From the NCBI GenBank assembly GCA_018645005.1, contig JABGPJ010000073.1, positions 8,274 to 72,273 on the forward strand: a stretch of 64,000 nt of DNA, written 5' to 3'. The translations under genes were made by a program, and so were the position numbers. Numbering within the stretch: the stretch's first letter is position 1; each line of letters starts with the position of its first letter. The notes below the pieces were generated by a model. That model ran no database searches. It worked only from the letters and a program-made list of their open reading frames with translations, and was not told where the DNA came from. Below are positions 1-64,000 of the stretch, piece after piece. This DNA comes from Deltaproteobacteria bacterium (GTDB taxonomy: Bacteria; SAR324; XYD2-FULL-50-16).

Positions 1-1
1 A

Positions 2-2020
2 CAACAGGTCATTGAACAGGCACAGGGGACACTGGGGAGTTTCGTGCCCCAGGCGGGGATTTTTTATGCGAGTGTTGAGTTTGACCACCAATTGATGTTA
101 AAAGAAATCTTTAGATGTTTTCCTGACCTTTCACTGATCGGATGTACAACCGCAGGTGAGTTCTCTTCCAGTTGTGGTTTTAGTGAGGTTTCAGCCAGCC
201 TGATACTGTTTTATTCCGACACCATAGAAATAAAAGCAGGCCTGGGTGAAGCAGTTTCTAAAGATCCTGTGAAAGCAGTCAAAAACGCCGTTCATTCCGC
301 CAGGAAAAATCTTTCTCGGGATGAGAGCCTATGCCTGTTCTTCCCGGATGGTGCGGTGACAGCTTCAACAGAAGTCCTTGACTGCCTTAATCAAACATTG
401 GATCCCAATTGTACGGCTTTTGGCGGCTGTGCCGCCAGGCACGGGTTTTACTCAGCCCCACCCAAACTATTTTATCATGAGCGCGTGTTACAAGACTCCT
501 TTCCCCTTTTGCTGTTCTCCGGTGATTTGAAATACGCATTCAGCGTCAGTAATAGCTGGACTCCGGTGGGTGACAAAAAAAGGGTGATGTCGGCTCACCA
601 GAAAGATGTGGACCGTATCGGTTCTGAGAGTGCTCTTGATTTTTATATGCATTATCTGGGGACTCATAGCAAACCTATACCTGAGTTTCCGCTAGCTGTT
701 TATGAAGAGGGAAAAGATCAGTTTTATATCCGGGTCCCTGTCGGGTATGAGCAGGGCAGCGGTAAAGTTACGTTTGGGGCGTTTGTTCCAAACGGCTCAG
801 ATGTGCAACTGATGGAAGCCACGCCATCTAAGATATTAAGCGAAACGGATCTTTCCATTCAAAGCGCTCTCAAGGGTTTCCCTGATAAAGATCTATCTGT
901 CGCTCTGATATTTTCATGTAATGCACGTAAAAGTATTTTGGGAACAAAGACCCAAAATGAATTGGGATTTTTAATCGATCACCTACCCCCAAATACACCC
1001 ATTGCCGGATTTTATGGATTTGCAGAATTTAGCCCATTGATTGGATCGACAGAATGCCGGCTTCACAATACAACGATGGTCACACTTTTATTGGGGGCCT
1101 CCGATGCACAAAACCAGATATCCCAGAGGCTTAACGCCGCTCCGCAAAAGCCGTTGACCGTCCCGGAGGTTTTTACCAAGGATTCTCTGGATCAGGAAAA
1201 TCTACTCTTAAAAAAGAAAATCTCATCATCAGAATACTATCGCCGGAATTTGGAGAACATCCAGGAAGCTAACGCGGCCTTGTTAAAAACCATTAATGCC
1301 GAAATCCAAGCCGCCCATCAGGAAATTCAATTAAAGAATAAACATCTGGAACAGCTGAATAGAGAACTTGAACAGGAGAAGCAAAAAAGCGATAAACTGC
1401 TACGGAATATTCTGCCGGATCAAATCGCAGACGAGTTGAAAAGCAAAGGGTCGGTTGAACCGGTCTATTATCCGTTTGCATCTGTACTTTTTACGGATAT
1501 AAAGGGATTTACGACCATCGCCAGTCAGTTAACACCCAAACAGCTGATCAAGGAGTTGGATTTTTACTTTTCTGCCTTTGATCGAATTATTGGACATTAT
1601 GGTCTGGAAAAACTAAAGACGATTGGGGATGCCTATATGTGTGCCGGAGGCCTGCCTGTACCGAGGGAAAATCACGTTGTCAATATGGTTCGGGCAGCCT
1701 GGGATATTTGCGATTTTATGGAGAAAACAAAACAGGAACGTCTCACTAAAGGAAAACAAAATTGGGACATCCGGATGGGTATCCACGCCGGCCCGCTGAT
1801 GGCCGGTGTGATTGGTAAAAAGAAGTTTGCCTTCGATATCTGGGGCGATACCGTCAATATCGCGTCACGACTCGAAACCGCTGGCGCTCCCGATAAGATC
1901 AATATTTCAAAAAATGTTTATGAGGTTGTCAAAGGGGATTTCGATTGTGAATATCGAGGCAGAATTGCTATCAAAAACCATGGAGAAATTGATATGTATT
2001 TTGTCGTGGGTAAAAGCTAG
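2..2020 (+). CDS. FIST-domain sensor fused to a class III adenylate cyclase (5' end cut by the window edge)
   Basis: The frame is open from nt 2 with no stop before the GTG at 44, so the gene probably starts upstream of the window. The N-terminal ~350 aa look like FIST_N/FIST_C. A coiled-coil linker (QEIQLKNKHLEQLNRELEQEKQK) follows. The C-terminal cyclase homology domain has FTDIKGFT, KTIGDAYM and FDIWGDTVNIASRLE, and the Lys/Asp specificity pair points to adenylate cyclase. Confidence 0.85.
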   Translation, partial: QQVIEQAQGTLGSFVPQAGIFYASVEFDHQLMLKEIFRCFPDLSLIGCTTAGEFSSSCGFSEVSASLILFYSDTIEIKAGLGEAVSKDPVKAVKNAVHSARKNLSRDESLCLFFPDGAVTASTEVLDCLNQTLDPNCTAFGGCAARHGFYSAPPKLFYHERVLQDSFPLLLFSGDLKYAFSVSNSWTPVGDKKRVMSAHQKDVDRIGSESALDFYMHYLGTHSKPIPEFPLAVYEEGKDQFYIRVPVGYEQGSGKVTFGAFVPNGSDVQLMEATPSKILSETDLSIQSALKGFPDKDLSVALIFSCNARKSILGTKTQNELGFLIDHLPPNTPIAGFYGFAEFSPLIGSTECRLHNTTMVTLLLGASDAQNQISQRLNAAPQKPLTVPEVFTKDSLDQENLLLKKKISSSEYYRRNLENIQEANAALLKTINAEIQAAHQEIQLKNKHLEQLNRELEQEKQKSDKLLRNILPDQIADELKSKGSVEPVYYPFASVLFTDIKGFTTIASQLTPKQLIKELDFYFSAFDRIIGHYGLEKLKTIGDAYMCAGGLPVPRENHVVNMVRAAWDICDFMEKTKQERLTKGKQNWDIRMGIHAGPLMAGVIGKKKFAFDIWGDTVNIASRLETAGAPDKINISKNVYEVVKGDFDCEYRGRIAIKNHGEIDMYFVVGKS

Positions 2021-2028
2021 ATTCTCAA

Positions 2029-2823
2029 CTACGCCAGCAGCATTTTGTCGTCAGCAAGCTCTTCGCCCTGAACCGCGTAAAATTTAGATAGCAGATCATT
2101 GACGGTCAACTTGCTTTTCTCTTCGCCCCGGGCGTCAAAAATAATCTTGCCCTGGTGCAGCATGATCAGCCTGTTGCCAAGTTGAATGGCATGCTTCATT
2201 TGATGGGTGACCATCAGGGTGGTGAGTTTCTTCTGGGTCACGATTTCCTGGGTCAAATCGAGTACCTGCTGGGCTGTTTTCGGGTCGAGGGCCGCAAGAT
2301 GCTCGTCCAGGAGCAGGACTTCCGGTTTGACCAAGGTTGCCATCAGCATTGTCAAAGCTTGTCTTTGCCCTCCTGAAAGCAGCCCCGCCGTATCCAGCAG
2401 GCGGTTTTCCAAGCCGAGGCCCAGTTGCTGCAATTCCTGCTTGAAAAAACTGCGATCCCGGGATTTGACGCCGAAGCCCATTCCGCGCTTCTTGCCTCTT
2501 TTATAGGCCAGGGCCAGGTTTTGCTCAATACTGGCATGGGCACAAGTGCCGAGCAGCGGGTCCTGGAAAACACGGGCAATCAGTTTTGCTCTTTTAAATT
2601 CCGGCCACTGGGTAATGTCCTGATCCCCGATTTCTATCTTTCCGCTTTCGATGGGATAGGTTCCCGCAATGCAGTTTAACAAGCTCGATTTCCCGGCTCC
2701 GTTGGATCCGATGATCGTGATGAAATCACCTTCTTCAACTTTCAGGGTGACATCATCGATAGCCAGGATCTCGTTGGCACTACCCTGATGAAAATATTTG
2801 ATAAGACTGGATAGTGTAATCAT
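2029..2823 (-). CDS. ABC transporter ATP-binding protein (COG1101-like, partner of the two genes upstream)
   Basis: Walker A GSNGAGKSS, signature LSGGQRQ and Walker B LLLDEHLAALD are present. The start overlaps the permease stop by 4 nt. Confidence 0.9.
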   Translation of the reverse strand: MITLSSLIKYFHQGSANEILAIDDVTLKVEEGDFITIIGSNGAGKSSLLNCIAGTYPIESGKIEIGDQDITQWPEFKRAKLIARVFQDPLLGTCAHASIEQNLALAYKRGKKRGMGFGVKSRDRSFFKQELQQLGLGLENRLLDTAGLLSGGQRQALTMLMATLVKPEVLLLDEHLAALDPKTAQQVLDLTQEIVTQKKLTTLMVTHQMKHAIQLGNRLIMLHQGKIIFDARGEEKSKLTVNDLLSKFYAVQGEELADDKMLLA

Positions 2824-3707
2824 ACTTTTTTCAACTTCTTCTTAATTGTGGGCGCAGTTAAGGCAATAATAACCAGCAGGGCTGTGATTAAATTCAGATC
2901 GCTGGGGTTGACCGAAAAACGTCCCATTTCCAGACCGAGGGCCAGTGCGATGGCCATCCGGTAAATAACGGAACCGACCAGGACGGCGATGATCGCCCGG
3001 GGGATTGTTTTGTCACCAAAAACCGTCTCCCCTACAATAACCGATGCCAGCCCGGCGATGATGGTTCCTACGCCCATGTTAACATCAGCTGCTCCCTGGT
3101 TTTGCGCGATCAGTGAGCCCGCCAAAGCAACCAGGGCATTGGATAGACCGACACCCAGGATAATGATGGTATGGGTATTGACCCCTTGAGCTGTAATCAT
3201 CTGGGGGTTATCCCCCGTGGCCAGAAGTGAAAGTCCGATCTCCGTGTATAAAAACCAGATAACCCCCACAACAATCAGGGCGGCAAATGCCACAAAAAAC
3301 ATAGTCGAAGCCAGGTATCCGGGAACCCCAAAGTTGATCAAGGGGTCAAAGACCGTATCCGTGGCCAGCAGGGAGATGTTGGGCCCATCCATGATTCTGA
3401 TGTTGATCGAATATAAAGCGATCATCGTCAGAATGGATGCCAGAAGATGCAGGACTTTTAATTTGGTATTGAGGATAGCAGTTACCATTCCGGCTAAAAA
3501 TCCACCAAAGCCGGCTAACAGCAAAGCTATGAAAGGGTTGATGCCACTTGTTAAAGCTAAAGCGGTGATGGATGCGCCAAGGGGCAGGCTACCATCCACC
3601 GTCAGATCAGGGAAATCGAGAATTCTGAAGGTTAAATAAACCCCGATTGCCATGATCCCGTAGACAAGGCCTTGTTCCAATGCACCAAGTGCTGCATACC
3701 AGGACAT
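2820..3707 (-). CDS. ABC transporter permease (COG4120-like)
   Basis: 295-aa highly hydrophobic multi-TM protein located between the binding protein and the ATPase on the same strand. Confidence 0.85.
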   Translation of the reverse strand: MSWYAALGALEQGLVYGIMAIGVYLTFRILDFPDLTVDGSLPLGASITALALTSGINPFIALLLAGFGGFLAGMVTAILNTKLKVLHLLASILTMIALYSINIRIMDGPNISLLATDTVFDPLINFGVPGYLASTMFFVAFAALIVVGVIWFLYTEIGLSLLATGDNPQMITAQGVNTHTIIILGVGLSNALVALAGSLIAQNQGAADVNMGVGTIIAGLASVIVGETVFGDKTIPRAIIAVLVGSVIYRMAIALALGLEMGRFSVNPSDLNLITALLVIIALTAPTIKKKLKKV

Positions 3708-3734
3708 GTAATTATTTCTTTGCTAATGGTTAAA

Positions 3735-3757
3735 AATGAGCCTCCCTCGCGGTATTG
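3735..3757 (-). terminator. Intercistronic 9-bp GC-rich hairpin between the binding-protein and permease genes (attenuator or mRNA-stabilising stem)
   Basis: CCCTCGCGG-tattg-CCGCGAGGG. On the minus strand it is followed by aggctcaTTTTT. It lies 35 nt after the stop of the binding-protein gene. Confidence 0.45.
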
Positions 3758-3791
3758 CCGCGAGGGCTGGAAGTACTGACGACCGTCATTA

Positions 3792-4754
3792 CTACTTGAT
3801 AACTTTATCGGCTTTTTGAATCAAGGATTGGGGTACGGTCACGCCCATCGCTTTAGCAGCGCTTAAATTTAAATGTAAAAGAAGCTGATCCTGTGTTTCC
3901 ACGGGGGTTGTCGCAGGATTCGCGCCCTCAAGAATCTTTTTGGCCATTACGCCGGTCTGGTATCCATGTTTGTAATAGTCGAATCCCATGGCGGCGACGG
4001 CACCTCTGGGAACCGAAGCCACGTCAGCAGCAAAGATCGGTAACTGGTTTTGCCTGCCGACCTTGACAGCAGATTCAAACGCAGAGACAACGGTATTATC
4101 AGTTGGGATGTACGCGGCTTCTGCTCTGCCCACCAAGCTTTTGGCTGCCTGGTATACTTCACTTGATTTGGATGCAGTGGCTTCTACAACCTGGAAACCC
4201 ATTTCAGAACCTTGCTTCTTGATCATTTTAACCAGTACTTTGGAGTTGGCTTCTCCGGAATTGTAAATGACGCCCAGTTTTTTAAGCTTTGGAAAAAATG
4301 TTCTCAACATCGTCATATGTTTTTTGATGGGCAGCAGATCCGAAACCCCGGTGATATTTTTGCCTGGTTTTTCCCAGCTTTTGACCAATCCGGCTGAAAC
4401 AGGGTCAGTGACTGCGGTAAAAAGCAAGGTCCGCTGCAGGTTCTTGGGGGCTTTTTTTAGCGCCTGTGCACATGCCTGAGCTGTGGGAGTGGCGATTGCC
4501 AGAATCAGGTCCGGCTTTTCGCCTAAAATCTGCTGGGCAATCTGATTGGCTGTCCCCATATTTGCCTGGGCATTATGCACTTTATAGTCAACATCTACGT
4601 TTTGAGCTTTCAAGGAATCCTGAAATCCTTTCAATACAGCATCTAACGCTGGATGTTCAACAAACTGATTGACTGAAATGCGATAGGTTTTGGCTTGAAC
4701 GCTGACAGATAGACACAGACTTAAACCGATCAGTGCGGCAAATAATTTTTTCAT
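3792..4754 (-). CDS. ABC transporter periplasmic substrate-binding protein (COG2984-like)
   Basis: The track ORF runs to 4847, but the ATG at 4754 gives a clean signal peptide, MKKLFAALIGLSLCLSVSVQA. The rest resembles the BMP/uncharacterised-ABC binding-protein family. Confidence 0.85.
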   Translation of the reverse strand: MKKLFAALIGLSLCLSVSVQAKTYRISVNQFVEHPALDAVLKGFQDSLKAQNVDVDYKVHNAQANMGTANQIAQQILGEKPDLILAIATPTAQACAQALKKAPKNLQRTLLFTAVTDPVSAGLVKSWEKPGKNITGVSDLLPIKKHMTMLRTFFPKLKKLGVIYNSGEANSKVLVKMIKKQGSEMGFQVVEATASKSSEVYQAAKSLVGRAEAAYIPTDNTVVSAFESAVKVGRQNQLPIFAADVASVPRGAVAAMGFDYYKHGYQTGVMAKKILEGANPATTPVETQDQLLLHLNLSAAKAMGVTVPQSLIQKADKVIK

Positions 4755-5007
4755 ATAATCCCTTATATTTTGAGTGTTTCTGTTGATAAGAACATACGGA
4801 TTCCAAAAACGGGAGAAGCCCGCAATTTCTTTGGAATCGAAAATCATTGAAAAAAAATCCCCTTGGAAAGCATCTAGATTTTACCAAAAAATGCCTAAAA
4901 GCAACTCTATTTTACTCCAAATTCTGATTCTGATTCATGGAGCGCCTGTTTCATTGTCGCTTTTTTCCATCCGTTGGGATTTGTTATTTCCAATCGATGA
5001 TGATTTA

Positions 5008-5487
5008 TCAGGTTTCTGCTTTTTTGTCAGCCTCAACAAATCGGGTCATGAGGTGATTAAAAAAACGGACACAGGTGCCCTCATAGAGCTTGTCTTCCCG
5101 GAATCTTTCAGGCTCCCCGGGCTTGCTGAAATCGCACTGGATCAGTGTCTGGCAATCCGAATATTTGAAATTGTCTATGAAATCCCGGTATAAGTCATTC
5201 ACCTCTGCGATTGCTTTTTCGCGTTGCGACTTCTCTTCGAGGGGGACACAGCTGAGGCCTTTGCCGTGACGGAGTCCAATGGCGATGCTGCTGCCAATCA
5301 ACAGGCCACAAGTTGTTTTTCCAGTATTGATAGCGCCGGAATAGCCGGCAGATGCCCAGGAATAGCCTTTGCGGTCGGGGTCCCAGATTTCCTGCAGTCC
5401 CTGCAGGGTCGCTTCTGCTCAGGTGCCTTCTTGAAATGTCTTAAAGGCTCTTTTGATCACGTCGGCATAAAATTGATCGTCTCTCAT
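5008..5487 (-). CDS. C_GCAxxG_C_C family protein, candidate selenoprotein (in-frame TGA at 5419-5421 read as Sec)
   Basis: The ATG at 5487 is preceded by GAGGAG 4 nt upstream. The frame is continuous to the stop at 5008 except for one TGA. The product is MRDDQFYADVIKRAFKTFQEGT-U-AEATLQGLQEIWDPDRKGYSWASAGYSGAINTGKTTCGLLIGSSIAIG... The TGA aligns with the first conserved Cys of the family. A hairpin lies 11 nt downstream of the TGA. Confidence 0.7.
5391..5407 (-). promoter_or_regulatory. Bacterial SECIS-like stem-loop
   Basis: The minus-strand RNA is CCUGCAG-GGA-CUGCAGG, a perfect 7-bp stem with a G-rich apical loop. The loop begins 18 nt after the UGA. Confidence 0.55.
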
Positions 5488-5531
5488 ATTGCTCCTCTTA
5501 GTTGAGATTGTGGGTTGTTGAACAATTGAAG

Positions 5532-6119
5532 CTATTTCAGTGTCTGGTAGGAATCGATTGCCAGAATATTGCAACCATCTGAAAAACCGGCTGGTGGAAT
5601 GCCCAAGGCTTGAATAAGCCTGGCCCAGTAGTTGACCTGCGCAATAGTTGTCGCCAGAACGACGATCTCTCTTTCATCAAATGCAATTTTTAGTTTTCTG
5701 ATGAATTGTTCCGAAAAAACAATGGGTGTTTGAGAAATCAAGCGAACATACTCCAGCGCGGTCTTTTCCCTTTCATTCAGCGAGTCCACTTCAGTAAATG
5801 GCTTAATATCTCTCAGTGCCAGAATTTCCTCTTCGGATATGCTCTGCCCCGCATAATCGAGCCCATTCATATCAATACAAAAGGGGCAGGAGACGACAAA
5901 TGATGTTTGCATCCGCACCAGTTTTAATAAACGCTGGGAGATAGTTTTATCCTTGTGAACAACCAGTGCTTCCAGAATACCAGAGCCAAAGGCGGATTTG
6001 GGAACCCATGAGATCAGTCGGGCGGGGAGCATTTTCTTGCCGGTACTTTTTTCTGCAACCCAGATACCCAGCCTTAGTAGCAACGGAATGCGGTGTGGTG
6101 GTTTAATATAGCCGTTCAT
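5532..6119 (-). CDS. Carboxymuconolactone decarboxylase / AhpD-like family protein with a CxxC motif
   Basis: VVSCPFCIDMNGL is a CxxC motif in an AhpD/CMD-like context. The ATG lies 6 nt after the fliQ stop, and GAGGCAGG overlaps that stop, which suggests translational coupling. Confidence 0.8.
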   Translation of the reverse strand: MNGYIKPPHRIPLLLRLGIWVAEKSTGKKMLPARLISWVPKSAFGSGILEALVVHKDKTISQRLLKLVRMQTSFVVSCPFCIDMNGLDYAGQSISEEEILALRDIKPFTEVDSLNEREKTALEYVRLISQTPIVFSEQFIRKLKIAFDEREIVVLATTIAQVNYWARLIQALGIPPAGFSDGCNILAIDSYQTLK

Positions 6120-6125
6120 CCTGCC

Positions 6126-6401
6126 TCAGCCCAGACCGACATAAAATGTAATACTACTGAGTGTCTTTTCCATAAATTGGGCAGCGGTGCTGATGAACCA
6201 GGGTAGGAATAGGATCAGCAGAACCACGACACCCACCATTTTGGGAATTATGGCCAGTGTCATTTCCTGGATCTGGGTTACCGCCTGAAATATAGATACA
6301 GCCAATCCAAGGACCAGCGCTGTGATCAGCAGGGGTGCTGATAGTTTGACCGCAGTGGTGATCGCTTCAGTTGCAAATGAAACAACAAATTCGGGTGTCA
6401 T
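6126..6401 (-). CDS. fliQ: Flagellar/T3SS export apparatus protein FliQ
   Basis: MTPEFVVSFATEAI...APLLITALVLGLAVSIFQAVTQIQEMTLAIIPK aligns closely along its whole length with enterobacterial FliQ. Confidence 0.93.
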   Translation of the reverse strand: MTPEFVVSFATEAITTAVKLSAPLLITALVLGLAVSIFQAVTQIQEMTLAIIPKMVGVVVLLILFLPWFISTAAQFMEKTLSSITFYVGLG

Positions 6402-6492
6402 CTTTTACTCCTACGCTGATATTTAACGCCTTCAGTTGGCGGTGATTGCCGTGGCGACTACTGGTCTATCCGATTTATTTCGGGTTTGTGGC

Positions 6493-6597
6493 TTAGGGAT
6501 CGTACAAAAATAACTTGGCATAATCTGTCCGCAAAAGTCCCGTAAAGATTGGACATTTTGCAGACAAAATGCCAAGTAATTTTTGAGCCGACCCTTA
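6493..6597 (+). repeat. Palindromic MITE/REP-like repeat, copy 1 (in the fliP-fliQ spacer)
   Basis: (tta)GGGATCGTACAAAAATAACTTGGCAT...GGACATTTTGCAGACAAAATGCCAAGTAATTTTTGAGCCGACCC(tta). It is near-identical to 11337-11479 and related to 23790-23894 in inverted orientation. Internal and terminal inverted repeats are present. Confidence 0.8.
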
Positions 6598-7356
6598 ACC
6601 GGTAAAGCTTTTTACCAGTGATGCGGTGATGAGATACCATCCATCGACCAGCACAAACAACATAATTTTAAACGGTAACGATATCATGATAGGCGGCAGC
6701 ATCATCATACCCATCGACATCAGGACCGAAGATACCACCATGTCGATAACCAGAAATGGTATATAGATTATGAACCCCATCTGAAAAGCGGTTTTCAACT
6801 CGCTGATAACAAAAGCCGGTATCACGACATAGAGAGGTACTTCTTTGTAATTTTTAGGTTGTTTTAGTTTGGCAATCCGCAAAAAAAGAGCCAGATCCTT
6901 CGGACGGGTAAAATGACCCATCCACTTTTTTATGGGTTCACCCGCCCTTTCGAAAGCAACTTCCTGTCCGATTTGTTTATCGAAGTAGGGTTTCAGGGCC
7001 TGATCATAAACCTGTGTCCAGGGATCGGCCATGATAAAAAAAGTCAGAAACATGGCGAAACCGAGCAGGACCTGATTGGGTGGTGACTGCTGCGTTCCCA
7101 GAGCGTTGCGGATAAAAGAGAGGACAATGATGATCCGGGTGAATGATGTGGTCATGATTAGAATTGCAGGCGCCAGAGATAATATGGTCAACATCGCGAT
7201 AATTTGCAATGTTGAGGCGACCTGATCCGGGTTGGACGATTGTCCGATTTCCAGATTAAAGCTGGGGATTGGAACTGTTTGCGCAATTGCGCTGGATCCC
7301 ATCAGCAATCCCGGGATCATGAAAAAGACAATTCGAAAAAACATGTTCGATTTCAT
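6595..7356 (-). CDS. fliP: Flagellar/T3SS export apparatus protein FliP
   Basis: Signal peptide followed by LTILSLAPAILIMTTSFTRIIIVLSFIRNALGTQQSPPNQVL and C-terminal DGWYLITASLVKSF, matching canonical FliP. Confidence 0.93.
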   Translation of the reverse strand: MKSNMFFRIVFFMIPGLLMGSSAIAQTVPIPSFNLEIGQSSNPDQVASTLQIIAMLTILSLAPAILIMTTSFTRIIIVLSFIRNALGTQQSPPNQVLLGFAMFLTFFIMADPWTQVYDQALKPYFDKQIGQEVAFERAGEPIKKWMGHFTRPKDLALFLRIAKLKQPKNYKEVPLYVVIPAFVISELKTAFQMGFIIYIPFLVIDMVVSSVLMSMGMMMLPPIMISLPFKIMLFVLVDGWYLITASLVKSFTG

Positions 7357-7490
7357 ATTTCAGCCAGTGACTGAATGTGTAAGGAGCAATTAGCGCAAGC
7401 TTAGGTTAGGATAGTGCTGGTTATAAGACTATCCTGCTTTTCAGTGATTTACAATGGATAAATTGATTATGTCGATTCGGTCTGAAAATT

Positions 7491-9965
7491 TCAGCGGCTT
7501 GCTGGGAAAATAATCGAAATAAACTGATTAATGAACCGAGTGATAAATTTCTGCTTTTTGGTATAGATATCCCAGTCCGTTTTTTCTTTCAACTCCTGTG
7601 CAAACACGTTCAATTTGACGTTATAAGAGAGCTGCATCGTTTTTAAAGCAAGGTTTTGCCTGGTATAAACAGTTCGCCTGTCTGTCGGCAGAGTCCGGCG
7701 CAACTCAGCCCGGTTTTCAAATTCCAGCTTTTTTTTCTTCCCCTTCCACTCATTTTCCAGGGAGTAGTATGCTTTTACTGCATTTTGAATCCCAAGACTT
7801 TCACTTTTGTAGGGACCCCGCACTTTCAGTTGAAAATAGGGACGTTTGGCCAGCAGTTGAAATAGATATGCCCCGTATCGTTGTCTTTCTTTTACAGAAT
7901 CATGTTTTTGAATCTGGTTTTTTCTAGCAATCTCAAAAAGAAGTCCGAGCAATTTTTCACTCCATTGAAAGACCAGTCTGTTTTTCTGGCTGGAAATTTT
8001 CAGAGGTTCTTCCAGCGGGACAAACTGAATCAGAACATCATTGGCATGCAGGCTTTTGATCAGGTTTTGGGAAAAAACATGTTGCCTCAATAACAGCTCA
8101 AACTGCTTTTTAAAAAGTTGCAGATCGTCGCTTTGCAGGGACAGGTTTATCAGGATATCAATCGTTGGCAGATGATAGCGGTCGTGTTGTTGAGAGATCA
8201 GGCCGAGCCGCTTGGCTTCTTCCAAGTTTCCGTCCATGGCTGCATGCAGCGTTTTTTTATAATCGAGATCCCGATAATGGGGAATGATGCGTTCGATAGT
8301 GTCGAGGGTGTTTTTTAGTGCCCGGTTTTTATGATACTTAATTTGTAAACGAGAGAGCTTGTCCAGTGCATAAATATCGGGTGTAAGCCTGACCAGTTCT
8401 TCTAATTTACCGGTCTGTATGTATGATGGGGGGTGATTCTGGATTCTAATATAGTGGTATTGACCTGCAATCCATGGCAGGAATATGGTCCAGATGACAA
8501 TTAATACGGCCAACGTCGGTAGACCGGATATCATTCTATTCCGCAGCACAGGGGCACTTTGTCCCGCCAGATTTTTACGGAGATGAATTTTATTGAGAAT
8601 CAAAATCAGTGCAATCAGCGTGTAGATGGGTAGTTTCATAACCATCATCCGGGGTGCCACAGAAAAGCTGCCATGGATATGATAGGCCAGAAAACCACCT
8701 GCGATGCCGATCCCCAACTTTATTTGTGTGGTGCTTGTGCTTGAGCTTCGCAGCAGTCTGATCAGCAGATAGATCAGATAAATCCAGAAGATGGTGAAGG
8801 CGATCAGGCCGATCAGCCCACTCTCCTGCACGTATTCCAATATTTCGGAATGCGCATGGTTATAGCTGTCTTCGAAGTGAAACAGTTTTGCGTCTGGATC
8901 GACGAAGGAGAAAAACAGGTTGTAAGAGCTCCCTAATCCAAAACCCACCCAGGGTGAGGATTTGATGGAGTTGATGGCGGTTTGCCACGGTAGCAGGCGG
9001 CCTAACCAAGCTTGGAGGGTAAAAAGCTGCGCGAACCTGGATTCCTTGAACAAGCCAGGATTGGCGTAAATGACGATGGTCAGGCTGGCTAAGATAATAA
9101 TCCCAACGCCATAAAAAATTAGAATCCGTTGACGCCAGTATCGAGGCGCAAAAAAATGAACGTAAAGATAACTGACCAGGGCCAAGCTCAACAAAAATGC
9201 CGCAATCGCCGCTCGGGTTTGTGCGAGTAACAGACTCACACTTCCAAATAAAAAAACAGTGGCGTAAAACCGATGGATTCGGGTATAGGTTGGCCGAGAG
9301 TCGATTTTAGCAGGGGCCTGAAAGAGGGTTTCCGGAATAGCGAAGATCAGCAAGGTTGGCAGGAGGATAATCAGGAATCCGGAAAAGTAATTTCGGTGCC
9401 CGAATGTTGCCTTGACCATCTGCACAGGCTCCTGCCAGGCTATTGGATGCAAACCGGTTCTTTCAAGAATGGACCAACAGCCATTGTAAATGACGGTGAT
9501 TCCGATAAAGAAGATGAATAGCCTTAGGTCATCTTCCTGCCTGACATTTCGATACAAATATACCACCCACAATAGCAGGACGAGATTTGTGGCCAGTTCA
9601 TAGCGAAAATTATAATTAAAACTCCACTGGTGCCATATCAACCCGGGAAAGGTTGCCAGAAGTGGGATTGCGATAATCCCCCAGATCTTCCAGGGAATCT
9701 GGTCATCGGTCGTAGTTGGGAAAAAGGGGATATTACGGAATGCAAAAAAAGTGACCCCCAGAATCACCAGCACGATTTTGTAGCTGTTCACATGATAGAA
9801 CATGTGGGAAGTCGAGGTGTTTACAAACAGGAAAATCAAGCCAGGGATGAGAAGAGGTGCGGAGAACCAATCTTTTATCGGGGTCAGTTTCATGCTAGAG
9901 AACAGGTTGAGTCTTGTAAAATTGGTTTTGAATTCCTGTTTATCGAGATTGATGTATTTAAGCAA
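7491..9965 (-). CDS. O-antigen ligase/polymerase (Wzy_C) family membrane protein with a large soluble C-terminal region
   Basis: About 12 hydrophobic helices with a Wzy_C-like loop (YNHAHSEILEYVQESGLIG), then ~330 aa of helical soluble sequence. The track start at 9965 is TTG; an alternative ATG lies at 9893. Confidence 0.7.
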   Translation of the reverse strand: MLKYINLDKQEFKTNFTRLNLFSSMKLTPIKDWFSAPLLIPGLIFLFVNTSTSHMFYHVNSYKIVLVILGVTFFAFRNIPFFPTTTDDQIPWKIWGIIAIPLLATFPGLIWHQWSFNYNFRYELATNLVLLLWVVYLYRNVRQEDDLRLFIFFIGITVIYNGCWSILERTGLHPIAWQEPVQMVKATFGHRNYFSGFLIILLPTLLIFAIPETLFQAPAKIDSRPTYTRIHRFYATVFLFGSVSLLLAQTRAAIAAFLLSLALVSYLYVHFFAPRYWRQRILIFYGVGIIILASLTIVIYANPGLFKESRFAQLFTLQAWLGRLLPWQTAINSIKSSPWVGFGLGSSYNLFFSFVDPDAKLFHFEDSYNHAHSEILEYVQESGLIGLIAFTIFWIYLIYLLIRLLRSSSTSTTQIKLGIGIAGGFLAYHIHGSFSVAPRMMVMKLPIYTLIALILILNKIHLRKNLAGQSAPVLRNRMISGLPTLAVLIVIWTIFLPWIAGQYHYIRIQNHPPSYIQTGKLEELVRLTPDIYALDKLSRLQIKYHKNRALKNTLDTIERIIPHYRDLDYKKTLHAAMDGNLEEAKRLGLISQQHDRYHLPTIDILINLSLQSDDLQLFKKQFELLLRQHVFSQNLIKSLHANDVLIQFVPLEEPLKISSQKNRLVFQWSEKLLGLLFEIARKNQIQKHDSVKERQRYGAYLFQLLAKRPYFQLKVRGPYKSESLGIQNAVKAYYSLENEWKGKKKKLEFENRAELRRTLPTDRRTVYTRQNLALKTMQLSYNVKLNVFAQELKEKTDWDIYTKKQKFITRFINQFISIIFPASR

Positions 9966-10423
9966 CCCCTAAAATGTTTTTTCAAAGATTTCATGTTTTT
10001 TGCATTTACTTCACGAACGAAATAGAATGACCCTGAAACTCAATGGTTGCGCCAAAAAACCAATTTGTAGGGTATCCCTGGATTCCCTTCAATGGCGGAG
10101 CAAAGTTGAATGAGCTTTTCTGAGAAACCATTTAAATAACCGAGGCGGGTCATGTTCATTTATTTTTGCGCTATAACAAATCTTCACTCACCTTTTGATT
10201 GAAAAAGGCTACCGTTTAAATACACTGGAAGTCTGAGTGGGACAAAAAGGCTATCCTGACAGGGACGGTTTTTTTTAGATAGCGGGAATCTCACCGTGCA
10301 GGCCTGAGGTTGATTGAATCTATGTCTGACAAGCTGGATTCGGGCAATGATATGATGGCTTTATCGTTAACAGCATTTGGCACGATGATATTCCGGTATT
10401 GATTAATTATTGTAAGGATTGTT

Positions 10424-11278
10424 TTGAATAACGCAGTTTTCCAGCTTCTTTATCAGTTTGAAGGAGCGGTCACCGAAAAACAGATAAGACAAGTACTGAA
10501 TTTAAATAGTCGCAGCGAAATCGATCAACTTCGCAACTTATTAGAGATCGATAAGCGATTTGTCAGGCCTAGTGACTCTGGTTGGACATGTACCCCACTG
10601 GAAATGCTTGTTGAAGATCGACCCATTTCGGAAATTGAGTTTGTTATCACTGATTTGGAAACAACCGGCTCTATTAAAGGAAAAGACAGAATTATCGAGA
10701 TAGCGGCCCTAAAAGTGAAGAATGGCCAGGTAATCGATAAATTTGAGTCACTGGTCGATCCACAGAAAAAAATACCCTGGCAGATTGTCAATCTAACAAA
10801 AATAAACAATGAAACAGTTGAGAATGCACCAATGATTGAGGAAGTTCTGCCACAATTCACTCAATTTGCTGAAAATGGTATTTTTGTCGCTCATAACTCT
10901 CTTTTTGACTACTCATTCATCATGTCGGAATTGGAGCGTCTTAATCTGAAAGTTTTTAACCCACAGATAGAGATTTGTACCTTTCGGCTGGCTAGAAAAC
11001 TGTTGCCGAATGTCAGAGCGCGTGGCATCAGTGGGTTGTGCATCTATTTCGATTATGAGATGGAAAACCGGCACCGGGCCATGTCTGATGTGCTGGCAAC
11101 AAAGTTCTTTCTGGATCGCTTTTTACAGCAACTGGAAAAAATGGACATTAAAACGCTCTATCAACTGATAGAGTTTCAAAAGGATCGCATGACGAAGAAA
11201 GAGTTGATCAAGCGCATTAAACGCCTGCGGAAAAAACGCTCCAAGGCGACGATAACAAAACTGGTTATCCCGAACTGA
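10424..11278 (+). CDS. DnaQ-like (DEDDh) 3'-5' exonuclease domain protein
   Basis: Exo motifs VITDLETTG, VAHNSLFDYSF and HRAMSDV are present. It has an N-terminal ~70-aa extension and a basic C-terminal tail. The start is TTG with AAGGA upstream. Confidence 0.8.
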   Translation: MNNAVFQLLYQFEGAVTEKQIRQVLNLNSRSEIDQLRNLLEIDKRFVRPSDSGWTCTPLEMLVEDRPISEIEFVITDLETTGSIKGKDRIIEIAALKVKNGQVIDKFESLVDPQKKIPWQIVNLTKINNETVENAPMIEEVLPQFTQFAENGIFVAHNSLFDYSFIMSELERLNLKVFNPQIEICTFRLARKLLPNVRARGISGLCIYFDYEMENRHRAMSDVLATKFFLDRFLQQLEKMDIKTLYQLIEFQKDRMTKKELIKRIKRLRKKRSKATITKLVIPN

Positions 11279-11336
11279 TTTGATGTGAAATGATCTGTTC
11301 AGCTAGAATTAATAAGGCCCAAAAATTTTGGCGGAG

Positions 11337-11479
11337 TTTGGGATCGTACAAAAATAACTTGGCATACTCTGTCCGCAAAAGTCCCGTAAAGACTGGACAT
11401 TTTGCGGACAAAATGCCAAGTCAACGCGTTTCCTAGACGCTAATGGGAAACGCTTGAGTAATTTTTAAGCCAACCCTTA
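11337..11479 (+). repeat. Palindromic MITE/REP-like repeat, copy 2 (carries a 38-nt nested hairpin insertion at 11422-11459)
   Basis: It has the same ends and core as copy 1. The extra segment caacGCGTTTCCtagacgctaatgGGAAACGCttgagt forms an 8-bp stem. Confidence 0.8.
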
Positions 11480-11521
11480 GGCAAAACCAAGTGGCGTTTT
11501 TCTCAATTCAAACTGTTTCCA

Positions 11522-13276
11522 ATGCAAGAGCATACATTGTCACCCACTCATCTGAAACTGATACAGCGACTGGCTCAAACCGGAAACCTTTCCGTGGAGA
11601 GTCTGATTGAGCAATGGAACTCAGCCCTGGCAAAGCAAGCGACATTTCGAGAACATCTCCTCAAATTAGGTGCTATCAGCGAAAAGGTGTTCCAGGAAGC
11701 TGTCAGCGATATTGTCAAACTTCCCTTTGTAGATCGGCTGCCCCAGCTGATGCCGAATTTTCAGAATGCGTTTACCCAGGCGGTTCCCATCCGCTTTGCA
11801 AAAAAGTACCTGTTTTACCCTTATGAATTTGATGATGAAAAACTGGTATTCGTAGTTATCAATCCCTGGCCAAGCGTCATCTACGAAGAAGCTGCCCGGG
11901 CCTTGAAACGGCAGTCGTTTTCTTTGGTGGTTTCGACGGAGAAGGTGATTCTCGACACGATCAATCTGAGTTATGACCGAAATTCAAGTTCGGCTGAAGA
12001 AGCGGCGGAGGTTCTGGAGGATGACGCTGATCTAGCTTACCTGGACCATTTCTCAGTGGATGAAACCGAAGATTTGCTCGATGCAGAAGATGAAGAGCCT
12101 ATTAAAAAACTGATGAATTCCATTCTGGTTCAGTCGGTCAGAGATCAAAGTTCGGATATTCATATTGATCCCAGCCCTAAAGAGACCATTGTTCGCAATC
12201 GAATTGATGGCGTACTGCATAAAATAACCACAGTGCCTAAAGCGGGGCATATTCCCCTGGTCAATCGAGTGAAAGTGATGGCTGGCCTCGATATTTCAGC
12301 TAAAAACAAGCCTCAGGACGGCCGGACAATGATTATCCACGCCGGCCGAAAAATTGATATCAGGGTTTCGACAATTCCAACTGTTCACGGTGAACAGGCA
12401 GTTTTACGTCTCTTGAACCAGAGTCAGGGAATTATACCCCTCAAGGAACTTGGGATGGCTGAAGATATCGCTGAACAGATGGAAGTTCTGGTACGTCAAC
12501 CCCACGGTATTATCCTGGTGACCGGACCAACCGGATCTGGTAAGACAACCAGCCTCTATTCCGCCTTAAACCGGATTAATGCAAACGAAAAAAATATTGT
12601 TACCATCGAAGACCCGGTTGAGTATCGGATTAACAACTATGGGCAAATGCAGGTCAACGAAAAAATTGGGGTCACATTCGCCAAAGGTCTGAGAGCTATG
12701 CTGAGACAAGACCCTGATGTGATTATGATTGGAGAAATGAGGGATACGGAGACGGCCCAGATTGCCATTCAGGCATCTCTGACGGGGCATCTGGTCCTGA
12801 GTACGATTCATACCAACGAAGCCGCAGCGACCGTGATTCGCCTGATAGATATGGGAATTGAACCCTATCTGGTCACCAGCACCGTCACGGCAGTTTTGGC
12901 TCAGAGACTGGTTCGAAAAGTATGCAGCCACTGCAAAGCACCATATTCCATAGGAAAGGACAGGCTTCTCAAATTGGGTTTTAGCAGTCAGTTGCTGGAA
13001 ACTCATTTTTCAGGGACGCTCTGGAAGGGCGACGGTTGCCATCGCTGTCTGCAGACGGGATATCAGGGACGAATCGGTGTATTTGAGCTGTTGTTGATGA
13101 ATGATGAAATCCGCAAGGCAATCAATAAATCGACAGATGCCGCCGCGGTGAAGCAAGCTGCACTTTCAACAGGGATGAAAGGTATCAAATATGATGTTTG
13201 TCATAAAGTTCTGACAGGCGAGACAACTGTTGAAGAAATGTTACGGGTGGTTATTACTGAATCTGGAAAATCGTAA
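11522..13276 (+). CDS. GspE/PilB family secretion ATPase (type II secretion / type IV pilus assembly)
   Basis: T2SSE_N-like N-terminus, Walker A GPTGSGKTT, Walker B VIMIGEMRD, His box LSTIHTN and a tetracysteine motif CSHC...CHRC. No other gsp/pil genes are adjacent. Confidence 0.9.
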   Translation: MQEHTLSPTHLKLIQRLAQTGNLSVESLIEQWNSALAKQATFREHLLKLGAISEKVFQEAVSDIVKLPFVDRLPQLMPNFQNAFTQAVPIRFAKKYLFYPYEFDDEKLVFVVINPWPSVIYEEAARALKRQSFSLVVSTEKVILDTINLSYDRNSSSAEEAAEVLEDDADLAYLDHFSVDETEDLLDAEDEEPIKKLMNSILVQSVRDQSSDIHIDPSPKETIVRNRIDGVLHKITTVPKAGHIPLVNRVKVMAGLDISAKNKPQDGRTMIIHAGRKIDIRVSTIPTVHGEQAVLRLLNQSQGIIPLKELGMAEDIAEQMEVLVRQPHGIILVTGPTGSGKTTSLYSALNRINANEKNIVTIEDPVEYRINNYGQMQVNEKIGVTFAKGLRAMLRQDPDVIMIGEMRDTETAQIAIQASLTGHLVLSTIHTNEAAATVIRLIDMGIEPYLVTSTVTAVLAQRLVRKVCSHCKAPYSIGKDRLLKLGFSSQLLETHFSGTLWKGDGCHRCLQTGYQGRIGVFELLLMNDEIRKAINKSTDAAAVKQAALSTGMKGIKYDVCHKVLTGETTVEEMLRVVITESGKS

Positions 13277-13400
13277 CTGTTTCAGCTCCGGTTGATCCAG
13301 CGGAGCAACATTTCGATTTTAGATGGGTTGAATAAGTAATTGAATACTGATAGTTATTGGTTTAGGAACAGAAAATCAGCAAATAGAATATTGAGGAGAT

Positions 13401-15089
13401 ATGTTAAATAGAAACCTTCAAGAGTCTACCATGCCAGCATATAATTTTCGCTTGGTGTTTAAAGCGCTGTTAGTAGTTGGATTTATTATTGTGTCTTGCG
13501 TTGCACTCATAAATTTCTTTTTTCTGGATAAGATCGCTGCGACAAATGTCAGGCAGATAAAAGAAATGGCCGAAACGACATCGGTGATTGTGTCGGATCT
13601 GGCTCTCAGTAGTTTTTATAGCAGGGATAAAACTCAAATCATCAATGTGCTGGATACAGTTACGAAACAGGATAGCAGCCATGAATCGGGCTTATTGCAA
13701 ATTTCAGTGATACTATTCCCGAGTGGGGTCTATTATGCGTCAACAAATAAAGAGTTTCAAAACAGGAAAGCGGGCCGGACCCTCCTGAAGAAAATTGAAT
13801 TGAACGAGGAAAAGCAGACTGTGGCTGAGTTGCTGAACTATGAAGTCAATAGTCGTTCAATGACAGTTCTACAATTCCTGAGAAATATCATTGTCAGTCA
13901 GAATGGCGAAGAAAAAAGGGTTGCCACCGTACAGGTTCTATTCGATTTTAACAAAATACTAAAAAAGTCAAGAGAGACACTTTTTATAATGGGTGGACTG
14001 ATTCTCCTCTTGTGCTCTGCACTGATCTTCATCCTTTATCTACCGATTTCAAGGACCTATACGAAGTTGTATGAGGGAATGGCTGAGGTAACAGGGAACA
14101 ATTTTAGTTTTTCCCTCTTGAGTCGAACCGGTGATGAGACAGGCATTCTGTTTGGCGCGTTTAATCGGATGAATCGTCACCTGCAAAATTATTTCAAGAA
14201 AGGTCAGGATTCTCACATAGAATCTCTTCAGGAAGGGAATGAGATAAAAAGTGTCCCTGCTGAGCATCTGCTGAGGAAAACTGAGATTACCTGTTTATGT
14301 GCCAGAATTCCGGACATTCAGGAGGTTATTGAAAAAAGTGCACCCAGCGCGGTGGATGAATATATCACCAAATTTATCGATCCGTTTGAAAAAATCGTGC
14401 AGGAATATGGCGGCCAAATTACTAAAATTCTGGGGGACAAGGTTTATACTCTGTTCGAAGGAATAAACAGCATGGATAATTCTGTTAGAATGGCGCTTAA
14501 GATCACTCATATCTGGCAGATGGCTAATCATGAACAGAAGGTCTTGAATCGCAAACTTAACAACTATGGAATCGGCCTTCATTCGACAGAGAGTATCGCT
14601 GGTTCACTAAGTCGTATGTCAGGCAGTTACACATTTATCGGCGAAGCTGCCAGTATTGCAGAAAGACTTTGTGACTGCGCTCAGATGGCGGAAATTCTGA
14701 TCAGTTCTTCCATGATGGATAAAACATCGGGGGCATACCAGCATCAGGTCGTAAAACCGATGGCAATAGAAGACCTGAAAATGAGCGCGGACGTGATATT
14801 GATTACAGCACTGCCCACGGATAGTATCCACACCGAGATGCCGTTTGAAGCTGGACTGGCTGATGGCGGTGGGATCGAAATTTCAAAGTCCTCTTTTGAA
14901 TCTTCGATTACGGATATGCTGGAAGAAACATTGATAACATCCCCTTTGGAACCCTTGAAAAAGGAAGATCTATCCAATCCGGATGTTGAGAATGGCTTTT
15001 CGGATTCGGGCATCACCGGGGAAACATTCGGCGACGTTTCCGATTCCCTGTGGGAGAAGTTTGGATCGGCAAAAAAGGAAGGTAGTTGA
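13401..15089 (+). CDS. Membrane sensor with HAMP and a degenerate class III cyclase-homology domain
   Basis: Two TM segments flank a ~170-aa extracytoplasmic region. The HAMP domain reads GDETGILFGAFNRMNRHLQ. The cyclase-like domain reads LCARIPDIQ...ILGDKVYTLFEG...IGEAASIAERL, and its first metal-binding Asp and the catalytic Asn are replaced. Confidence 0.7.
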   Translation: MLNRNLQESTMPAYNFRLVFKALLVVGFIIVSCVALINFFFLDKIAATNVRQIKEMAETTSVIVSDLALSSFYSRDKTQIINVLDTVTKQDSSHESGLLQISVILFPSGVYYASTNKEFQNRKAGRTLLKKIELNEEKQTVAELLNYEVNSRSMTVLQFLRNIIVSQNGEEKRVATVQVLFDFNKILKKSRETLFIMGGLILLLCSALIFILYLPISRTYTKLYEGMAEVTGNNFSFSLLSRTGDETGILFGAFNRMNRHLQNYFKKGQDSHIESLQEGNEIKSVPAEHLLRKTEITCLCARIPDIQEVIEKSAPSAVDEYITKFIDPFEKIVQEYGGQITKILGDKVYTLFEGINSMDNSVRMALKITHIWQMANHEQKVLNRKLNNYGIGLHSTESIAGSLSRMSGSYTFIGEAASIAERLCDCAQMAEILISSSMMDKTSGAYQHQVVKPMAIEDLKMSADVILITALPTDSIHTEMPFEAGLADGGGIEISKSSFESSITDMLEETLITSPLEPLKKEDLSNPDVENGFSDSGITGETFGDVSDSLWEKFGSAKKEGS

Positions 15090-15121
15090 GAGACTGTATG
15101 TCGAGGCGAAGCTGATATCGG

Positions 15122-15898
15122 CTATATAATTGTGTAATCCGCACGTGCGGTGATACTGTAAATGAAAATGCCTATGAGTTCATGAATGACAAGATTGGCC
15201 TTCGCCAATGAAACGCTGGCAGGAAGAAAACTTCTAAAATCGTTCTCCATGTTCCCAGCCATATAATCCACAGGATAAATGTCCACATCAAGTCCAACTT
15301 TTTTAAAGCAACCACGGGCACGAAACATGTGAAAAGCGGAAGTGACCAAGAGCAGTTTTTTCATTTTGCGGTTCTCAAGCAGCTTGGCGGTCATGACTGC
15401 ATTTTCATAGGTGTTGCGTGATGCGTCGTCGATCAGAATCTGCTTCTGACTCAAGCCCCATTGCAGGGAAAAATCCCTGAGAACTCTTGCTTCCGGGTTG
15501 TTTTGCTGGAGGAGAGACCCGTCACCACCTGATATAATCAGAACATCAGCTCTGCCTTGTTTGACCAGGTTTATACCTGCCAGAATCCGATCAACAGCTC
15601 CAGAAAATTCGATCCGGTCAACATCACTGTTTCCGTCATCTGTCATGCCACTGAGAACAATGACAGCGTCATAGTGATCCTGTAGTCGGGACGGTTTTTC
15701 AATATGCTCCAGCCGATATAGCAGACTGTCGGCGAAATAACCGGTGGAGAAAAGATAGAGCACGAAAAAAATTGGATAGAGAATCAAACGGGTGGATATT
15801 CGCTTTGTACCTTTTAACAGGAAAAACAGCAGCAATACCAGAATGATGAAGAGGGGATCAATCAGAAAAGTAATCATCTTGGAAATGTAAAAAAACAT
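15122..15898 (-). CDS. YdcF/ElyC (DUF218) family protein
   Basis: N-terminal TM helices followed by VIVLSG...ISGG...SRNTYENA...LVTSAFHMFRA, the characteristic DUF218 motifs. Confidence 0.75.
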   Translation of the reverse strand: MFFYISKMITFLIDPLFIILVLLLFFLLKGTKRISTRLILYPIFFVLYLFSTGYFADSLLYRLEHIEKPSRLQDHYDAVIVLSGMTDDGNSDVDRIEFSGAVDRILAGINLVKQGRADVLIISGGDGSLLQQNNPEARVLRDFSLQWGLSQKQILIDDASRNTYENAVMTAKLLENRKMKKLLLVTSAFHMFRARGCFKKVGLDVDIYPVDYMAGNMENDFRSFLPASVSLAKANLVIHELIGIFIYSITARADYTII

Positions 15899-15948
15899 CC
15901 AGCCTCTTCCAGTTATAAAGGAAAATGAATAAAGTGAGAGAAAGTCAG

Positions 15949-16707
15949 TTAGAATCGGTAGTAACCGCTCAAGGCGATGGTAATCCCGCTGAAATCGAGA
16001 TTGACACTGTCACCCGGGTCCTGGTCGAATGGATCGTTTGATGTTTTGACACTATTGGCGGTGACCGCTCGAAATTCGGTCACCAGTCCCCCCCGTTCCC
16101 CGAGTTTAACCTGAACCCCGACGTTACGTGAGACTGAAAATCCTACAAAGTTCGTTGTAAATTTTTCGCCACCCACCTTTGTCGTTTTGAAATCACCCAA
16201 AATAAGGCCCCAGCTAATTCCGAAAAACGGGTGTAGTAACTCTTCGAACGGGTCCATGAAGAACAGCCGGATCTTGAAATTGGTCAGGTATACGTCCATG
16301 TTAATGGCGGGACCGGTGACAACATCGGCATCGCCTGCATATACATCTTCGGATGTAGATGAAAAATTGATGAACTCAGCCCCATAGGCCATTCCGGGCA
16401 TATATTGAAAATCCAGTGGCATAATCCGGATCCAGCCGAAATTAAGCACGCCTGCTGGTGAATTTCCCCCTGCAAAAATGCTGTTTCCTGAAAACTGATA
16501 ATAAATGCTTTCAGTAAACCCATAGTTGAACAGCCCCCAGTTAAACTGATCGGGGTAATTTCCGGCAAGTCCTGCTTGACCAGCATTGGGCTGTCCAGGG
16601 ACAAGCGGAGCGTCGACATAGATGTCTTCCTGAGCTGCGACAGTCGCGGTCATCGCTATCAGCAGCATCGTTGCAGCCAGAATTTTAAAAAACCTTTTTT
16701 TCCGCAT
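15949..16707 (-). CDS. Outer-membrane beta-barrel protein (putative)
   Basis: Signal peptide MRKKRFFKILAATMLLIAMTATVAAQ, Gly/aromatic-rich alternating strands and a C-terminal ...SGYYRF aromatic terminus. Confidence 0.55.
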   Translation of the reverse strand: MRKKRFFKILAATMLLIAMTATVAAQEDIYVDAPLVPGQPNAGQAGLAGNYPDQFNWGLFNYGFTESIYYQFSGNSIFAGGNSPAGVLNFGWIRIMPLDFQYMPGMAYGAEFINFSSTSEDVYAGDADVVTGPAINMDVYLTNFKIRLFFMDPFEELLHPFFGISWGLILGDFKTTKVGGEKFTTNFVGFSVSRNVGVQVKLGERGGLVTEFRAVTANSVKTSNDPFDQDPGDSVNLDFSGITIALSGYYRF

Positions 16708-16792
16708 ACAAGGTTGTTGATTGAGTGTCTGGTCGTACAGAAAATGGTTTTACCAGGGGGTATAGACTCCGTCTGGTTGATGTTAGAAGATG

Positions 16793-17416
16793 TTACTCGA
16801 GAAATCTACCAATCCGATCGAACCGGTATCCGGAAAAAAGGCTTTGCTGAGGGTCGTGGGACCAATAGATAATCACCCCTTTTCCTTCTGCCGAGCTTTC
16901 ATCGACGAATCCCCATGAACGGCTGTCTTTGGAATTTCTCCGATTATCGCCCATTGCCCAGAGTTTCCCTTCTGGTACTGTCACCTTGATGTGCTCCGGC
17001 AGTGTCATCAGACTATTGTCATAGTAAACGAAATCTGCTTTTTCCACTTCTCCATTGATATACACCGTTTCACCAATAACTTCAACTGTATCACCACCCA
17101 CGGCAACGATTCGCTTGATAAAATCGATCGACGGGTCTTCAGGATAGGGAAAAACGACAATGTCGTTGCGCTCAACTTTATCAGGAAAAAGTTTGATATC
17201 CGTAAATGGAACGACAAATCCATAAGCATGCTTACTGACAAATAGGTGATCTCCAATCTCAATGGTGTGGATCATCGAGCCGGTTGGAACGCGGTAGGGA
17301 GCGTAGAGCCAGGTTCGAAATATCATAGCGACGATCAAAGCAAAAATCAGTGCTTCAACCCACTCCCTGATTGTTTTGTTTTTTATTATTCGTTCCAGAT
17401 TGATAATTTTCTTCAT
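16793..17416 (-). CDS. lepB: Signal peptidase I
   Basis: An N-terminal TM segment, the catalytic Ser box PTGSMIHTI, RIVAVGGDTV and GDNRRNSKDSR. Confidence 0.9.
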   Translation of the reverse strand: MKKIINLERIIKNKTIREWVEALIFALIVAMIFRTWLYAPYRVPTGSMIHTIEIGDHLFVSKHAYGFVVPFTDIKLFPDKVERNDIVVFPYPEDPSIDFIKRIVAVGGDTVEVIGETVYINGEVEKADFVYYDNSLMTLPEHIKVTVPEGKLWAMGDNRRNSKDSRSWGFVDESSAEGKGVIIYWSHDPQQSLFSGYRFDRIGRFLE

Positions 17417-17581
17417 GGGTTACCTTCAATAAAAGTCTTTGTAGATTTATGTCTATATTGTTCAACCAGTATAGCGAATATTTTTGATCTTTATCTAAAT
17501 AAAAGTTCAGATGTTTGATTTAAAAAGGTTATCCACCAAGGTCGGCCAGGCGGCCATCCCTGTCTGAATTTGATACGATGA

Positions 17582-19150
17582 TCAAGAGCGTTTGTGGAAA
17601 CGGGTTTGCTCGATAAGCGATTTTAGTGCCTCACTTTTGAAAAGCAAGGCACAACTGCCATAAAATATGATACCAAATCCAATCAAAAGACAGACATTCA
17701 ATAAAACAGGTTGCTCCCGCGCAATAATGTATGTTTTGAAGCCCCAAAGTGCTATCAACAGCAGTGTACTGAGCATGACTGTTTTTGCCAGCCGTTTTCC
17801 CGAAAAAAACAGACCGATTCTACATTTCATCAGTTTATGCAGGTAAAGTACCAGCAGGACAGTTTGCACAACCTGACTCAGGCTATTGGCTCCGGCGATA
17901 CCCAGATGCCCGGTGGTTCTTGAAAAAACCAGCGCAGCAACAGTATTGACAATCAAGATCACAGCGGCAATCTGGACGGTATGCCGGATCCATTTACCCG
18001 CTTGAAAAAGGGTCAGCAGTATCCGGTTCCAGGAGATAAATATTAATCCGAGAATATGATATCGTAGTGCCCCGGCTGTCAAGGACACAGAAGTCGCATC
18101 AAACGCACCTCTGGCGAAAAGCAGGGTCACGATCTCATCACCAATCATAAAAATACCAACTGTCGCTGGGAGCGCAATGAAAGCGGTTATTTCGATGATG
18201 CGTTGCATCTCGGAGCTGATCGTATCCAGGCGTTGCTCTGCAAAAAGTGTTGAAAAACGGGGTAAAAAGACAGTTGTAATGGAGATGATAAAAACCCCGA
18301 TGATCAATTCAAGTAAGCGGTTGCTGAAGTTTAAAGAGGAAATGGCGCCTTCGTCGAGGCTTGAGGCAATGAAATTACTGACAATAATATTGATTTGATA
18401 GATGCCGGTCCCAAAAATCGTGGGAAGTATTAAAGTGATCACCTGTCGGATTTTTGGATCAGCAAGATTGATCCTGGATAGAAGCTGTAAACCGGTCTTT
18501 CTGGCTGTGGGCAGTTGAACCGTTAACTGGATGACCCCTCCCAGTAAAACCCCGATAGCAAACCCGAAAGTTGGATTGGAGAGCCGGGGAGCAAAAAACA
18601 GTGCGCAGGCAATGATGGAGATGTTTAGTAAGACCGGAGTCAAAGAAGAGATCCAGAAAATGGCAAAGGAGTTCAGTACACCCTGAAGAATCGCTGCCAG
18701 TGAGATGAAAAGGATATAGATGAACATGTACTGTGTCAGTATGACCGTCAAATGCAACGGTTCGCCATCAAAACCCGGGGCAAAAACATATCGAATGAGC
18801 CAGGGGGCGCTGAGAATGAACAAGAGGCTGAACAGGACCAGGGCAAAAGTGAACAGCCAGAAGAAATTTTTGGCGAAATCAAAGGCCCGTTTTTCGCCAT
18901 CCTGATGAAGAATTTCATTGAAAACGGGGATGAAGGCGCTTGACATTGCTCCTTCCGCAGTCATGCGACGGAACAGATTGGGAATCGTAAAAGCCAGTGT
19001 AAATGCATCACTGTGGTAGCTCGTACCCAGCAAAGCTGCCTTGACGATTTCGCGCATCAGACCCAGAATTCTGCTGAAAAGCGTAATCAGGCTAACCAGG
19101 CCGATTGATTTGAAAAGGGCCTTGTTTTTTGATCGAATGGGTTGATTCAT
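17582..19150 (-). CDS. murJ: Lipid II flippase MurJ (MviN)
   Basis: 522-aa 14-TM MOP-family protein. The N-terminus ...FSRILGLMREIVKAALLGTSYHSDAFTLAFTIPNLFRRMTAEGAMSSAFIPVF is typical of MurJ. Confidence 0.9.
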   Translation of the reverse strand: MNQPIRSKNKALFKSIGLVSLITLFSRILGLMREIVKAALLGTSYHSDAFTLAFTIPNLFRRMTAEGAMSSAFIPVFNEILHQDGEKRAFDFAKNFFWLFTFALVLFSLLFILSAPWLIRYVFAPGFDGEPLHLTVILTQYMFIYILFISLAAILQGVLNSFAIFWISSLTPVLLNISIIACALFFAPRLSNPTFGFAIGVLLGGVIQLTVQLPTARKTGLQLLSRINLADPKIRQVITLILPTIFGTGIYQINIIVSNFIASSLDEGAISSLNFSNRLLELIIGVFIISITTVFLPRFSTLFAEQRLDTISSEMQRIIEITAFIALPATVGIFMIGDEIVTLLFARGAFDATSVSLTAGALRYHILGLIFISWNRILLTLFQAGKWIRHTVQIAAVILIVNTVAALVFSRTTGHLGIAGANSLSQVVQTVLLVLYLHKLMKCRIGLFFSGKRLAKTVMLSTLLLIALWGFKTYIIAREQPVLLNVCLLIGFGIIFYGSCALLFKSEALKSLIEQTRFHKRS

Positions 19151-19187
19151 CTATCAACTTGGATGAAAGAGATTTTGATCGAGTGGC

Positions 19188-19604
19188 TCAGGCAATCCCT
19201 TTTCCCGATGTCGTTGTCACGAGTTTGCCATGCTTGACACCCTTGGTTCCGATCAATTCGTTGGATATTTTTTTTATCAGCGAAGGTTTGCCTTTAACGA
19301 TTACCACTTCCAGGCAATGATGGGCATCGATGTGGACATGAAGGGTTGAAATGATCTGCTTTGTGTGAGCATGTTGATGTTCGATCAGTTTGTCTGACAG
19401 TTCTCTTGTGTGATGGTCATATACCAGCGTAATAGTCCCAAACGTTTCCTCATTTCCATGCTCCCACTGCTCTTCGACCAGCGTATTTCGAATCAGATCA
19501 CGAATAGCCTCTGACCGGTTGACATAACCCTTTTTCGAAATTAACTGATCAAAACGTGTCAAGAGCCGTTTATCGATAGACATGCCAAAACGAATCGTGT
19601 TCAT
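19188..19604 (-). CDS. nikR: Nickel-responsive regulator NikR
   Basis: ATG at 19604 (the track ORF starts further upstream at a TTG). The ribbon-helix-helix reads [35 protein letters not shown]. The C-terminal nickel site has the pattern H-x-H-x5-C ([13 protein letters not shown]). Confidence 0.88.
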
Positions 19605-19803
19605 ACTTGTACCTTTGGGTGTTTTTAGATAGCAAAACAAGTGAAATTTCTGATTTTACTTCCCAATAGGTGTACCTTTTACAACTCTAATGGTCAACGC
19701 CTATCCATCTGGAACAAAGGGGATTCGATTGTTGGCACGCTGTCCGCGATTTCTCTTGCGGCTCTCCGGTATGGTAGACACCGTTCCTGAAAAAGAACCC
19801 TTA

Positions 19804-19832
19804 TTGACATAACAGTTTCTATTTTTTATGGT
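19804..19832 (+). promoter_or_regulatory. Sigma-70-type promoter candidate for the nickel transporter operon
   Basis: TTGACA (19804-19809), a 17-nt spacer, then TATGGT (19827-19832). It lies immediately upstream of the NikR-box candidate. Confidence 0.5.
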
Positions 19833-19836
19833 TTAG

Positions 19837-19863
19837 TTGTTACATATTTGAGATTTGTGACAC
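19837..19863. promoter_or_regulatory. Candidate NikR operator (inverted repeat ttGTTAC-N13-GTGACAC)
   Basis: Each half-site matches 6/7 of the GTGTTAC-N13/14-GTAACAC consensus that I recall from published comparative genomics of non-enterobacterial NikR sites. It lies between divergent nikR and cbiM, just after the -10 box. Confidence 0.5.
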
Positions 19864-20005
19864 GCTAGAATAGAAACAAGGATTGGTTCCCACCAGGGCT
19901 GTTTTCATTTTAAGAGGGATAACGTTGTGGGGGTTATCGGATGTGCATGTTTCAGGCACATTGGAAGTCGAAACAGCTCTCGAAAATTTGAATGAGATCA
20001 AATTA

Positions 20006-20629
20006 ATGCATATTTCAGAGGGTGTCTTACCTGTATCCATACTGGTAGGCGGCGCAGTGATAGCTGTTACCGGAACTGCCATAGGTTTGAGGCGACTTGA
20101 CTATAACCGGATTCCACAGGCGGGGGTTCTGGCAGCGTCTTTTTTCGTGGCATCGCTCATTCATGTCCCTCTTGGTGTATCGAGCGTTCATCTCATACTG
20201 AACGGACTGGTGGGCATGATGCTGGGTTGGGGCGCATTCCCGGTGATCATGATCGCGCTGATTCTGCAAGCTGTTTTTTTTCAGTTCGGAGGGTTTACCA
20301 CATTGGGTGTCAATACCGTAGTCATGGCACTACCTGCTGTGCTGGTATCTTTTGCTTTCCATCCGCTTAAAAGGAAAAACGCCTCTGTTGTAACGGTTAT
20401 ATCTTTTTTATGCGGATTTTTTTCAGTCCTGTTCGCGGCTCTGATGATGGGCTTTGCATTTTTTCTGATAGGTGAGGCATTTTTCGAAGTGGGGACGTTT
20501 GTGGTGATCTCACATCTGCCGGTGATGATTATTGAGGGTATCATCACGGTGTTTTGTATCCGTTTTCTGATGAAGGTTCAGCCTTCCATGTTATACGTAA
20601 AGAAGGGGGTCATAAATGCCCGCAGTTAG
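20006..20629 (+). CDS. cbiM: ECF transporter substrate-capture component CbiM/NikM
   Basis: The ATG at 20006 gives the canonical N-terminus MHISEGVLP (metal-ligating Met1/His2), followed by multiple TM helices. The track ORF starts further upstream at 19883. Confidence 0.88.
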   Translation: MHISEGVLPVSILVGGAVIAVTGTAIGLRRLDYNRIPQAGVLAASFFVASLIHVPLGVSSVHLILNGLVGMMLGWGAFPVIMIALILQAVFFQFGGFTTLGVNTVVMALPAVLVSFAFHPLKRKNASVVTVISFLCGFFSVLFAALMMGFAFFLIGEAFFEVGTFVVISHLPVMIIEGIITVFCIRFLMKVQPSMLYVKKGVINARS

Positions 20630-21239
20630 TCATATCGGTCTATTTCGGATGAACATAAAAGATATGCTGGTTCGGGGGACATTGGTCTTAATTTGCTGTC
20701 TGTCTTTTTCAGGTTCCGCCTTAGCGCACCGTGTGATTATATTTGGTTGGGTCGAAGGCGACCGAGTGATGACACAAAGCAAGTTCAGCAGCAACCGGGT
20801 TGTTAAAGGCGGTGAAATTTCAGTTTATGATTCCACAGAGAATCGCATTCTGACCGGAAAAACAGACAAGCAGGGCGAATATTCTTTTCAAATTCCGGTT
20901 CAGGAGAGACTTAAAATTGTTTTATCAACTGCGGGGGGGCATCAGGCTGATTGGACGATTACCAAAAAGGAACTAGAATCCGCTAGCCATTTGAGTGATG
21001 ACCTTCCCCAGACTCAAATGCATGAACCGGTACCGGGGGACTGTCAGAAAGAGACAGGTGCCGCTGTGATTGAAAAGATGTTGGACAGCAAATTGAGACC
21101 CATCATGCGGCATATTGCTGAAGCAAATCAAAAGCAGGTGTCCCTGCGTGATATTCTCGGTGGCATTGGCTACATCATAGGATTGGCAGGTCTGGCTGCT
21201 TATATGCGGTATCGCGGAAAAGAGAAGCAGGGATCATGA
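20616..21239 (+). CDS. Auxiliary nickel/cobalt ECF component in the CbiN/NikL position: signal peptide, beta-sandwich periplasmic domain and a C-terminal TM anchor
   Basis: GAAGGGGG Shine-Dalgarno before the ATG at 20616. The signal peptide ends in ALA-HRV. The segment VKGGEISVYDSTENRILTGKTDKQGEYSFQIP is a CarboxypepD_reg/transthyretin-like motif. A C-terminal TM helix reads ILGGIGYIIGLAGLAAYM. The gene overlaps both cbiM and cbiQ. Confidence 0.55.
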   Translation: MPAVSHIGLFRMNIKDMLVRGTLVLICCLSFSGSALAHRVIIFGWVEGDRVMTQSKFSSNRVVKGGEISVYDSTENRILTGKTDKQGEYSFQIPVQERLKIVLSTAGGHQADWTITKKELESASHLSDDLPQTQMHEPVPGDCQKETGAAVIEKMLDSKLRPIMRHIAEANQKQVSLRDILGGIGYIIGLAGLAAYMRYRGKEKQGS

Positions 21240-21994
21240 TAGAGTCGTCCTTTGTCGATGGAAATTCATTGATTCACCGTCTGGACCCTCGATTCAGAGT
21301 CGCGATGGCTATCGGGATTTCTGTTTTTATTGCCCTCGCCGACAGGTTCCCGACGCTGCTCATCAGCCTGTTGCTGTCTTTGGTACTGGTTGCACTAGCT
21401 CGTTTAGGGACTATGCGTGTGTTCAGAAGACTGGTGGTAGTCAACGGCATGGTTCTGGTTTTCTGGTTGATCCTGCCGTTAACTGTAGCGGGCGATGCGA
21501 TTCTTAATCTGGGACCGATCCTGCTGACTAAAGCCGGAGTTTTGCTGGCAGCAAGACTGACGCTTAAATCTAATGGTATTATACTGGCTCTGATTGCTTT
21601 GATGGCGACCTGTCCGGTGACGGCCATCGGGTATGCGATGAAGAGTTTGTGGATCCCCGAAAAAATCGTTTATCTTTTTCTGATCACCTATCGTTATATT
21701 TTCGTTTTAGAGCAGGAGTACCAGCGGTTGATGATGGCCGCAAAAATAAGGTGCTTTCGACCCGGGAACAATCTGCACACCTACCGTACGTTTGCCTATC
21801 TGATCGGAATGCTTTTTGTCCGGGCCTCTTTAAGAGGGGAGCGGGTCTATCAGGCTATGTGTTGTCGCGGTTTTAACGGCCGGTTTTACCTACTCTATGA
21901 ATTCAGAGCCTCCTGGGTGGACTGGATTTTTCTGACCGCTTTGTCTTTGGTAATTTTATTATTAGGGTTTATGGAATGGGGAATGGTCCTTTGA
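21236..21994 (+). CDS. cbiQ: ECF transporter transmembrane (T) component CbiQ
   Basis: N-terminal ...SLIHRLDPRFRV and a multi-TM body, in the operon position between the M/N-like genes and the ATPase. Confidence 0.8.
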   Translation: MIESSFVDGNSLIHRLDPRFRVAMAIGISVFIALADRFPTLLISLLLSLVLVALARLGTMRVFRRLVVVNGMVLVFWLILPLTVAGDAILNLGPILLTKAGVLLAARLTLKSNGIILALIALMATCPVTAIGYAMKSLWIPEKIVYLFLITYRYIFVLEQEYQRLMMAAKIRCFRPGNNLHTYRTFAYLIGMLFVRASLRGERVYQAMCCRGFNGRFYLLYEFRASWVDWIFLTALSLVILLLGFMEWGMVL

Positions 21995-22713
21995 TCATGG
22001 ATTTAAAAGACATCTGTTATGCCTATCACGGTGTCGACGATGTGCTCAGTCATGTCAATTTTTCTTTGCATGCAGATGAAAGAATGGGTTTGATTGGCGG
22101 GAACGGGAGTGGCAAATCGACATTTCTGCATATTATCATCGGCATTTTACGAGCTCATTCAGGTGAGATGACGATTTTCGGGGAGAGGGTCCGGACAGAG
22201 CAGGACTTTTTCCGCGTCAGGCAAAGGGTTGGCTTGCTGTTTCAAAATTCCGATGATCAGCTCTTTTCGCCGACGGTATTAGAGGACGTTGCTTTCGGTC
22301 CGCTGAACCTGGGTAAAGAGCCAGAGGAGGCGTGCGAGATTGCCAGGCAGACATTGACGGATTTACACCTCAGCGGTTTTGAAGATCGGGTGACCCATAC
22401 CCTATCCGGTGGAGAAAAAAAACTGGTGGCATTGGCCACTATCTTAGCCATGCAACCGGAAATTCTGCTTCTGGACGAACCAACATCGGGTCTGGATGAA
22501 AGCACCAAGAACAGGCTCACTGAAATTTTAGGCAGCCTGGCGATCAGCTATATCATTGTCTCCCATGAATATGAATTTTTGATTTCCAATACCGATACGA
22601 TCTACGGCATGAAAAACGGTATCCTGAAGTATCATGGTGATTCCTCTTCTCTTCACAGCCATTATCACAGCCATCCAGCCGGAGAAGTCTCTCATCAGCA
22701 TTCGGACACTTAG
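21976..22713 (+). CDS. cbiO: ECF transporter ATPase CbiO with a His-rich C-terminal tail
   Basis: Walker A GGNGSGKST, signature LSGGEKK and Walker B LLLDEPTSGLD. An alternative start ATG at 21997 (MDLKDICYAY) lies just after the cbiQ stop. The tail reads LHSHYHSHPAGEVSHQHSDT. Confidence 0.88.
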   Translation: MGNGPLIMDLKDICYAYHGVDDVLSHVNFSLHADERMGLIGGNGSGKSTFLHIIIGILRAHSGEMTIFGERVRTEQDFFRVRQRVGLLFQNSDDQLFSPTVLEDVAFGPLNLGKEPEEACEIARQTLTDLHLSGFEDRVTHTLSGGEKKLVALATILAMQPEILLLDEPTSGLDESTKNRLTEILGSLAISYIIVSHEYEFLISNTDTIYGMKNGILKYHGDSSSLHSHYHSHPAGEVSHQHSDT

Positions 22714-22811
22714 TCTGCAATGCTGCTGCTGTGAAAGTTCCCCCGGGTTTGATGTCCATTGACTTAAAGGTTCTCCGTTGACAAGATATGTGACTAAACC
22801 ATTCGAAATTA

Positions 22812-23792
22812 TTGAGCAGTGGACCCAACCGATCAATGAAAGAGATGGCACAAATCGATGTGACGAACTCCATGTCAGCCCTTTTCACAGGTGACATCGC
22901 TCTGGACAATCTTTCGGGATGGGTGATTTGGGAATTGGTCTTAGCTGTCGCCTTTGTCATTCTTAGCACCTTGACGGTCTACTTTTTTCTGGCAAAGAGC
23001 GGTCTTTTTAAGAAAAAACGGAAGAGAAAGTCTGTTCCTCGAAAAGGCCGTGAGAAGCCAGAGACAAAACGTATCGTCAGGAAGAAATCTAAGAAGATTA
23101 AACCTGTCTTAAAAAAAGGGAAGAAGAAAGTTATTGGGAAAGCAAAACAGAAATCCGGCATTTCCAACCTGAGAAAGATGCCTTTTATCCTCGACCCGAA
23201 CGCCATCAGGTCGTATACTAGTAAGTATCTGGCAGTGAAGAAAATCAAAGCGAACTGGGAAAAAATCTTGCTCGTTGGTGTCGACTCTGCTAGCAACCGC
23301 CTCGAATTGGCTGTTTTCCTGCTGACAAAGGAGTTCATGTGGCGCCTCGGTGCTGGCGATGTGATTGAATATCATCAGCGTGCTGTTAAACCGACTAAAT
23401 TCTTTAAAAATAAGGGGATAAATAAGACTTTTGAAAAAGCAGCTGCTTTGATCAGTGTCGGTATCGTCACGGAAATAGCGGACGAAGAGCAGAAAGAGGG
23501 TTTGGCGCAGGCGCGGGCTGAAAAAATGGTTGTCTGGCTTAAAAAGAGTCTGCCCCGTAAATCAGTTGATTACCTTCTCATTATCGAGTCACCGTTGATA
23601 GAGTCGGGCGAAGCAGTTGAATCTGTCATTCAGCCGGAAAAACCGAGACCCATTCTATGGATTTGTCTGCAGCCCTCTTCCGGGGATGTGGATGTGGAAG
23701 AGGCTTTGAAAGATGCTCTCTCAAGGGCAATTCAGTTGCCGTTTGATTTTGATTCGTATCAAAAAGTTTCGCTGATAAATATCCACAACTAA
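22812..23792 (+). CDS. Hypothetical membrane-anchored protein with a Lys-rich linker
   Basis: One TM helix (VIWELVLAVAFVILSTLTVYFFL), then ~70 aa that are extremely basic (KKKRKRKSVPRKGREKPETKRIVRKKSKKIKPVLKKGKKKVIGKAKQK), then a ~200-aa globular region. I recognise no family. A possible ATG start lies at 22836. Confidence 0.55.
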   Translation: MSSGPNRSMKEMAQIDVTNSMSALFTGDIALDNLSGWVIWELVLAVAFVILSTLTVYFFLAKSGLFKKKRKRKSVPRKGREKPETKRIVRKKSKKIKPVLKKGKKKVIGKAKQKSGISNLRKMPFILDPNAIRSYTSKYLAVKKIKANWEKILLVGVDSASNRLELAVFLLTKEFMWRLGAGDVIEYHQRAVKPTKFFKNKGINKTFEKAAALISVGIVTEIADEEQKEGLAQARAEKMVVWLKKSLPRKSVDYLLIIESPLIESGEAVESVIQPEKPRPILWICLQPSSGDVDVEEALKDALSRAIQLPFDFDSYQKVSLINIHN

Positions 23793-23894
23793 GGGTTGGC
23801 TCAAAAATTAGTTCACCTTCTATGTGAAAAATGTCCAGTTATTTTAGGTCTTTTGCAGAAAGATTATGTGAAGCTATATTTGAACGATCCCAAA
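23790..23894 (-). repeat. Palindromic MITE/REP-like repeat, copy 3 (inverted orientation, more diverged)
   Basis: TAAGGGTTGGCTCAAAAATTA...TTTGAACGATCCC. The ends match copies 1 and 2 in reverse complement. The interior (AATGTCCAGTTA..TTTTGCAGAAAG) resembles the terminal repeat of the element at 41751. Confidence 0.7.
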
Positions 23895-23915
23895 AATAAG
23901 CCTAAATAAATAGTT

Positions 23916-24623
23916 ATGTTGTTAAAAGAGCAGTGCATACTGGGAATCGAAGGTTCGGGCTTTTCTGTCTCAATTGGCTTGATGGATCAAGGTGTTCCAA
24001 AGGGGAACCTGTTTTTGAACACTGGAGCCCCGGGTTCAGAATCGCTGTTGTCAGGGATCGACCAGCTTCTGCGGATGTTGAATGTTCAAAAAGATGCTTT
24101 GGACGGAGTCTGTGTCACGTTGGGACCAGGCTCTTTCACATCCTTGAGAATCTGCCTTTCAACAGCAGAGGCGTTGGGTCTGGGATTGAACATTCCGGTT
24201 TATGGTATTGACAGCCTGGGTCTCATCGCCGCGTCTGTTCCTTTTTACGCATCGACTATCAAGGTTATTCAGAATGCGTACAAAGGAGAATTCTATTCAG
24301 CTTCATACGATACCAGCCGTGGGAAAGCCGTTTCGTTGTCCGACCTCAGTCTGATCAAGCCGGATCTTTTCTATGAGCAGCTAAAAAAAGGGGAATTGAT
24401 TCTCGGTAACGGTGTCGGGAAGTTGATGGATCTGCAGTTGGATCTGCAGGCAAAAGGTGTGGTCTGGAATCAGGACTTTCAACGGATTGCATCCGGAATA
24501 GGCGTTATCGAGCATTTTTTGGAGAGCGAAGTGCGAGACTCTTCCGCTATCCCGTTGGAGCCGATCTATATTCGTTTGCCTGAAGCCGAGCTCAACTATG
24601 AAAAGCAGTTTGGAAAAGAGTGA
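23916..24623 (+). CDS. tsaB: tRNA t6A37 biosynthesis protein TsaB (YeaZ)
   Basis: ASKHA-fold N-terminus (ILGIEGSG...), VTLGPGSFTSLRI and the typical ~230-aa length. It sits directly upstream of rimI, which is the classic tsaB-rimI arrangement. Confidence 0.85.
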   Translation: MLLKEQCILGIEGSGFSVSIGLMDQGVPKGNLFLNTGAPGSESLLSGIDQLLRMLNVQKDALDGVCVTLGPGSFTSLRICLSTAEALGLGLNIPVYGIDSLGLIAASVPFYASTIKVIQNAYKGEFYSASYDTSRGKAVSLSDLSLIKPDLFYEQLKKGELILGNGVGKLMDLQLDLQAKGVVWNQDFQRIASGIGVIEHFLESEVRDSSAIPLEPIYIRLPEAELNYEKQFGKE

Positions 24624-25080
24624 TGTAATTGTGAGCCGGGAAAATGCAGACGACTACCTGGATCAGATCGTGGGACTGGATGCTGTCTGCTTTCCTGACC
24701 GCTCATGGAATAGCGAAGTGTGGAGCGGGCTGTTCAGTCATCATCAGCTCCAGGTTTATTTGGGTTTTCGGCAGAATCAGCCAGTCGGATATCTGGCTCT
24801 TTCCTTGCTTCCACCCGAGGCTGAGCTGCTGCGTCTGGGAGTGAAGGACGCTTTCAGGCGTCAGGCCATCGGCAGTGATTTGCTCAAGCGAACGATCCCC
24901 GAGCTTAAAAACAGCGCTGTTGAAACCATTTTTCTGGAAGTGCGGGATGACAATCTGCCGGCACGCCTGTTTTACCAGGCACGGGGATTCACCAATACCG
25001 GGGAACGAAAAAACTACTACCGTTCTCCCCCCTGCAATGCGTTGATTCTTAACTGTCGTGTTTCGAATCATTTTATCTAA
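24598..25080 (+). CDS. rimI: Ribosomal-protein-alanine N-acetyltransferase RimI (GNAT)
   Basis: GNAT motif A (RRQAIGSDLL) and FLEVRDDNLPARLFYQARGF. It overlaps the tsaB 3' end. Confidence 0.85.
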   Translation: MKSSLEKSDVIVSRENADDYLDQIVGLDAVCFPDRSWNSEVWSGLFSHHQLQVYLGFRQNQPVGYLALSLLPPEAELLRLGVKDAFRRQAIGSDLLKRTIPELKNSAVETIFLEVRDDNLPARLFYQARGFTNTGERKNYYRSPPCNALILNCRVSNHFI

Positions 25081-25106
25081 TAAGCGATTTAATCGAAAAA
25101 CAAGAT

Positions 25107-26159
25107 ATGCAGACAATATTGATTCTTTGTGGTGGTGAAAGTGGAGAACATGAAGTTTCCCTTCAATCTGCCAACAGTATTGCCCGTTTCCTTCCCAAGG
25201 ATCGGTATCGGGCGATAATCGTGGGAATTGACAAAACCGGACAGTGGGTGACCGGAGACCCGTTGTTGCAGAATGCAGACGATCCATCCGCCATTGCGTT
25301 GGCGGAGGACCTAACGCCGGCAAAACTGGAAAACCGTTGTTTAAACGGAGAGAAAATCGATGCTGTCTTCCCTATCATTCATGGTACTCACGGTGAAGAT
25401 GGGGCGTTACAAGGTCTGTTGCAAATGCAGCATTTACCTTACGTCGGATCCGGCGTGCTTGGATCCGCTGTGGGTATGGACAAGGATTTGATGAAACGCC
25501 TGCTGCTCCATGCCGGTTTGAATTGTGCAAAACATGTCGTTGTCTACAATTGGCAGGAAACCCGTCCCTCGTATATTGATCTGGTCGAAAACCTGGGACC
25601 AGTTCTGTTTGTCAAACCCTGTAATCTCGGATCCTCAGTGGGCATATCAAAAGTTAGCCGGGAAGAGGAGTTTGAGAAAGCACTCTTATTTGCGTTTCAA
25701 TTTGATACCAAAGTGATTGTGGAGTCTTTTATCGATGGTCGGGAGATTGAGGTCTCAGTGCTCGGTAACGAACGGCCGGAAGCGTCTGTCCCGGGGGAAA
25801 TTATTCCGGGGGGGGATTTCTATTCATATGATGCCAAGTATATTGAGAGTGATACAACGCAGCTGGTGATTCCTGCCGACCTCTCACCGGATTGTGTAAG
25901 TGATATCCAGGAAATAGCCAATAAATCTTTCCGTTTATTGGAGTTATGGGGGCTGGCAAGGGTTGATCTGTTTGTAGAGCAGAGTGGAAAAATATGGGTC
26001 AACGAAGTCAATACACTACCGGGTTTCACCAATATCAGCATGTATCCAAAATTATGGGAGGCGACGGGGCTGCCCTATCCTGAATTGATTCACCAGCTGA
26101 TCCAGCTGGCGATTAAACGTTTTCAGGCTGAAGAACTGCTGCAAAGAAACCGACTCTGA
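25107..26159 (+). CDS. ddl: D-alanine--D-alanine ligase
   Basis: ILCGGESGEHEVSLQS, HGTHGEDGALQGLL, an ATP-grasp core and EVNTLPGFTNISMYPKLW. Confidence 0.93.
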   Translation: MQTILILCGGESGEHEVSLQSANSIARFLPKDRYRAIIVGIDKTGQWVTGDPLLQNADDPSAIALAEDLTPAKLENRCLNGEKIDAVFPIIHGTHGEDGALQGLLQMQHLPYVGSGVLGSAVGMDKDLMKRLLLHAGLNCAKHVVVYNWQETRPSYIDLVENLGPVLFVKPCNLGSSVGISKVSREEEFEKALLFAFQFDTKVIVESFIDGREIEVSVLGNERPEASVPGEIIPGGDFYSYDAKYIESDTTQLVIPADLSPDCVSDIQEIANKSFRLLELWGLARVDLFVEQSGKIWVNEVNTLPGFTNISMYPKLWEATGLPYPELIHQLIQLAIKRFQAEELLQRNRL

Positions 26160-26200
26160 ATAAGCGAAGATTACTTGCAACTATACAGCATACGCCCCGC

Positions 26201-26224
26201 CGAGGGGATCATGATCCCCTCGGT
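26201..26224 (+). terminator. Perfect 24-nt palindrome downstream of ddl (putative terminator hairpin with a weak U-tract)
   Basis: CCGAGGGGATCATGATCCCCTCGG lies 42 nt after the ddl stop. It is followed only by TT. Confidence 0.45.
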
Positions 26225-26453
26225 TCAGGCAATGTGGTGAATAGTTACGGTTACTTTTACGATTCCATATCTTATAAGTCGATGTGGAAGGTAGAATCCG
26301 GTAACATTTTTATTGAGTTATTGATTGATATCTATCTTTTCGTTATTGCCCGTATTTTTTTGTGAGCAGTTTTTATTATCATGAAGGGTAGCTTGATGAA
26401 AAAAAACTGATTCACCCGTTGAATTAAAAACCCAAATCCTAATCAGAGGTATT

Positions 26454-26645
26454 ATGGCTAAAGAACTATTTGTTGATAAAGAAGAGTGCACAAGCTGCGC
26501 ACAGTGCACCGATGATCTACCAGACGTTTTCAAAATGGATGATGATGACTTAGCTGAAGTGCACAATTCAGAAGGTGCGTCTGAAGATGAAATCCAGGAA
26601 GAAATTGACGCATGTCCAGGTGAATGCATCCATTGGAAGGAATAG
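26454..26645 (+). CDS. Small single-cluster ferredoxin
   Basis: 63-aa acidic protein with CTSCAQC...DACPGEC, the CxxCxxC...CP cluster-binding pattern. Confidence 0.8.
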   Translation: MAKELFVDKEECTSCAQCTDDLPDVFKMDDDDLAEVHNSEGASEDEIQEEIDACPGECIHWKE

Positions 26646-26727
26646 TCAACAGGTATTCAAAAAAACATCAGTACGATCAGATGCCGGAAGTTAAATTTCC
26701 CTGTGGAAAATCCGGCAGATAACTCAA

Positions 26728-26752
26728 AGCTCCCTTTGACATACGGGGAGCT
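26728..26752. terminator. Hairpin between the convergent ferredoxin and mnmG genes (possible bidirectional terminator)
   Basis: AGCTCCC-tttgacatacg-GGGAGCT, a 7-bp stem with no clear U-tract. Confidence 0.3.
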
Positions 26753-26790
26753 GGTTCAATTGACGCTGCTCTATCCTTTCCCATTCCGCT

Positions 26791-28686
26791 TCAGTTCATT
26801 GCTTGTCGTTTCCGCAATTTTTCAAAAGCAACCATCAGGACTGTTATCGCCGCAGGGGTTACGCCACTGATTTTGCTGGCCTGACCAAGAGTTTGCGGGC
26901 GGTTTTTCTGCAGTTTTTGCATCACTTCGATAGACAATCCCCCTACGCAATTGTAATCAAATGGTTCCGGAATCTGGATCGACTCAATCTTAAGGTACTT
27001 TTGAATTTGCAGCGCCTGCCGGGCGATATAGCCTTCGTATTTGACTTCGGTTTCTACTGTTTTTTTGACAGCATCATCACAGCTCTTCAGGTAAGCGAGC
27101 GGCTCCTGGTCGTCCAATGATTCCAGAAAATTGAGGCTGTGTTCGGGTTTTTTGAGGAACTCCTGGATGCATTCTCGGCCGGTTAAAGGTCGCAGCCCTT
27201 TGGCCTGGAGTCGCTCGTTGGTTTTCGGTTTAGGCAGGATATGGGTCTGACCGATAAAATCTTTGAGTTTAGCGATGCGGGACCTTTTCTCTTGAAACAT
27301 CTGATAATTCTCTTCGGGTAGAAGGCCTATATCGTAGCCTGTCTGAGCCAGTCGTAAATCGGCATTGTCCTCTCTTAATAACAACCGGTATTCAGCCCGA
27401 GATGTAAATAGGCGATAGGGTTCATCCGTGCCTTTAGATATTAGATCATCGATGAGAACGCCGATATAGGCCTGATTCCGCAGCAGGATCAAACTCTCTT
27501 TTTCCTGGTTTTTCAGAGCCGCATTCACTCCTGCAACCAATCCCTGAGCCGCTGCTTCCTCATAGCCGGACGTACCGTTGATCTGACCGGCGCAGTATAG
27601 GTTTTCCGCGTCTTTCGCTTCCAGGGTGTTTTTCAGCTGGGTCGGCAGGACGTAGTCGTATTCGATGGCATAACCTGCCCTGACGACGTCCACATTTTCT
27701 AAACCTTCAATACTTCGTAAATATTGAAGTTGAATGTCGGCAGGCAGACTGGTAGAGATCCCGTTGGGGTAGTATTCAAACGATTCCAGGCTGGTAGGCT
27801 CAAGGAAAATCTGATGACGATCGCGGTCGGGAAACTTGTTTATTTTGTCTTCTATGCTGGGGCAATAGCGGGCTCCAATTCCAGTAATCGCGCCACTGTA
27901 CATGGCTGATTGCTTGATATTTTCAGCGATGATTTCATGGGTCCTCGCATTGGTGTAAGTGATATAACAAGGGACCTGTCTGAGTTTTCGCTGACTTTTC
28001 CAGAAAGAGAATCGAATCTCTTCGTCATCCCCGGGTTGGGATTCGAGGATATCAAAATTAATTGTTCTACCGTCTAATCGCGGCGTTGTCCCTGTTTTGA
28101 GGCGACCCATCTGCAGGCCTTTTTTCACCAGATGATCGGATAGTGCGGAAGCTGGGAATTCCCACGCTCTGCCAGCTGGGAACTGTTGATGGCCGATATG
28201 AATCAGCCCGTTGAGAAACGTACCGGTTGTTAGTATGACAGCCCGGCAACCTATCTCTTCACCCAGGTTGGTATGAATTCCTGTTATTTTTTGTTTTTCC
28301 CATTTAAGGGCTGTGACTTCGGACTGCCGAATGGTCAGGTTTGCCTGGTTTTCCAGAATTGACCGCATGGTGTTTTTGTAGGCAATCATGTCTGATTGGC
28401 AGCGGGTAGCTTGAACGGCAGGCCCTTTTTTCCGGTTTAGAATTCTGAATTGAATTCCTGTTTCATCCGCAACAATTCCCATTGTTCCACCCAGGGCATC
28501 GATCTCTTTTACAAGGTGTCCCTTTGCCAGCCCTCCGATCGCGGGATTACAAGACATGGCAGCCACGTTATCGACCGTCATGGTGAGCAGAAGTGTCCTT
28601 TGATTCAGTTTCGCGGCTGCCAGAGCTGCTTCGCAGCCAGCATGTCCGCCACCGACAACAACGACGTCCCAGTTGTTATTATTCAT
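26791..28686 (-). CDS. mnmG: tRNA uridine 5-carboxymethylaminomethyl modification enzyme MnmG (GidA)
   Basis: FAD-binding motif [19 protein letters not shown] and conserved full-length (631 aa) GidA architecture. Confidence 0.95.
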
Positions 28687-28739
28687 CTAATTTTGTCATG
28701 ACATTATTTTACCATATCGGGTGGCTGACTGTTTTGGAT

Positions 28740-28973
28740 TCAGCACCATTTAGACCACCACCGGATTATCAGCTCTTTTTCTTTTTTGAAAAATACTTCC
28801 CGGATGATTTTCTGCTCCTTGAACCCTTTGCGGAGATAATGAAGCTTAACCATCCATTCCATCTGTGTCTCACAATTTGACCATCCGCCGTTTTTTTTGA
28901 TTTTCAGAGTATCGTACTCCTCATCGGAGATCCAGACGGGAAAATCTTCCGAAAGATTCGCCACATTTATCAT
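28740..28973 (-). CDS. Hypothetical small protein (77 aa)
   Basis: ATG-initiated ORF 53 nt upstream of mnmG and co-oriented with it. It has no clear Shine-Dalgarno sequence and I recognise no family. It is supported only by ORF length and position. Confidence 0.3.
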   Translation of the reverse strand: MINVANLSEDFPVWISDEEYDTLKIKKNGGWSNCETQMEWMVKLHYLRKGFKEQKIIREVFFKKEKELIIRWWSKWC

Positions 28974-29595
28974 ATGGGATTCATGAACAGGTTTTTTTCA
29001 TTTGACAAAATCCGGAGAAACGACCCACACCAGTTTAAGCTTTCCGGACAGGTTAAAAAAATCATGCCGGGTCCAAATTTATGATTATGATTGAAAATAG
29101 ACGAATAACCGGTAATTCGGAATAGAGGATGGACCGGATTTTTAATCATCTATTAATTCAAAAAAATATGGACTCAGGATCAGGTTTAATGTAAAAATTG
29201 GGTAATGAAAATTTAATCATCAGAGGGTATTTTTGATAGATGTTGTAATTTCGATGATAATTTTTTTCTGGTCCCTTGCATCACCCTCTTAGGAAAGGTT
29301 GGCCTTTAGAGTATCAATTTCCACAGACCCAGTAAAGTGTCCAGCTTAAGAGTTGTCAGGACTGCTGTTGTTGGGAAAAAGGATGAGATATGTGAACCCG
29401 GTCTGATTGTCAAGAGGAATTGAAATAACGGTGAGGAGTAGACTGACCTGGCATGACAGGTGACGATTCGTCATGAAAGGAAAGCTATTTTTAGATTGAC
29501 AATAGATATCCTTCGACGACAATTTTAGATCCAGATGAGCCCTGTCAGATCTTGACCGAAACGATCCAGCTAGCGGGATAAATTAAGGAATTTTT

Positions 29596-31353
29596 ATGGT
29601 GTACCAAGAACTGATTGTCAATAACCTGGACCGCATTCTGGATTTCTGGCTATTGATAGATGACAAGGGAAAGGTCATACATTGTAGCCAGCTGATATAC
29701 CGTCAGCTGGGTTACAGCGAAGAGGAGGTCATCAATCAGCCTTTCCAGATTTTTTTTCCAGAGGACGATCCTGCCAGTTCGGATTTCCTTTACCAGCTGC
29801 TCTTTGACAGCTATGCCGGATCTGTGGTCAATCAGAAATCACGCATCAAACAAAAAAATGGTGTCATCATCGATATCGAGCTTTCTCTTTATCAACTGGA
29901 TAATGATGAAATGTATTTCCTGATCGTCTTTAACAATATTACAGAGGTTGTGGAGATCAGGAAGAAGATCAAATTAAAAAGTGAAAAGCTTAACGGAGAG
30001 TTCGATCTATTTGATGATCGCAACAATTACGAATCCGTCCAGGACTTTATCGATACTATTCTGGTCTCAATTACGGCCGGGCAGGGTTTGCGCTTTAATC
30101 GCGCCTTTCTTTTTCTGGTTGAAGAAGAAGAACAGATCTTAAAGGGGATTCAGGCAATCGGTCCCGGTTCCGGTGACGAGGCGGGGGTAATATATGGCGA
30201 GTTTGGCTCGGCGCCCAAAACCCTCAATGAGATGATCAAGCACTATAGGCACATGATTGGCACTGACAGTGCTGTAAACAGTATTTTGAAAGATGTGCAG
30301 ATTAAGCTGTCCGATTATCAGAATATCCTCATCAATGCGCTAAACGGCCAGAAATACATACTGATTAATGAAGATTACCCCTTGATCGACGATCCCAGTG
30401 TTGTCTGGTTGAGGGAGCTGTTCCAGGTTCATGAGTGTGCCATCATTCCTCTGCTTTGGCATGGTCGTTCAACCGGTGTCATTGTTGTGGACAATCAGGT
30501 GACCCAGTCCCGAATTACGATGCACGATATCAAAGGAATCACAAGTTATGCTGAAAGAGCAACGAACGCTCTTGAATCTTCAAAACTGTTGATTAGTCTT
30601 GAAAAAAATATCAATCTGGTAAAACAAGCAAATCTAAAAATCCGCGAAAGCCAGGAGATTCTGGTTCAAAAGGAAAAGCTGGCCGTGATGGGTGAAATGG
30701 TCGCCCATATGGCTCACGAGGTTAGAGGACCGCTTGCCACTATCGGAGGTTATGCGTCAAGGGTCTTCAAACAAATGGATGAATCCGATGGCCACCATAA
30801 TTCAATGTCCCGCATCGTCGAAACTGTCAGGACTCTGGAATTGGTGATTAATGACATCCTGGACGTCTCACTGCCAGAACCGGAGAATTCAAGGGGTTGT
30901 GATTGCGCCAAGGCTATAAACAAGGTATTAAGTTTACTGGAAGAAGAGATCCACGTCAGAAAGGTGTCAGTCAGTATGAATATTCAGGGGAGTCTGCCTG
31001 AAATAAAAATACAGGAACATCATCTATTTGAAATTATAAGTAATATTGTTAGAAATGCACTGGAATCTATCGACATTGATGGTTTACTACTGGTGTTGGC
31101 AAGTCATATTGAAGACCAGGTTGTTATCACTATTCAGGATACGGGTCCTGGTATCCCACCGGAGATCAAAAACAAAATTTTTTCTCCGTTTTTTACAACA
31201 AAGGAGGATGGTACGGGTCTTGGACTCGTAGTCGTGAAAAAACTTGTGGAAGAAAACAACGGCGCTATTGTGGTGCGCACTGCTCCGGATAAGGGAACAA
31301 CCTTTATTATTTCTTTCCCAATCGAGCACAAAGGAGTTACCCATGACGGATGA
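29596..31353 (+). CDS. PAS-GAF sensor histidine kinase
   Basis: An N-terminal PAS-like domain, a GAF-like middle region, a HisKA H-box (VAHMAHEVRGPLATI) and a HATPase_c domain with N, G1 (QDTGPGI) and G2 (GTGLGL) boxes. Confidence 0.85.
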   Translation: MVYQELIVNNLDRILDFWLLIDDKGKVIHCSQLIYRQLGYSEEEVINQPFQIFFPEDDPASSDFLYQLLFDSYAGSVVNQKSRIKQKNGVIIDIELSLYQLDNDEMYFLIVFNNITEVVEIRKKIKLKSEKLNGEFDLFDDRNNYESVQDFIDTILVSITAGQGLRFNRAFLFLVEEEEQILKGIQAIGPGSGDEAGVIYGEFGSAPKTLNEMIKHYRHMIGTDSAVNSILKDVQIKLSDYQNILINALNGQKYILINEDYPLIDDPSVVWLRELFQVHECAIIPLLWHGRSTGVIVVDNQVTQSRITMHDIKGITSYAERATNALESSKLLISLEKNINLVKQANLKIRESQEILVQKEKLAVMGEMVAHMAHEVRGPLATIGGYASRVFKQMDESDGHHNSMSRIVETVRTLELVINDILDVSLPEPENSRGCDCAKAINKVLSLLEEEIHVRKVSVSMNIQGSLPEIKIQEHHLFEIISNIVRNALESIDIDGLLLVLASHIEDQVVITIQDTGPGIPPEIKNKIFSPFFTTKEDGTGLGLVVVKKLVEENNGAIVVRTAPDKGTTFIISFPIEHKGVTHDG

Positions 31354-31702
31354 TAAAAGAATACTGGTCATTGATGATGATGTACATATGAGAGAATTGC
31401 TCGAGCTTGAGTTCACCGATCTGGGTTATCAGGTGACCACTGCCGACAACGCATTTTTAGGTTTGCAAAGCCTCAAAGATGAAATGGTGGATCTGGTCAT
31501 TCTGGATATCAAAATGCCTGGGATGAATGGTATTGAAGCATTGGAAAAAATCGTCAGTACCAAGAGGGAGCTCCCGGTAATAATACATAGCGCCTATAGT
31601 CACTTCAGGGAGAATTATCTGACATGGAGTGCTGTGGCTTATGTAATCAAAAGTGGTAATTTGGACGAACTGATTCAAACCGTTAAAAATCATATGAAAT
31701 AA
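31343..31702 (+). CDS. Single-domain (CheY-like) response regulator
   Basis: ATG at 31343 with AAGGAG upstream (the track ORF starts earlier, inside the kinase gene). ILVIDDD...DLVILDIKMPGMNG is a receiver domain. Confidence 0.85.
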   Translation: MTDDKRILVIDDDVHMRELLELEFTDLGYQVTTADNAFLGLQSLKDEMVDLVILDIKMPGMNGIEALEKIVSTKRELPVIIHSAYSHFRENYLTWSAVAYVIKSGNLDELIQTVKNHMK

Positions 31703-31721
31703 AATCCATTTGGGAAGGCAA

Positions 31722-32921
31722 ATGCTGCTACAAAATAAAAAAGTACTGACGTTTATCCTGGCGGGCGGTAAAGGAAGCCGTCTTTACCCCTTGACACGTG
31801 ATCGGTCCAAGCCGGCTGTATTTTTTGCCGCCCGCTTTCGAATTATTGACTTTGTCTTGTCCAGTTGTATCAATTCAGGTTTGCGGCAGGTGTATCTTTT
31901 GACCCAGACTAAAAGTCTTTCCCTTCATCAGCATCTAAGAAAAAGCTGGAATTTCCTGCCGAACGAACTTTCCGAATTCGTTGCCCCTGTTCCAGCCCAA
32001 CAGCGAATTTCTGAAGAGTGGTACAGCGGCACAGCGGATGCGATTTACCAGAATCTGCATCTACTGGAAGATCATCGACCTGAACATGTCTTTATCCTGT
32101 CTGGAGATCATATTTACAACATGGATTTCAATGAGTTGTACCGTCAGCACATTGAGCGGGCAGCCGATCTGACCATGTCGGTCCTGACAATTAAAAAAGA
32201 TGAAGCTGAACCGTTTGGTGTGCTTACCATGGATGAAGATCTAAATATTAACAGTTTTATTGAAAAACCCCAGGACCCATCACTGATACCAGGTGAAAGC
32301 GATGAGTGTCATATTAATATGGGAATCTATCTTTTTAAAACAGATTCCCTTGTCCGGATGTTGGCCAGGGATGCCCGCAAAATGACCTCACACGATTTCG
32401 GGAAGGATATCATTCCGGCCATGCTTGATGAGTATCGGGTCAACGGTTTTTCTTTTAAACACAGCCGTTTTGGCCATTACTGGCGTGATGTGGGAACGAT
32501 TCGCAGTTACTACAATGCCAATATGGATTTTCTCTCCCAATTGGGTGACCGAGTCGTCTGCACACCGGAGTGGCCAATAAAAACTTTAGGAGCGCCCTCG
32601 CCTGTATCTTATTTTGGTGGAAGTGAAGGTGTGTCGATCAAGAATTCAACAATTGATCTGGGTTCTCATCTGTATAATTGTCGCATCCATAACTCATTGA
32701 TCGGCAGAGGAGTGACGGTTGGGAACGATACTTTGATCGAAGACTCAATTATCATGACAAACAGCAGTATCGGCAGAAACTGCGTCATTCGAAACGCGAT
32801 TTTCGACAAAGATGTCATCATTCCGGATAATGTTCAAATTGGCTGCGATCCACACAAAGATCAGTCACATTTTTTTGTGTCCGATGGAATTGTTGTTATT
32901 CCGAAAGACTACCTTTTATAG
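31722..32921 (+). CDS. glgC: Glucose-1-phosphate adenylyltransferase
   Basis: ILAGGKGSRLYPLTRDRSKPAV, WYSGTADAIYQN and a C-terminal left-handed beta-helix. The ATG at 31722 is preferred over the TTG at 31710. Confidence 0.9.
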   Translation: MLLQNKKVLTFILAGGKGSRLYPLTRDRSKPAVFFAARFRIIDFVLSSCINSGLRQVYLLTQTKSLSLHQHLRKSWNFLPNELSEFVAPVPAQQRISEEWYSGTADAIYQNLHLLEDHRPEHVFILSGDHIYNMDFNELYRQHIERAADLTMSVLTIKKDEAEPFGVLTMDEDLNINSFIEKPQDPSLIPGESDECHINMGIYLFKTDSLVRMLARDARKMTSHDFGKDIIPAMLDEYRVNGFSFKHSRFGHYWRDVGTIRSYYNANMDFLSQLGDRVVCTPEWPIKTLGAPSPVSYFGGSEGVSIKNSTIDLGSHLYNCRIHNSLIGRGVTVGNDTLIEDSIIMTNSSIGRNCVIRNAIFDKDVIIPDNVQIGCDPHKDQSHFFVSDGIVVIPKDYLL

Positions 32922-33108
32922 CCCAGTCTCTTTCCAGGAAACCCGGATGACGGCAATTATAAGTACGGTTTCAAGCACTCTGAAGTTGCCAGTTAAGGAC
33001 GGAGTTTGAAAAAGACATGTTTTCGTTTCAAAATAACGATGAATTTCGGTAATCGATGGTTGTTCTTTATTGATTGATCAACCGCTCCAATCCAAAAAAG
33101 TAATAAAG

Positions 33109-35343
33109 ATGCCAGAACTCAGCAATAATATTAAAGAGGCCCTTGGCCCATCACCGGAGCCTCAGCGAAAGATACGGAACCGAATCGGGCTGATTATCTT
33201 TTGTTTTATCCTGATTATCTCCTTGTTGTCCTTTAATTACTATCAACAAGGATTAGAAGACTGGAGCAGCATTGATTTCAATCTGAATATTTTTCTCCTG
33301 ATCAACCTGAATATCCTGCTTTTAGTAACTGTAATCCTGTTGATTATCAGAAATCTGGTTAAGCTGATCTATGAAAGGAAGCGCAGAAAGCTAGGGTTCC
33401 GGCTGAAATTCAAATTAACCCTGGCTTTTGTGTTGGTCTCTTCACTACCGATGCTGATGTTCTTCTTTATTGCCAATGGGTTGCTGAGAGACAGTCTGGA
33501 TTTCTGGTTCAAAGGACAATTCGCTCTCGCTCTGAAAGATTCGGCAGGGATGGTTGAACGATTGAATCAATACCAGGCTGATGATTTAAAGCATTTGGTC
33601 AAGATTGTGGCGGACGATTATAAGAAAGATTTCGCTATAGAACCGTCTGCAGGCAATAGCGGAAAGCTGCCCAAAGAGTGGTTTCGAAATACCCTTGCCC
33701 GGTACCGGCTGGATGGCATCATCTGGTATGACGCCAACCTGGTTCCAGGCAACAGCTGGTTTCTGGACAATGGTAAAAAAGAGGCCTGGAAACCGCTTGT
33801 AAAAAATGATCTGATCGATAAATTGGCAGAATTCCCTATGGATTTTGATTGTAGAACATTGATGGGAAAAATTAACCGGGCCCTCATGCCGGTTTCGATC
33901 AAAGGTGCGGTATATTATCTGGAAGTAGCGAAACTGCAGACAGGCTCAAAATATAAAAATCTTGGCACGATACAACAAAATCTGGAAAATTTCCAAAAAC
34001 TGGCCAATCTACAAAGCCCGATCAGCACGAACTTTACGACCTACCTCCTGCTTTTTACCGTTTTAATTATCGGTGTTGGCATCTGGTTCGGCTACTATCT
34101 GGCCGGCAGCATTGTCAGGCCCATAGAGACTCTGGTAGACGGAACCCGCCGCATTGCAAAGGGAGATCTGGATTTTCAGATCGATCTGGAGGTGGATGAT
34201 GAAACCGGCATGCTGCTGGATTCATTCAACGCCATGACAAAAGAGTTGCAACAGAACAGAAAAAAACTGGCCATTAGCAGGGAGGCCCTGGTCTATACGA
34301 ATAAAACCTTAGAGGAGAGAAACATATTTGTGGAGTTGGTGCAGCAAAATATTCAAACCGGAATTATCTCGGTCGATAATTCCGGTTATATCAACGGGAT
34401 TAATCCATACATGATCAGGCTGTTCCAAATAAAACACACAGAAGTGATTCAAAAGCATTATCTCAGCATTTTGACAAAAGAGCAGAAGGAACATTTTGAG
34501 GAAATGTTGGACTTGTTAAATCAATCCGGTCAGACATCTGTCAAAAAAATCACCCATCTGACAGTGGAAAAAAGAGTTGTACGCGTCTCCATGGAGCTGT
34601 TTCAGCTGAAAAACCCACAAAGGGAGCAGTTGGGAAAGCTGCTTGTCGTAGATGATTTTACTGAAATAGATCGTTCTACGCGGGCCAGTGCATGGCGAGA
34701 GGTTGCCAGAAGAATTGCCCACGAAATAAAAAATCCACTAACCCCGATTCAACTTTCTACGCAGCGGATTCGTCGTAAGTATCTGGAAGTGATTGACGAT
34801 TCTGAAATGCTGGACAGTTGCACATCAACCATCATCAAAGAAGTTAACGGATTAAAGAAAATGGTCAACGAGTTTTCGAAATTTGCCCGCTTGCCCGAAA
34901 TCAGCCCGTCTCCCAATAATATCAACCGGATTCTTGAAAATGTCAGTGATCTGTTTAAGCAAGGGCTGCCGCCACTGATAAAGATAAACCTCACGACAGA
35001 TCCCACCATTCCAGAGACACTGCTGGATGCGGAACAGATGAAGCGGGTCTTTACAAACCTGATTGATAATGCAGTGGCTGCTATTACCGGTGCAGGGAAA
35101 ATAGACTTGATTAGTTCCTACGCGAAAGAGTTAAAAATGGTTTCCGTCAAAGTTGTTGATACGGGAAGCGGCATACCGGCTGAAATGCTCCACCGAATTT
35201 TTGACCCCTATGTGACGACAAAGAAAGATGGAACGGGCCTGGGGCTTGCCATTGTTCAACAAATTATATCCGATCATGACGGATTTATCCGTCTGCAAAA
35301 TAATGATTCAGGAACAACCTTTACGATTGAATTACCAGCTTGA
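33109..35343 (+). CDS. ntrY: NtrY-like sensor histidine kinase (multi-TM, HAMP, PAS, HisKA, HATPase)
   Basis: AWREVARRIAHEIKNPLTPIQLSTQRIRRKY is a typical NtrY H-box. A HAMP domain (DETGMLLDSFNAMTKEL) is present. The ATG at 33109 is preferred; the track start is a TTG at 33070. Confidence 0.85.
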   Translation: MPELSNNIKEALGPSPEPQRKIRNRIGLIIFCFILIISLLSFNYYQQGLEDWSSIDFNLNIFLLINLNILLLVTVILLIIRNLVKLIYERKRRKLGFRLKFKLTLAFVLVSSLPMLMFFFIANGLLRDSLDFWFKGQFALALKDSAGMVERLNQYQADDLKHLVKIVADDYKKDFAIEPSAGNSGKLPKEWFRNTLARYRLDGIIWYDANLVPGNSWFLDNGKKEAWKPLVKNDLIDKLAEFPMDFDCRTLMGKINRALMPVSIKGAVYYLEVAKLQTGSKYKNLGTIQQNLENFQKLANLQSPISTNFTTYLLLFTVLIIGVGIWFGYYLAGSIVRPIETLVDGTRRIAKGDLDFQIDLEVDDETGMLLDSFNAMTKELQQNRKKLAISREALVYTNKTLEERNIFVELVQQNIQTGIISVDNSGYINGINPYMIRLFQIKHTEVIQKHYLSILTKEQKEHFEEMLDLLNQSGQTSVKKITHLTVEKRVVRVSMELFQLKNPQREQLGKLLVVDDFTEIDRSTRASAWREVARRIAHEIKNPLTPIQLSTQRIRRKYLEVIDDSEMLDSCTSTIIKEVNGLKKMVNEFSKFARLPEISPSPNNINRILENVSDLFKQGLPPLIKINLTTDPTIPETLLDAEQMKRVFTNLIDNAVAAITGAGKIDLISSYAKELKMVSVKVVDTGSGIPAEMLHRIFDPYVTTKKDGTGLGLAIVQQIISDHDGFIRLQNNDSGTTFTIELPA

Positions 35344-35493
35344 TCAGTTAGAAATTATCCGCTATTAATGGTTCAAGGGCGGATTGGGGTTCAATCTGAT
35401 CAAGAGGCGCTTTGACGACATCCCAAGACCTGTGAAAAGCATGATTGGTATCGGCAAGACGGCTAATTTACATAAACTAAAAACAGAGCAAAA

Positions 35494-36864
35494 ATGTCTG
35501 ATCGTATCTTGATCGTTGATGATGAGGTGTCCATACTCTCCACTTTGAGTGATGTTCTCAAAGATGAAAGCTTTGAAACTGAGCTGGCTGAATCTGCAGA
35601 AGAGGCAATGAAGATTCTGATGAACAGCGATGCCCATGATTTTCAGGCTGCATTGGTTGATATCTGGATGCCGGGTGTTGATGGGATTGAGTTCCTGGAC
35701 TGGACCAAAAGGCGATTTCCGAAACTGCAGGTGATTATGATGTCTGGACATGGAACAATCGAGACAGCTGTCAAGGCAACAAAAAAAGGCGCTTATGATT
35801 TTATAGAGAAACCGTTATCTTTGGAAATCGTACTTATCAAGCTGAATCATGCCTTGAAGGAATCGGCGCTGGAAAGAGAGAATGAAGAGCTGAGAAGAGC
35901 CCAGCGCTCCGAGGACTATGAAATTATCGGGAAATCCCCGGAAATCAAGTCGGTGCTTGAACAGATCTCCATGGCAGCACCATCTGACGGGTGGGTAATG
36001 ATCAATGGTGAAAATGGGACAGGGAAAGAGTTGGTTGCCAGGCAGATACACTACCAAAGTCTAAGGCGCGAAAAACCGTTTATCGAACTGAATTGCGCTG
36101 CTATTCCGGAAGAGATGATTGAAAGTGAACTCTTTGGGCATGAAAAAGGCGCGTTTCCAGGAGCCATCAATCAAAAACTGGGGAAATTCGATCAAGCGAA
36201 TCGAGGGACCTTGTTTTTGGATGAGATTGGAGATATGAGCTTGAAAACTCAATCAAAAATCCTGAGGGTTCTCCAAGAACAACGATTTGAAAGAGTCGGA
36301 GGCTCCGACCTCTTTGAGGTGGATATCCGCATTATTGCCGCATCCAACAAAAATTTGCAGGAGGAGATTGCACAGGGGAATTTTCGTGAAGACCTCTTTT
36401 ATCGTTTGAATGTAATTCCCATTGACCTACCGCCTTTAAAAGACCGGAAAGAGGATATTCCTAATTTAATTGACTATTTTTTAAAACAACTGAGCGAGGC
36501 GGGATTGTACCCAAATAAAAAAATTAGCAGTGCCGCCCTGAATAGTCTCATGGCATATCATTGGCCTGGAAATATCAGAGAACTGAAGAACATTGTGGAA
36601 CGTATGGTGATCATGGTCAAGAGCCCTGTCATCAGTCTTGACCATGTTCCCCCGGTGATTCGTATGGCGAATAAAGAAATGCTTCAGGTAGATGAGTTTC
36701 CAACCCGTTTGAAAGATGCGCGTGAATCGTTTGAAAAGCAGTTTATTCAGTCAATGCTTAAGAAGAACCGCTGGAACATCTCTAAAACGGCCGAAATGAT
36801 CCAGGTGGAGCGCAGTAATCTTTATCGCAAAATCAAACAGCACAACATCGCGGTTCCAAAATAG
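35494..36864 (+). CDS. ntrX: Sigma-54-type (NtrC/NtrX family) response regulator
   Basis: A receiver domain (ILIVDDE...DIWMPGVDG), an AAA+ domain with Walker A GENGTGKE, the GAFTGA variant GAFPGA, Walker B LFLDEIGD, and a C-terminal Fis-type HTH (NISKTAEMIQVERSNLYRKIK). Confidence 0.9.
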   Translation: MSDRILIVDDEVSILSTLSDVLKDESFETELAESAEEAMKILMNSDAHDFQAALVDIWMPGVDGIEFLDWTKRRFPKLQVIMMSGHGTIETAVKATKKGAYDFIEKPLSLEIVLIKLNHALKESALERENEELRRAQRSEDYEIIGKSPEIKSVLEQISMAAPSDGWVMINGENGTGKELVARQIHYQSLRREKPFIELNCAAIPEEMIESELFGHEKGAFPGAINQKLGKFDQANRGTLFLDEIGDMSLKTQSKILRVLQEQRFERVGGSDLFEVDIRIIAASNKNLQEEIAQGNFREDLFYRLNVIPIDLPPLKDRKEDIPNLIDYFLKQLSEAGLYPNKKISSAALNSLMAYHWPGNIRELKNIVERMVIMVKSPVISLDHVPPVIRMANKEMLQVDEFPTRLKDARESFEKQFIQSMLKKNRWNISKTAEMIQVERSNLYRKIKQHNIAVPK

Positions 36865-37099
36865 ACCTTTTTCAATTATTCTAACATGATAAAAAAGAGG
36901 ACCAGTGGCTGGGGATCCATCTACAAAGCAGGTGGAAATGTCTCTGGACTATTGATTCGATAAGCAAAAAAGATTATTATAGGATTTTTTAATAAGATAT
37001 GATAATTGTTCTGTTAAAGAAGTTGAGTGGAACTTGTACCGGTCTTAAAAAAAGTTCCCTGAAAACACAGCTGTAGCTGAATATTGATGAGATACGTAA

Positions 37100-38857
37100 A
37101 TGCTGAAAGGTTTATTTCAAAGTAAGGAAGATAAAATCCGCGTAAAAGTGGCAGAACACATTGCAGATGGGATGACGCATCTGTCACAGAAATTCTACAA
37201 CGGCGCGATGATTGAGTTTGACAAAGCGATGGAGCTCAATCCCGAAGAGGTTTATCCGAGACTTGTCGAAGAACTAAGCAATGCTGCTGCTTCCGGAGAG
37301 CTTGAGTCTGCTTTGGCAATTGGTTTAAATTTGTTTAAAAAAAATAACTCTGATTATGAATTGGCCAATAAACTTGGCAATTACGCGCGGGAACTGAAGG
37401 ACTATAAGCAAGCGAACGGGTTGTATAAGGCAGCGCTCAAGGTCAATAAAAATTATGAGATGGCGTTTTATAACCTGGCTGCATCACAGGCTAAAGTTAA
37501 TATTTTCGATGGGGCAATTGTAAGCGCATTGGAAAAATTCGATACCGCCGAGGGATATATACTTCCCGATTATTTTGGCGAAGAAAACCTTATCGAAAGG
37601 ATGACAGCGCAGGTCGAAGAGCAGAAACAGCTTAATTATAAGGATAAGGTTCAGGATTTGACCATTGAACGGGACAAATTGATTGATGAGGAAAAGGCGT
37701 TAGAGGCGCAAGGGATTGATAATAAGTTAAAAAAGCTGAAAGACGATCTGGACAAGGTTTCTGAAGATGAAATTATTGGGTTGTTTAAAACAGAGATTGA
37801 GGGAAACCCCGAGAATGCCAATTCCCATAAATTCAATCTGTCGCTGTTCGCCTTGAAAAATAGAAAGCCTGACGAAGCCTTGACAGCAATGGAGGGACTC
37901 ACTTTAGCTGATTTTGAAACGGTGGAGCTGTTAAAGGCTATCGCGATGGATCAAAAAGGGTTTAGTGATGAAGCCATCCGGAAGTTAATTCAGATGTTGG
38001 GGAAGAATGAATATAACCGGTACAACAATGTTAATCTGGGGTTGATGTATCGCAAGGCCAAAAAGAAATTTCTGGCTACCAAATACCTCGTCAAAACAGC
38101 TGCACTGCTTGAGAAATCCAATGGGATTTATAGCATGCGGGATCTGCTCAAGTTAGCCGAAGAGACGTATGAGCAGGGAAACCTGAAGAAGGCGTTAAAC
38201 TACTTCACAATTGCCTCGTCAGAGGTTCCAACTCCGCAGATCTGGAACAATATCGGCTCAATCAACGTCGAGATGAAAAAGTACGACGAAGCCGTGGAAG
38301 CTTTCAGGTCGATGGCCGAGCTGGACCCAAAATCCAAAGCGGCAGATTCAAAAATCAAAGAGATTCATGATTACTATGTGGAAAAAGGGGAAAAGCTCTT
38401 TTTGGATCACAAGTTCAAACCAGCAGTGGATTACTATCACAAAGCGCTGGGGGTCCTAAGATTACCGGAAACGCTCAAACAAACAGCAGATGTTTACAAG
38501 CAGTTGAATAATTCCGAAAAAGAGAAAGAGCTGCTTGAAGAGTGGCAAAAAATGATGGATGAACAGAAACAGCAGGAGCAGGAGCAGCATCGCCAGAAAA
38601 TGATTCTGAAAGGGAAAACCCTTCTGAAGCAAAAGAATTATATAAAAGCGATCGAAACCTTCGAAGCTGTTTTACGGATGAAAGTGGACAGAAAAATCTT
38701 CATGCAGCTGGCCGCATTGTACAAGGGTTTGAAAAAGGGCAATGATCTGGCAGAGTTGGAACGGAGGTTTGAAAAAATGTTGCTGCACGAAGAGAAGATG
38801 CGTAAATTCGAGAAGGAAGAAGAACGAAAATCTCAGGCTGAAGACGGAGGAGAGTAA
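37100..38857 (+). CDS. TPR-repeat protein with a coiled-coil, charged C-terminus
   Basis: Repeated A-x-x-x-Y/F...A...NP TPR-like units (for example AMIEFDKAMELNPEE, YKAALKVNKNYEMAFYNLA) and a Glu/Lys/Gln-rich tail. Confidence 0.7.
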   Translation: MLKGLFQSKEDKIRVKVAEHIADGMTHLSQKFYNGAMIEFDKAMELNPEEVYPRLVEELSNAAASGELESALAIGLNLFKKNNSDYELANKLGNYARELKDYKQANGLYKAALKVNKNYEMAFYNLAASQAKVNIFDGAIVSALEKFDTAEGYILPDYFGEENLIERMTAQVEEQKQLNYKDKVQDLTIERDKLIDEEKALEAQGIDNKLKKLKDDLDKVSEDEIIGLFKTEIEGNPENANSHKFNLSLFALKNRKPDEALTAMEGLTLADFETVELLKAIAMDQKGFSDEAIRKLIQMLGKNEYNRYNNVNLGLMYRKAKKKFLATKYLVKTAALLEKSNGIYSMRDLLKLAEETYEQGNLKKALNYFTIASSEVPTPQIWNNIGSINVEMKKYDEAVEAFRSMAELDPKSKAADSKIKEIHDYYVEKGEKLFLDHKFKPAVDYYHKALGVLRLPETLKQTADVYKQLNNSEKEKELLEEWQKMMDEQKQQEQEQHRQKMILKGKTLLKQKNYIKAIETFEAVLRMKVDRKIFMQLAALYKGLKKGNDLAELERRFEKMLLHEEKMRKFEKEEERKSQAEDGGE

Positions 38858-39592
38858 TCAGTCGGTGACAGTGCTTGCCGACTGTTTCTGAGCGTAATGG
38901 ATGACGGTACTGCCAAAATGAAAGTTGAAAAAACGGACATTCGAAAACCCTGTGTTTTCAAGAATGTCAGATAGTTTCTCCTGGGATGGGTAGTTGAGCG
39001 AGGAGTGTGGGAAATAGTCAAAAAATTCTTCTCCCGGGTAGATCATTTTTCCAATTTTGGGGACAATGACAAAGAAATAGAATTGAAAAAGCGTTCTGAT
39101 TAACGGGATTTTAACTTTCCCCATGTCCAGAGAGAGAAAACACCCCCCCGGTTTCAATACTCGCAGCACTTCAGACAGACACCCTTGAATATCATCCAGG
39201 TTTCTCAATCCGAATCCAACCGTTACCGCATCCTGACTTTCGCTTTTCATCGGCAGACATGTGGCATCTCCCTGAAGAAAACGGCTCCTTCTATTTGCAG
39301 TCCTGGCGCGCGCAACATGCAGCATACCGGCTGAAAAATCCAGTCCGGTTGCTTTTCCCGAATCACCAACAACGTTTTCCAGACGCTGAGTGATGTCCCC
39401 CGTGCCACAACAGATATCCAATGCAGAGTCACCTGGTTTTAGTCCGGCTTTTCGGACCAGAAATCCTTTCCAGTACCGATGCATCCATTGGGTCACAATA
39501 TCGTTGAATAAATCGTATCTATTCGCAATTACGGAGAATTTATTTTTAACATAGGTGGCCTTTTTTTGACCTCCGGGTATTTTAAATGACAT
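38858..39592 (-). CDS. ubiE: Demethylmenaquinone/ubiquinone methyltransferase UbiE/MenG
   Basis: VKNKFSVIANRYDLFNDIVTQWMHRYWK and the SAM motif LDICCGTGD, typical of the UbiE family. Confidence 0.88.
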   Translation of the reverse strand: MSFKIPGGQKKATYVKNKFSVIANRYDLFNDIVTQWMHRYWKGFLVRKAGLKPGDSALDICCGTGDITQRLENVVGDSGKATGLDFSAGMLHVARARTANRRSRFLQGDATCLPMKSESQDAVTVGFGLRNLDDIQGCLSEVLRVLKPGGCFLSLDMGKVKIPLIRTLFQFYFFVIVPKIGKMIYPGEEFFDYFPHSSLNYPSQEKLSDILENTGFSNVRFFNFHFGSTVIHYAQKQSASTVTD

Positions 39593-39603
39593 TAGGAAAG
39601 AGG

Positions 39604-40137
39604 TTACTGGGTGGTACCGGTCGCTTCGGCAGTATTTGCCTGTTGGCTTTGAATGGTTTCTGGTGCAGCTGCTTTGACGAGATCAAACTCAAAGTAGCGA
39701 TTATATATTTTTCGTTTATCTCCAAAACGTATTCCGTAGACGTTACTTCTGACCCCTTTTTGGTAGTAGGCCAGTTCTACAACGCCAACTTGATGCTGGG
39801 TGATATGCTTCTCCAGTGTTATCCTGACCCGTTCCCCTACCTTAAATTTAGGTTTTATCGGTTTAGGAAGCGGGCAGGCCAGTTTGTAGCCAGATGTATC
39901 ACCATAACAAACCCAGCTCGCTTTTGTGAAAGCAGACAATCGATTCCCACCGCCGTGAGTGAGGATATACTTGTCCGGGGAAAAGCCTGTTCGCTCTTCC
40001 CAACTCTTATTGGCGATGTGGTCATACACCTCAATCAGGTAAGCTCTGTATTCAGCCCTGAGCGAAAAAGGGAAGATCATCAGACAGAGGAATAACCCGA
40101 TTTTGAAGCTGCTATGTCGATAAGACGTTGATCGCAT
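39604..40137 (-). CDS. Hypothetical secreted protein
   Basis: It has an N-terminal signal-like segment (FKIGLFLCLMIFPFSLRA) and is co-oriented with its neighbours. It is preferred over the antisense ORF 39586-40095. I recognise no family. Confidence 0.55.
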   Translation of the reverse strand: MRSTSYRHSSFKIGLFLCLMIFPFSLRAEYRAYLIEVYDHIANKSWEERTGFSPDKYILTHGGGNRLSAFTKASWVCYGDTSGYKLACPLPKPIKPKFKVGERVRITLEKHITQHQVGVVELAYYQKGVRSNVYGIRFGDKRKIYNRYFEFDLVKAAAPETIQSQQANTAEATGTTQ

Positions 40138-40153
40138 AAATAGTTTTCTTATG

Positions 40154-40879
40154 TCAGGAGTGGGTCAACTGCATCAGATCTCCAATCTCGGTTTTGGATA
40201 GCTCTCGACATTCCCCGGGGGACAACTCATGCAATTCAATATTTCCGATGCTATAGCGCTTTATTTTCAAGACTCGATACCCGGCGGCCAGAAAAGTTTT
40301 CTTAATATGGTGTTTGACACCCTCTTGCAGAGAGACAACCAGCCACGATTTGTCGTTCACAAAATGTAAAAAACGGATTTTAACCGACTGTCTTTTTTTA
40401 CCATCAATAATTGGGCCAGACCTTATTTGATTAATCTCTTCATTGGATATTTTCCCCTTTATTTTTACAAAATACTGTTTCCAGACGTGTTTACTGGGGT
40501 GTGTAATGCGATTGGCCAGGTTCCCGTCATTGGTCAGGATAATCAACCCTTCTGCATCATAATCGAGACGTCCGACCGGGAACAGCCTGAACTGGGTCTT
40601 GGGGAAATAGTTGACAATTGTATCTCGTTGCTGAGGATCGTTAAGAGTGGTGACGCAGTTCTTGGGTTTGTATAAGGCATACGCGACTGGATTTAGCATC
40701 GCTGTAGATATGAGTTTACCGTTGACTTTGACTCTGTCTGTTGCGGGATCAATCTGTGTTCCCAGGCGGGTGATGATCTGGCCGTTTACAACGACTTGCC
40801 GGTCGATAATCAACTGTTCCGCTTTTCTTCTGGAAGCAATTCCGGCATCGGCGATGAATTTCTGTAACCTAATTGTCAT
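40154..40879 (-). CDS. RsuA/RluB-family rRNA pseudouridine synthase (S4 domain plus catalytic domain)
   Basis: S4 domain (RLQKFIADAGIASRRKAEQLI) and catalytic motif PVGRLDYDAEGLIILTNDG. Confidence 0.85.
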   Translation of the reverse strand: MTIRLQKFIADAGIASRRKAEQLIIDRQVVVNGQIITRLGTQIDPATDRVKVNGKLISTAMLNPVAYALYKPKNCVTTLNDPQQRDTIVNYFPKTQFRLFPVGRLDYDAEGLIILTNDGNLANRITHPSKHVWKQYFVKIKGKISNEEINQIRSGPIIDGKKRQSVKIRFLHFVNDKSWLVVSLQEGVKHHIKKTFLAAGYRVLKIKRYSIGNIELHELSPGECRELSKTEIGDLMQLTHS

Positions 40880-41615
40880 ATTGATCTTTTATTTTTTCAA
40901 ATGCGTTGATAGCGGCATTCTGTTCTGAAATTTTTTTGCTTTTTCCCTTTCCGATACCAAAGATTTCATTGGCGATCATCAAAGCAGTTACAAACTCCTT
41001 ATTGTGATCAGGGCCGGATTCTTCGATAACTTTGTAATTTAATGCGCCCAATTTTTGTTTCTGGACGAACTCCTGAAAATCGGTTTTGTAATCGACAGTG
41101 GAGAACGTCTTCTCAGCGGTTTTAATCTCTTCGGAAAACAATGATTTTATGATGTGGGTGACCCTCTCGACACCTTCATTTTCACGGCTGTCCAGAAAAA
41201 CCGCACAAAAAAGTGCTTCTAATGTATCTGACAAGATGGAGTTTTTTTCTCTGCCGCCGGTAATCTCTTCTCCTTTCCCGATCAAAACAAATCGCCCCAG
41301 TTCAATTTTTTTGGCCAAGGCGCTCAGGCCGTTTTCTGATACCAGAACCGCCCTGAATTTCGACAACATCCCCTCTGGCAAATCAGGGTAATTTTTCATC
41401 AGATAATCGCTGATAACAAACTGCAGAATAGCATCCCCCAGAAACTCAAATCGTTCGTTGTTATCTTGTTTGTGTTCATGCGCATAGGACTTGTGGGTCA
41501 ATGCTTGAACCAGGTAGTTGATGTTTTGGAACGGATATCCCAGTTTTTGTTGAAGTTCTTCAAGGTCGCAGTTGTCTGGGAGGTTGTGAACTGTTGTATT
41601 AGGGATCGTGGACAT
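40869..41615 (-). CDS. rnc: Ribonuclease III
   Basis: RNase III signature NERFEFLGDAIL and a C-terminal dsRBD (GPDHNKEF...GKGKSKKISEQNAA). Confidence 0.93.
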   Translation of the reverse strand: MSTIPNTTVHNLPDNCDLEELQQKLGYPFQNINYLVQALTHKSYAHEHKQDNNERFEFLGDAILQFVISDYLMKNYPDLPEGMLSKFRAVLVSENGLSALAKKIELGRFVLIGKGEEITGGREKNSILSDTLEALFCAVFLDSRENEGVERVTHIIKSLFSEEIKTAEKTFSTVDYKTDFQEFVQKQKLGALNYKVIEESGPDHNKEFVTALMIANEIFGIGKGKSKKISEQNAAINAFEKIKDQYDN

Positions 41616-41750
41616 TGAAATGACTCATTACAGGCTTAAAGCGTAATAGACCACTTTATTGTAGTATACTACACCAAAAAACAGTCTTTAAATCACATTT
41701 GGAAATACTGGCGAATATCTTTTTTGAAACAGTAAAATGGTTTCTCTGAT

Positions 41751-41974
41751 CAGCAATGTCCAGTTAGGTTTTTGCAGAAAGCTGAATCGAGCTTATAAGG
41801 ATTTATTAGATTTTCTTAGTTTAGCGTAACAAAAATGAGCCTTGTTTGAGCGAGGTACGAGTAAGTTTGGCTGTTTTTCGTGAAGCAACCTTAGCAAATC
41901 TTTAAATCCTTAGGCGCAGAGACGGGTTTTATCATTCAACTTTTGTCTTGCAAAAACCTAACCGGACATTGCTG
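41751..41974. mobile_element. Non-autonomous MITE-like element (224 bp) with 26-nt terminal inverted repeats and a 9-bp target-site duplication
   Basis: The left end CAGCAATGTCCAGTTAGGTTTTTGCA matches the reverse complement of the right end, CAGCAATGTCCGGTTAGGTTTTTGCA, at 25/26 positions. TTCTCTGAT flanks both sides (41742-41750 and 41975-41983). The interior is a long imperfect palindrome with no ORF. Confidence 0.75.
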
Positions 41975-42268
41975 TTCTCTGATACAGTTTATTTTATCAT
42001 GAGTAAATATTTAAGCAAGCTGTGATGCAGTATATTTATAAAATTATGGTTTTCTATCAGTGAATTGCGGTTGAATTTGTTGCCCCAGGGTCCTTTTTTG
42101 GATGATGCCATGTCAAAGAGTACAGAATCTGGTATGACTGTTTAAATAGTTAAAAAAATAAGACCATGACGATTGCATCATGGTTATTCATCTAAAAGGA
42201 CAACCATGGTTTTGCAGGCTTGAAGTGGGGACGAAAATCCGCTAAATCCGCAATCCGTTTTTCCCAGT

Positions 42269-44104
42269 TTGAGCAACATGTTTGAAGTTACGATTGATAC
42301 CCCTTCGCCTCGGGCGGTATTAAAAAAGGTTTTTGGGTACGACCATTTTCTGGAAGGTCAAGAAGCGATTATCGATCATATCATCGCTGGATGTGATGCT
42401 CTGGTGTTGATGCCGACCGGCGGAGGAAAATCACTTTGCTACCAGATTCCCGCCCTTGTTCGTCCTGGACTTGGTATCGTGATATCTCCCTTGATAGCTC
42501 TGATGCAGGACCAGGTTGACGCATTGCACCAACTGGGGGTCAGAGCCGCTTTTTTGAATTCGACCCTGAGTATGAAGCAAGCACATGAGGTTGAAAGGCG
42601 CATGATTCAAGGCGATGTGGATATCCTTTATGTAGCGCCAGAACGTCTATTGACCCCCCGCTTCCAGGATTTGCTTCAACAGGCACCTCTGTCGCTGTTT
42701 GCTATAGATGAAGCCCACTGCGTCTCTCAATGGGGGCACGATTTCAGACCTGAATATATACAGCTTTCGATCCTCCACGAGCGGTTTCCAAATATTCCCC
42801 GTATTGCTTTGACAGCGACGGCGGATGAAGCCACCCGGCAGGAGATTCGCCAGAAACTGGGACTCACTTCAGCCAGGCAGTTTACATTCAGCTTTGATCG
42901 GCCCAACATCCGCTATCGAATTGTGCTAAAGAAAACGCCCAAAATTCAACTTTTGGAGTTTATTCGCTGGGAACACGAAGATGAAGCCGGAATTGTATAC
43001 TGTCTAAGCCGAAAGAAGGTCGAGGAAATGGCTGAATGGCTGACGGAAAACGGATTCACTGCTTTGCCATATCACGCAGGGCTTGACGTAAAAGTCAGGC
43101 AGACCAACCAACAGAGATTTCTGAAGGAGGATGGTGTGATCATTGTTGCGACGGTAGCTTTCGGCATGGGAATCGATAAGCCGGATGTCCGTTTTGTAGC
43201 GCATCTGGATCTTCCCAAAAGTATGGAGGGATACTATCAGGAAACCGGCCGCGCCGGTCGAGATGGGTTGCGGGCAGATGCCTGGATGACCTACAGTCTG
43301 GCGGACGTGGTTTTGTTAAGGAAGATTATGGAAAGCTCCGAGGCCAGTGAACAGCATAAACAGGTGGAGAGAAGAAAACTAGAATCACTGCTGGGGTACT
43401 GTGAAACAGTTCAGTGCCGTCGTCAGGTGATGCTGGGCTACTTCGGAGAAGAGTTGCCTCAGCCGTGCGGAAACTGCGATACCTGCCTGGATGTTGTCGA
43501 TACCTGGGACGGGACCGTTATTTCCCAAAAAGCCCTCTCTTGTGTGTATCGCACAGGACAGATATTCGGTACCACCTATCTGATAAATGTCCTCAGGGGG
43601 GAGGATAACACCCGTATCAAACAAAACGCACATCATCTACTTTCCACTTTCGGGATTGGCAGTGAACTGTCGGTTGCTGAGTGGAAATCTGTTTTTAGAC
43701 AGTTAATCGCCGCCGATCTGTTAAGTGTTGATATTTCTGGGTACGGGGGCTTTCGTTTGACCTCGAAAAGTCGACCTGTGTTGAAGGGGGAAAAAGAGGT
43801 CTTTTTTCGCAGGGACCCGGTGACTAAGAAAAAACCAAAACGACAGAAACCGGTTACAATTTCAGACAACCCTGATGTTCAGAAAATATGGCAGTCCCTG
43901 AGAGAGTTACGGCGTGAAATAGCCAATGAGCAGAACAAAGCCCCCTATCTGATTTTTCACGATAAAACCCTGATGGAGATGGCTGGAAAGCGGCCTCAGA
44001 GTTTAGAGGAATTGCGGGGTATTTCGGGTGTTGGGGCCGCGAAACTGGACCAGTATGGAGACCGTTTTCTGTCGGATTTAAAACGGTTTGGAAATGGAGA
44101 TTAG
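42269..44104 (+). CDS. recQ: ATP-dependent DNA helicase RecQ
   Basis: Helicase motifs ([28 protein letters not shown]), a RecQ Zn-finger (CRR...CGNCDTC) and a C-terminal HRDC. The track start is a TTG at 42269; an alternative ATG lies at 42278. Confidence 0.93.
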
Positions 44105-44694
44105 CGATGCATTTGATGTCTGGAGCGCTTTTTTTTGCGATTCAATGAGTGTCGCAACATTCTTCGCAATATCTTCCTTGCCGAATTCCGGTTCTCAACT
44201 TTGACGATCTGCGGAACTCTGAAAAAGTCGACAAACCACCAGAGATACAAACCGCCACAAGTAATTGTAAAAAGAATCTGCTTGATTAGATTGCGGGAGT
44301 ACAAATAGTGGCAGGAAAAAGGGGGCGGAATGAGCCAGAGCAGGTAAGAGACTGCGATGCTGCGGGACTGAATCTGATACTCCTCCCAGAATTCATCTTT
44401 GAGAACAACCGGTAGTTTTGATAACGCTTCACGAACTGTTGCCGGCAGAAGATCAGACTGTTCATCGAAAAGTTCAGGGTCGTTGCTGACTGTGTCTGCT
44501 GGGGTTTCATGGGCTGTGCGGATCTCATCTGCAATGCGCTCCATTTCTTCGCGCGGCACTTCAGTGATCTCTTCAAGCGCTTGCAAGGTTGCTTGAATTG
44601 TAGCTTCTTTGTCTTCTTTTAACCGAAGTTCACGTTCCCTTTCTAAAACACGTTCTCTGATTTTATCCAGGATCTCTTCTTGATTATCACTCAT
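44101..44694 (-). CDS. TM2 domain-containing membrane protein with an acidic coiled-coil N-terminus
   Basis: The C-terminal [49 protein letters not shown] has the TM2 two-helix pattern. Its 3' end overlaps the recQ stop by 4 nt (convergent genes). Confidence 0.7.
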
Positions 44695-44806
44695 TTTGCT
44701 GTTTCCGGCGGTACCAACCCTTCAATTTACCTCGTTATGTTTTTTCCAAATGGCAAAATCGATTTGAGTCAGTTGTGACAAATACGGTTAGAATATTTGA
44801 AAGAAT

Positions 44807-47086
44807 TTATTTTGACTTTCGCTGACTCTGCTGTTGTTTGACAAACTTTTTTATTTTAAACAGACGGCTACGGGCTTCTTTTTCCTGGGATCCCTTTTGT
44901 TTTGAGTTAACCACTTTTGAGTAATGTCGGATCGATGTGAGCCATTTTTCCTGGGACTGGTAAAGCTCTCCCAGTCTGAAATGAACCTTGATATACCACG
45001 GTGTCTTGTCAATCGGTTGTTGTCCAAGATCGATCAGAGTTTCTATTGCCTCCTTATAGTTTTTTTCAGCAATGTATAGTTCGGCCATCAGAGCTGAGGC
45101 TTTGTAGTTAATCTCTCTGTTGGCTTTTCCATGCAGACTCGTTAAAAGGGAAATTATGGGGTCTTTTTTTTCTCCCGTTTCGATGAGGATATTCGCGAGT
45201 CTGTATATATACCGATTCTTTTGATGCTCATCTGTGCTGATGTTTATCGCAGTTCGATAAAGAGGGATCAGTTTTTTCAGTTTTTTCTGATGCTCATAGC
45301 GTTCAAGTAGAATTTCAAGAATTGACAGCCGTGTTGCCGTTTCTTTCTCTGGCATAACTTTATAAGATTTTTGATAGTAAATAAGTGCCTGTTGCTGATA
45401 GTACTCGGCAGGCCGCAGTTCGGGTCTCTGCTCTCGCCATGTTATGTTCTTCATCGCAATGGTAATCTGGTCAATGGTTTTTGCAACATTCAACAGGAAC
45501 CAGGGATCTTTTTTTGTTTCCGGCGAAAGGTTGACCACTGCTTTCATGTTGGACAAGGCTTTGTGCCACTGTTTTAATTCCAGGTATAAGTTTGTTTTAA
45601 TTAAAAAGATTCGCTTTTTATCTTTAAAATGGGGCAGGTCCTGGACTTGTATTAGATATGCGATGGCATTTTCCAATTGTCCTGTTTTCCGAAACACAGC
45701 CAGATAGAATTCAAACGAGAGAGGAGCAAACCGGGATAACGGGTCTATTTTTGAATAGACATGGCCTGCCTTTACCCACTCCTTGGCATTATAGAGACAG
45801 GTTGCGGCATAATAGTGCATCTCATCGGGGTCTGTCATCTCCACTGAGAAATCCACCGCTTTATAGTTATTGATGAGTTTTTTGCATCTTTTCTGGCGAT
45901 AGTTGTTTTTAATGATACGATTCAGCAGTTGATTTCTGCTTTCCGAATGTTCCTGTAGTTTGAGTGATTGTGCATAGATCTGGTTTGCCTCTGTCCATTT
46001 CTTGAGGGATTCGAAATAGTGAGCACGAATTAAAGTCAAGTCAATATCTTTGCCGTATTTGGCGTTATTTTTCTGTAGCCATTTGAAATCCGCTTCAGCG
46101 CGTGATGACTTTCCAAGCTCCAGGAGGAACCATCCTCTGTGATAATGTGTATTCTCAAGTTCTATTGGCTTTTTTAGGTTCAGGTTCTGACCAAACAAAA
46201 GGATGGCTTTCTGTTTGTCTGCGGCAGATATTTTAGTATCTGGGGTTTGATTCAGTAAAAAGAGTGATTCAGCAATCCAGAATCTGGATTTATTGATAAA
46301 TTCCGGATGGGGCCACCGATCCATCAGTTGCTCATGCCATTTGATGGCTGCACGATAGTCTCCTATTTTTTGTGCATCACTGGCGTACTGAAAGCAGATT
46401 TTTGCTTTGTGACCTGTCGCCAGATCTGATTCTAGCAGAGGTTGAAACAGTTCATTGGCAAGGTCATACTTTTTCTGGAAATAGTATGTCCAGGCAAGGT
46501 TATTTTTTGCTTCGAGCTGTTGACCCGGTTTTAGATCTCCGTTTTTGACCGTCCTTTTCAGATAGACTTCTGCTGTTTTCCAATTCTTTTGCTTGAATGC
46601 CAGTTCTCCCAGATGGAAATAGGTTCGGAATAAGAATCGGGACCGTGGATATTTCTTAATCAAACGCTGTAATTTGTCCTGACCTTTGTTGTTCTGCTTC
46701 AGTTTCAGGTGAAGAATACCGGACAGATAAAGCGAGTCTTCAAACAATTCTGAGTCCGAAAACCGTTTCAGGAGATGATCATATTTTTTTAAGGCGGCAG
46801 CATACGATTTCTGGATAACATCAATCTTGGCCTGAACGAAAATGATCTCAGCTCTGAAAATACCGTTCGGATACCTATTCAGGTACTCAACCGCCTCTTC
46901 CTGAGCGAAAATATAGTATTCATCTTTCAGGAGATGGTGGATTAGATCCCGATCTTCGACCTCAACAGAGGTCGTTTCCTTGATCTCGTTACTGAAAGAT
47001 ACTGGAGCAGACAGTAACAGACCAATCAGTACAGCGGCGAGGAATTTAAGGCTCGACCCTGGGAAGCGAATTTTTCTGAATGGCAT
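44807..47086 (-). CDS. Large secreted TPR-repeat protein
   Basis: Signal peptide (LKFLAAVLIGLLLSAPVSFS) followed by many TPR/YfgM-like helical repeats over 759 aa. Confidence 0.7.
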   Translation of the reverse strand: MPFRKIRFPGSSLKFLAAVLIGLLLSAPVSFSNEIKETTSVEVEDRDLIHHLLKDEYYIFAQEEAVEYLNRYPNGIFRAEIIFVQAKIDVIQKSYAAALKKYDHLLKRFSDSELFEDSLYLSGILHLKLKQNNKGQDKLQRLIKKYPRSRFLFRTYFHLGELAFKQKNWKTAEVYLKRTVKNGDLKPGQQLEAKNNLAWTYYFQKKYDLANELFQPLLESDLATGHKAKICFQYASDAQKIGDYRAAIKWHEQLMDRWPHPEFINKSRFWIAESLFLLNQTPDTKISAADKQKAILLFGQNLNLKKPIELENTHYHRGWFLLELGKSSRAEADFKWLQKNNAKYGKDIDLTLIRAHYFESLKKWTEANQIYAQSLKLQEHSESRNQLLNRIIKNNYRQKRCKKLINNYKAVDFSVEMTDPDEMHYYAATCLYNAKEWVKAGHVYSKIDPLSRFAPLSFEFYLAVFRKTGQLENAIAYLIQVQDLPHFKDKKRIFLIKTNLYLELKQWHKALSNMKAVVNLSPETKKDPWFLLNVAKTIDQITIAMKNITWREQRPELRPAEYYQQQALIYYQKSYKVMPEKETATRLSILEILLERYEHQKKLKKLIPLYRTAINISTDEHQKNRYIYRLANILIETGEKKDPIISLLTSLHGKANREINYKASALMAELYIAEKNYKEAIETLIDLGQQPIDKTPWYIKVHFRLGELYQSQEKWLTSIRHYSKVVNSKQKGSQEKEARSRLFKIKKFVKQQQSQRKSK

Positions 47087-47777
47087 TATTTATTTTCTAT
47101 TTTACTGATACCAGTGAATTTAGAATAAAAAGCATCATCGTCTGAGCTTTGACTAAACAATTTGTGGGCCCATCACCAAATCCATCTCCCGGTCATGATT
47201 CTGTTAAACAGCGTCTAAAATATCAGGATTGTTTGGTTATCGCAATGGAGTGGGAGTCAGAATGCAACTTCGAAAATCTCGCTCGAATCTGTCTGGCCCG
47301 GTATTCGTAATTGGTGAGACCTGAACGGAATTCCAGATGACGACGGTGGCCAGAAAAGCTGGATATTGACGTGATAATGAGAGTAAAAAAGGTTGCAAAT
47401 TTACTTAATATTTAAGAAAATTAAAAGATGACCTCTGAAGTTTCAATCGATCATTTTTTGGGGTACATGACGGTAGTATGGTACGTCACAACCGACCTGA
47501 AAATGCACTATTCAACAGAGTCTCATAAGCTAAAAAGCAAAGAAGATTCGAAAATGACCCTGATGACATAAAGGTTAAAACGGCAAACAAACAACAATTT
47601 AGAAAAGGTCCTGCCGCCCGGAAGACTGCAACTGCCAAAGGGCAAACAGGTATCGTTCTCCACGATTCGAATCCGATCAATCGTATCATTCCCTACAAGC
47701 AGTCCTTTCTTGGCCTTAATCCCTCAAGCGGAGCCAGTCAAAAACAGGACCAGGGGCTCTTAAAAAAAGTCAGGGGA

Positions 47778-48959
47778 TTGTTCGACAGTGCAAAAGGCAA
47801 AGGTTTGAGCAAAGAGGCAATCGTCAAACTCAGAAATTCTGTTGGAGATTTAAAAAATATCTCGGGTGATAGCGGTGATAAAGATGGAGGAAAAGCTTCC
47901 CCGGAACAATCTAACAACACTCCGCAAACCAAAAAGGAGTTGCTAGAAGCAAAAAGAAAAGCACTAGGTGATAAGGACAAGACCAAGAAAAAGAGCAATC
48001 CAGGTGTGGGAATGCGAATAGAGATAGAGAAACAAAAAAAGGCCCATCCCAATGATCCCAACCTGACGATTCTCAGTGCTATTCTGACCAGCAAAGACAG
48101 CACTTCCACACATCGTTCAACCAGTGAGCGGATCGACTCACTTTATTCTGCTCTGGAGCTAACAGGCACCGTTGTTATGCATGAATATCTGACAACCTAT
48201 TCAGTCGATGTGCTGTGTGATATCTATTTTCTATATCTGGAAACCATAAGAACAAAACTTCAGGACAATCTCAAAATAATCAAGGCCGCGGAAAGTCACT
48301 CCATTCGGCGGGATATCCGCGTCCTGAACATGTTGCTCGAACAGAAACGACTGAAGAAAACGATTTCCAATATTGCGAAAAAACTGGATGGATTTGGCTA
48401 TCCATACGAAACCATGAGCCCATTTCATATTGCCAAGTCGTTTCAGGCTTCAGAAGAAGAGTCTGATAACCGGATCGGGCCCGGTACTGTCAAGTTGAAC
48501 AAGTTTCTCATTCGAATCTATCTGAATGTCTTTTCACAGATTCCAGCGTTGATGCCGATGGCTAAAAAGATCTGTGATGTTTTGCCCAGAAATAAACATT
48601 GCCGGGCCTTGATCGCCAATGTCAGCATAGAAAACGCGTTCATGAAAATGCAGGTTGCGAAATTGAACAAGTCAGCGGATCTGCCGAAGATGATAACCAA
48701 TGTTTATAACTATGGGAAAAAATTTATCGGGCTAAATTTTTCGGAGACGGTGACCTCATCTCTGGAAGCGAAAATCCTGATCAAAATCATACAAATGGTA
48801 GAAGAGATGGCCATGCTCTCGTCTAAGTTGAATCCTGATGTTATCATCTATGCCTATAACTGCGCTACAATTGCCCTGCATTTCTATCAAGAGGAGGCTA
48901 AGGTGTTGATTCGGCGACTTTCTGATATAGCGGCCAGGCAACAGCTGAAATTGAACTGA
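47778..48959 (+). CDS. Hypothetical protein (low-complexity basic N-terminus, helical C-terminal domain); the 5' end is uncertain
   Basis: 393-aa ORF from a TTG. The same frame stays open for 83 further codons upstream (from 47529) without any ATG, GTG or TTG. I recognise no family. Confidence 0.55.
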   Translation: MFDSAKGKGLSKEAIVKLRNSVGDLKNISGDSGDKDGGKASPEQSNNTPQTKKELLEAKRKALGDKDKTKKKSNPGVGMRIEIEKQKKAHPNDPNLTILSAILTSKDSTSTHRSTSERIDSLYSALELTGTVVMHEYLTTYSVDVLCDIYFLYLETIRTKLQDNLKIIKAAESHSIRRDIRVLNMLLEQKRLKKTISNIAKKLDGFGYPYETMSPFHIAKSFQASEEESDNRIGPGTVKLNKFLIRIYLNVFSQIPALMPMAKKICDVLPRNKHCRALIANVSIENAFMKMQVAKLNKSADLPKMITNVYNYGKKFIGLNFSETVTSSLEAKILIKIIQMVEEMAMLSSKLNPDVIIYAYNCATIALHFYQEEAKVLIRRLSDIAARQQLKLN

Positions 48960-48988
48960 CATTCCCTGGCCAGTTCAATTTGTGGCTT

Positions 48989-50062
48989 CTATTTTCGGGC
49001 TTTCGTGAAGTCCTTTTTCGTCTTAAGCCAGTTCGTCGCCTGCCACTTCTCCAGCTCAAACAGCCACGATTTCCCCAATTCATTTATCTCTTTCCAGTCA
49101 GCGTTTTTGCCGGCAGGCGAAGCGGATAGAAGATTGAGGTAATGTGTTTCGACTACGTTGTCCTTATCTTTCTCCAGCGTCTTTTTCTCTGTCTTGACCA
49201 GGATTTGGAAGTTCAATTTTGAGCCATCGAAGAGCGTGACAGAGATCTCTGATTTCAGACCCAGTCTGTTTTCGAGATCGCTGTTCCGCTGAATGGCGTT
49301 GTAGACTGACAACGTTTCCAATTCATCGAGCATTTCTTTCACCGCCTCCTCATCTGTTATCTCACTACTTGACAGGTCAGTGACAAGAAGCTTCTTGTCA
49401 CTGTTTTCCCTCTCAAAACGTAAACGGCTACCGGGGCTTTCGAATTGGACGGATTTGATCTGGTCTTTATTCATTGTAATCAGCACCTTCTGAACCCAGG
49501 CGTCCAATTGGGTTTCGAAGTTGATATTCTCTTTGACCAGATAAACTGCGGCTGTTTCACCAATTCTGACATACGTGCCGTCCGGACGTGAAGGGAGATT
49601 GGGATTTGAGGAAACAGAGTCTCTGTTTTTTCCGGCAATCATTTTAAAAACGACTTTGCCCTTGCTTTTGAGTACTAATTGTGTTCCTGTCGTACCCTCT
49701 CCGTTTTTCGCCTCCTCATTTAATAAAAGTCCGAAATGAGCGAGTCGGTCTTTATCCTTCGTTACCAATGCAGCCAGACGATAGGTTGTAATACTGTCGA
49801 GGAGTTCCACCAGCTTTTGGGTATTTGCAGGGAACTCATTCTTCTCAGTAATCAACCATCTATGCGCTTTTTTATGCAAATGAAGGGCAGTCTCCTGCTT
49901 TTCGATCACAATCTCGTCGATGGTTTCCACAAGCTCTATTCTGGCAATCTGCTTACCAATGGGCGAGTCACCCGGCCGTTTATTCTTCTTGGAATACAAA
50001 TTGACAAAAATGGCAATAATGATGAGCAAGGCTGCTGCTATGATTAGATTTCTTTTTGACAT
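48989..50062 (-). CDS. DUF4340-like protein (accessory to the GldG-type ABC system)
   Basis: N-terminal TM anchor (LIIAAALLIIIAIFV). Its size and its position immediately downstream of the GldG-like gene are typical of DUF4340 partners. Confidence 0.6.
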   Translation of the reverse strand: MSKRNLIIAAALLIIIAIFVNLYSKKNKRPGDSPIGKQIARIELVETIDEIVIEKQETALHLHKKAHRWLITEKNEFPANTQKLVELLDSITTYRLAALVTKDKDRLAHFGLLLNEEAKNGEGTTGTQLVLKSKGKVVFKMIAGKNRDSVSSNPNLPSRPDGTYVRIGETAAVYLVKENINFETQLDAWVQKVLITMNKDQIKSVQFESPGSRLRFERENSDKKLLVTDLSSSEITDEEAVKEMLDELETLSVYNAIQRNSDLENRLGLKSEISVTLFDGSKLNFQILVKTEKKTLEKDKDNVVETHYLNLLSASPAGKNADWKEINELGKSWLFELEKWQATNWLKTKKDFTKARK

Positions 50063-50098
50063 GATTCGATTTGTTGTTCGGAATTAAGGACAGATGTT

Positions 50099-51997
50099 CT
50101 AATTCGATTTTTTACGGAACCGGCGGTAATAGAGAAACAGTCCGGTTAGAATCAATAGAATGGGAACAATAGTCAGGTTAATCAATGTAAGATTGGTTTT
50201 TTCAGATTCGATATCCTGCCGCAGCAGTTTTCTGATTTTGCGTAACTCAGTCTTGGTTTTTTTCTCTTCTTCTTTGAACTGCTTTATCTTTTCGATCTGT
50301 TCCTTAGTTAAGACAATCTTGTTGGTTCCCTTTTGGACATTCAATTTGCTTAGTTTTTCCTGAACTTCCTTTAGCTGGGTCGTAATTCTGCTTTCAGCTG
50401 CCTGATATTTGACCTGAGCATTCTTTTCCAGCATTAAAAAATGCGTAAAGGGTCGCCTGAAACGTCCACGAGACCGAATTCCCATCATCTCCCCGGCACC
50501 ACCCAGGAATTCCACCATATTCACCATAAAAGTCAGGTTGTCATTTTTTGGCTGGCTGTAAACCTGTCCCAGCAGGTTGAACTGTTCGACACTGTAGTTA
50601 TCGGAAATAAAGTCGACGTCTGTGATTAGAAGAATCTTGCTTTCTTTAATCCCGTCTGAAAGATGTGGCTTCGGCTGGCCTATTTTTTCAGGTTGACCCT
50701 TACCCTCACTTTTTGGCGCTGCAGGTCTTTTAGAAAAGGCTGATGTCAGTTTACCGCTGAGAATACCAGCCAAGATATATGATTTGCCGGTGGGCTTGAC
50801 CTGATTGTTAATCTTTAAAGGATCGGCAAAACGAATCATGATGTTCTCAACGAGACCGGTACTGGTGGAGCTTTTGATCAACGGTTGCAATTTCAGAGGG
50901 CTGGATTTTTGCAGCATAAAACCGCCCGGTTCGATCAGCAGCATATCTTCCAGTTCTTTGGTAGCGATCAGATCCTGTTCAAACGAGTCTCTGTTCAGAC
51001 TATGCCACAGGGTGTACGAGACAACACCAACCGATCCACCCGCATTAACACGTGTGGGGTGTTCTTTATCCCCCAGAATTTTGCTTGCCTGATAGTCGAC
51101 TCCCCAATGTTTGAAGAGTTTTTCAAGATCGCTGGAAGCCTGAGGCATCTGGCCCATTTGAGCCATCATTGCTGCGGTCGGATCGACTCTGGCATTGGGA
51201 TCGACCAGAACGATTAACTCCCCGCCCTTTAAAACAAACTGATCGATAGCGTAAAGGGTGTTTTCGCTCAGCTTTTTCGGATGGATAACAATCAGAATCG
51301 AAATATCAGCAGCGATTTCCTGTGCTGCTGATGCAATTGTCTCAATCTTAAATGTTTTTTCCAGTTCCTGGATGAAAAACCATTTGGGTTGGTTGCGCTG
51401 CCCCTGCATCTGTTGCATACGGTTTGCAGCGACACCCATCACCGGGATGCTACTCAGGATGCCGATTTTTTTGTCCTTTTTTTGGGATAGCTGCAGTAGC
51501 ATCTGAGTGATGTCATACTCCAGGAACTGTTCTCTCCTGGGATCCATCATAGGTATATTCAGTTCGCGGTCTTCCTGGGTGATAACCAGCCCCATATAGA
51601 ACTTTTCGCCGTTACTCAGGTCCACGCCGGAAAGACCATATTTTTTTGCCCAGACCTCTTCATCTGAATCTGGTTTCGGATCGTAGGTTTCCAGGCGGAT
51701 CATCTCCGGATTTAAATTTTGATACTCGTTCAGCAGTTCGCTGATTTTTTTGCCGTAATTTTTGTAAACGATGGGTAATGATTCCAGGTTTTTCGAAAGG
51801 TAGTATTTCAGAGTGAGCGGTGTCGCAATTTTTTCAACAATGTTTTCTGTGCCCTCTGAAAGTGTGTAGAGATTCTCTTCGGTGATGTCTAACCGGGAAT
51901 ACAGACCCGCTGAGATCACATTAATAGCGACGATGATAATCAACACCAAAACAATGCTGATAGCTGTGGATCCCAATACTTTCTGTCTTTTTTTCAC
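50099..51997 (-). CDS. GldG-like ABC-transporter auxiliary component (ABC-type uncharacterised transport system)
   Basis: N- and C-terminal TM anchors flank a large periplasmic domain. It follows an ABC-2 permease and ATPase, the GldA/F/G-type arrangement. Confidence 0.75.
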   Translation of the reverse strand: MKKRQKVLGSTAISIVLVLIIIVAINVISAGLYSRLDITEENLYTLSEGTENIVEKIATPLTLKYYLSKNLESLPIVYKNYGKKISELLNEYQNLNPEMIRLETYDPKPDSDEEVWAKKYGLSGVDLSNGEKFYMGLVITQEDRELNIPMMDPRREQFLEYDITQMLLQLSQKKDKKIGILSSIPVMGVAANRMQQMQGQRNQPKWFFIQELEKTFKIETIASAAQEIAADISILIVIHPKKLSENTLYAIDQFVLKGGELIVLVDPNARVDPTAAMMAQMGQMPQASSDLEKLFKHWGVDYQASKILGDKEHPTRVNAGGSVGVVSYTLWHSLNRDSFEQDLIATKELEDMLLIEPGGFMLQKSSPLKLQPLIKSSTSTGLVENIMIRFADPLKINNQVKPTGKSYILAGILSGKLTSAFSKRPAAPKSEGKGQPEKIGQPKPHLSDGIKESKILLITDVDFISDNYSVEQFNLLGQVYSQPKNDNLTFMVNMVEFLGGAGEMMGIRSRGRFRRPFTHFLMLEKNAQVKYQAAESRITTQLKEVQEKLSKLNVQKGTNKIVLTKEQIEKIKQFKEEEKKTKTELRKIRKLLRQDIESEKTNLTLINLTIVPILLILTGLFLYYRRFRKKSN

Positions 51998-52127
51998 GTT
52001 CGCCCTTGTACGAAATGAATTAAATTTTTCAATTGGAAATCGACGGAACTGTTCCGCCGTTGCGCCCTGCGGGCTGTATAATCAGATTAAAACGTCCTTA
52101 AAGCGTCTGCTGTGCGCTAATTAACCG

Positions 52128-52862
52128 TCAGGAAGCCTTCTTTGTTTCCAGAATCAGTGCATTGATGATCAGACCGCCGCCAATAATGGAAAGAAAAAAT
52201 ACAATATTCCGACTGTCGATAATTCCTCGACTGATCGAATTGAAATGTGTCGAGAAACTGAACGTCGCTATGATTTCCGTCAGCCAGACGGGGAACAGTT
52301 TGTTCAGAATGTCAGTAAATACCCCCCAGCCGGTTAATACCATGCAAAAACAGATAATGACGCTCAGGATAAAACTGATGACCTGATTGCGTGTCAAGGA
52401 TGAGGTGACACAGGTAATGGCCAGATACGACCCTGCCATCAAAAAACTTCCGAGATAACTGGCGAAAATGACGCCCTGATCGGGTGATCCAAGGTAATTG
52501 ATGGTCAGTATCATCGGGAAGGTCATTGCCAGTGCAATGCCGATAAATATCCACCCAGCCAGAAACTTACTGATAACCGCCTGCATCATACTGATGGGCA
52601 GTGTAAACAGAAGCTCGATGGTGCCCGTATTTCTCTCTTCTGCCCAGAGCCCCATACCGACAGCCGGAATCAAAATGAGGTAAAGCCAGGGGTGGAACAG
52701 AAAAAAGATCTCAAGACTGGCCTGATTTGAATTGAAAAAATTGCCCAGAAAAAAGGTCGTCCCCACGGTTGAGAGCAGAAAAATAATGATAAAAACGTAA
52801 GCAACGGGGGAGTAAAAATAGCTTCTCAGTTCCCGTTTAACCAAGGTGATGATTTGATTCAT
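52128..52862 (-). CDS. ABC-2 family permease (GldF-like)
   Basis: 244-aa six-TM protein located directly after the ATPase gene. Confidence 0.8.
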   Translation of the reverse strand: MNQIITLVKRELRSYFYSPVAYVFIIIFLLSTVGTTFFLGNFFNSNQASLEIFFLFHPWLYLILIPAVGMGLWAEERNTGTIELLFTLPISMMQAVISKFLAGWIFIGIALAMTFPMILTINYLGSPDQGVIFASYLGSFLMAGSYLAITCVTSSLTRNQVISFILSVIICFCMVLTGWGVFTDILNKLFPVWLTEIIATFSFSTHFNSISRGIIDSRNIVFFLSIIGGGLIINALILETKKAS

Positions 52863-52869
52863 GTCTCTT

Positions 52870-53811
52870 TTATCCTCCTAAAGTGAGATTTCTGAAAACT
52901 TCATCCATAAACCCCTTTTCCCGGTATATTTCAGAAATTTCAATGTTGTCTGCATCGAGACATTTTTTGACCTGTCCGAGAATGTCCTGCTTTTTATTGG
53001 GAAATATCTGAACGGTAAACAACCCGGAGGCTTGAGATGGCTCAATGATTTTGACGTCGTTGACGGCTTCAAGCTTTTGCAATGCTTCAACTATCGTATC
53101 TTCAAGTCGGTGGGGCAGGGTCAAAGTGACTGTGTTGTACATCTTTGAATGGGTCAGGAGCTCTTGTGGGGCTCCATCGACGACAATTTTTCCCTGGTTG
53201 ATGATGATTGCCCGGGTACAGATAGCTTCCATCTCTTCCAGAATATGCGTTGAGAGTATGATTGCCTTTTCCTCCGCCATTTTCCCAATCAGCGTGCGAA
53301 CTTCCTGTTTCTGATTCGGGTCCAGACCGTCGGTGGGCTCATCGAGAATCAACACTGGCGGGTCGTGTATGAGCGCCTGAGCAAATCCGACCCGTTGTCG
53401 AAAACCTTTGGAGAGGGTGTCGATTGTCTGTTGACGGGCACTTTCCAATGACGTCAAGTCAATAATTCGCTCCACTTTATCGCTCTTTTCCTGTCCGCTG
53501 AACCCGCGGGTTTCAGCGATGAAATCGAGGAATTCGTTGACCGTCATGCTTTTATAACTGGGAGCGCTTTCCGGTAAATACCCAACTATTTTTCTAACAG
53601 CAATGGAGTCTGACAGAATATCCTTGCCATCGATTCGGGCCGTTCCTGATGTTGGCGTAATAAAACAGGAGAGCATTTTCATGGTTGTCGATTTGCCCGC
53701 GCCATTCGGTCCCAGAAATCCCAGGATTTCGCCCTTGTTGACCTGGAAGGAGACGTTGTCGACGGCAACTAGAGAGCCATAATTTTTTGATAAATGATCA
53801 ACTTCAATCAT
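52870..53811 (-). CDS. ABC transporter ATP-binding protein (ABC-2/GldA-like)
   Basis: Walker A GPNGAGKST, signature LSKGFRQR and Walker B LILDEPTDGLD, plus a C-terminal regulatory extension. Confidence 0.9.
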   Translation of the reverse strand: MIEVDHLSKNYGSLVAVDNVSFQVNKGEILGFLGPNGAGKSTTMKMLSCFITPTSGTARIDGKDILSDSIAVRKIVGYLPESAPSYKSMTVNEFLDFIAETRGFSGQEKSDKVERIIDLTSLESARQQTIDTLSKGFRQRVGFAQALIHDPPVLILDEPTDGLDPNQKQEVRTLIGKMAEEKAIILSTHILEEMEAICTRAIIINQGKIVVDGAPQELLTHSKMYNTVTLTLPHRLEDTIVEALQKLEAVNDVKIIEPSQASGLFTVQIFPNKKQDILGQVKKCLDADNIEISEIYREKGFMDEVFRNLTLGG

Positions 53812-54534
53812 AGTTTGTTTTTGTTTGAAGTAGCAGAATTCCCAGACAGGCTGGGATCAGGTTAAGTATGACATCACCTTTGCAACTGATTTTTTCTATG
53901 GAATCAAGTTGGCTGACAGGGAAGGATTTTTTTAGTCGGCATTGAATTGAAATGTGGATTTTCGCATCGTTTGGGACTGGTTCTTTTGTCAGGATCAATT
54001 GTGCATATCATGCAGGGTTCTTTGTTCTCTGAAAAACATTTAATTACAATTCTGTAAAAAGTCAATACTAAAGTCAATAGCTATTCTAGGAAAAATTCTG
54101 CCTGAATTCATAAATTGTATTCCAGCAATGATGATTCATGGTTGAATAAAATTGTCTGATTATAGATAGTTGGGGCAGACACTGTCAGGAATCTTCTGTC
54201 CAGAAATCCCAATCGGAAAGCCTGCGATGGACTTTATACGCTGTGGTGCAGGATTTAGAGCCCTTCGGATGGTATGACATCTTGACGCACAAGGTTTATG
54301 ATAGTAATTTATCAAGTTATCGCAGCGAATCGTTTTCTGAAAAGGGCGATCCGTTAAATCTTGTTTAACTGACGGTGCTGCACGGTGAAAAAAATCAGAC
54401 CTGTTCGCGTCAAGTAGAAATACCAGCCATAATGATAAAGACGTGTTACAATAGCATGTTAAGGCCTCAGAGTCTATTTTTGTGAATGTCATTTTCCTTA
54501 TATTTCAGCACTTTTTTTAATTCAGGAGCCAAGC

Positions 54535-55881
54535 TTGGGATTTGAGATATTTCTGGCAGGACGATATCTGCGCAGTCCACGTAAGGATCGGTCTATCTCG
54601 ATTATTACCAAAATTGCGGTGGGTGGTGTTGCTGTTGGGGTGTTGGTACTGATTACGGCGCTTTCCATGATGAATGGCATGGAAAAGGAGATGCGTGACG
54701 CCCTCAGAGGTGCAGAGAGTGACCTGACTGTCTATTCGATGTCATCTGAAGGTTTTCCATGGGGAGAGGATAACCAGCTGATCGAGCGGATAAAACAGAC
54801 GGTGGAGATAGAAGCCTATGCGCCTTTTACGACTCACCAGGGGTTGATCAGGGGCCCTCAAAAACCGGCTGGAACCCTGATCAAAGGAATCGATGCTGAC
54901 CGGGAAGCCGAAGTGGTGCCTATCGATTTTTTTATCAGAACCGAATCCTTTGAAACCAAACGGGACAATTCCAACCCCGATAGGGAGATAGCCGAAACCG
55001 AACGACAAAAAGCGCAGAAGATACTGGCTCAGCTGAAACCCCATCTGGAGTCGGTTAAAGATGCAGCCGGCAAGCTGCGCCAAACAAAAATTACCGGAAT
55101 GATTGTCGGTTCCCAGCTGGCACGTAATCTGGAAGTAGAGATCGGTGATTTTGTGACACTCATGTCATTGGAGACACGGATGTCTCCCATAGGAGAGATT
55201 GGTGTTTCCAAACGCTTCAAAGTTGTGGGCTTTTTCGAATCCGGTCTGCCTGGTTATGATGAACTGGTATCTTATATCGATATCGGCATCGCCCAGAAGA
55301 TGTACCGGATGCAGGGGCGTATTAGTGGATTGACCATTAGTGTCGAAGATAGCGGAAAAGCTGAAACCTATAAAGAAAAACTCAAAGAGAAGATTGGCTT
55401 CCCATATTTTTTCACTACCTGGCAGGATAACAATAAAAACATGTTTGCGACCTTTGAGCTGGAGCGATTTGCTCTGGGAATCATCTTGACGCTGATCATT
55501 CTTCTGGGCTCATTTCTGATAGTCAGTTCCCTGATTATGCTGGTGGTGGAAAAAAGAAAGGATATCGCCATCTTAAAAGCGATGGGAGCAAAAAATAGTT
55601 CAATTCGAAAGATTTTTATCTACCAGGGGGCTCTGATCGGTTTGACAGGGACAGTGGTGGGCGTGGTGCTGGGACTTATTGTGTGCTGGGTGATCAGTAG
55701 TTTTGATATCATCGATATTCCACCGGGTGTCTATGTGGGAAACCGGATTCCTATGCAAATTGAGGTTATGCAGATATTTATTATTACGACAGTTTCACTT
55801 CTGATCTGTTTTTTCGTCACGATAATTCCTTCCATGAAGGCTTCTAACCTGGACCCCGTTGAAGGGATGAGAAACGAATAG
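54535..55881 (+). CDS. lolC: Lipoprotein-releasing system permease LolC/LolE family (FtsX-like)
   Basis: TTG start with AGGAG upstream. The N-terminus GFEIFLAGRYLRS is typical of LolC/E. It has a large periplasmic domain and a C-terminal FtsX 3-TM bundle, and it is followed by lolD. Confidence 0.85.
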   Translation: MGFEIFLAGRYLRSPRKDRSISIITKIAVGGVAVGVLVLITALSMMNGMEKEMRDALRGAESDLTVYSMSSEGFPWGEDNQLIERIKQTVEIEAYAPFTTHQGLIRGPQKPAGTLIKGIDADREAEVVPIDFFIRTESFETKRDNSNPDREIAETERQKAQKILAQLKPHLESVKDAAGKLRQTKITGMIVGSQLARNLEVEIGDFVTLMSLETRMSPIGEIGVSKRFKVVGFFESGLPGYDELVSYIDIGIAQKMYRMQGRISGLTISVEDSGKAETYKEKLKEKIGFPYFFTTWQDNNKNMFATFELERFALGIILTLIILLGSFLIVSSLIMLVVEKRKDIAILKAMGAKNSSIRKIFIYQGALIGLTGTVVGVVLGLIVCWVISSFDIIDIPPGVYVGNRIPMQIEVMQIFIITTVSLLICFFVTIIPSMKASNLDPVEGMRNE

Positions 55882-55883
55882 CG

Positions 55884-56564
55884 ATGGAATCAATTATTAC
55901 AGTTGAAAATCTCACTAAACATTTCGTCGATGGAAATGGTCAGAGGCTTGAAATATTAAAAGCGATTGACCATGAATTTCCCAGGAATGCGAGTATTTCC
56001 ATTGTCGGAAGTTCCGGTAGTGGAAAAAGTACGTTACTCAACCTGATGGGAGGTCTGGACCATCCGACATCCGGAAATGTTTTCTTTCTCGGCGAGAATA
56101 TTAATCAGTATGATTCGGATACTTTGTCAGACTGGCGGAATCGCCATGTTGGATTTATTTTTCAGGCCCATCATCTGCTTCCCGATTTTACGGCATTGGA
56201 GAATGTTTCAATTCCCGCTATGATTGCGGGATCTCCCAGGCAGCAGTATCTAAAAAAGGCAGAAATGCTTCTCGATCAGGTCGGTCTTAAAGAACGTTCA
56301 ACCCATAAACCGAGTCAGCTTTCGGGAGGGGAACAGCAACGAGTGGCTATTGCCAGAGCTTTGATTAACTCTCCCAGCATGGTTTTTGCGGATGAACCCA
56401 CTGGCAATCTGGACAACAAAACGGGTGAGTCAGTAGGGGCGTTACTCCAGGAAATCTGCCGTTCACAAAAAACAACGTTGATTGTGGTGACTCACAATGC
56501 CGGCCTGGCAACCAGTATGGATTTTAAACTGAGACTTTTTGATGGGAAACTCTCAGAGTTCTGA
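55884..56564 (+). CDS. lolD: Lipoprotein-releasing system ATP-binding protein LolD
   Basis: Walker A GSSGSGKSTLL, signature LSGGEQQRVAIARAL and Walker B VFADEPTGNLD. Confidence 0.88.
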   Translation: MESIITVENLTKHFVDGNGQRLEILKAIDHEFPRNASISIVGSSGSGKSTLLNLMGGLDHPTSGNVFFLGENINQYDSDTLSDWRNRHVGFIFQAHHLLPDFTALENVSIPAMIAGSPRQQYLKKAEMLLDQVGLKERSTHKPSQLSGGEQQRVAIARALINSPSMVFADEPTGNLDNKTGESVGALLQEICRSQKTTLIVVTHNAGLATSMDFKLRLFDGKLSEF

Positions 56565-56602
56565 ACATTTTTTGGGATGAGTTTTTACAGGGATGTGGTT
56601 TT

Positions 56603-59104
56603 ATGAAGACTATTGCAGCACATTGGTTAAGGCGGATTAATGAGTATTCATTTTGGGTAGTGCTGTGTTGTGCTATGCTATCTATGCCTTCGTCCCTCTT
56701 CGGTCAGACAGATTCTACTTTGGTCCAGGGAACGATCATTGAAATCAAGATCGAGGGACTGAAGTTTATAGAAAAAGGCTTGATTCTTTCGACCATCCAA
56801 TCGCAGCGGGGGTTACGACTTTCGCCCGTCACCGTATCTGAGGACATCAAAACACTTTACCAGCTGGGCTATTTTGAGGATATATCCGTAGACTTCGAAA
56901 CCGAAGAAGTGGGTCAATTGAACCTGATCTTCAAACTGGTTGAAAAGCCAAGAATTGCCCTGATAGAAATTAAAGGCAACCTAAAGATCAGCAGTGATAC
57001 GTTGAAGGAAAAACTCAAGGTGTTTCAAAATAATATGGTTGATCATAAGCGCATCAAAGCGGATGTGGATTTAATTCTCGAAGAGTATCGAAAAAAGGGG
57101 TACATGCAGACCCAGGTGGATTACAAGATCGAGAAGATCAAGCGGGATTCTGTTACGCTGACCTATCATGTGACAGAATCGCCAAAAGTTTTTCTGACGG
57201 AAATCGAAATTACCGGCACTAAGATTTATCCCCCTCTGGATATTGAGCGGATTATGATCTCCGCAGAAATTGACTGCTTTTCCTGGATGAATGATTCAGG
57301 TGTATTCCAGGAATCGAAAGTCAACCAGGATCTTCAGGTGATAACCCAACTCTATCTCTCCAATGGATATATTAAACTCAAAATTGATAAACCCAAAGCG
57401 GTTCTGATTAAAAATAGAGATTATTCCCGTGTCAAGATCGGGATCAATATTTCTGAAGGAGATCAGTATTTCACCGGCAAAATTGATCTCATCTCAGCTG
57501 ATGGTAACGAGTTGCTGTTCGATAAAGCAGAGTTGCTGTCCGACATGGTTATGCAGACGGGAGCTGTTTTTAACCCTTATCGCCAAAATGAAGATCGATT
57601 TAAAATATCCCGGATTTATCAGGCGCGGGGGTACGCTTTTTCCAGTGTCCGTGTAAAGAACAAAATCCATGAGGACACAAAAACCGTCGATCTGACCTAC
57701 CGTATTACTCGGGGAGAAAAGGCCTACATAGGCCGGATCGAAATTGCAGGCAATTATGAAACCATGGATCATGTGGTCAGGCGGGAGCTGGAAGTATATG
57801 ATAATGAGCTTTTTGACGGTGTCAAGCTGCAAGAGAGCCAGAGAAAGATCACTCGTCTGGGATTCTTCGAGCAGGGATCCGGAGTTCGCTTAAAAAAATC
57901 ACAGGGGGCGGAAGAGAATACACTCGATTACAGTATTATTTTGAATGAAGCTCAGACCGGCACCTTCAATGCCAGTCTTTCTTATTCCGGCTATAGTGGA
58001 TTTGCCCTGCTATTGTCCGTTTCAAAGAAGAATTTTTTGGGAACTGGGAGGACGGTGACACTTTCTACCGAGCAGCAGGGAGAGGGAGACAGCCGTTACG
58101 ATTTCAGCCTGATCAGCCCCTACTGGTTTGATACCGATTTCGTGAACTCCTTCCGGCTCTTCTCCATTTATGAAGATGAGGTCTATTACAACACACGGAC
58201 GACTGGATTTAACTTTGGACTCAGCTATCCGATCTGGAAAAACCTGACTGCCAGCTCGGTCTACTCGTGGAAAAATGAGGATTACACAGACATCAACGAA
58301 ATCGGTGAGGAGTCCTTAGAAGGAGAGACCCGGAACGCCTATAGAAGTGTGAGGCTGGGGACCACGTACAGTACGGTCGATCATCCGCTGTTCCCATCCA
58401 AGGGATATGAGGCTTCGTTTTCAATTGAACAATACGGCGGCCCTTTCGGTGGCAGTATCGAATACCGCACCTATAATCTTAACACCAAATATTTCAAGAC
58501 CCTGAATGATTCAGGGACGCTCCTTTTTGGGGCTAAATTCAACTGGGCGCATTTGCAGAAGACCAACCCTTCCAAAGAGATTCTACTGGCAAAAAGATAT
58601 GAAATCGGTGGAATTACGACTGTCAGAGGATTTGACTACAATGATATCGAAGGGCCCAGCAGTGAAGGGGAACTGGGTCAGCTGGCCAGCGATTACATCA
58701 GGGGCAAATACCCCTATCAAGGTGATTATTCGGACTGTCAGAGCGATCCGGTCTGTGCGTCACTACCGGAGTCCAAGGACGCCACACGGGAGTACTTTGA
58801 ACAGCATCGCGGGGGAACAACCCAGAGGATACTCAATCTCCAGCTCTACTTCCCCCTGACCCGGGAAGGAACCCGTATCCGAGGTCTTGTGTTTTTCGAT
58901 GCCGGTAATGTTTGGGCGGAAGATCGTATGTATGAAATTGCGGGTCAAAAAAAGGATGACTGGTACTACCGAATGAGTACCGGTGTGGGTGTTAACCTGA
59001 TTACACCGATGGGGGTGTTGCGGTTTGAATATGGTGTAAAATTGGATAAGAAACCTGCCGAATCACCCAGTAAATTCGACTTCCACATTTCCGGCCTGTT
59101 CTAA
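56603..59104 (+). CDS. bamA: Outer membrane protein assembly factor BamA
   Basis: Signal peptide, five POTRA-like repeats (for example IEIKIEGLKFIEKGLI, IEIKGNLKIS, IEITGTKIY, IEIAGNYETMDHVVRREL), a C-terminal 16-strand Omp85 barrel and a terminal ...FHISGLF. Confidence 0.92.
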   Translation: MKTIAAHWLRRINEYSFWVVLCCAMLSMPSSLFGQTDSTLVQGTIIEIKIEGLKFIEKGLILSTIQSQRGLRLSPVTVSEDIKTLYQLGYFEDISVDFETEEVGQLNLIFKLVEKPRIALIEIKGNLKISSDTLKEKLKVFQNNMVDHKRIKADVDLILEEYRKKGYMQTQVDYKIEKIKRDSVTLTYHVTESPKVFLTEIEITGTKIYPPLDIERIMISAEIDCFSWMNDSGVFQESKVNQDLQVITQLYLSNGYIKLKIDKPKAVLIKNRDYSRVKIGINISEGDQYFTGKIDLISADGNELLFDKAELLSDMVMQTGAVFNPYRQNEDRFKISRIYQARGYAFSSVRVKNKIHEDTKTVDLTYRITRGEKAYIGRIEIAGNYETMDHVVRRELEVYDNELFDGVKLQESQRKITRLGFFEQGSGVRLKKSQGAEENTLDYSIILNEAQTGTFNASLSYSGYSGFALLLSVSKKNFLGTGRTVTLSTEQQGEGDSRYDFSLISPYWFDTDFVNSFRLFSIYEDEVYYNTRTTGFNFGLSYPIWKNLTASSVYSWKNEDYTDINEIGEESLEGETRNAYRSVRLGTTYSTVDHPLFPSKGYEASFSIEQYGGPFGGSIEYRTYNLNTKYFKTLNDSGTLLFGAKFNWAHLQKTNPSKEILLAKRYEIGGITTVRGFDYNDIEGPSSEGELGQLASDYIRGKYPYQGDYSDCQSDPVCASLPESKDATREYFEQHRGGTTQRILNLQLYFPLTREGTRIRGLVFFDAGNVWAEDRMYEIAGQKKDDWYYRMSTGVGVNLITPMGVLRFEYGVKLDKKPAESPSKFDFHISGLF

Positions 59105-59243
59105 ATAAAACGACATTTCCAGCCTGATGTTAACCCGCCTTGATCACAAAGCGGGCTGACATCCCAATCCTTTCAAGTCTGACGGCAGTTCGGGTTTGCA
59201 GATAGGCTCGGGTCCTTGTGAGCCTTCCATTTCCACAGATCCC

Positions 59244-60713
59244 TTAGTACCGATAATGCTCCGGTTTATAAGGACCATCCACAGGTACGCCGAGATATTC
59301 CGCCTGTTTGTCTGTCAGGGTGGTCAGCTTGACACCCAGTTGATCCAGGTGAAGTCTGGCAACATCTTCATCCAGCTTTTTCGGAAGAATGTAGACTATA
59401 TTTTCGTACTTCCCCTTATTCTTAAACAGCTCAATTTGAGCGAGTACCTGATTGGTGAATGAGTTTGACATGACAAAGCTGGGATGACCCGTTGCACAGC
59501 CCAGGTTCAGGAGCCGTCCTTCCGCCAGGATCATCACACTGTGACCATCTGGAAATACCCATTCATCATATTGGGGTTTGATATTGATATTTTTAATGCC
59601 TGGGATTTTTTTCAGACCCGCCATATCAATTTCGTTATCGAAATGGCCGATATTACCCACAATTGCTTTATCCTTCATTTTAGACATATGTTCAGCTGTG
59701 ATGACGTTAAAGTTCCCGGTCGTGGTCACAAAAATATCGGCGGTCTCAAGTACATCTTCCAGCGTCGTTACCTGGTACCCTTCCATTGCGGCCTGAAGAG
59801 CGCAAATCGGATCTATTTCCGTAATAATGACGCGGCAACCTTGTCCTTTGAGAGCTTGGGCTGACCCTTTTCCGACCTCTCCAAAACCACAGATTACTGC
59901 AACCTTACCTCCCAGCATCACGTCGGTTGCCCGGCAGAGACCATCTGGCAGTGAATGTCGACAGCCGTAAGTATTATCGAATTTACTCTTGGTCACGGAA
60001 TCGTTCACGTTAAATGCCGGAAACATCAGTTCTCCAGACTCCTGCATGGCGTAAAGGCGATGAACACCGGTTGTCGTCTCCTCGCTGACGCCGATGATAT
60101 TTTTTATCACCTTGGTCCAGCGATTTGGATTTTTTTCCAGCTCCTTTTTCAACATGTTAACGATGACGCCCCACTCTTCTGGATCGTTATCCGGATCGAA
60201 ATCGGGAACTTTGCCCGCGGCTTCAAATTCCGCACCTTTATGTACAACAAGTGTCGCGTCACCACCATCATCGACAATCAGGTCCGGTCCTGAGCCGTCA
60301 GGCCACATCAGAGCTTGTTCCGTACACCACCAATACTCCTCCAGCGTCTCACCTTTCCATGCAAATACAGGCGTCCCTTGGGGTTCATCAATTGTTCCGT
60401 TTGGTCCAACAACGATGGCTGCTGCTGCATGATCCTGTGTAGAAAAAATATTACAACTGACCCAGCGGACATCTGCGCCGAGGGCAACCAGCGTTTCAAT
60501 CAGGACCGCGGTTTGAATGGTCATATGCAGACTACCCATGATCTTGGTACCGGCCAGGGGCTTCTCTGACTGGTATTTCTCTATGAGAGCCATTAATCCT
60601 GGCATCTCCTGTTCGGCTAGCCGGATCTCATTGCGACCGAATTCGGCCTGACTGATGTCAGCAATTTTATATGCAGGGCGTTCTGTAATGGACGTTTCAA
60701 GTATCTTATTCAT
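59244..60713 (-). CDS. ahcY: S-adenosyl-L-homocysteine hydrolase (adenosylhomocysteinase)
   Basis: [13 protein letters not shown]..., an NAD-binding GxGxxG motif ([11 protein letters not shown]) and C-terminal ...KPEHYRY. It is the long bacterial form with the ~40-aa insertion. Confidence 0.95.
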
Positions 60714-60938
60714 CTTTACTCTCGCTTATTAGTTGGATAGGTTTTTGTCTGTTCAGTGGTGTCGAAGAATTTTCTTGAAGCAGAATCTTTTTATTATATA
60801 AAGAGGGATTGAAACTGTCACCTGCAAACACAAATATCTGAAATGAAGAGCAATATTAATTTGACGTGAATTCCCTTTCTAATGTCAAGCGGCACCCCCT
60901 GTTTTCATGCTAAACCCGCAATATGGCGCAATGACGCG

Positions 60939-61757
60939 CTATTCGAAGCGGCGAATTTCCTGACAGATCTCTTCGACAATTGAATCCGCAGTTGAAGCGC
61001 CTGAGGTGATCCCGACCTCTGTTTTTCCCTTGAACCATTCCGGCTTCAGCTGATCGGCAGTTTCAATATGGTGGCTGTCGACGTAATTGCGTGTCAATTC
61101 AACCAGTTTCTTAGTATTTGAAGAGTGAAAGCCGCCAACCACAATCATGATATCTACCTGTTTAGCAAGCTTTTCTGCGGCGATCTGTCTTTTTTTTGTG
61201 GGGGAACAGATCGTATTCTTAACTTTTACGTCAGGACATCGCTGATGAATAAGGGCGACCAGTTCATCGAAGCGCCTCTGGGAGAAGGTACTCTGGCAGA
61301 TAATACCAATTTTTTCTGGCAAATCGGTCTGATCGAGCTCAGCTTCAGAATTAATGATAATCGGGTCTTTCATCCTGGATGCAATTCCCTTAACTTCGAT
61401 ATGTTGTTTATCACCCAGGATGACTATTTTATAGCCCTCTTTTTCAAGTCCAATTCCAGCCCGATAAATGGTACTGACCAGGGGACAGGTTGTATCAACA
61501 ATATTCAGTTTGAGCTGATCCAGTTTTTCAAAATTTTCCACCAGTGTCCCATGGGCGGTAATGACAATTGGATTTTCCTCCTGGCCAGTAATTTCGTGAA
61601 TAATGGTTTTACCCTTTTGTTCGAGTTCCCGGACCACCTGCTTGTTGTGAATTAAATCTCCAAAAATGTTGACCTCTTCATGTTCATTGACAATATCCAG
61701 TGCTCTTCTGACTCCCCAGCAAAATCCTTGGTCTTCAGCCACAATAATATTTTTCAT
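60939..61757 (-). CDS. ispH: 4-hydroxy-3-methylbut-2-enyl diphosphate reductase IspH (LytB)
   Basis: The three cluster cysteines are in canonical context: GFCWGVRRA, DTTCPLV and NTICSPT. Confidence 0.93.
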   Translation of the reverse strand: MKNIIVAEDQGFCWGVRRALDIVNEHEEVNIFGDLIHNKQVVRELEQKGKTIIHEITGQEENPIVITAHGTLVENFEKLDQLKLNIVDTTCPLVSTIYRAGIGLEKEGYKIVILGDKQHIEVKGIASRMKDPIIINSEAELDQTDLPEKIGIICQSTFSQRRFDELVALIHQRCPDVKVKNTICSPTKKRQIAAEKLAKQVDIMIVVGGFHSSNTKKLVELTRNYVDSHHIETADQLKPEWFKGKTEVGITSGASTADSIVEEICQEIRRFE

Positions 61758-62283
61758 TATTCAACACGATTTCATTTTTAGATTTGAAACAGCAGAAGAT
61801 GTCACTGGTATTTTTAAATCCTTCAGCCTTTTTTATTATCCAAACACAGATTCTGATTTTGGCTCCTCCAATAAGTGTGTTTCTCATCACAATTTTAGCC
61901 TATGATCGATGGAAAAACCAGTCCCCAGATTGAAGATATCATTTTGATAAATTTAAATATTTAAAATCATTGTTTTCTTGTTGCCAACACTGGATTTATT
62001 TATCAAATTCTGCTATTTCCTATGGATAGACAAATAGCAAATAGACGAGTCTGATCACTCCTGTTTTATGGCTGTGAGCGTATTCTCCAAATCAAACCTG
62101 TAAGAAAAATTTCCTCTCGGAAAAGTTACAGCAAACCGTTTTTTCACCTGATGGCGACATATCCAAGTTCTTCCAGATTCTACGGGTTCGAAAAGAAATC
62201 ATAATTTTGAAAAACAATCAGGTCCCGGAGGGTACCACCTCTGCTTCCGGGGATTAATAAAAATTTAAGCTGCTAAAATAAAA

Positions 62284-64000
62284 ATGCTCAGTTATTTGAA
62301 AAAGAAAATCGTGGGGTCGTTCTCTGATCGGGAATTAAAAAAGTATTATCCCTTTTTACAAAAAATAAACGATCTTGAAAGCGATTTTAAGAATCTCAGC
62401 CAAACTGAATGTATTGCAAAAGCTGAAGATTTAAAGTCGAGGGCGAAAAATGGAGCCGAACTGGATGACCTTCTTCCGGAAACTTTTGCGCTGGTTCGAA
62501 AGGCGTCTATAGAGACACTGGGAGAGCGACATTTCGATGTTCAATTACTCGGTGGAATCGCACTCCACCGAGGTGAAATAGCTGAAATGAAAACCGGTGA
62601 AGGGAAAACGCTGACTGCGACTTTACCGCTGGTTCTGAACGCTCTCTCAGGGAAAGGGGCACATGTTGTGACGGTCAATGACTATCTGGCCGAACGTGAT
62701 TCAAAATGGATGGGGGAGATCTTTCAGTATCTGGGAATGACCGTGGGGGTCATCAAACACGGGTTGACTGATGAGGAGCGGAGAGACGCATATGCCGCTG
62801 ACATTACGTACGGAACTAATAACGAATATGGTTTTGACTATCTGCGTGATAATATGAAGTTCGACTTGAAGGACTATGTGCAGCGTGATCACCATTATGC
62901 AATTGTCGACGAGGTTGACAGTATTCTAATCGATGAGGCCCGGACCCCGCTGATCATTTCTGGTCTTGCGGCCGGATCCACGGAAAACTATCACATCATT
63001 GATCGGGAAATGTATGGTCTGACCCGTGAATGGCGAGTGAGCGACAGTCCCGAACCGGAACTCGTCGCCAAACTCCATGAGATTGAAATCAATGAGGTCA
63101 AGAACTTTTTACGGAATCATGAGGATCTGGATGTTATTATCCCCGGAGACTACACCCTTGAGGAAAAATCGCGCAATATTCAGCTGGCCGAATCCGGTAT
63201 AGAAAAAATGCAGACTCGACTGACCGGAATATTGAAAACACCCAACCTGTTTGATTTTGAAAACATTGAGTTTTTGCATCACGTCAATCAGGCATTGAAG
63301 GCGCAGTATGTTTTTAAGCGGGATATCGATTATGTGGTTCAGGAAGGCAAGGTCTTGATTGTTGATGAATTCACCGGCCGGATTATGGAGGGACGCCGTT
63401 TCAGTGATGGGTTGCACCAGGCACTGGAAGCTAAAGAACGGGTCCGAATTGAAAAGGAGAATCAAACACTTGCCTCAATTACATTTCAGAACTATTTCCG
63501 CAAATATGAAAAACTGGCGGGTATGACGGGTACGGCTGAAACAGAAGCGGATGAGTTCATGAAAATATACAACCTGGGCGTGGTTGTGATTCCGACGAAT
63601 AAGCCCATGATTCGCCAGGATCACGCGGATGTTATCTATAAGACCGCAGCGGCAAAAAAACGTGCGATCTTGAGCCAGATTCAGGATGTGTTTAGTAAAA
63701 AACAACCGGTGCTTGTTGGAACCGCTTCCATTGAAAGTTCTGAAGTTCTCAGCCGGATGTTGGACAAAAATAAAATTCCCCACAAAGTCCTCAACGCCAA
63801 ATTCCATGATCAGGAAGCAGAAATCATCGCTAAGGCAGGCCAGCCGGGCTCTGTAACCATCGCGACCAATATGGCCGGTCGGGGGACCGACATAAAACTG
63901 GGAGAAGCGATTGTCAATAAAGGCGGACTTTTTATTCTGGGTACGGAGCGAAACGAATCTCGTCGGGTGGATAACCAGTTGCGTGGACGTTCCGGCCGTC
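62284..64000 (+). CDS. secA: Preprotein translocase ATPase SecA (3' end beyond the window)
   Basis: This ORF is absent from the ORF track because there is no stop within the window. Translation from the ATG at 62284 gives [21 protein letters not shown]...[15 protein letters not shown]...[11 protein letters not shown]...[21 protein letters not shown]...[20 protein letters not shown], a textbook SecA. Confidence 0.95.

Follow-up and report, generated by a model that had tools for sequence, protein, structure and literature searches.

On the minus strand of the 64-kb stretch of DNA analyzed here (hereafter the window), positions 5487 to 5008 very probably constitute a single gene encoding a selenoprotein of 159 residues from the C_GCAxxG_C_C family (PF09719); the in-frame UGA codon at 5421-5419 would be read as selenocysteine (Sec) at residue 23. 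A small hairpin at 5407-5391, spelled inside the coding sequence shortly downstream of this codon, behaves as its SECIS element: it is present in every homologous gene that carries TGA at the aligned position, absent from every gene that carries a Cys codon there, and covaries among the former.

The gene starts at the ATG codon 5487-5485, located 4 nt downstream of a Shine-Dalgarno-like GAGGAG (5497-5492), and its 159-codon frame closes at the TGA codon 5010-5008, which is directly followed by TAA (TGA-TAA, 5010-5005). The only interruption of this frame is the TGA at 5421-5419, and the joined product, MRDDQFYADVIKRAFKTFQEGT-U-AEATLQGLQEIWD..., has an N-terminus of the type M[KR]DD... that agrees with the N-termini of the full-length homologues. 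The list of open reading frames for this locus contains only a 97-aa piece at 5008-5301, starting at a TTG codon, and a 51-aa piece at 5419-5574. An earlier note on this DNA had given positions for the ATG, the GAGGAG, the TGA, the hairpin, the 44-nt spacer to the upstream gene and the 5008-5301 reading frame, all of which are exact to the base.

The nucleotide sequence of the gene, including the TGA codon, is identical over 483 of 483 nt in three independent assemblies, namely JGI 3300022912, NCBI GCA_018697355.1 (contig JABHTM010000017.1), and ENA ERZ4200966; thus, a sequencing error does not account for the TGA. The earlier note had considered that the reads might contain TGC or TGT, each of which is one base away from TGA; however, this explanation by an assembly or sequencing error is already refuted by the identity of the three assemblies, and the presence of TGA at the same site in 33 other loci further reduces its probability to a practically negligible level.

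The joined protein, with U written as C, matches the PF09719 profile with 42.9 bits (gathering score, 27 bits) over residues 22-145, aligned with positions 2-110 of the 118-position profile, whereas the 97-aa open reading frame by itself reaches 18 bits, under the gathering score. The assignment to the C_GCAxxG_C_C family, originally made from the layout of the motifs, is thus borne out for the joined frame. Since the domain starts at residue 22, ahead of the TGA, and the 97-aa piece does not reach the threshold, the start of the domain is not at position 5301, an arrangement that the earlier note had named as contrary to its reading. Substitution of residue 23 by Ala or Trp lowers the score to 37.6 and 37.1 bits, respectively, at a cost of 5.3-5.8 bits, and the alignment then starts at residue 24 and profile position 4, not at position 2. 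As Cys at residue 23 both raises the score and extends the alignment, this residue corresponds to the conserved-Cys column at the beginning of the domain; the placement of the UGA on the first conserved Cys, which had been proposed from the sequence of the window, also agrees with the Cys residues of full-length homologues and with the TGT or TGC codons found in 18 loci (see below).

Within the family, the encoded protein retains the N-terminal Cys/Sec, the central Cys, which lies in a Gly-rich motif, and the two later Cys residues, with Sec located here at the first Cys. The central residue C60 is invariant, and alignments of 24 and of 40 sequences show no exception at C112 and C139 either. 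The subfamily is nevertheless divergent from the NCBIfam model TIGR01909, with a match of 29.6 bits against the curated cut-off of 47.4 bits, and the subfamily consensus around C60 is TTCGLLIG instead of GCAxxG; one of the homologues (P0035) bears the TIGR01909 name in NCBI. The curated name of this model is "C-GCAxxG-C-C family (seleno)protein", and a 2022 review lists the C-GCAxxG-C-C proteins, described as putative redox-active proteins, among the prokaryotic selenoprotein families, citing Zhang and Gladyshev, 2008 (PMC9312934). Sec-containing members of the family are therefore already catalogued, a point that the earlier note had left open, and the gene at 5008-5487 is a further member rather than a new kind of selenoprotein. 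WP_012158890.1, the example catalogued for the family, is not the protein encoded here, and a Sec motif of the family is not stated in the review. Comparison of the sequences thus provides good support for placing the gene, mis-annotated until now, in a divergent clade within the C_GCAxxG_C_C family.

The best NCBIfam match of the joined protein, ahead of TIGR01909, is NF045501, the "HUGP/GUXX-star fusion selenoprotein", the N-terminal domain of which is homologous to the protein from the window (residues 12-157 aligned on profile positions 12-158 of 236). We rejected membership in this family, since the score of 66.6 bits lies far below the cut-off of 325 bits and the C-terminal domain is absent. 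The missing part comprises about 80 C-terminal residues of the model, thus the protein lacks the GUXX-stop end, and no HUGP motif is visible in it.

A search of a collection of 5.8 billion proteins retrieved 102 relatives of the joined protein. At the position aligned with residue 23, 35 full-length homologues have Cys and four have Trp. Another 54 homologue calls of about 126-135 aa are truncated before the conserved Trp, most of them beginning with [M/L]QGLQ just after. In the DNA encoding one of the four Trp forms (P0007), the corresponding codon is TGA and is accompanied by a compensated stem, thus the Trp forms in the database represent TGA translated with another genetic code. For a survey of the codon itself, we used one genome per GTDB species, which yielded 55 loci, and located the aligned codon in 51 of them, the window being the 52nd sequence. 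The codon is TGA in 33 of the 51 loci and TGT or TGC in the other 18, but never TAA or TAG; with the window included, TGA is found in 34 of 52 sequences. Both the Cys-type and the Sec-type orthologues that the earlier note had proposed to look for are thus present.

The two types of codon have distinct taxonomic distributions. All 33 TGA loci are bacterial and belong to the Desulfobacteraceae, the Syntrophales/Syntrophaceae, one Acidobacteriota MAG, and MAGs classified only as "bacterium", the latter including the two closest relatives of the gene from the window (L001 and L002). Among the 18 Cys loci, 17 are archaeal (Heimdall-, Hod-, Hermod-, Thor- and Promethearchaeota, and Bathyarchaeia), and one is from a deltaproteobacterium. 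The Desulfobacteraceae and Syntrophales, which carry TGA forms, are selenoprotein-rich lineages (PMC9312934).

The coding sequence is conserved on both sides of the TGA. The 22 codons upstream of residue 23 are conserved as protein in both the TGA and the Cys groups (...[AS]Y[KT]RMH[RL]YT-U/C-AEA...), across loci that share 37-71% overall protein identity, and they differ synonymously between the closest relatives; the 136 codons downstream are conserved as well. These observations bear on the alternative in which the TGA is a true stop codon that separates a 22-residue leader from a shorter re-initiated protein, or that marks a decaying pseudogene. Gene callers indeed report a protein of 132 aa, starting at a CTG codon inside the hairpin, or of 97 aa, starting at the TTG codon at 5301, and no Sec machinery was seen in the 64-kb window. 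However, no ribosome-binding site was found by reading the sequence ahead of the internal starts of the gene, the PF09719 domain begins ahead of the TGA, with the 97-aa piece under the gathering score, and the interrupting codon is TGA in 34 out of 34 cases. In addition, a pseudogene would not be expected to retain a covarying hairpin. Taken together with the protein-level conservation of the upstream codons, this makes a true stop extremely unlikely.

The hairpin starts 11 nt after the TGA, behind a spacer at 5418-5408, and is formed by the sequence CCUGCAG-GGA-CUGCAGG (5407-5391), that is, by a perfect 7-bp stem and a 3-nt loop. Its conserved core on the minus strand comprises a 6-bp stem (5406-5401 paired with 5397-5392) and the loop GGA (5400-5398), located within the codons for T-L-Q-G-L-Q-E. 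Considered by itself, the hairpin has a folding energy of -9.7 kcal/mol, and 15 of the 1305 TGA triplets on the minus strand of the window (1.1%) are followed, at a distance of 5-20 nt, by the start of a perfect 7-bp hairpin, so the evidence from the window that it exceeds chance is moderate. The local fold of 56 nt, taken as a single sequence, is no better than that of shuffled sequences (z = -0.07), therefore the hairpin is not judgeable from the window alone.

The decisive evidence for the hairpin and for the predicted recoding of the TGA comes from comparison of the loci. The 6-bp stem YUGCAR-GGN-YUGCAR is complete in all 34 TGA forms and in none of the 18 Cys forms; counted over individual stem cells, 204 of 204 are paired in the TGA forms vs. 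53 of 108 in the Cys forms. All 34 TGA forms encode the peptide AEA-x-LQGLQ as YUG-CAR-GGN-YUG-CAR, whereas the Cys forms mostly have LQALL. The Gly residue in the middle of this peptide, encoded by the GGN codon that provides the GG of the loop, is invariant in the Sec forms, while Ala (GCN) occupies its place in 17 of the 18 Cys loci. The stretch of 42 nt after the codon has a mean minimum free energy of -13.4 kcal/mol in the Sec forms vs. -7.3 kcal/mol in the Cys forms (Mann-Whitney p = 1.8e-5).

Covariation was analyzed in an alignment of 32 distinct TGA sequences. Alignment columns 19 and 33 contain the pairs CG (21 sequences), UA (9), and UG (2), and columns 24 and 28 contain GC (18), AU (12), and GU (2), with no broken pair. 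The covariation score is 0.221 compared with a shuffled mean of 0.129 and is matched by none of 500 shuffles; controls in which the partner strand was slid are 24-37% paired vs. 80.9% in the true register, and RNAalifold recovers the same stem. The four variable positions of the stem are all synonymous, and of the 16 possible haplotypes seven occur, all seven of which pair. These include the mixed haplotypes C-A-T-G (four sequences) and T-G-C-A (two sequences), which exclude a simple effect of GC content or composition.

The most telling single case of a stem lost by synonymous codon choice is the bacterial Cys form P0009 (Cys codon TGT), in which the peptide LQGLQ is retained but encoded as TTA-CAA-GGA-TTA-CAA, so that the central G-C pairs are destroyed. 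As judged from the aligned loci, these patterns show that the hairpin is under selection at the RNA level and that this selection is tied to the TGA codon. Since the putative SECIS element is embedded in the codons for Leu-Gln-Gly-Leu-Gln, the Sec forms hold the LQGLQ peptide, while drift in the Cys forms has led to LQALL or to codons incapable of pairing; the LQGLQ motif would thus be largely a by-product of the SECIS element. The hairpin proposed in the earlier note from a single sequence hence behaves in the comparison as a SECIS element is expected to behave.

Searches against Rfam identified no SECIS element or other credible family, either in the whole window at gathering thresholds or in the region 5300-5500 at E<=10. 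We compared the hairpin directly with the SECIS element of Escherichia coli fdhF, whose sequence occurs at 100% identity, and annotated as fdhF, in 5419 of the 5426 E. coli genomes. In fdhF, the UGA and the following 18 nt lead to the loop GGUC, carried by an apical stem UGCA/UGCA; in the gene from the window, the UGA and 18 nt lead to GGA on the YUGCAR/YUGCAR stem. The GG of the loop thus lies at nucleotides 22-23 counted from the U of the UGA in both genes, and in both the hairpin is located immediately 3' of the UGA within the coding sequence. The two elements differ in that the fdhF SECIS is a stem-loop of about 40 nt, whereas the hairpin described here is short, having a stem of 6-7 bp and a 3-nt GGN loop without a bulged U and without a long lower stem. 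E. coli SelB requires G23 and U24 of its SECIS element, and a minimal upper hairpin is enough; in the hairpin described here, by contrast with the G-U that the E. coli protein needs, any base may occupy the third position of the loop (GGN).

The small size of the hairpin and its unconstrained third loop base, together with the database entries that show Trp at the codon, could be taken to favor a selenium-free read-through, in which a near-cognate or suppressor tRNA (for Trp, Cys, or Arg) decodes the UGA with the hairpin as a generic stimulator, or in which the genetic code is reassigned so that UGA specifies Trp or Gly. However, TGA is the commonest stop codon in the window, where it ends 18 of the 43 open reading frames of at least 200 aa and where the reading frames predicted with translation table 11 are intact; being an ordinary stop there, it indicates that the code is not reassigned. 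Moreover, the TGA alternates specifically with Cys codons in the homologues, which is the signature of Sec, the position of the hairpin fits the SelB-type geometry of fdhF, the family has recognized Sec members, and the TGA forms occur in selenoprotein-rich lineages. Read-through without selenium is thus very unlikely, and we retain the reading of the UGA as a Sec codon.

Under this Sec reading, the UGA at 5421-5419 would not act as a stop codon; instead, a ribosome that reaches it would be met by the complex of SelB, GTP, and Sec-tRNA(Sec), with SelB held by the small SECIS hairpin that begins 11 nt downstream (5407-5391). Sec would be inserted at residue 23, and translation would presumably continue to the TGA-TAA at 5010-5005. 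The SECIS element would be spelled inside the coding sequence by the codons Leu(YUG)-Gln(CAR)-Gly(GGN)-Leu(YUG)-Gln(CAR). We infer the dependence on SelB and the actual incorporation of selenium from these comparisons.

A tRNA scan of the 64-kb window revealed no tRNA genes, including tRNA-Sec, and no SelA, SelB, or SelD was found among its 48 long open reading frames with NCBIfam and Pfam, a result that is uninformative for the whole genome. In the unannotated gaps of the window there is no second TGA-interrupted gene, a small ferredoxin and a receiver of the CheY type being all that a scan of them yielded, and a brute-force list of TGA-joined frames in the window, compiled in search of a second selenoprotein gene, consists mostly of noise. 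Among named relatives, those closest to the selenoprotein (P0003, 75% identity) and to the protein encoded immediately upstream (P0108, 81% identity) both come from SAR324 cluster bacteria, and contigs from many samples encode the upstream protein. A 2016 study classed two SAR324 single-cell genomes, both incomplete, as having an "orphan SelD" and no other Sec components (PMC5029168). The TGA, the SECIS-type hairpin, and the upstream coding sequence are conserved in the window and in its two closest relatives, L001 and L002, at 68-71% protein identity, which argues that the SAR324-like lineage is able to decode Sec.

The gene upstream of the predicted selenoprotein gene (5532-6119, minus strand) encodes a 195-aa protein of the AhpD/CMD family with a CPFC motif. 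It starts 6 nt downstream of fliQ (6126-6401) and ends with a TAG codon at 5534-5532, leaving a spacer of 44 nt to the ATG of the selenoprotein gene. Its assignment is based on weak NCBIfam matches to a YciW-related (seleno)protein and a peroxidase-related enzyme, and on the names of its homologues; the latter number 2776 and are called alkylhydroperoxidase or CMD family proteins, many of the named ones being from other phyla, e.g., Chloroflexota. The AhpD-like/YciW-like family, to which the upstream protein broadly belongs, includes CxxU selenoproteins (NCBIfam NF053654; PMC9312934); however, the protein in the window has a plain CxxC motif (CPFC) and no in-frame TGA in its gene. It also differs in fold and family from the selenoprotein itself.

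The earlier note had interpreted these two adjacent genes as a thiol/selenol redox pair. Their adjacency is real, but the pairing is deduced from this adjacency, and the gene order fliQ, AhpD-like gene, selenoprotein gene is kept only in L001 and L002. A comparison of neighbors across the loci revealed no neighbor recurring throughout the subfamily, and we rejected the AhpD-like gene as a family-wide conserved partner, since it is adjacent in L001 and L002 only. Given this limited linkage, the very large size of the AhpD-like family, and the lack of a recurring neighbor, a thiol/selenol pair of the two proteins is a reasonable guess rather than a supported inference. In a separate observation, an SDR gene and a gene for a 255-aa protein recur beside the selenoprotein gene in the Syntrophales only.

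For a view of the fold, an AF2 model was made of the Cys homologue P0009, which is 50% identical to the protein from the window and shares its numbering. The P0009 model is of high confidence (pLDDT 89.3, pTM 0.85) and all-alpha, with helices starting at residues 23, 61, 112, and 139, and its Cys at position 23 is at the N-terminus of helix 2. From these helix starts, Sec/Cys23, C60, C112, and C139 are all placed at helix N-termini. Neither a sequence search nor Foldseek with the P0009 model fold (best E = 6) identified a solved relative in the PDB, and the literature yielded no functional study of the family, only incidental mentions.

The four invariant Cys/Sec positions, which are the defining pattern of the family, could ligate a metal ion or an Fe-S-type cluster instead of forming a selenol/thiol redox couple. 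Cys residues at helix N-termini are a common arrangement in metal sites, and all four positions (23, 60/61, 112, and 139) have this location in the model; moreover, there are known enzymes in which Sec is a ligand of Mo/W or Ni. However, the joined protein has no match to metal-binding families in Pfam and NCBIfam and no PDB relative, and Sec/Cys pairs mostly mark catalytic redox residues (PMC2398784), so we regard a metal or cluster site as the main alternative, though a less likely one. On the same ground, the usual association of Sec/Cys pairs with catalytic redox residues, the most likely role of the protein by analogy would be that of a redox-active selenol which works together with at least one of the invariant thiols C60, C112, and C139. 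A bolder proposal is that, in a fold without a solved relative, Sec and the three Cys residues, all at helix N-termini, may converge into an undescribed type of selenium-containing metal or cluster site or of multi-thiol/selenol relay, and that the gene also provides the first concrete evidence of Sec decoding in a SAR324-related marine lineage; as a whole, we consider this unlikely.

While the understanding of Sec decoding itself is unchanged by the gene at 5008-5487, its correct reading matters for the annotation and the biology of the family. Public records give the gene as a truncated protein of 97-132 aa that lacks the probable active-site residue, and of its 102 closest homologues in the databases, no fewer than 58 share this error (54 truncated and four with Trp). 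The gene adds to the C_GCAxxG_C_C family a clade whose bacterial members have Sec where those of Asgard and Bathyarchaeia archaea have Cys. It also offers an unusually clean natural experiment, where a SECIS element within the coding sequence constrains both the LQGLQ peptide and its codons, and both constraints relax once Sec is replaced by Cys. The gene marks residue 23 as the functional center of an uncharacterized family and hints at the use of selenocysteine by a widespread marine bacterium of SAR324 type.

The division between selenocysteine (Sec) and cysteine (Cys) forms of the C_GCAxxG_C_C family protein encoded at window positions 5008-5487 (minus strand) tracks the domain of life. 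Among the 51 homologous genomic loci in which the codon aligned with the in-frame TGA (5421-5419, residue 23) was located, all 33 TGA loci are bacterial, and 17 of the 18 Cys loci belong to Asgard or Bathyarchaeia archaea, with 37-48% identity. This pattern suggests an inter-domain transfer accompanied by conversion of Sec to Cys, or by the reverse conversion. The LQGLQ peptide, whose codons spell the SECIS hairpin, also differs between the two forms. In the bacterial Cys-containing homologue P0009 (DNA at locus L059, 1073-1200), LQGLQ is retained, but its Leu codons are TTA and the hairpin of the window (compared over 5391-5421) is abolished; most Cys forms carry LQALL, in which Gly is replaced by Ala and the loop GG is gone. 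We conclude that it is the RNA element that largely dictates the protein motif of the Sec forms.

The selenoprotein gene is systematically shortened in public gene calls. Truncated calls account for 54 of the 102 database homologues, and most of them start at [M/L]QGLQ, i.e., at a Leu codon within the SECIS stem; in four of the 102 translations the TGA is read as W. The same gene in an NCBI metagenome-assembled genome (GCA_018697355.1, JABHTM010000017.1; locus L057, 10714-11112) is likewise called as a shortened product of 132 aa.

Directly upstream of the selenoprotein gene and the AhpD-like gene (5532-6119), and on the same minus strand, lie fliP (6595-7356) and fliQ (6126-6401), the latter ending 6 nt before the AhpD-like gene. 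A promoter scan of 4700-6700 found no promoter-like site between fliQ and the AhpD-like gene; the redox genes and the flagellar export genes may form a single transcription unit. This odd pairing is conserved in the two closest relatives, L001 and L002. The Syntrophales loci (L012, L018, L019, L020, L021, L025, L026, L028, L038, and L049) have a distinct, lineage-specific context, with a conserved Cys-rich protein of ~255 aa (…CKSAGLVEYSRF…ECVGCPPDPHP…) encoded immediately upstream of the selenoprotein gene and an SDR-family oxidoreductase downstream.

Elsewhere in the window, a NikR-type regulator (19188-19640, minus strand) is divergent from a plus-strand cluster encoding CbiM, an unknown 207-aa protein, CbiQ, and an ABC-ATPase (19883-22713); together they constitute an ECF-type nickel/cobalt uptake system controlled by a nickel-responsive repressor. 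Two further plus-strand genes, both shorter than the ORF-length cut-offs used, encode a ferredoxin-like protein of ~65 aa (MAKELFVDKEECTSCAQC...CPGECIHWKE; about 26450-26642) and a CheY-like receiver of ~120 aa (MTDDKRILVIDDD...; about 31340-31699), which directly follows a PAS histidine kinase (29596-31353). A reading frame on the plus strand (62284-64000) stays open for at least 572 codons and runs off the window end; judged by its N-terminus and motifs, it looks like a putative SecA.

Of the curated NCBIfam models, NF045501 ('HUGP/GUXX-star fusion selenoprotein') gives the selenoprotein its top match, scoring 66.6 bits against a cut-off of 325. The match spans positions 12-158 of the 236 in the profile, so that the window protein's subfamily seems to be related to the N-terminal domain of this two-Sec fusion family. 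His73 of the window protein (GLR-H-GKG) aligns with Cys (GLR-C-GQG) in many homologues. The nearest named relatives are from SAR324 cluster bacteria, of which two incomplete single-cell genomes were described in 2016 as 'orphan SelD' organisms without selenoprotein genes (PMC5029168, Table 1). The selenoprotein gene found here suggests that the Sec trait is present in at least the SAR324-related lineage of the window.
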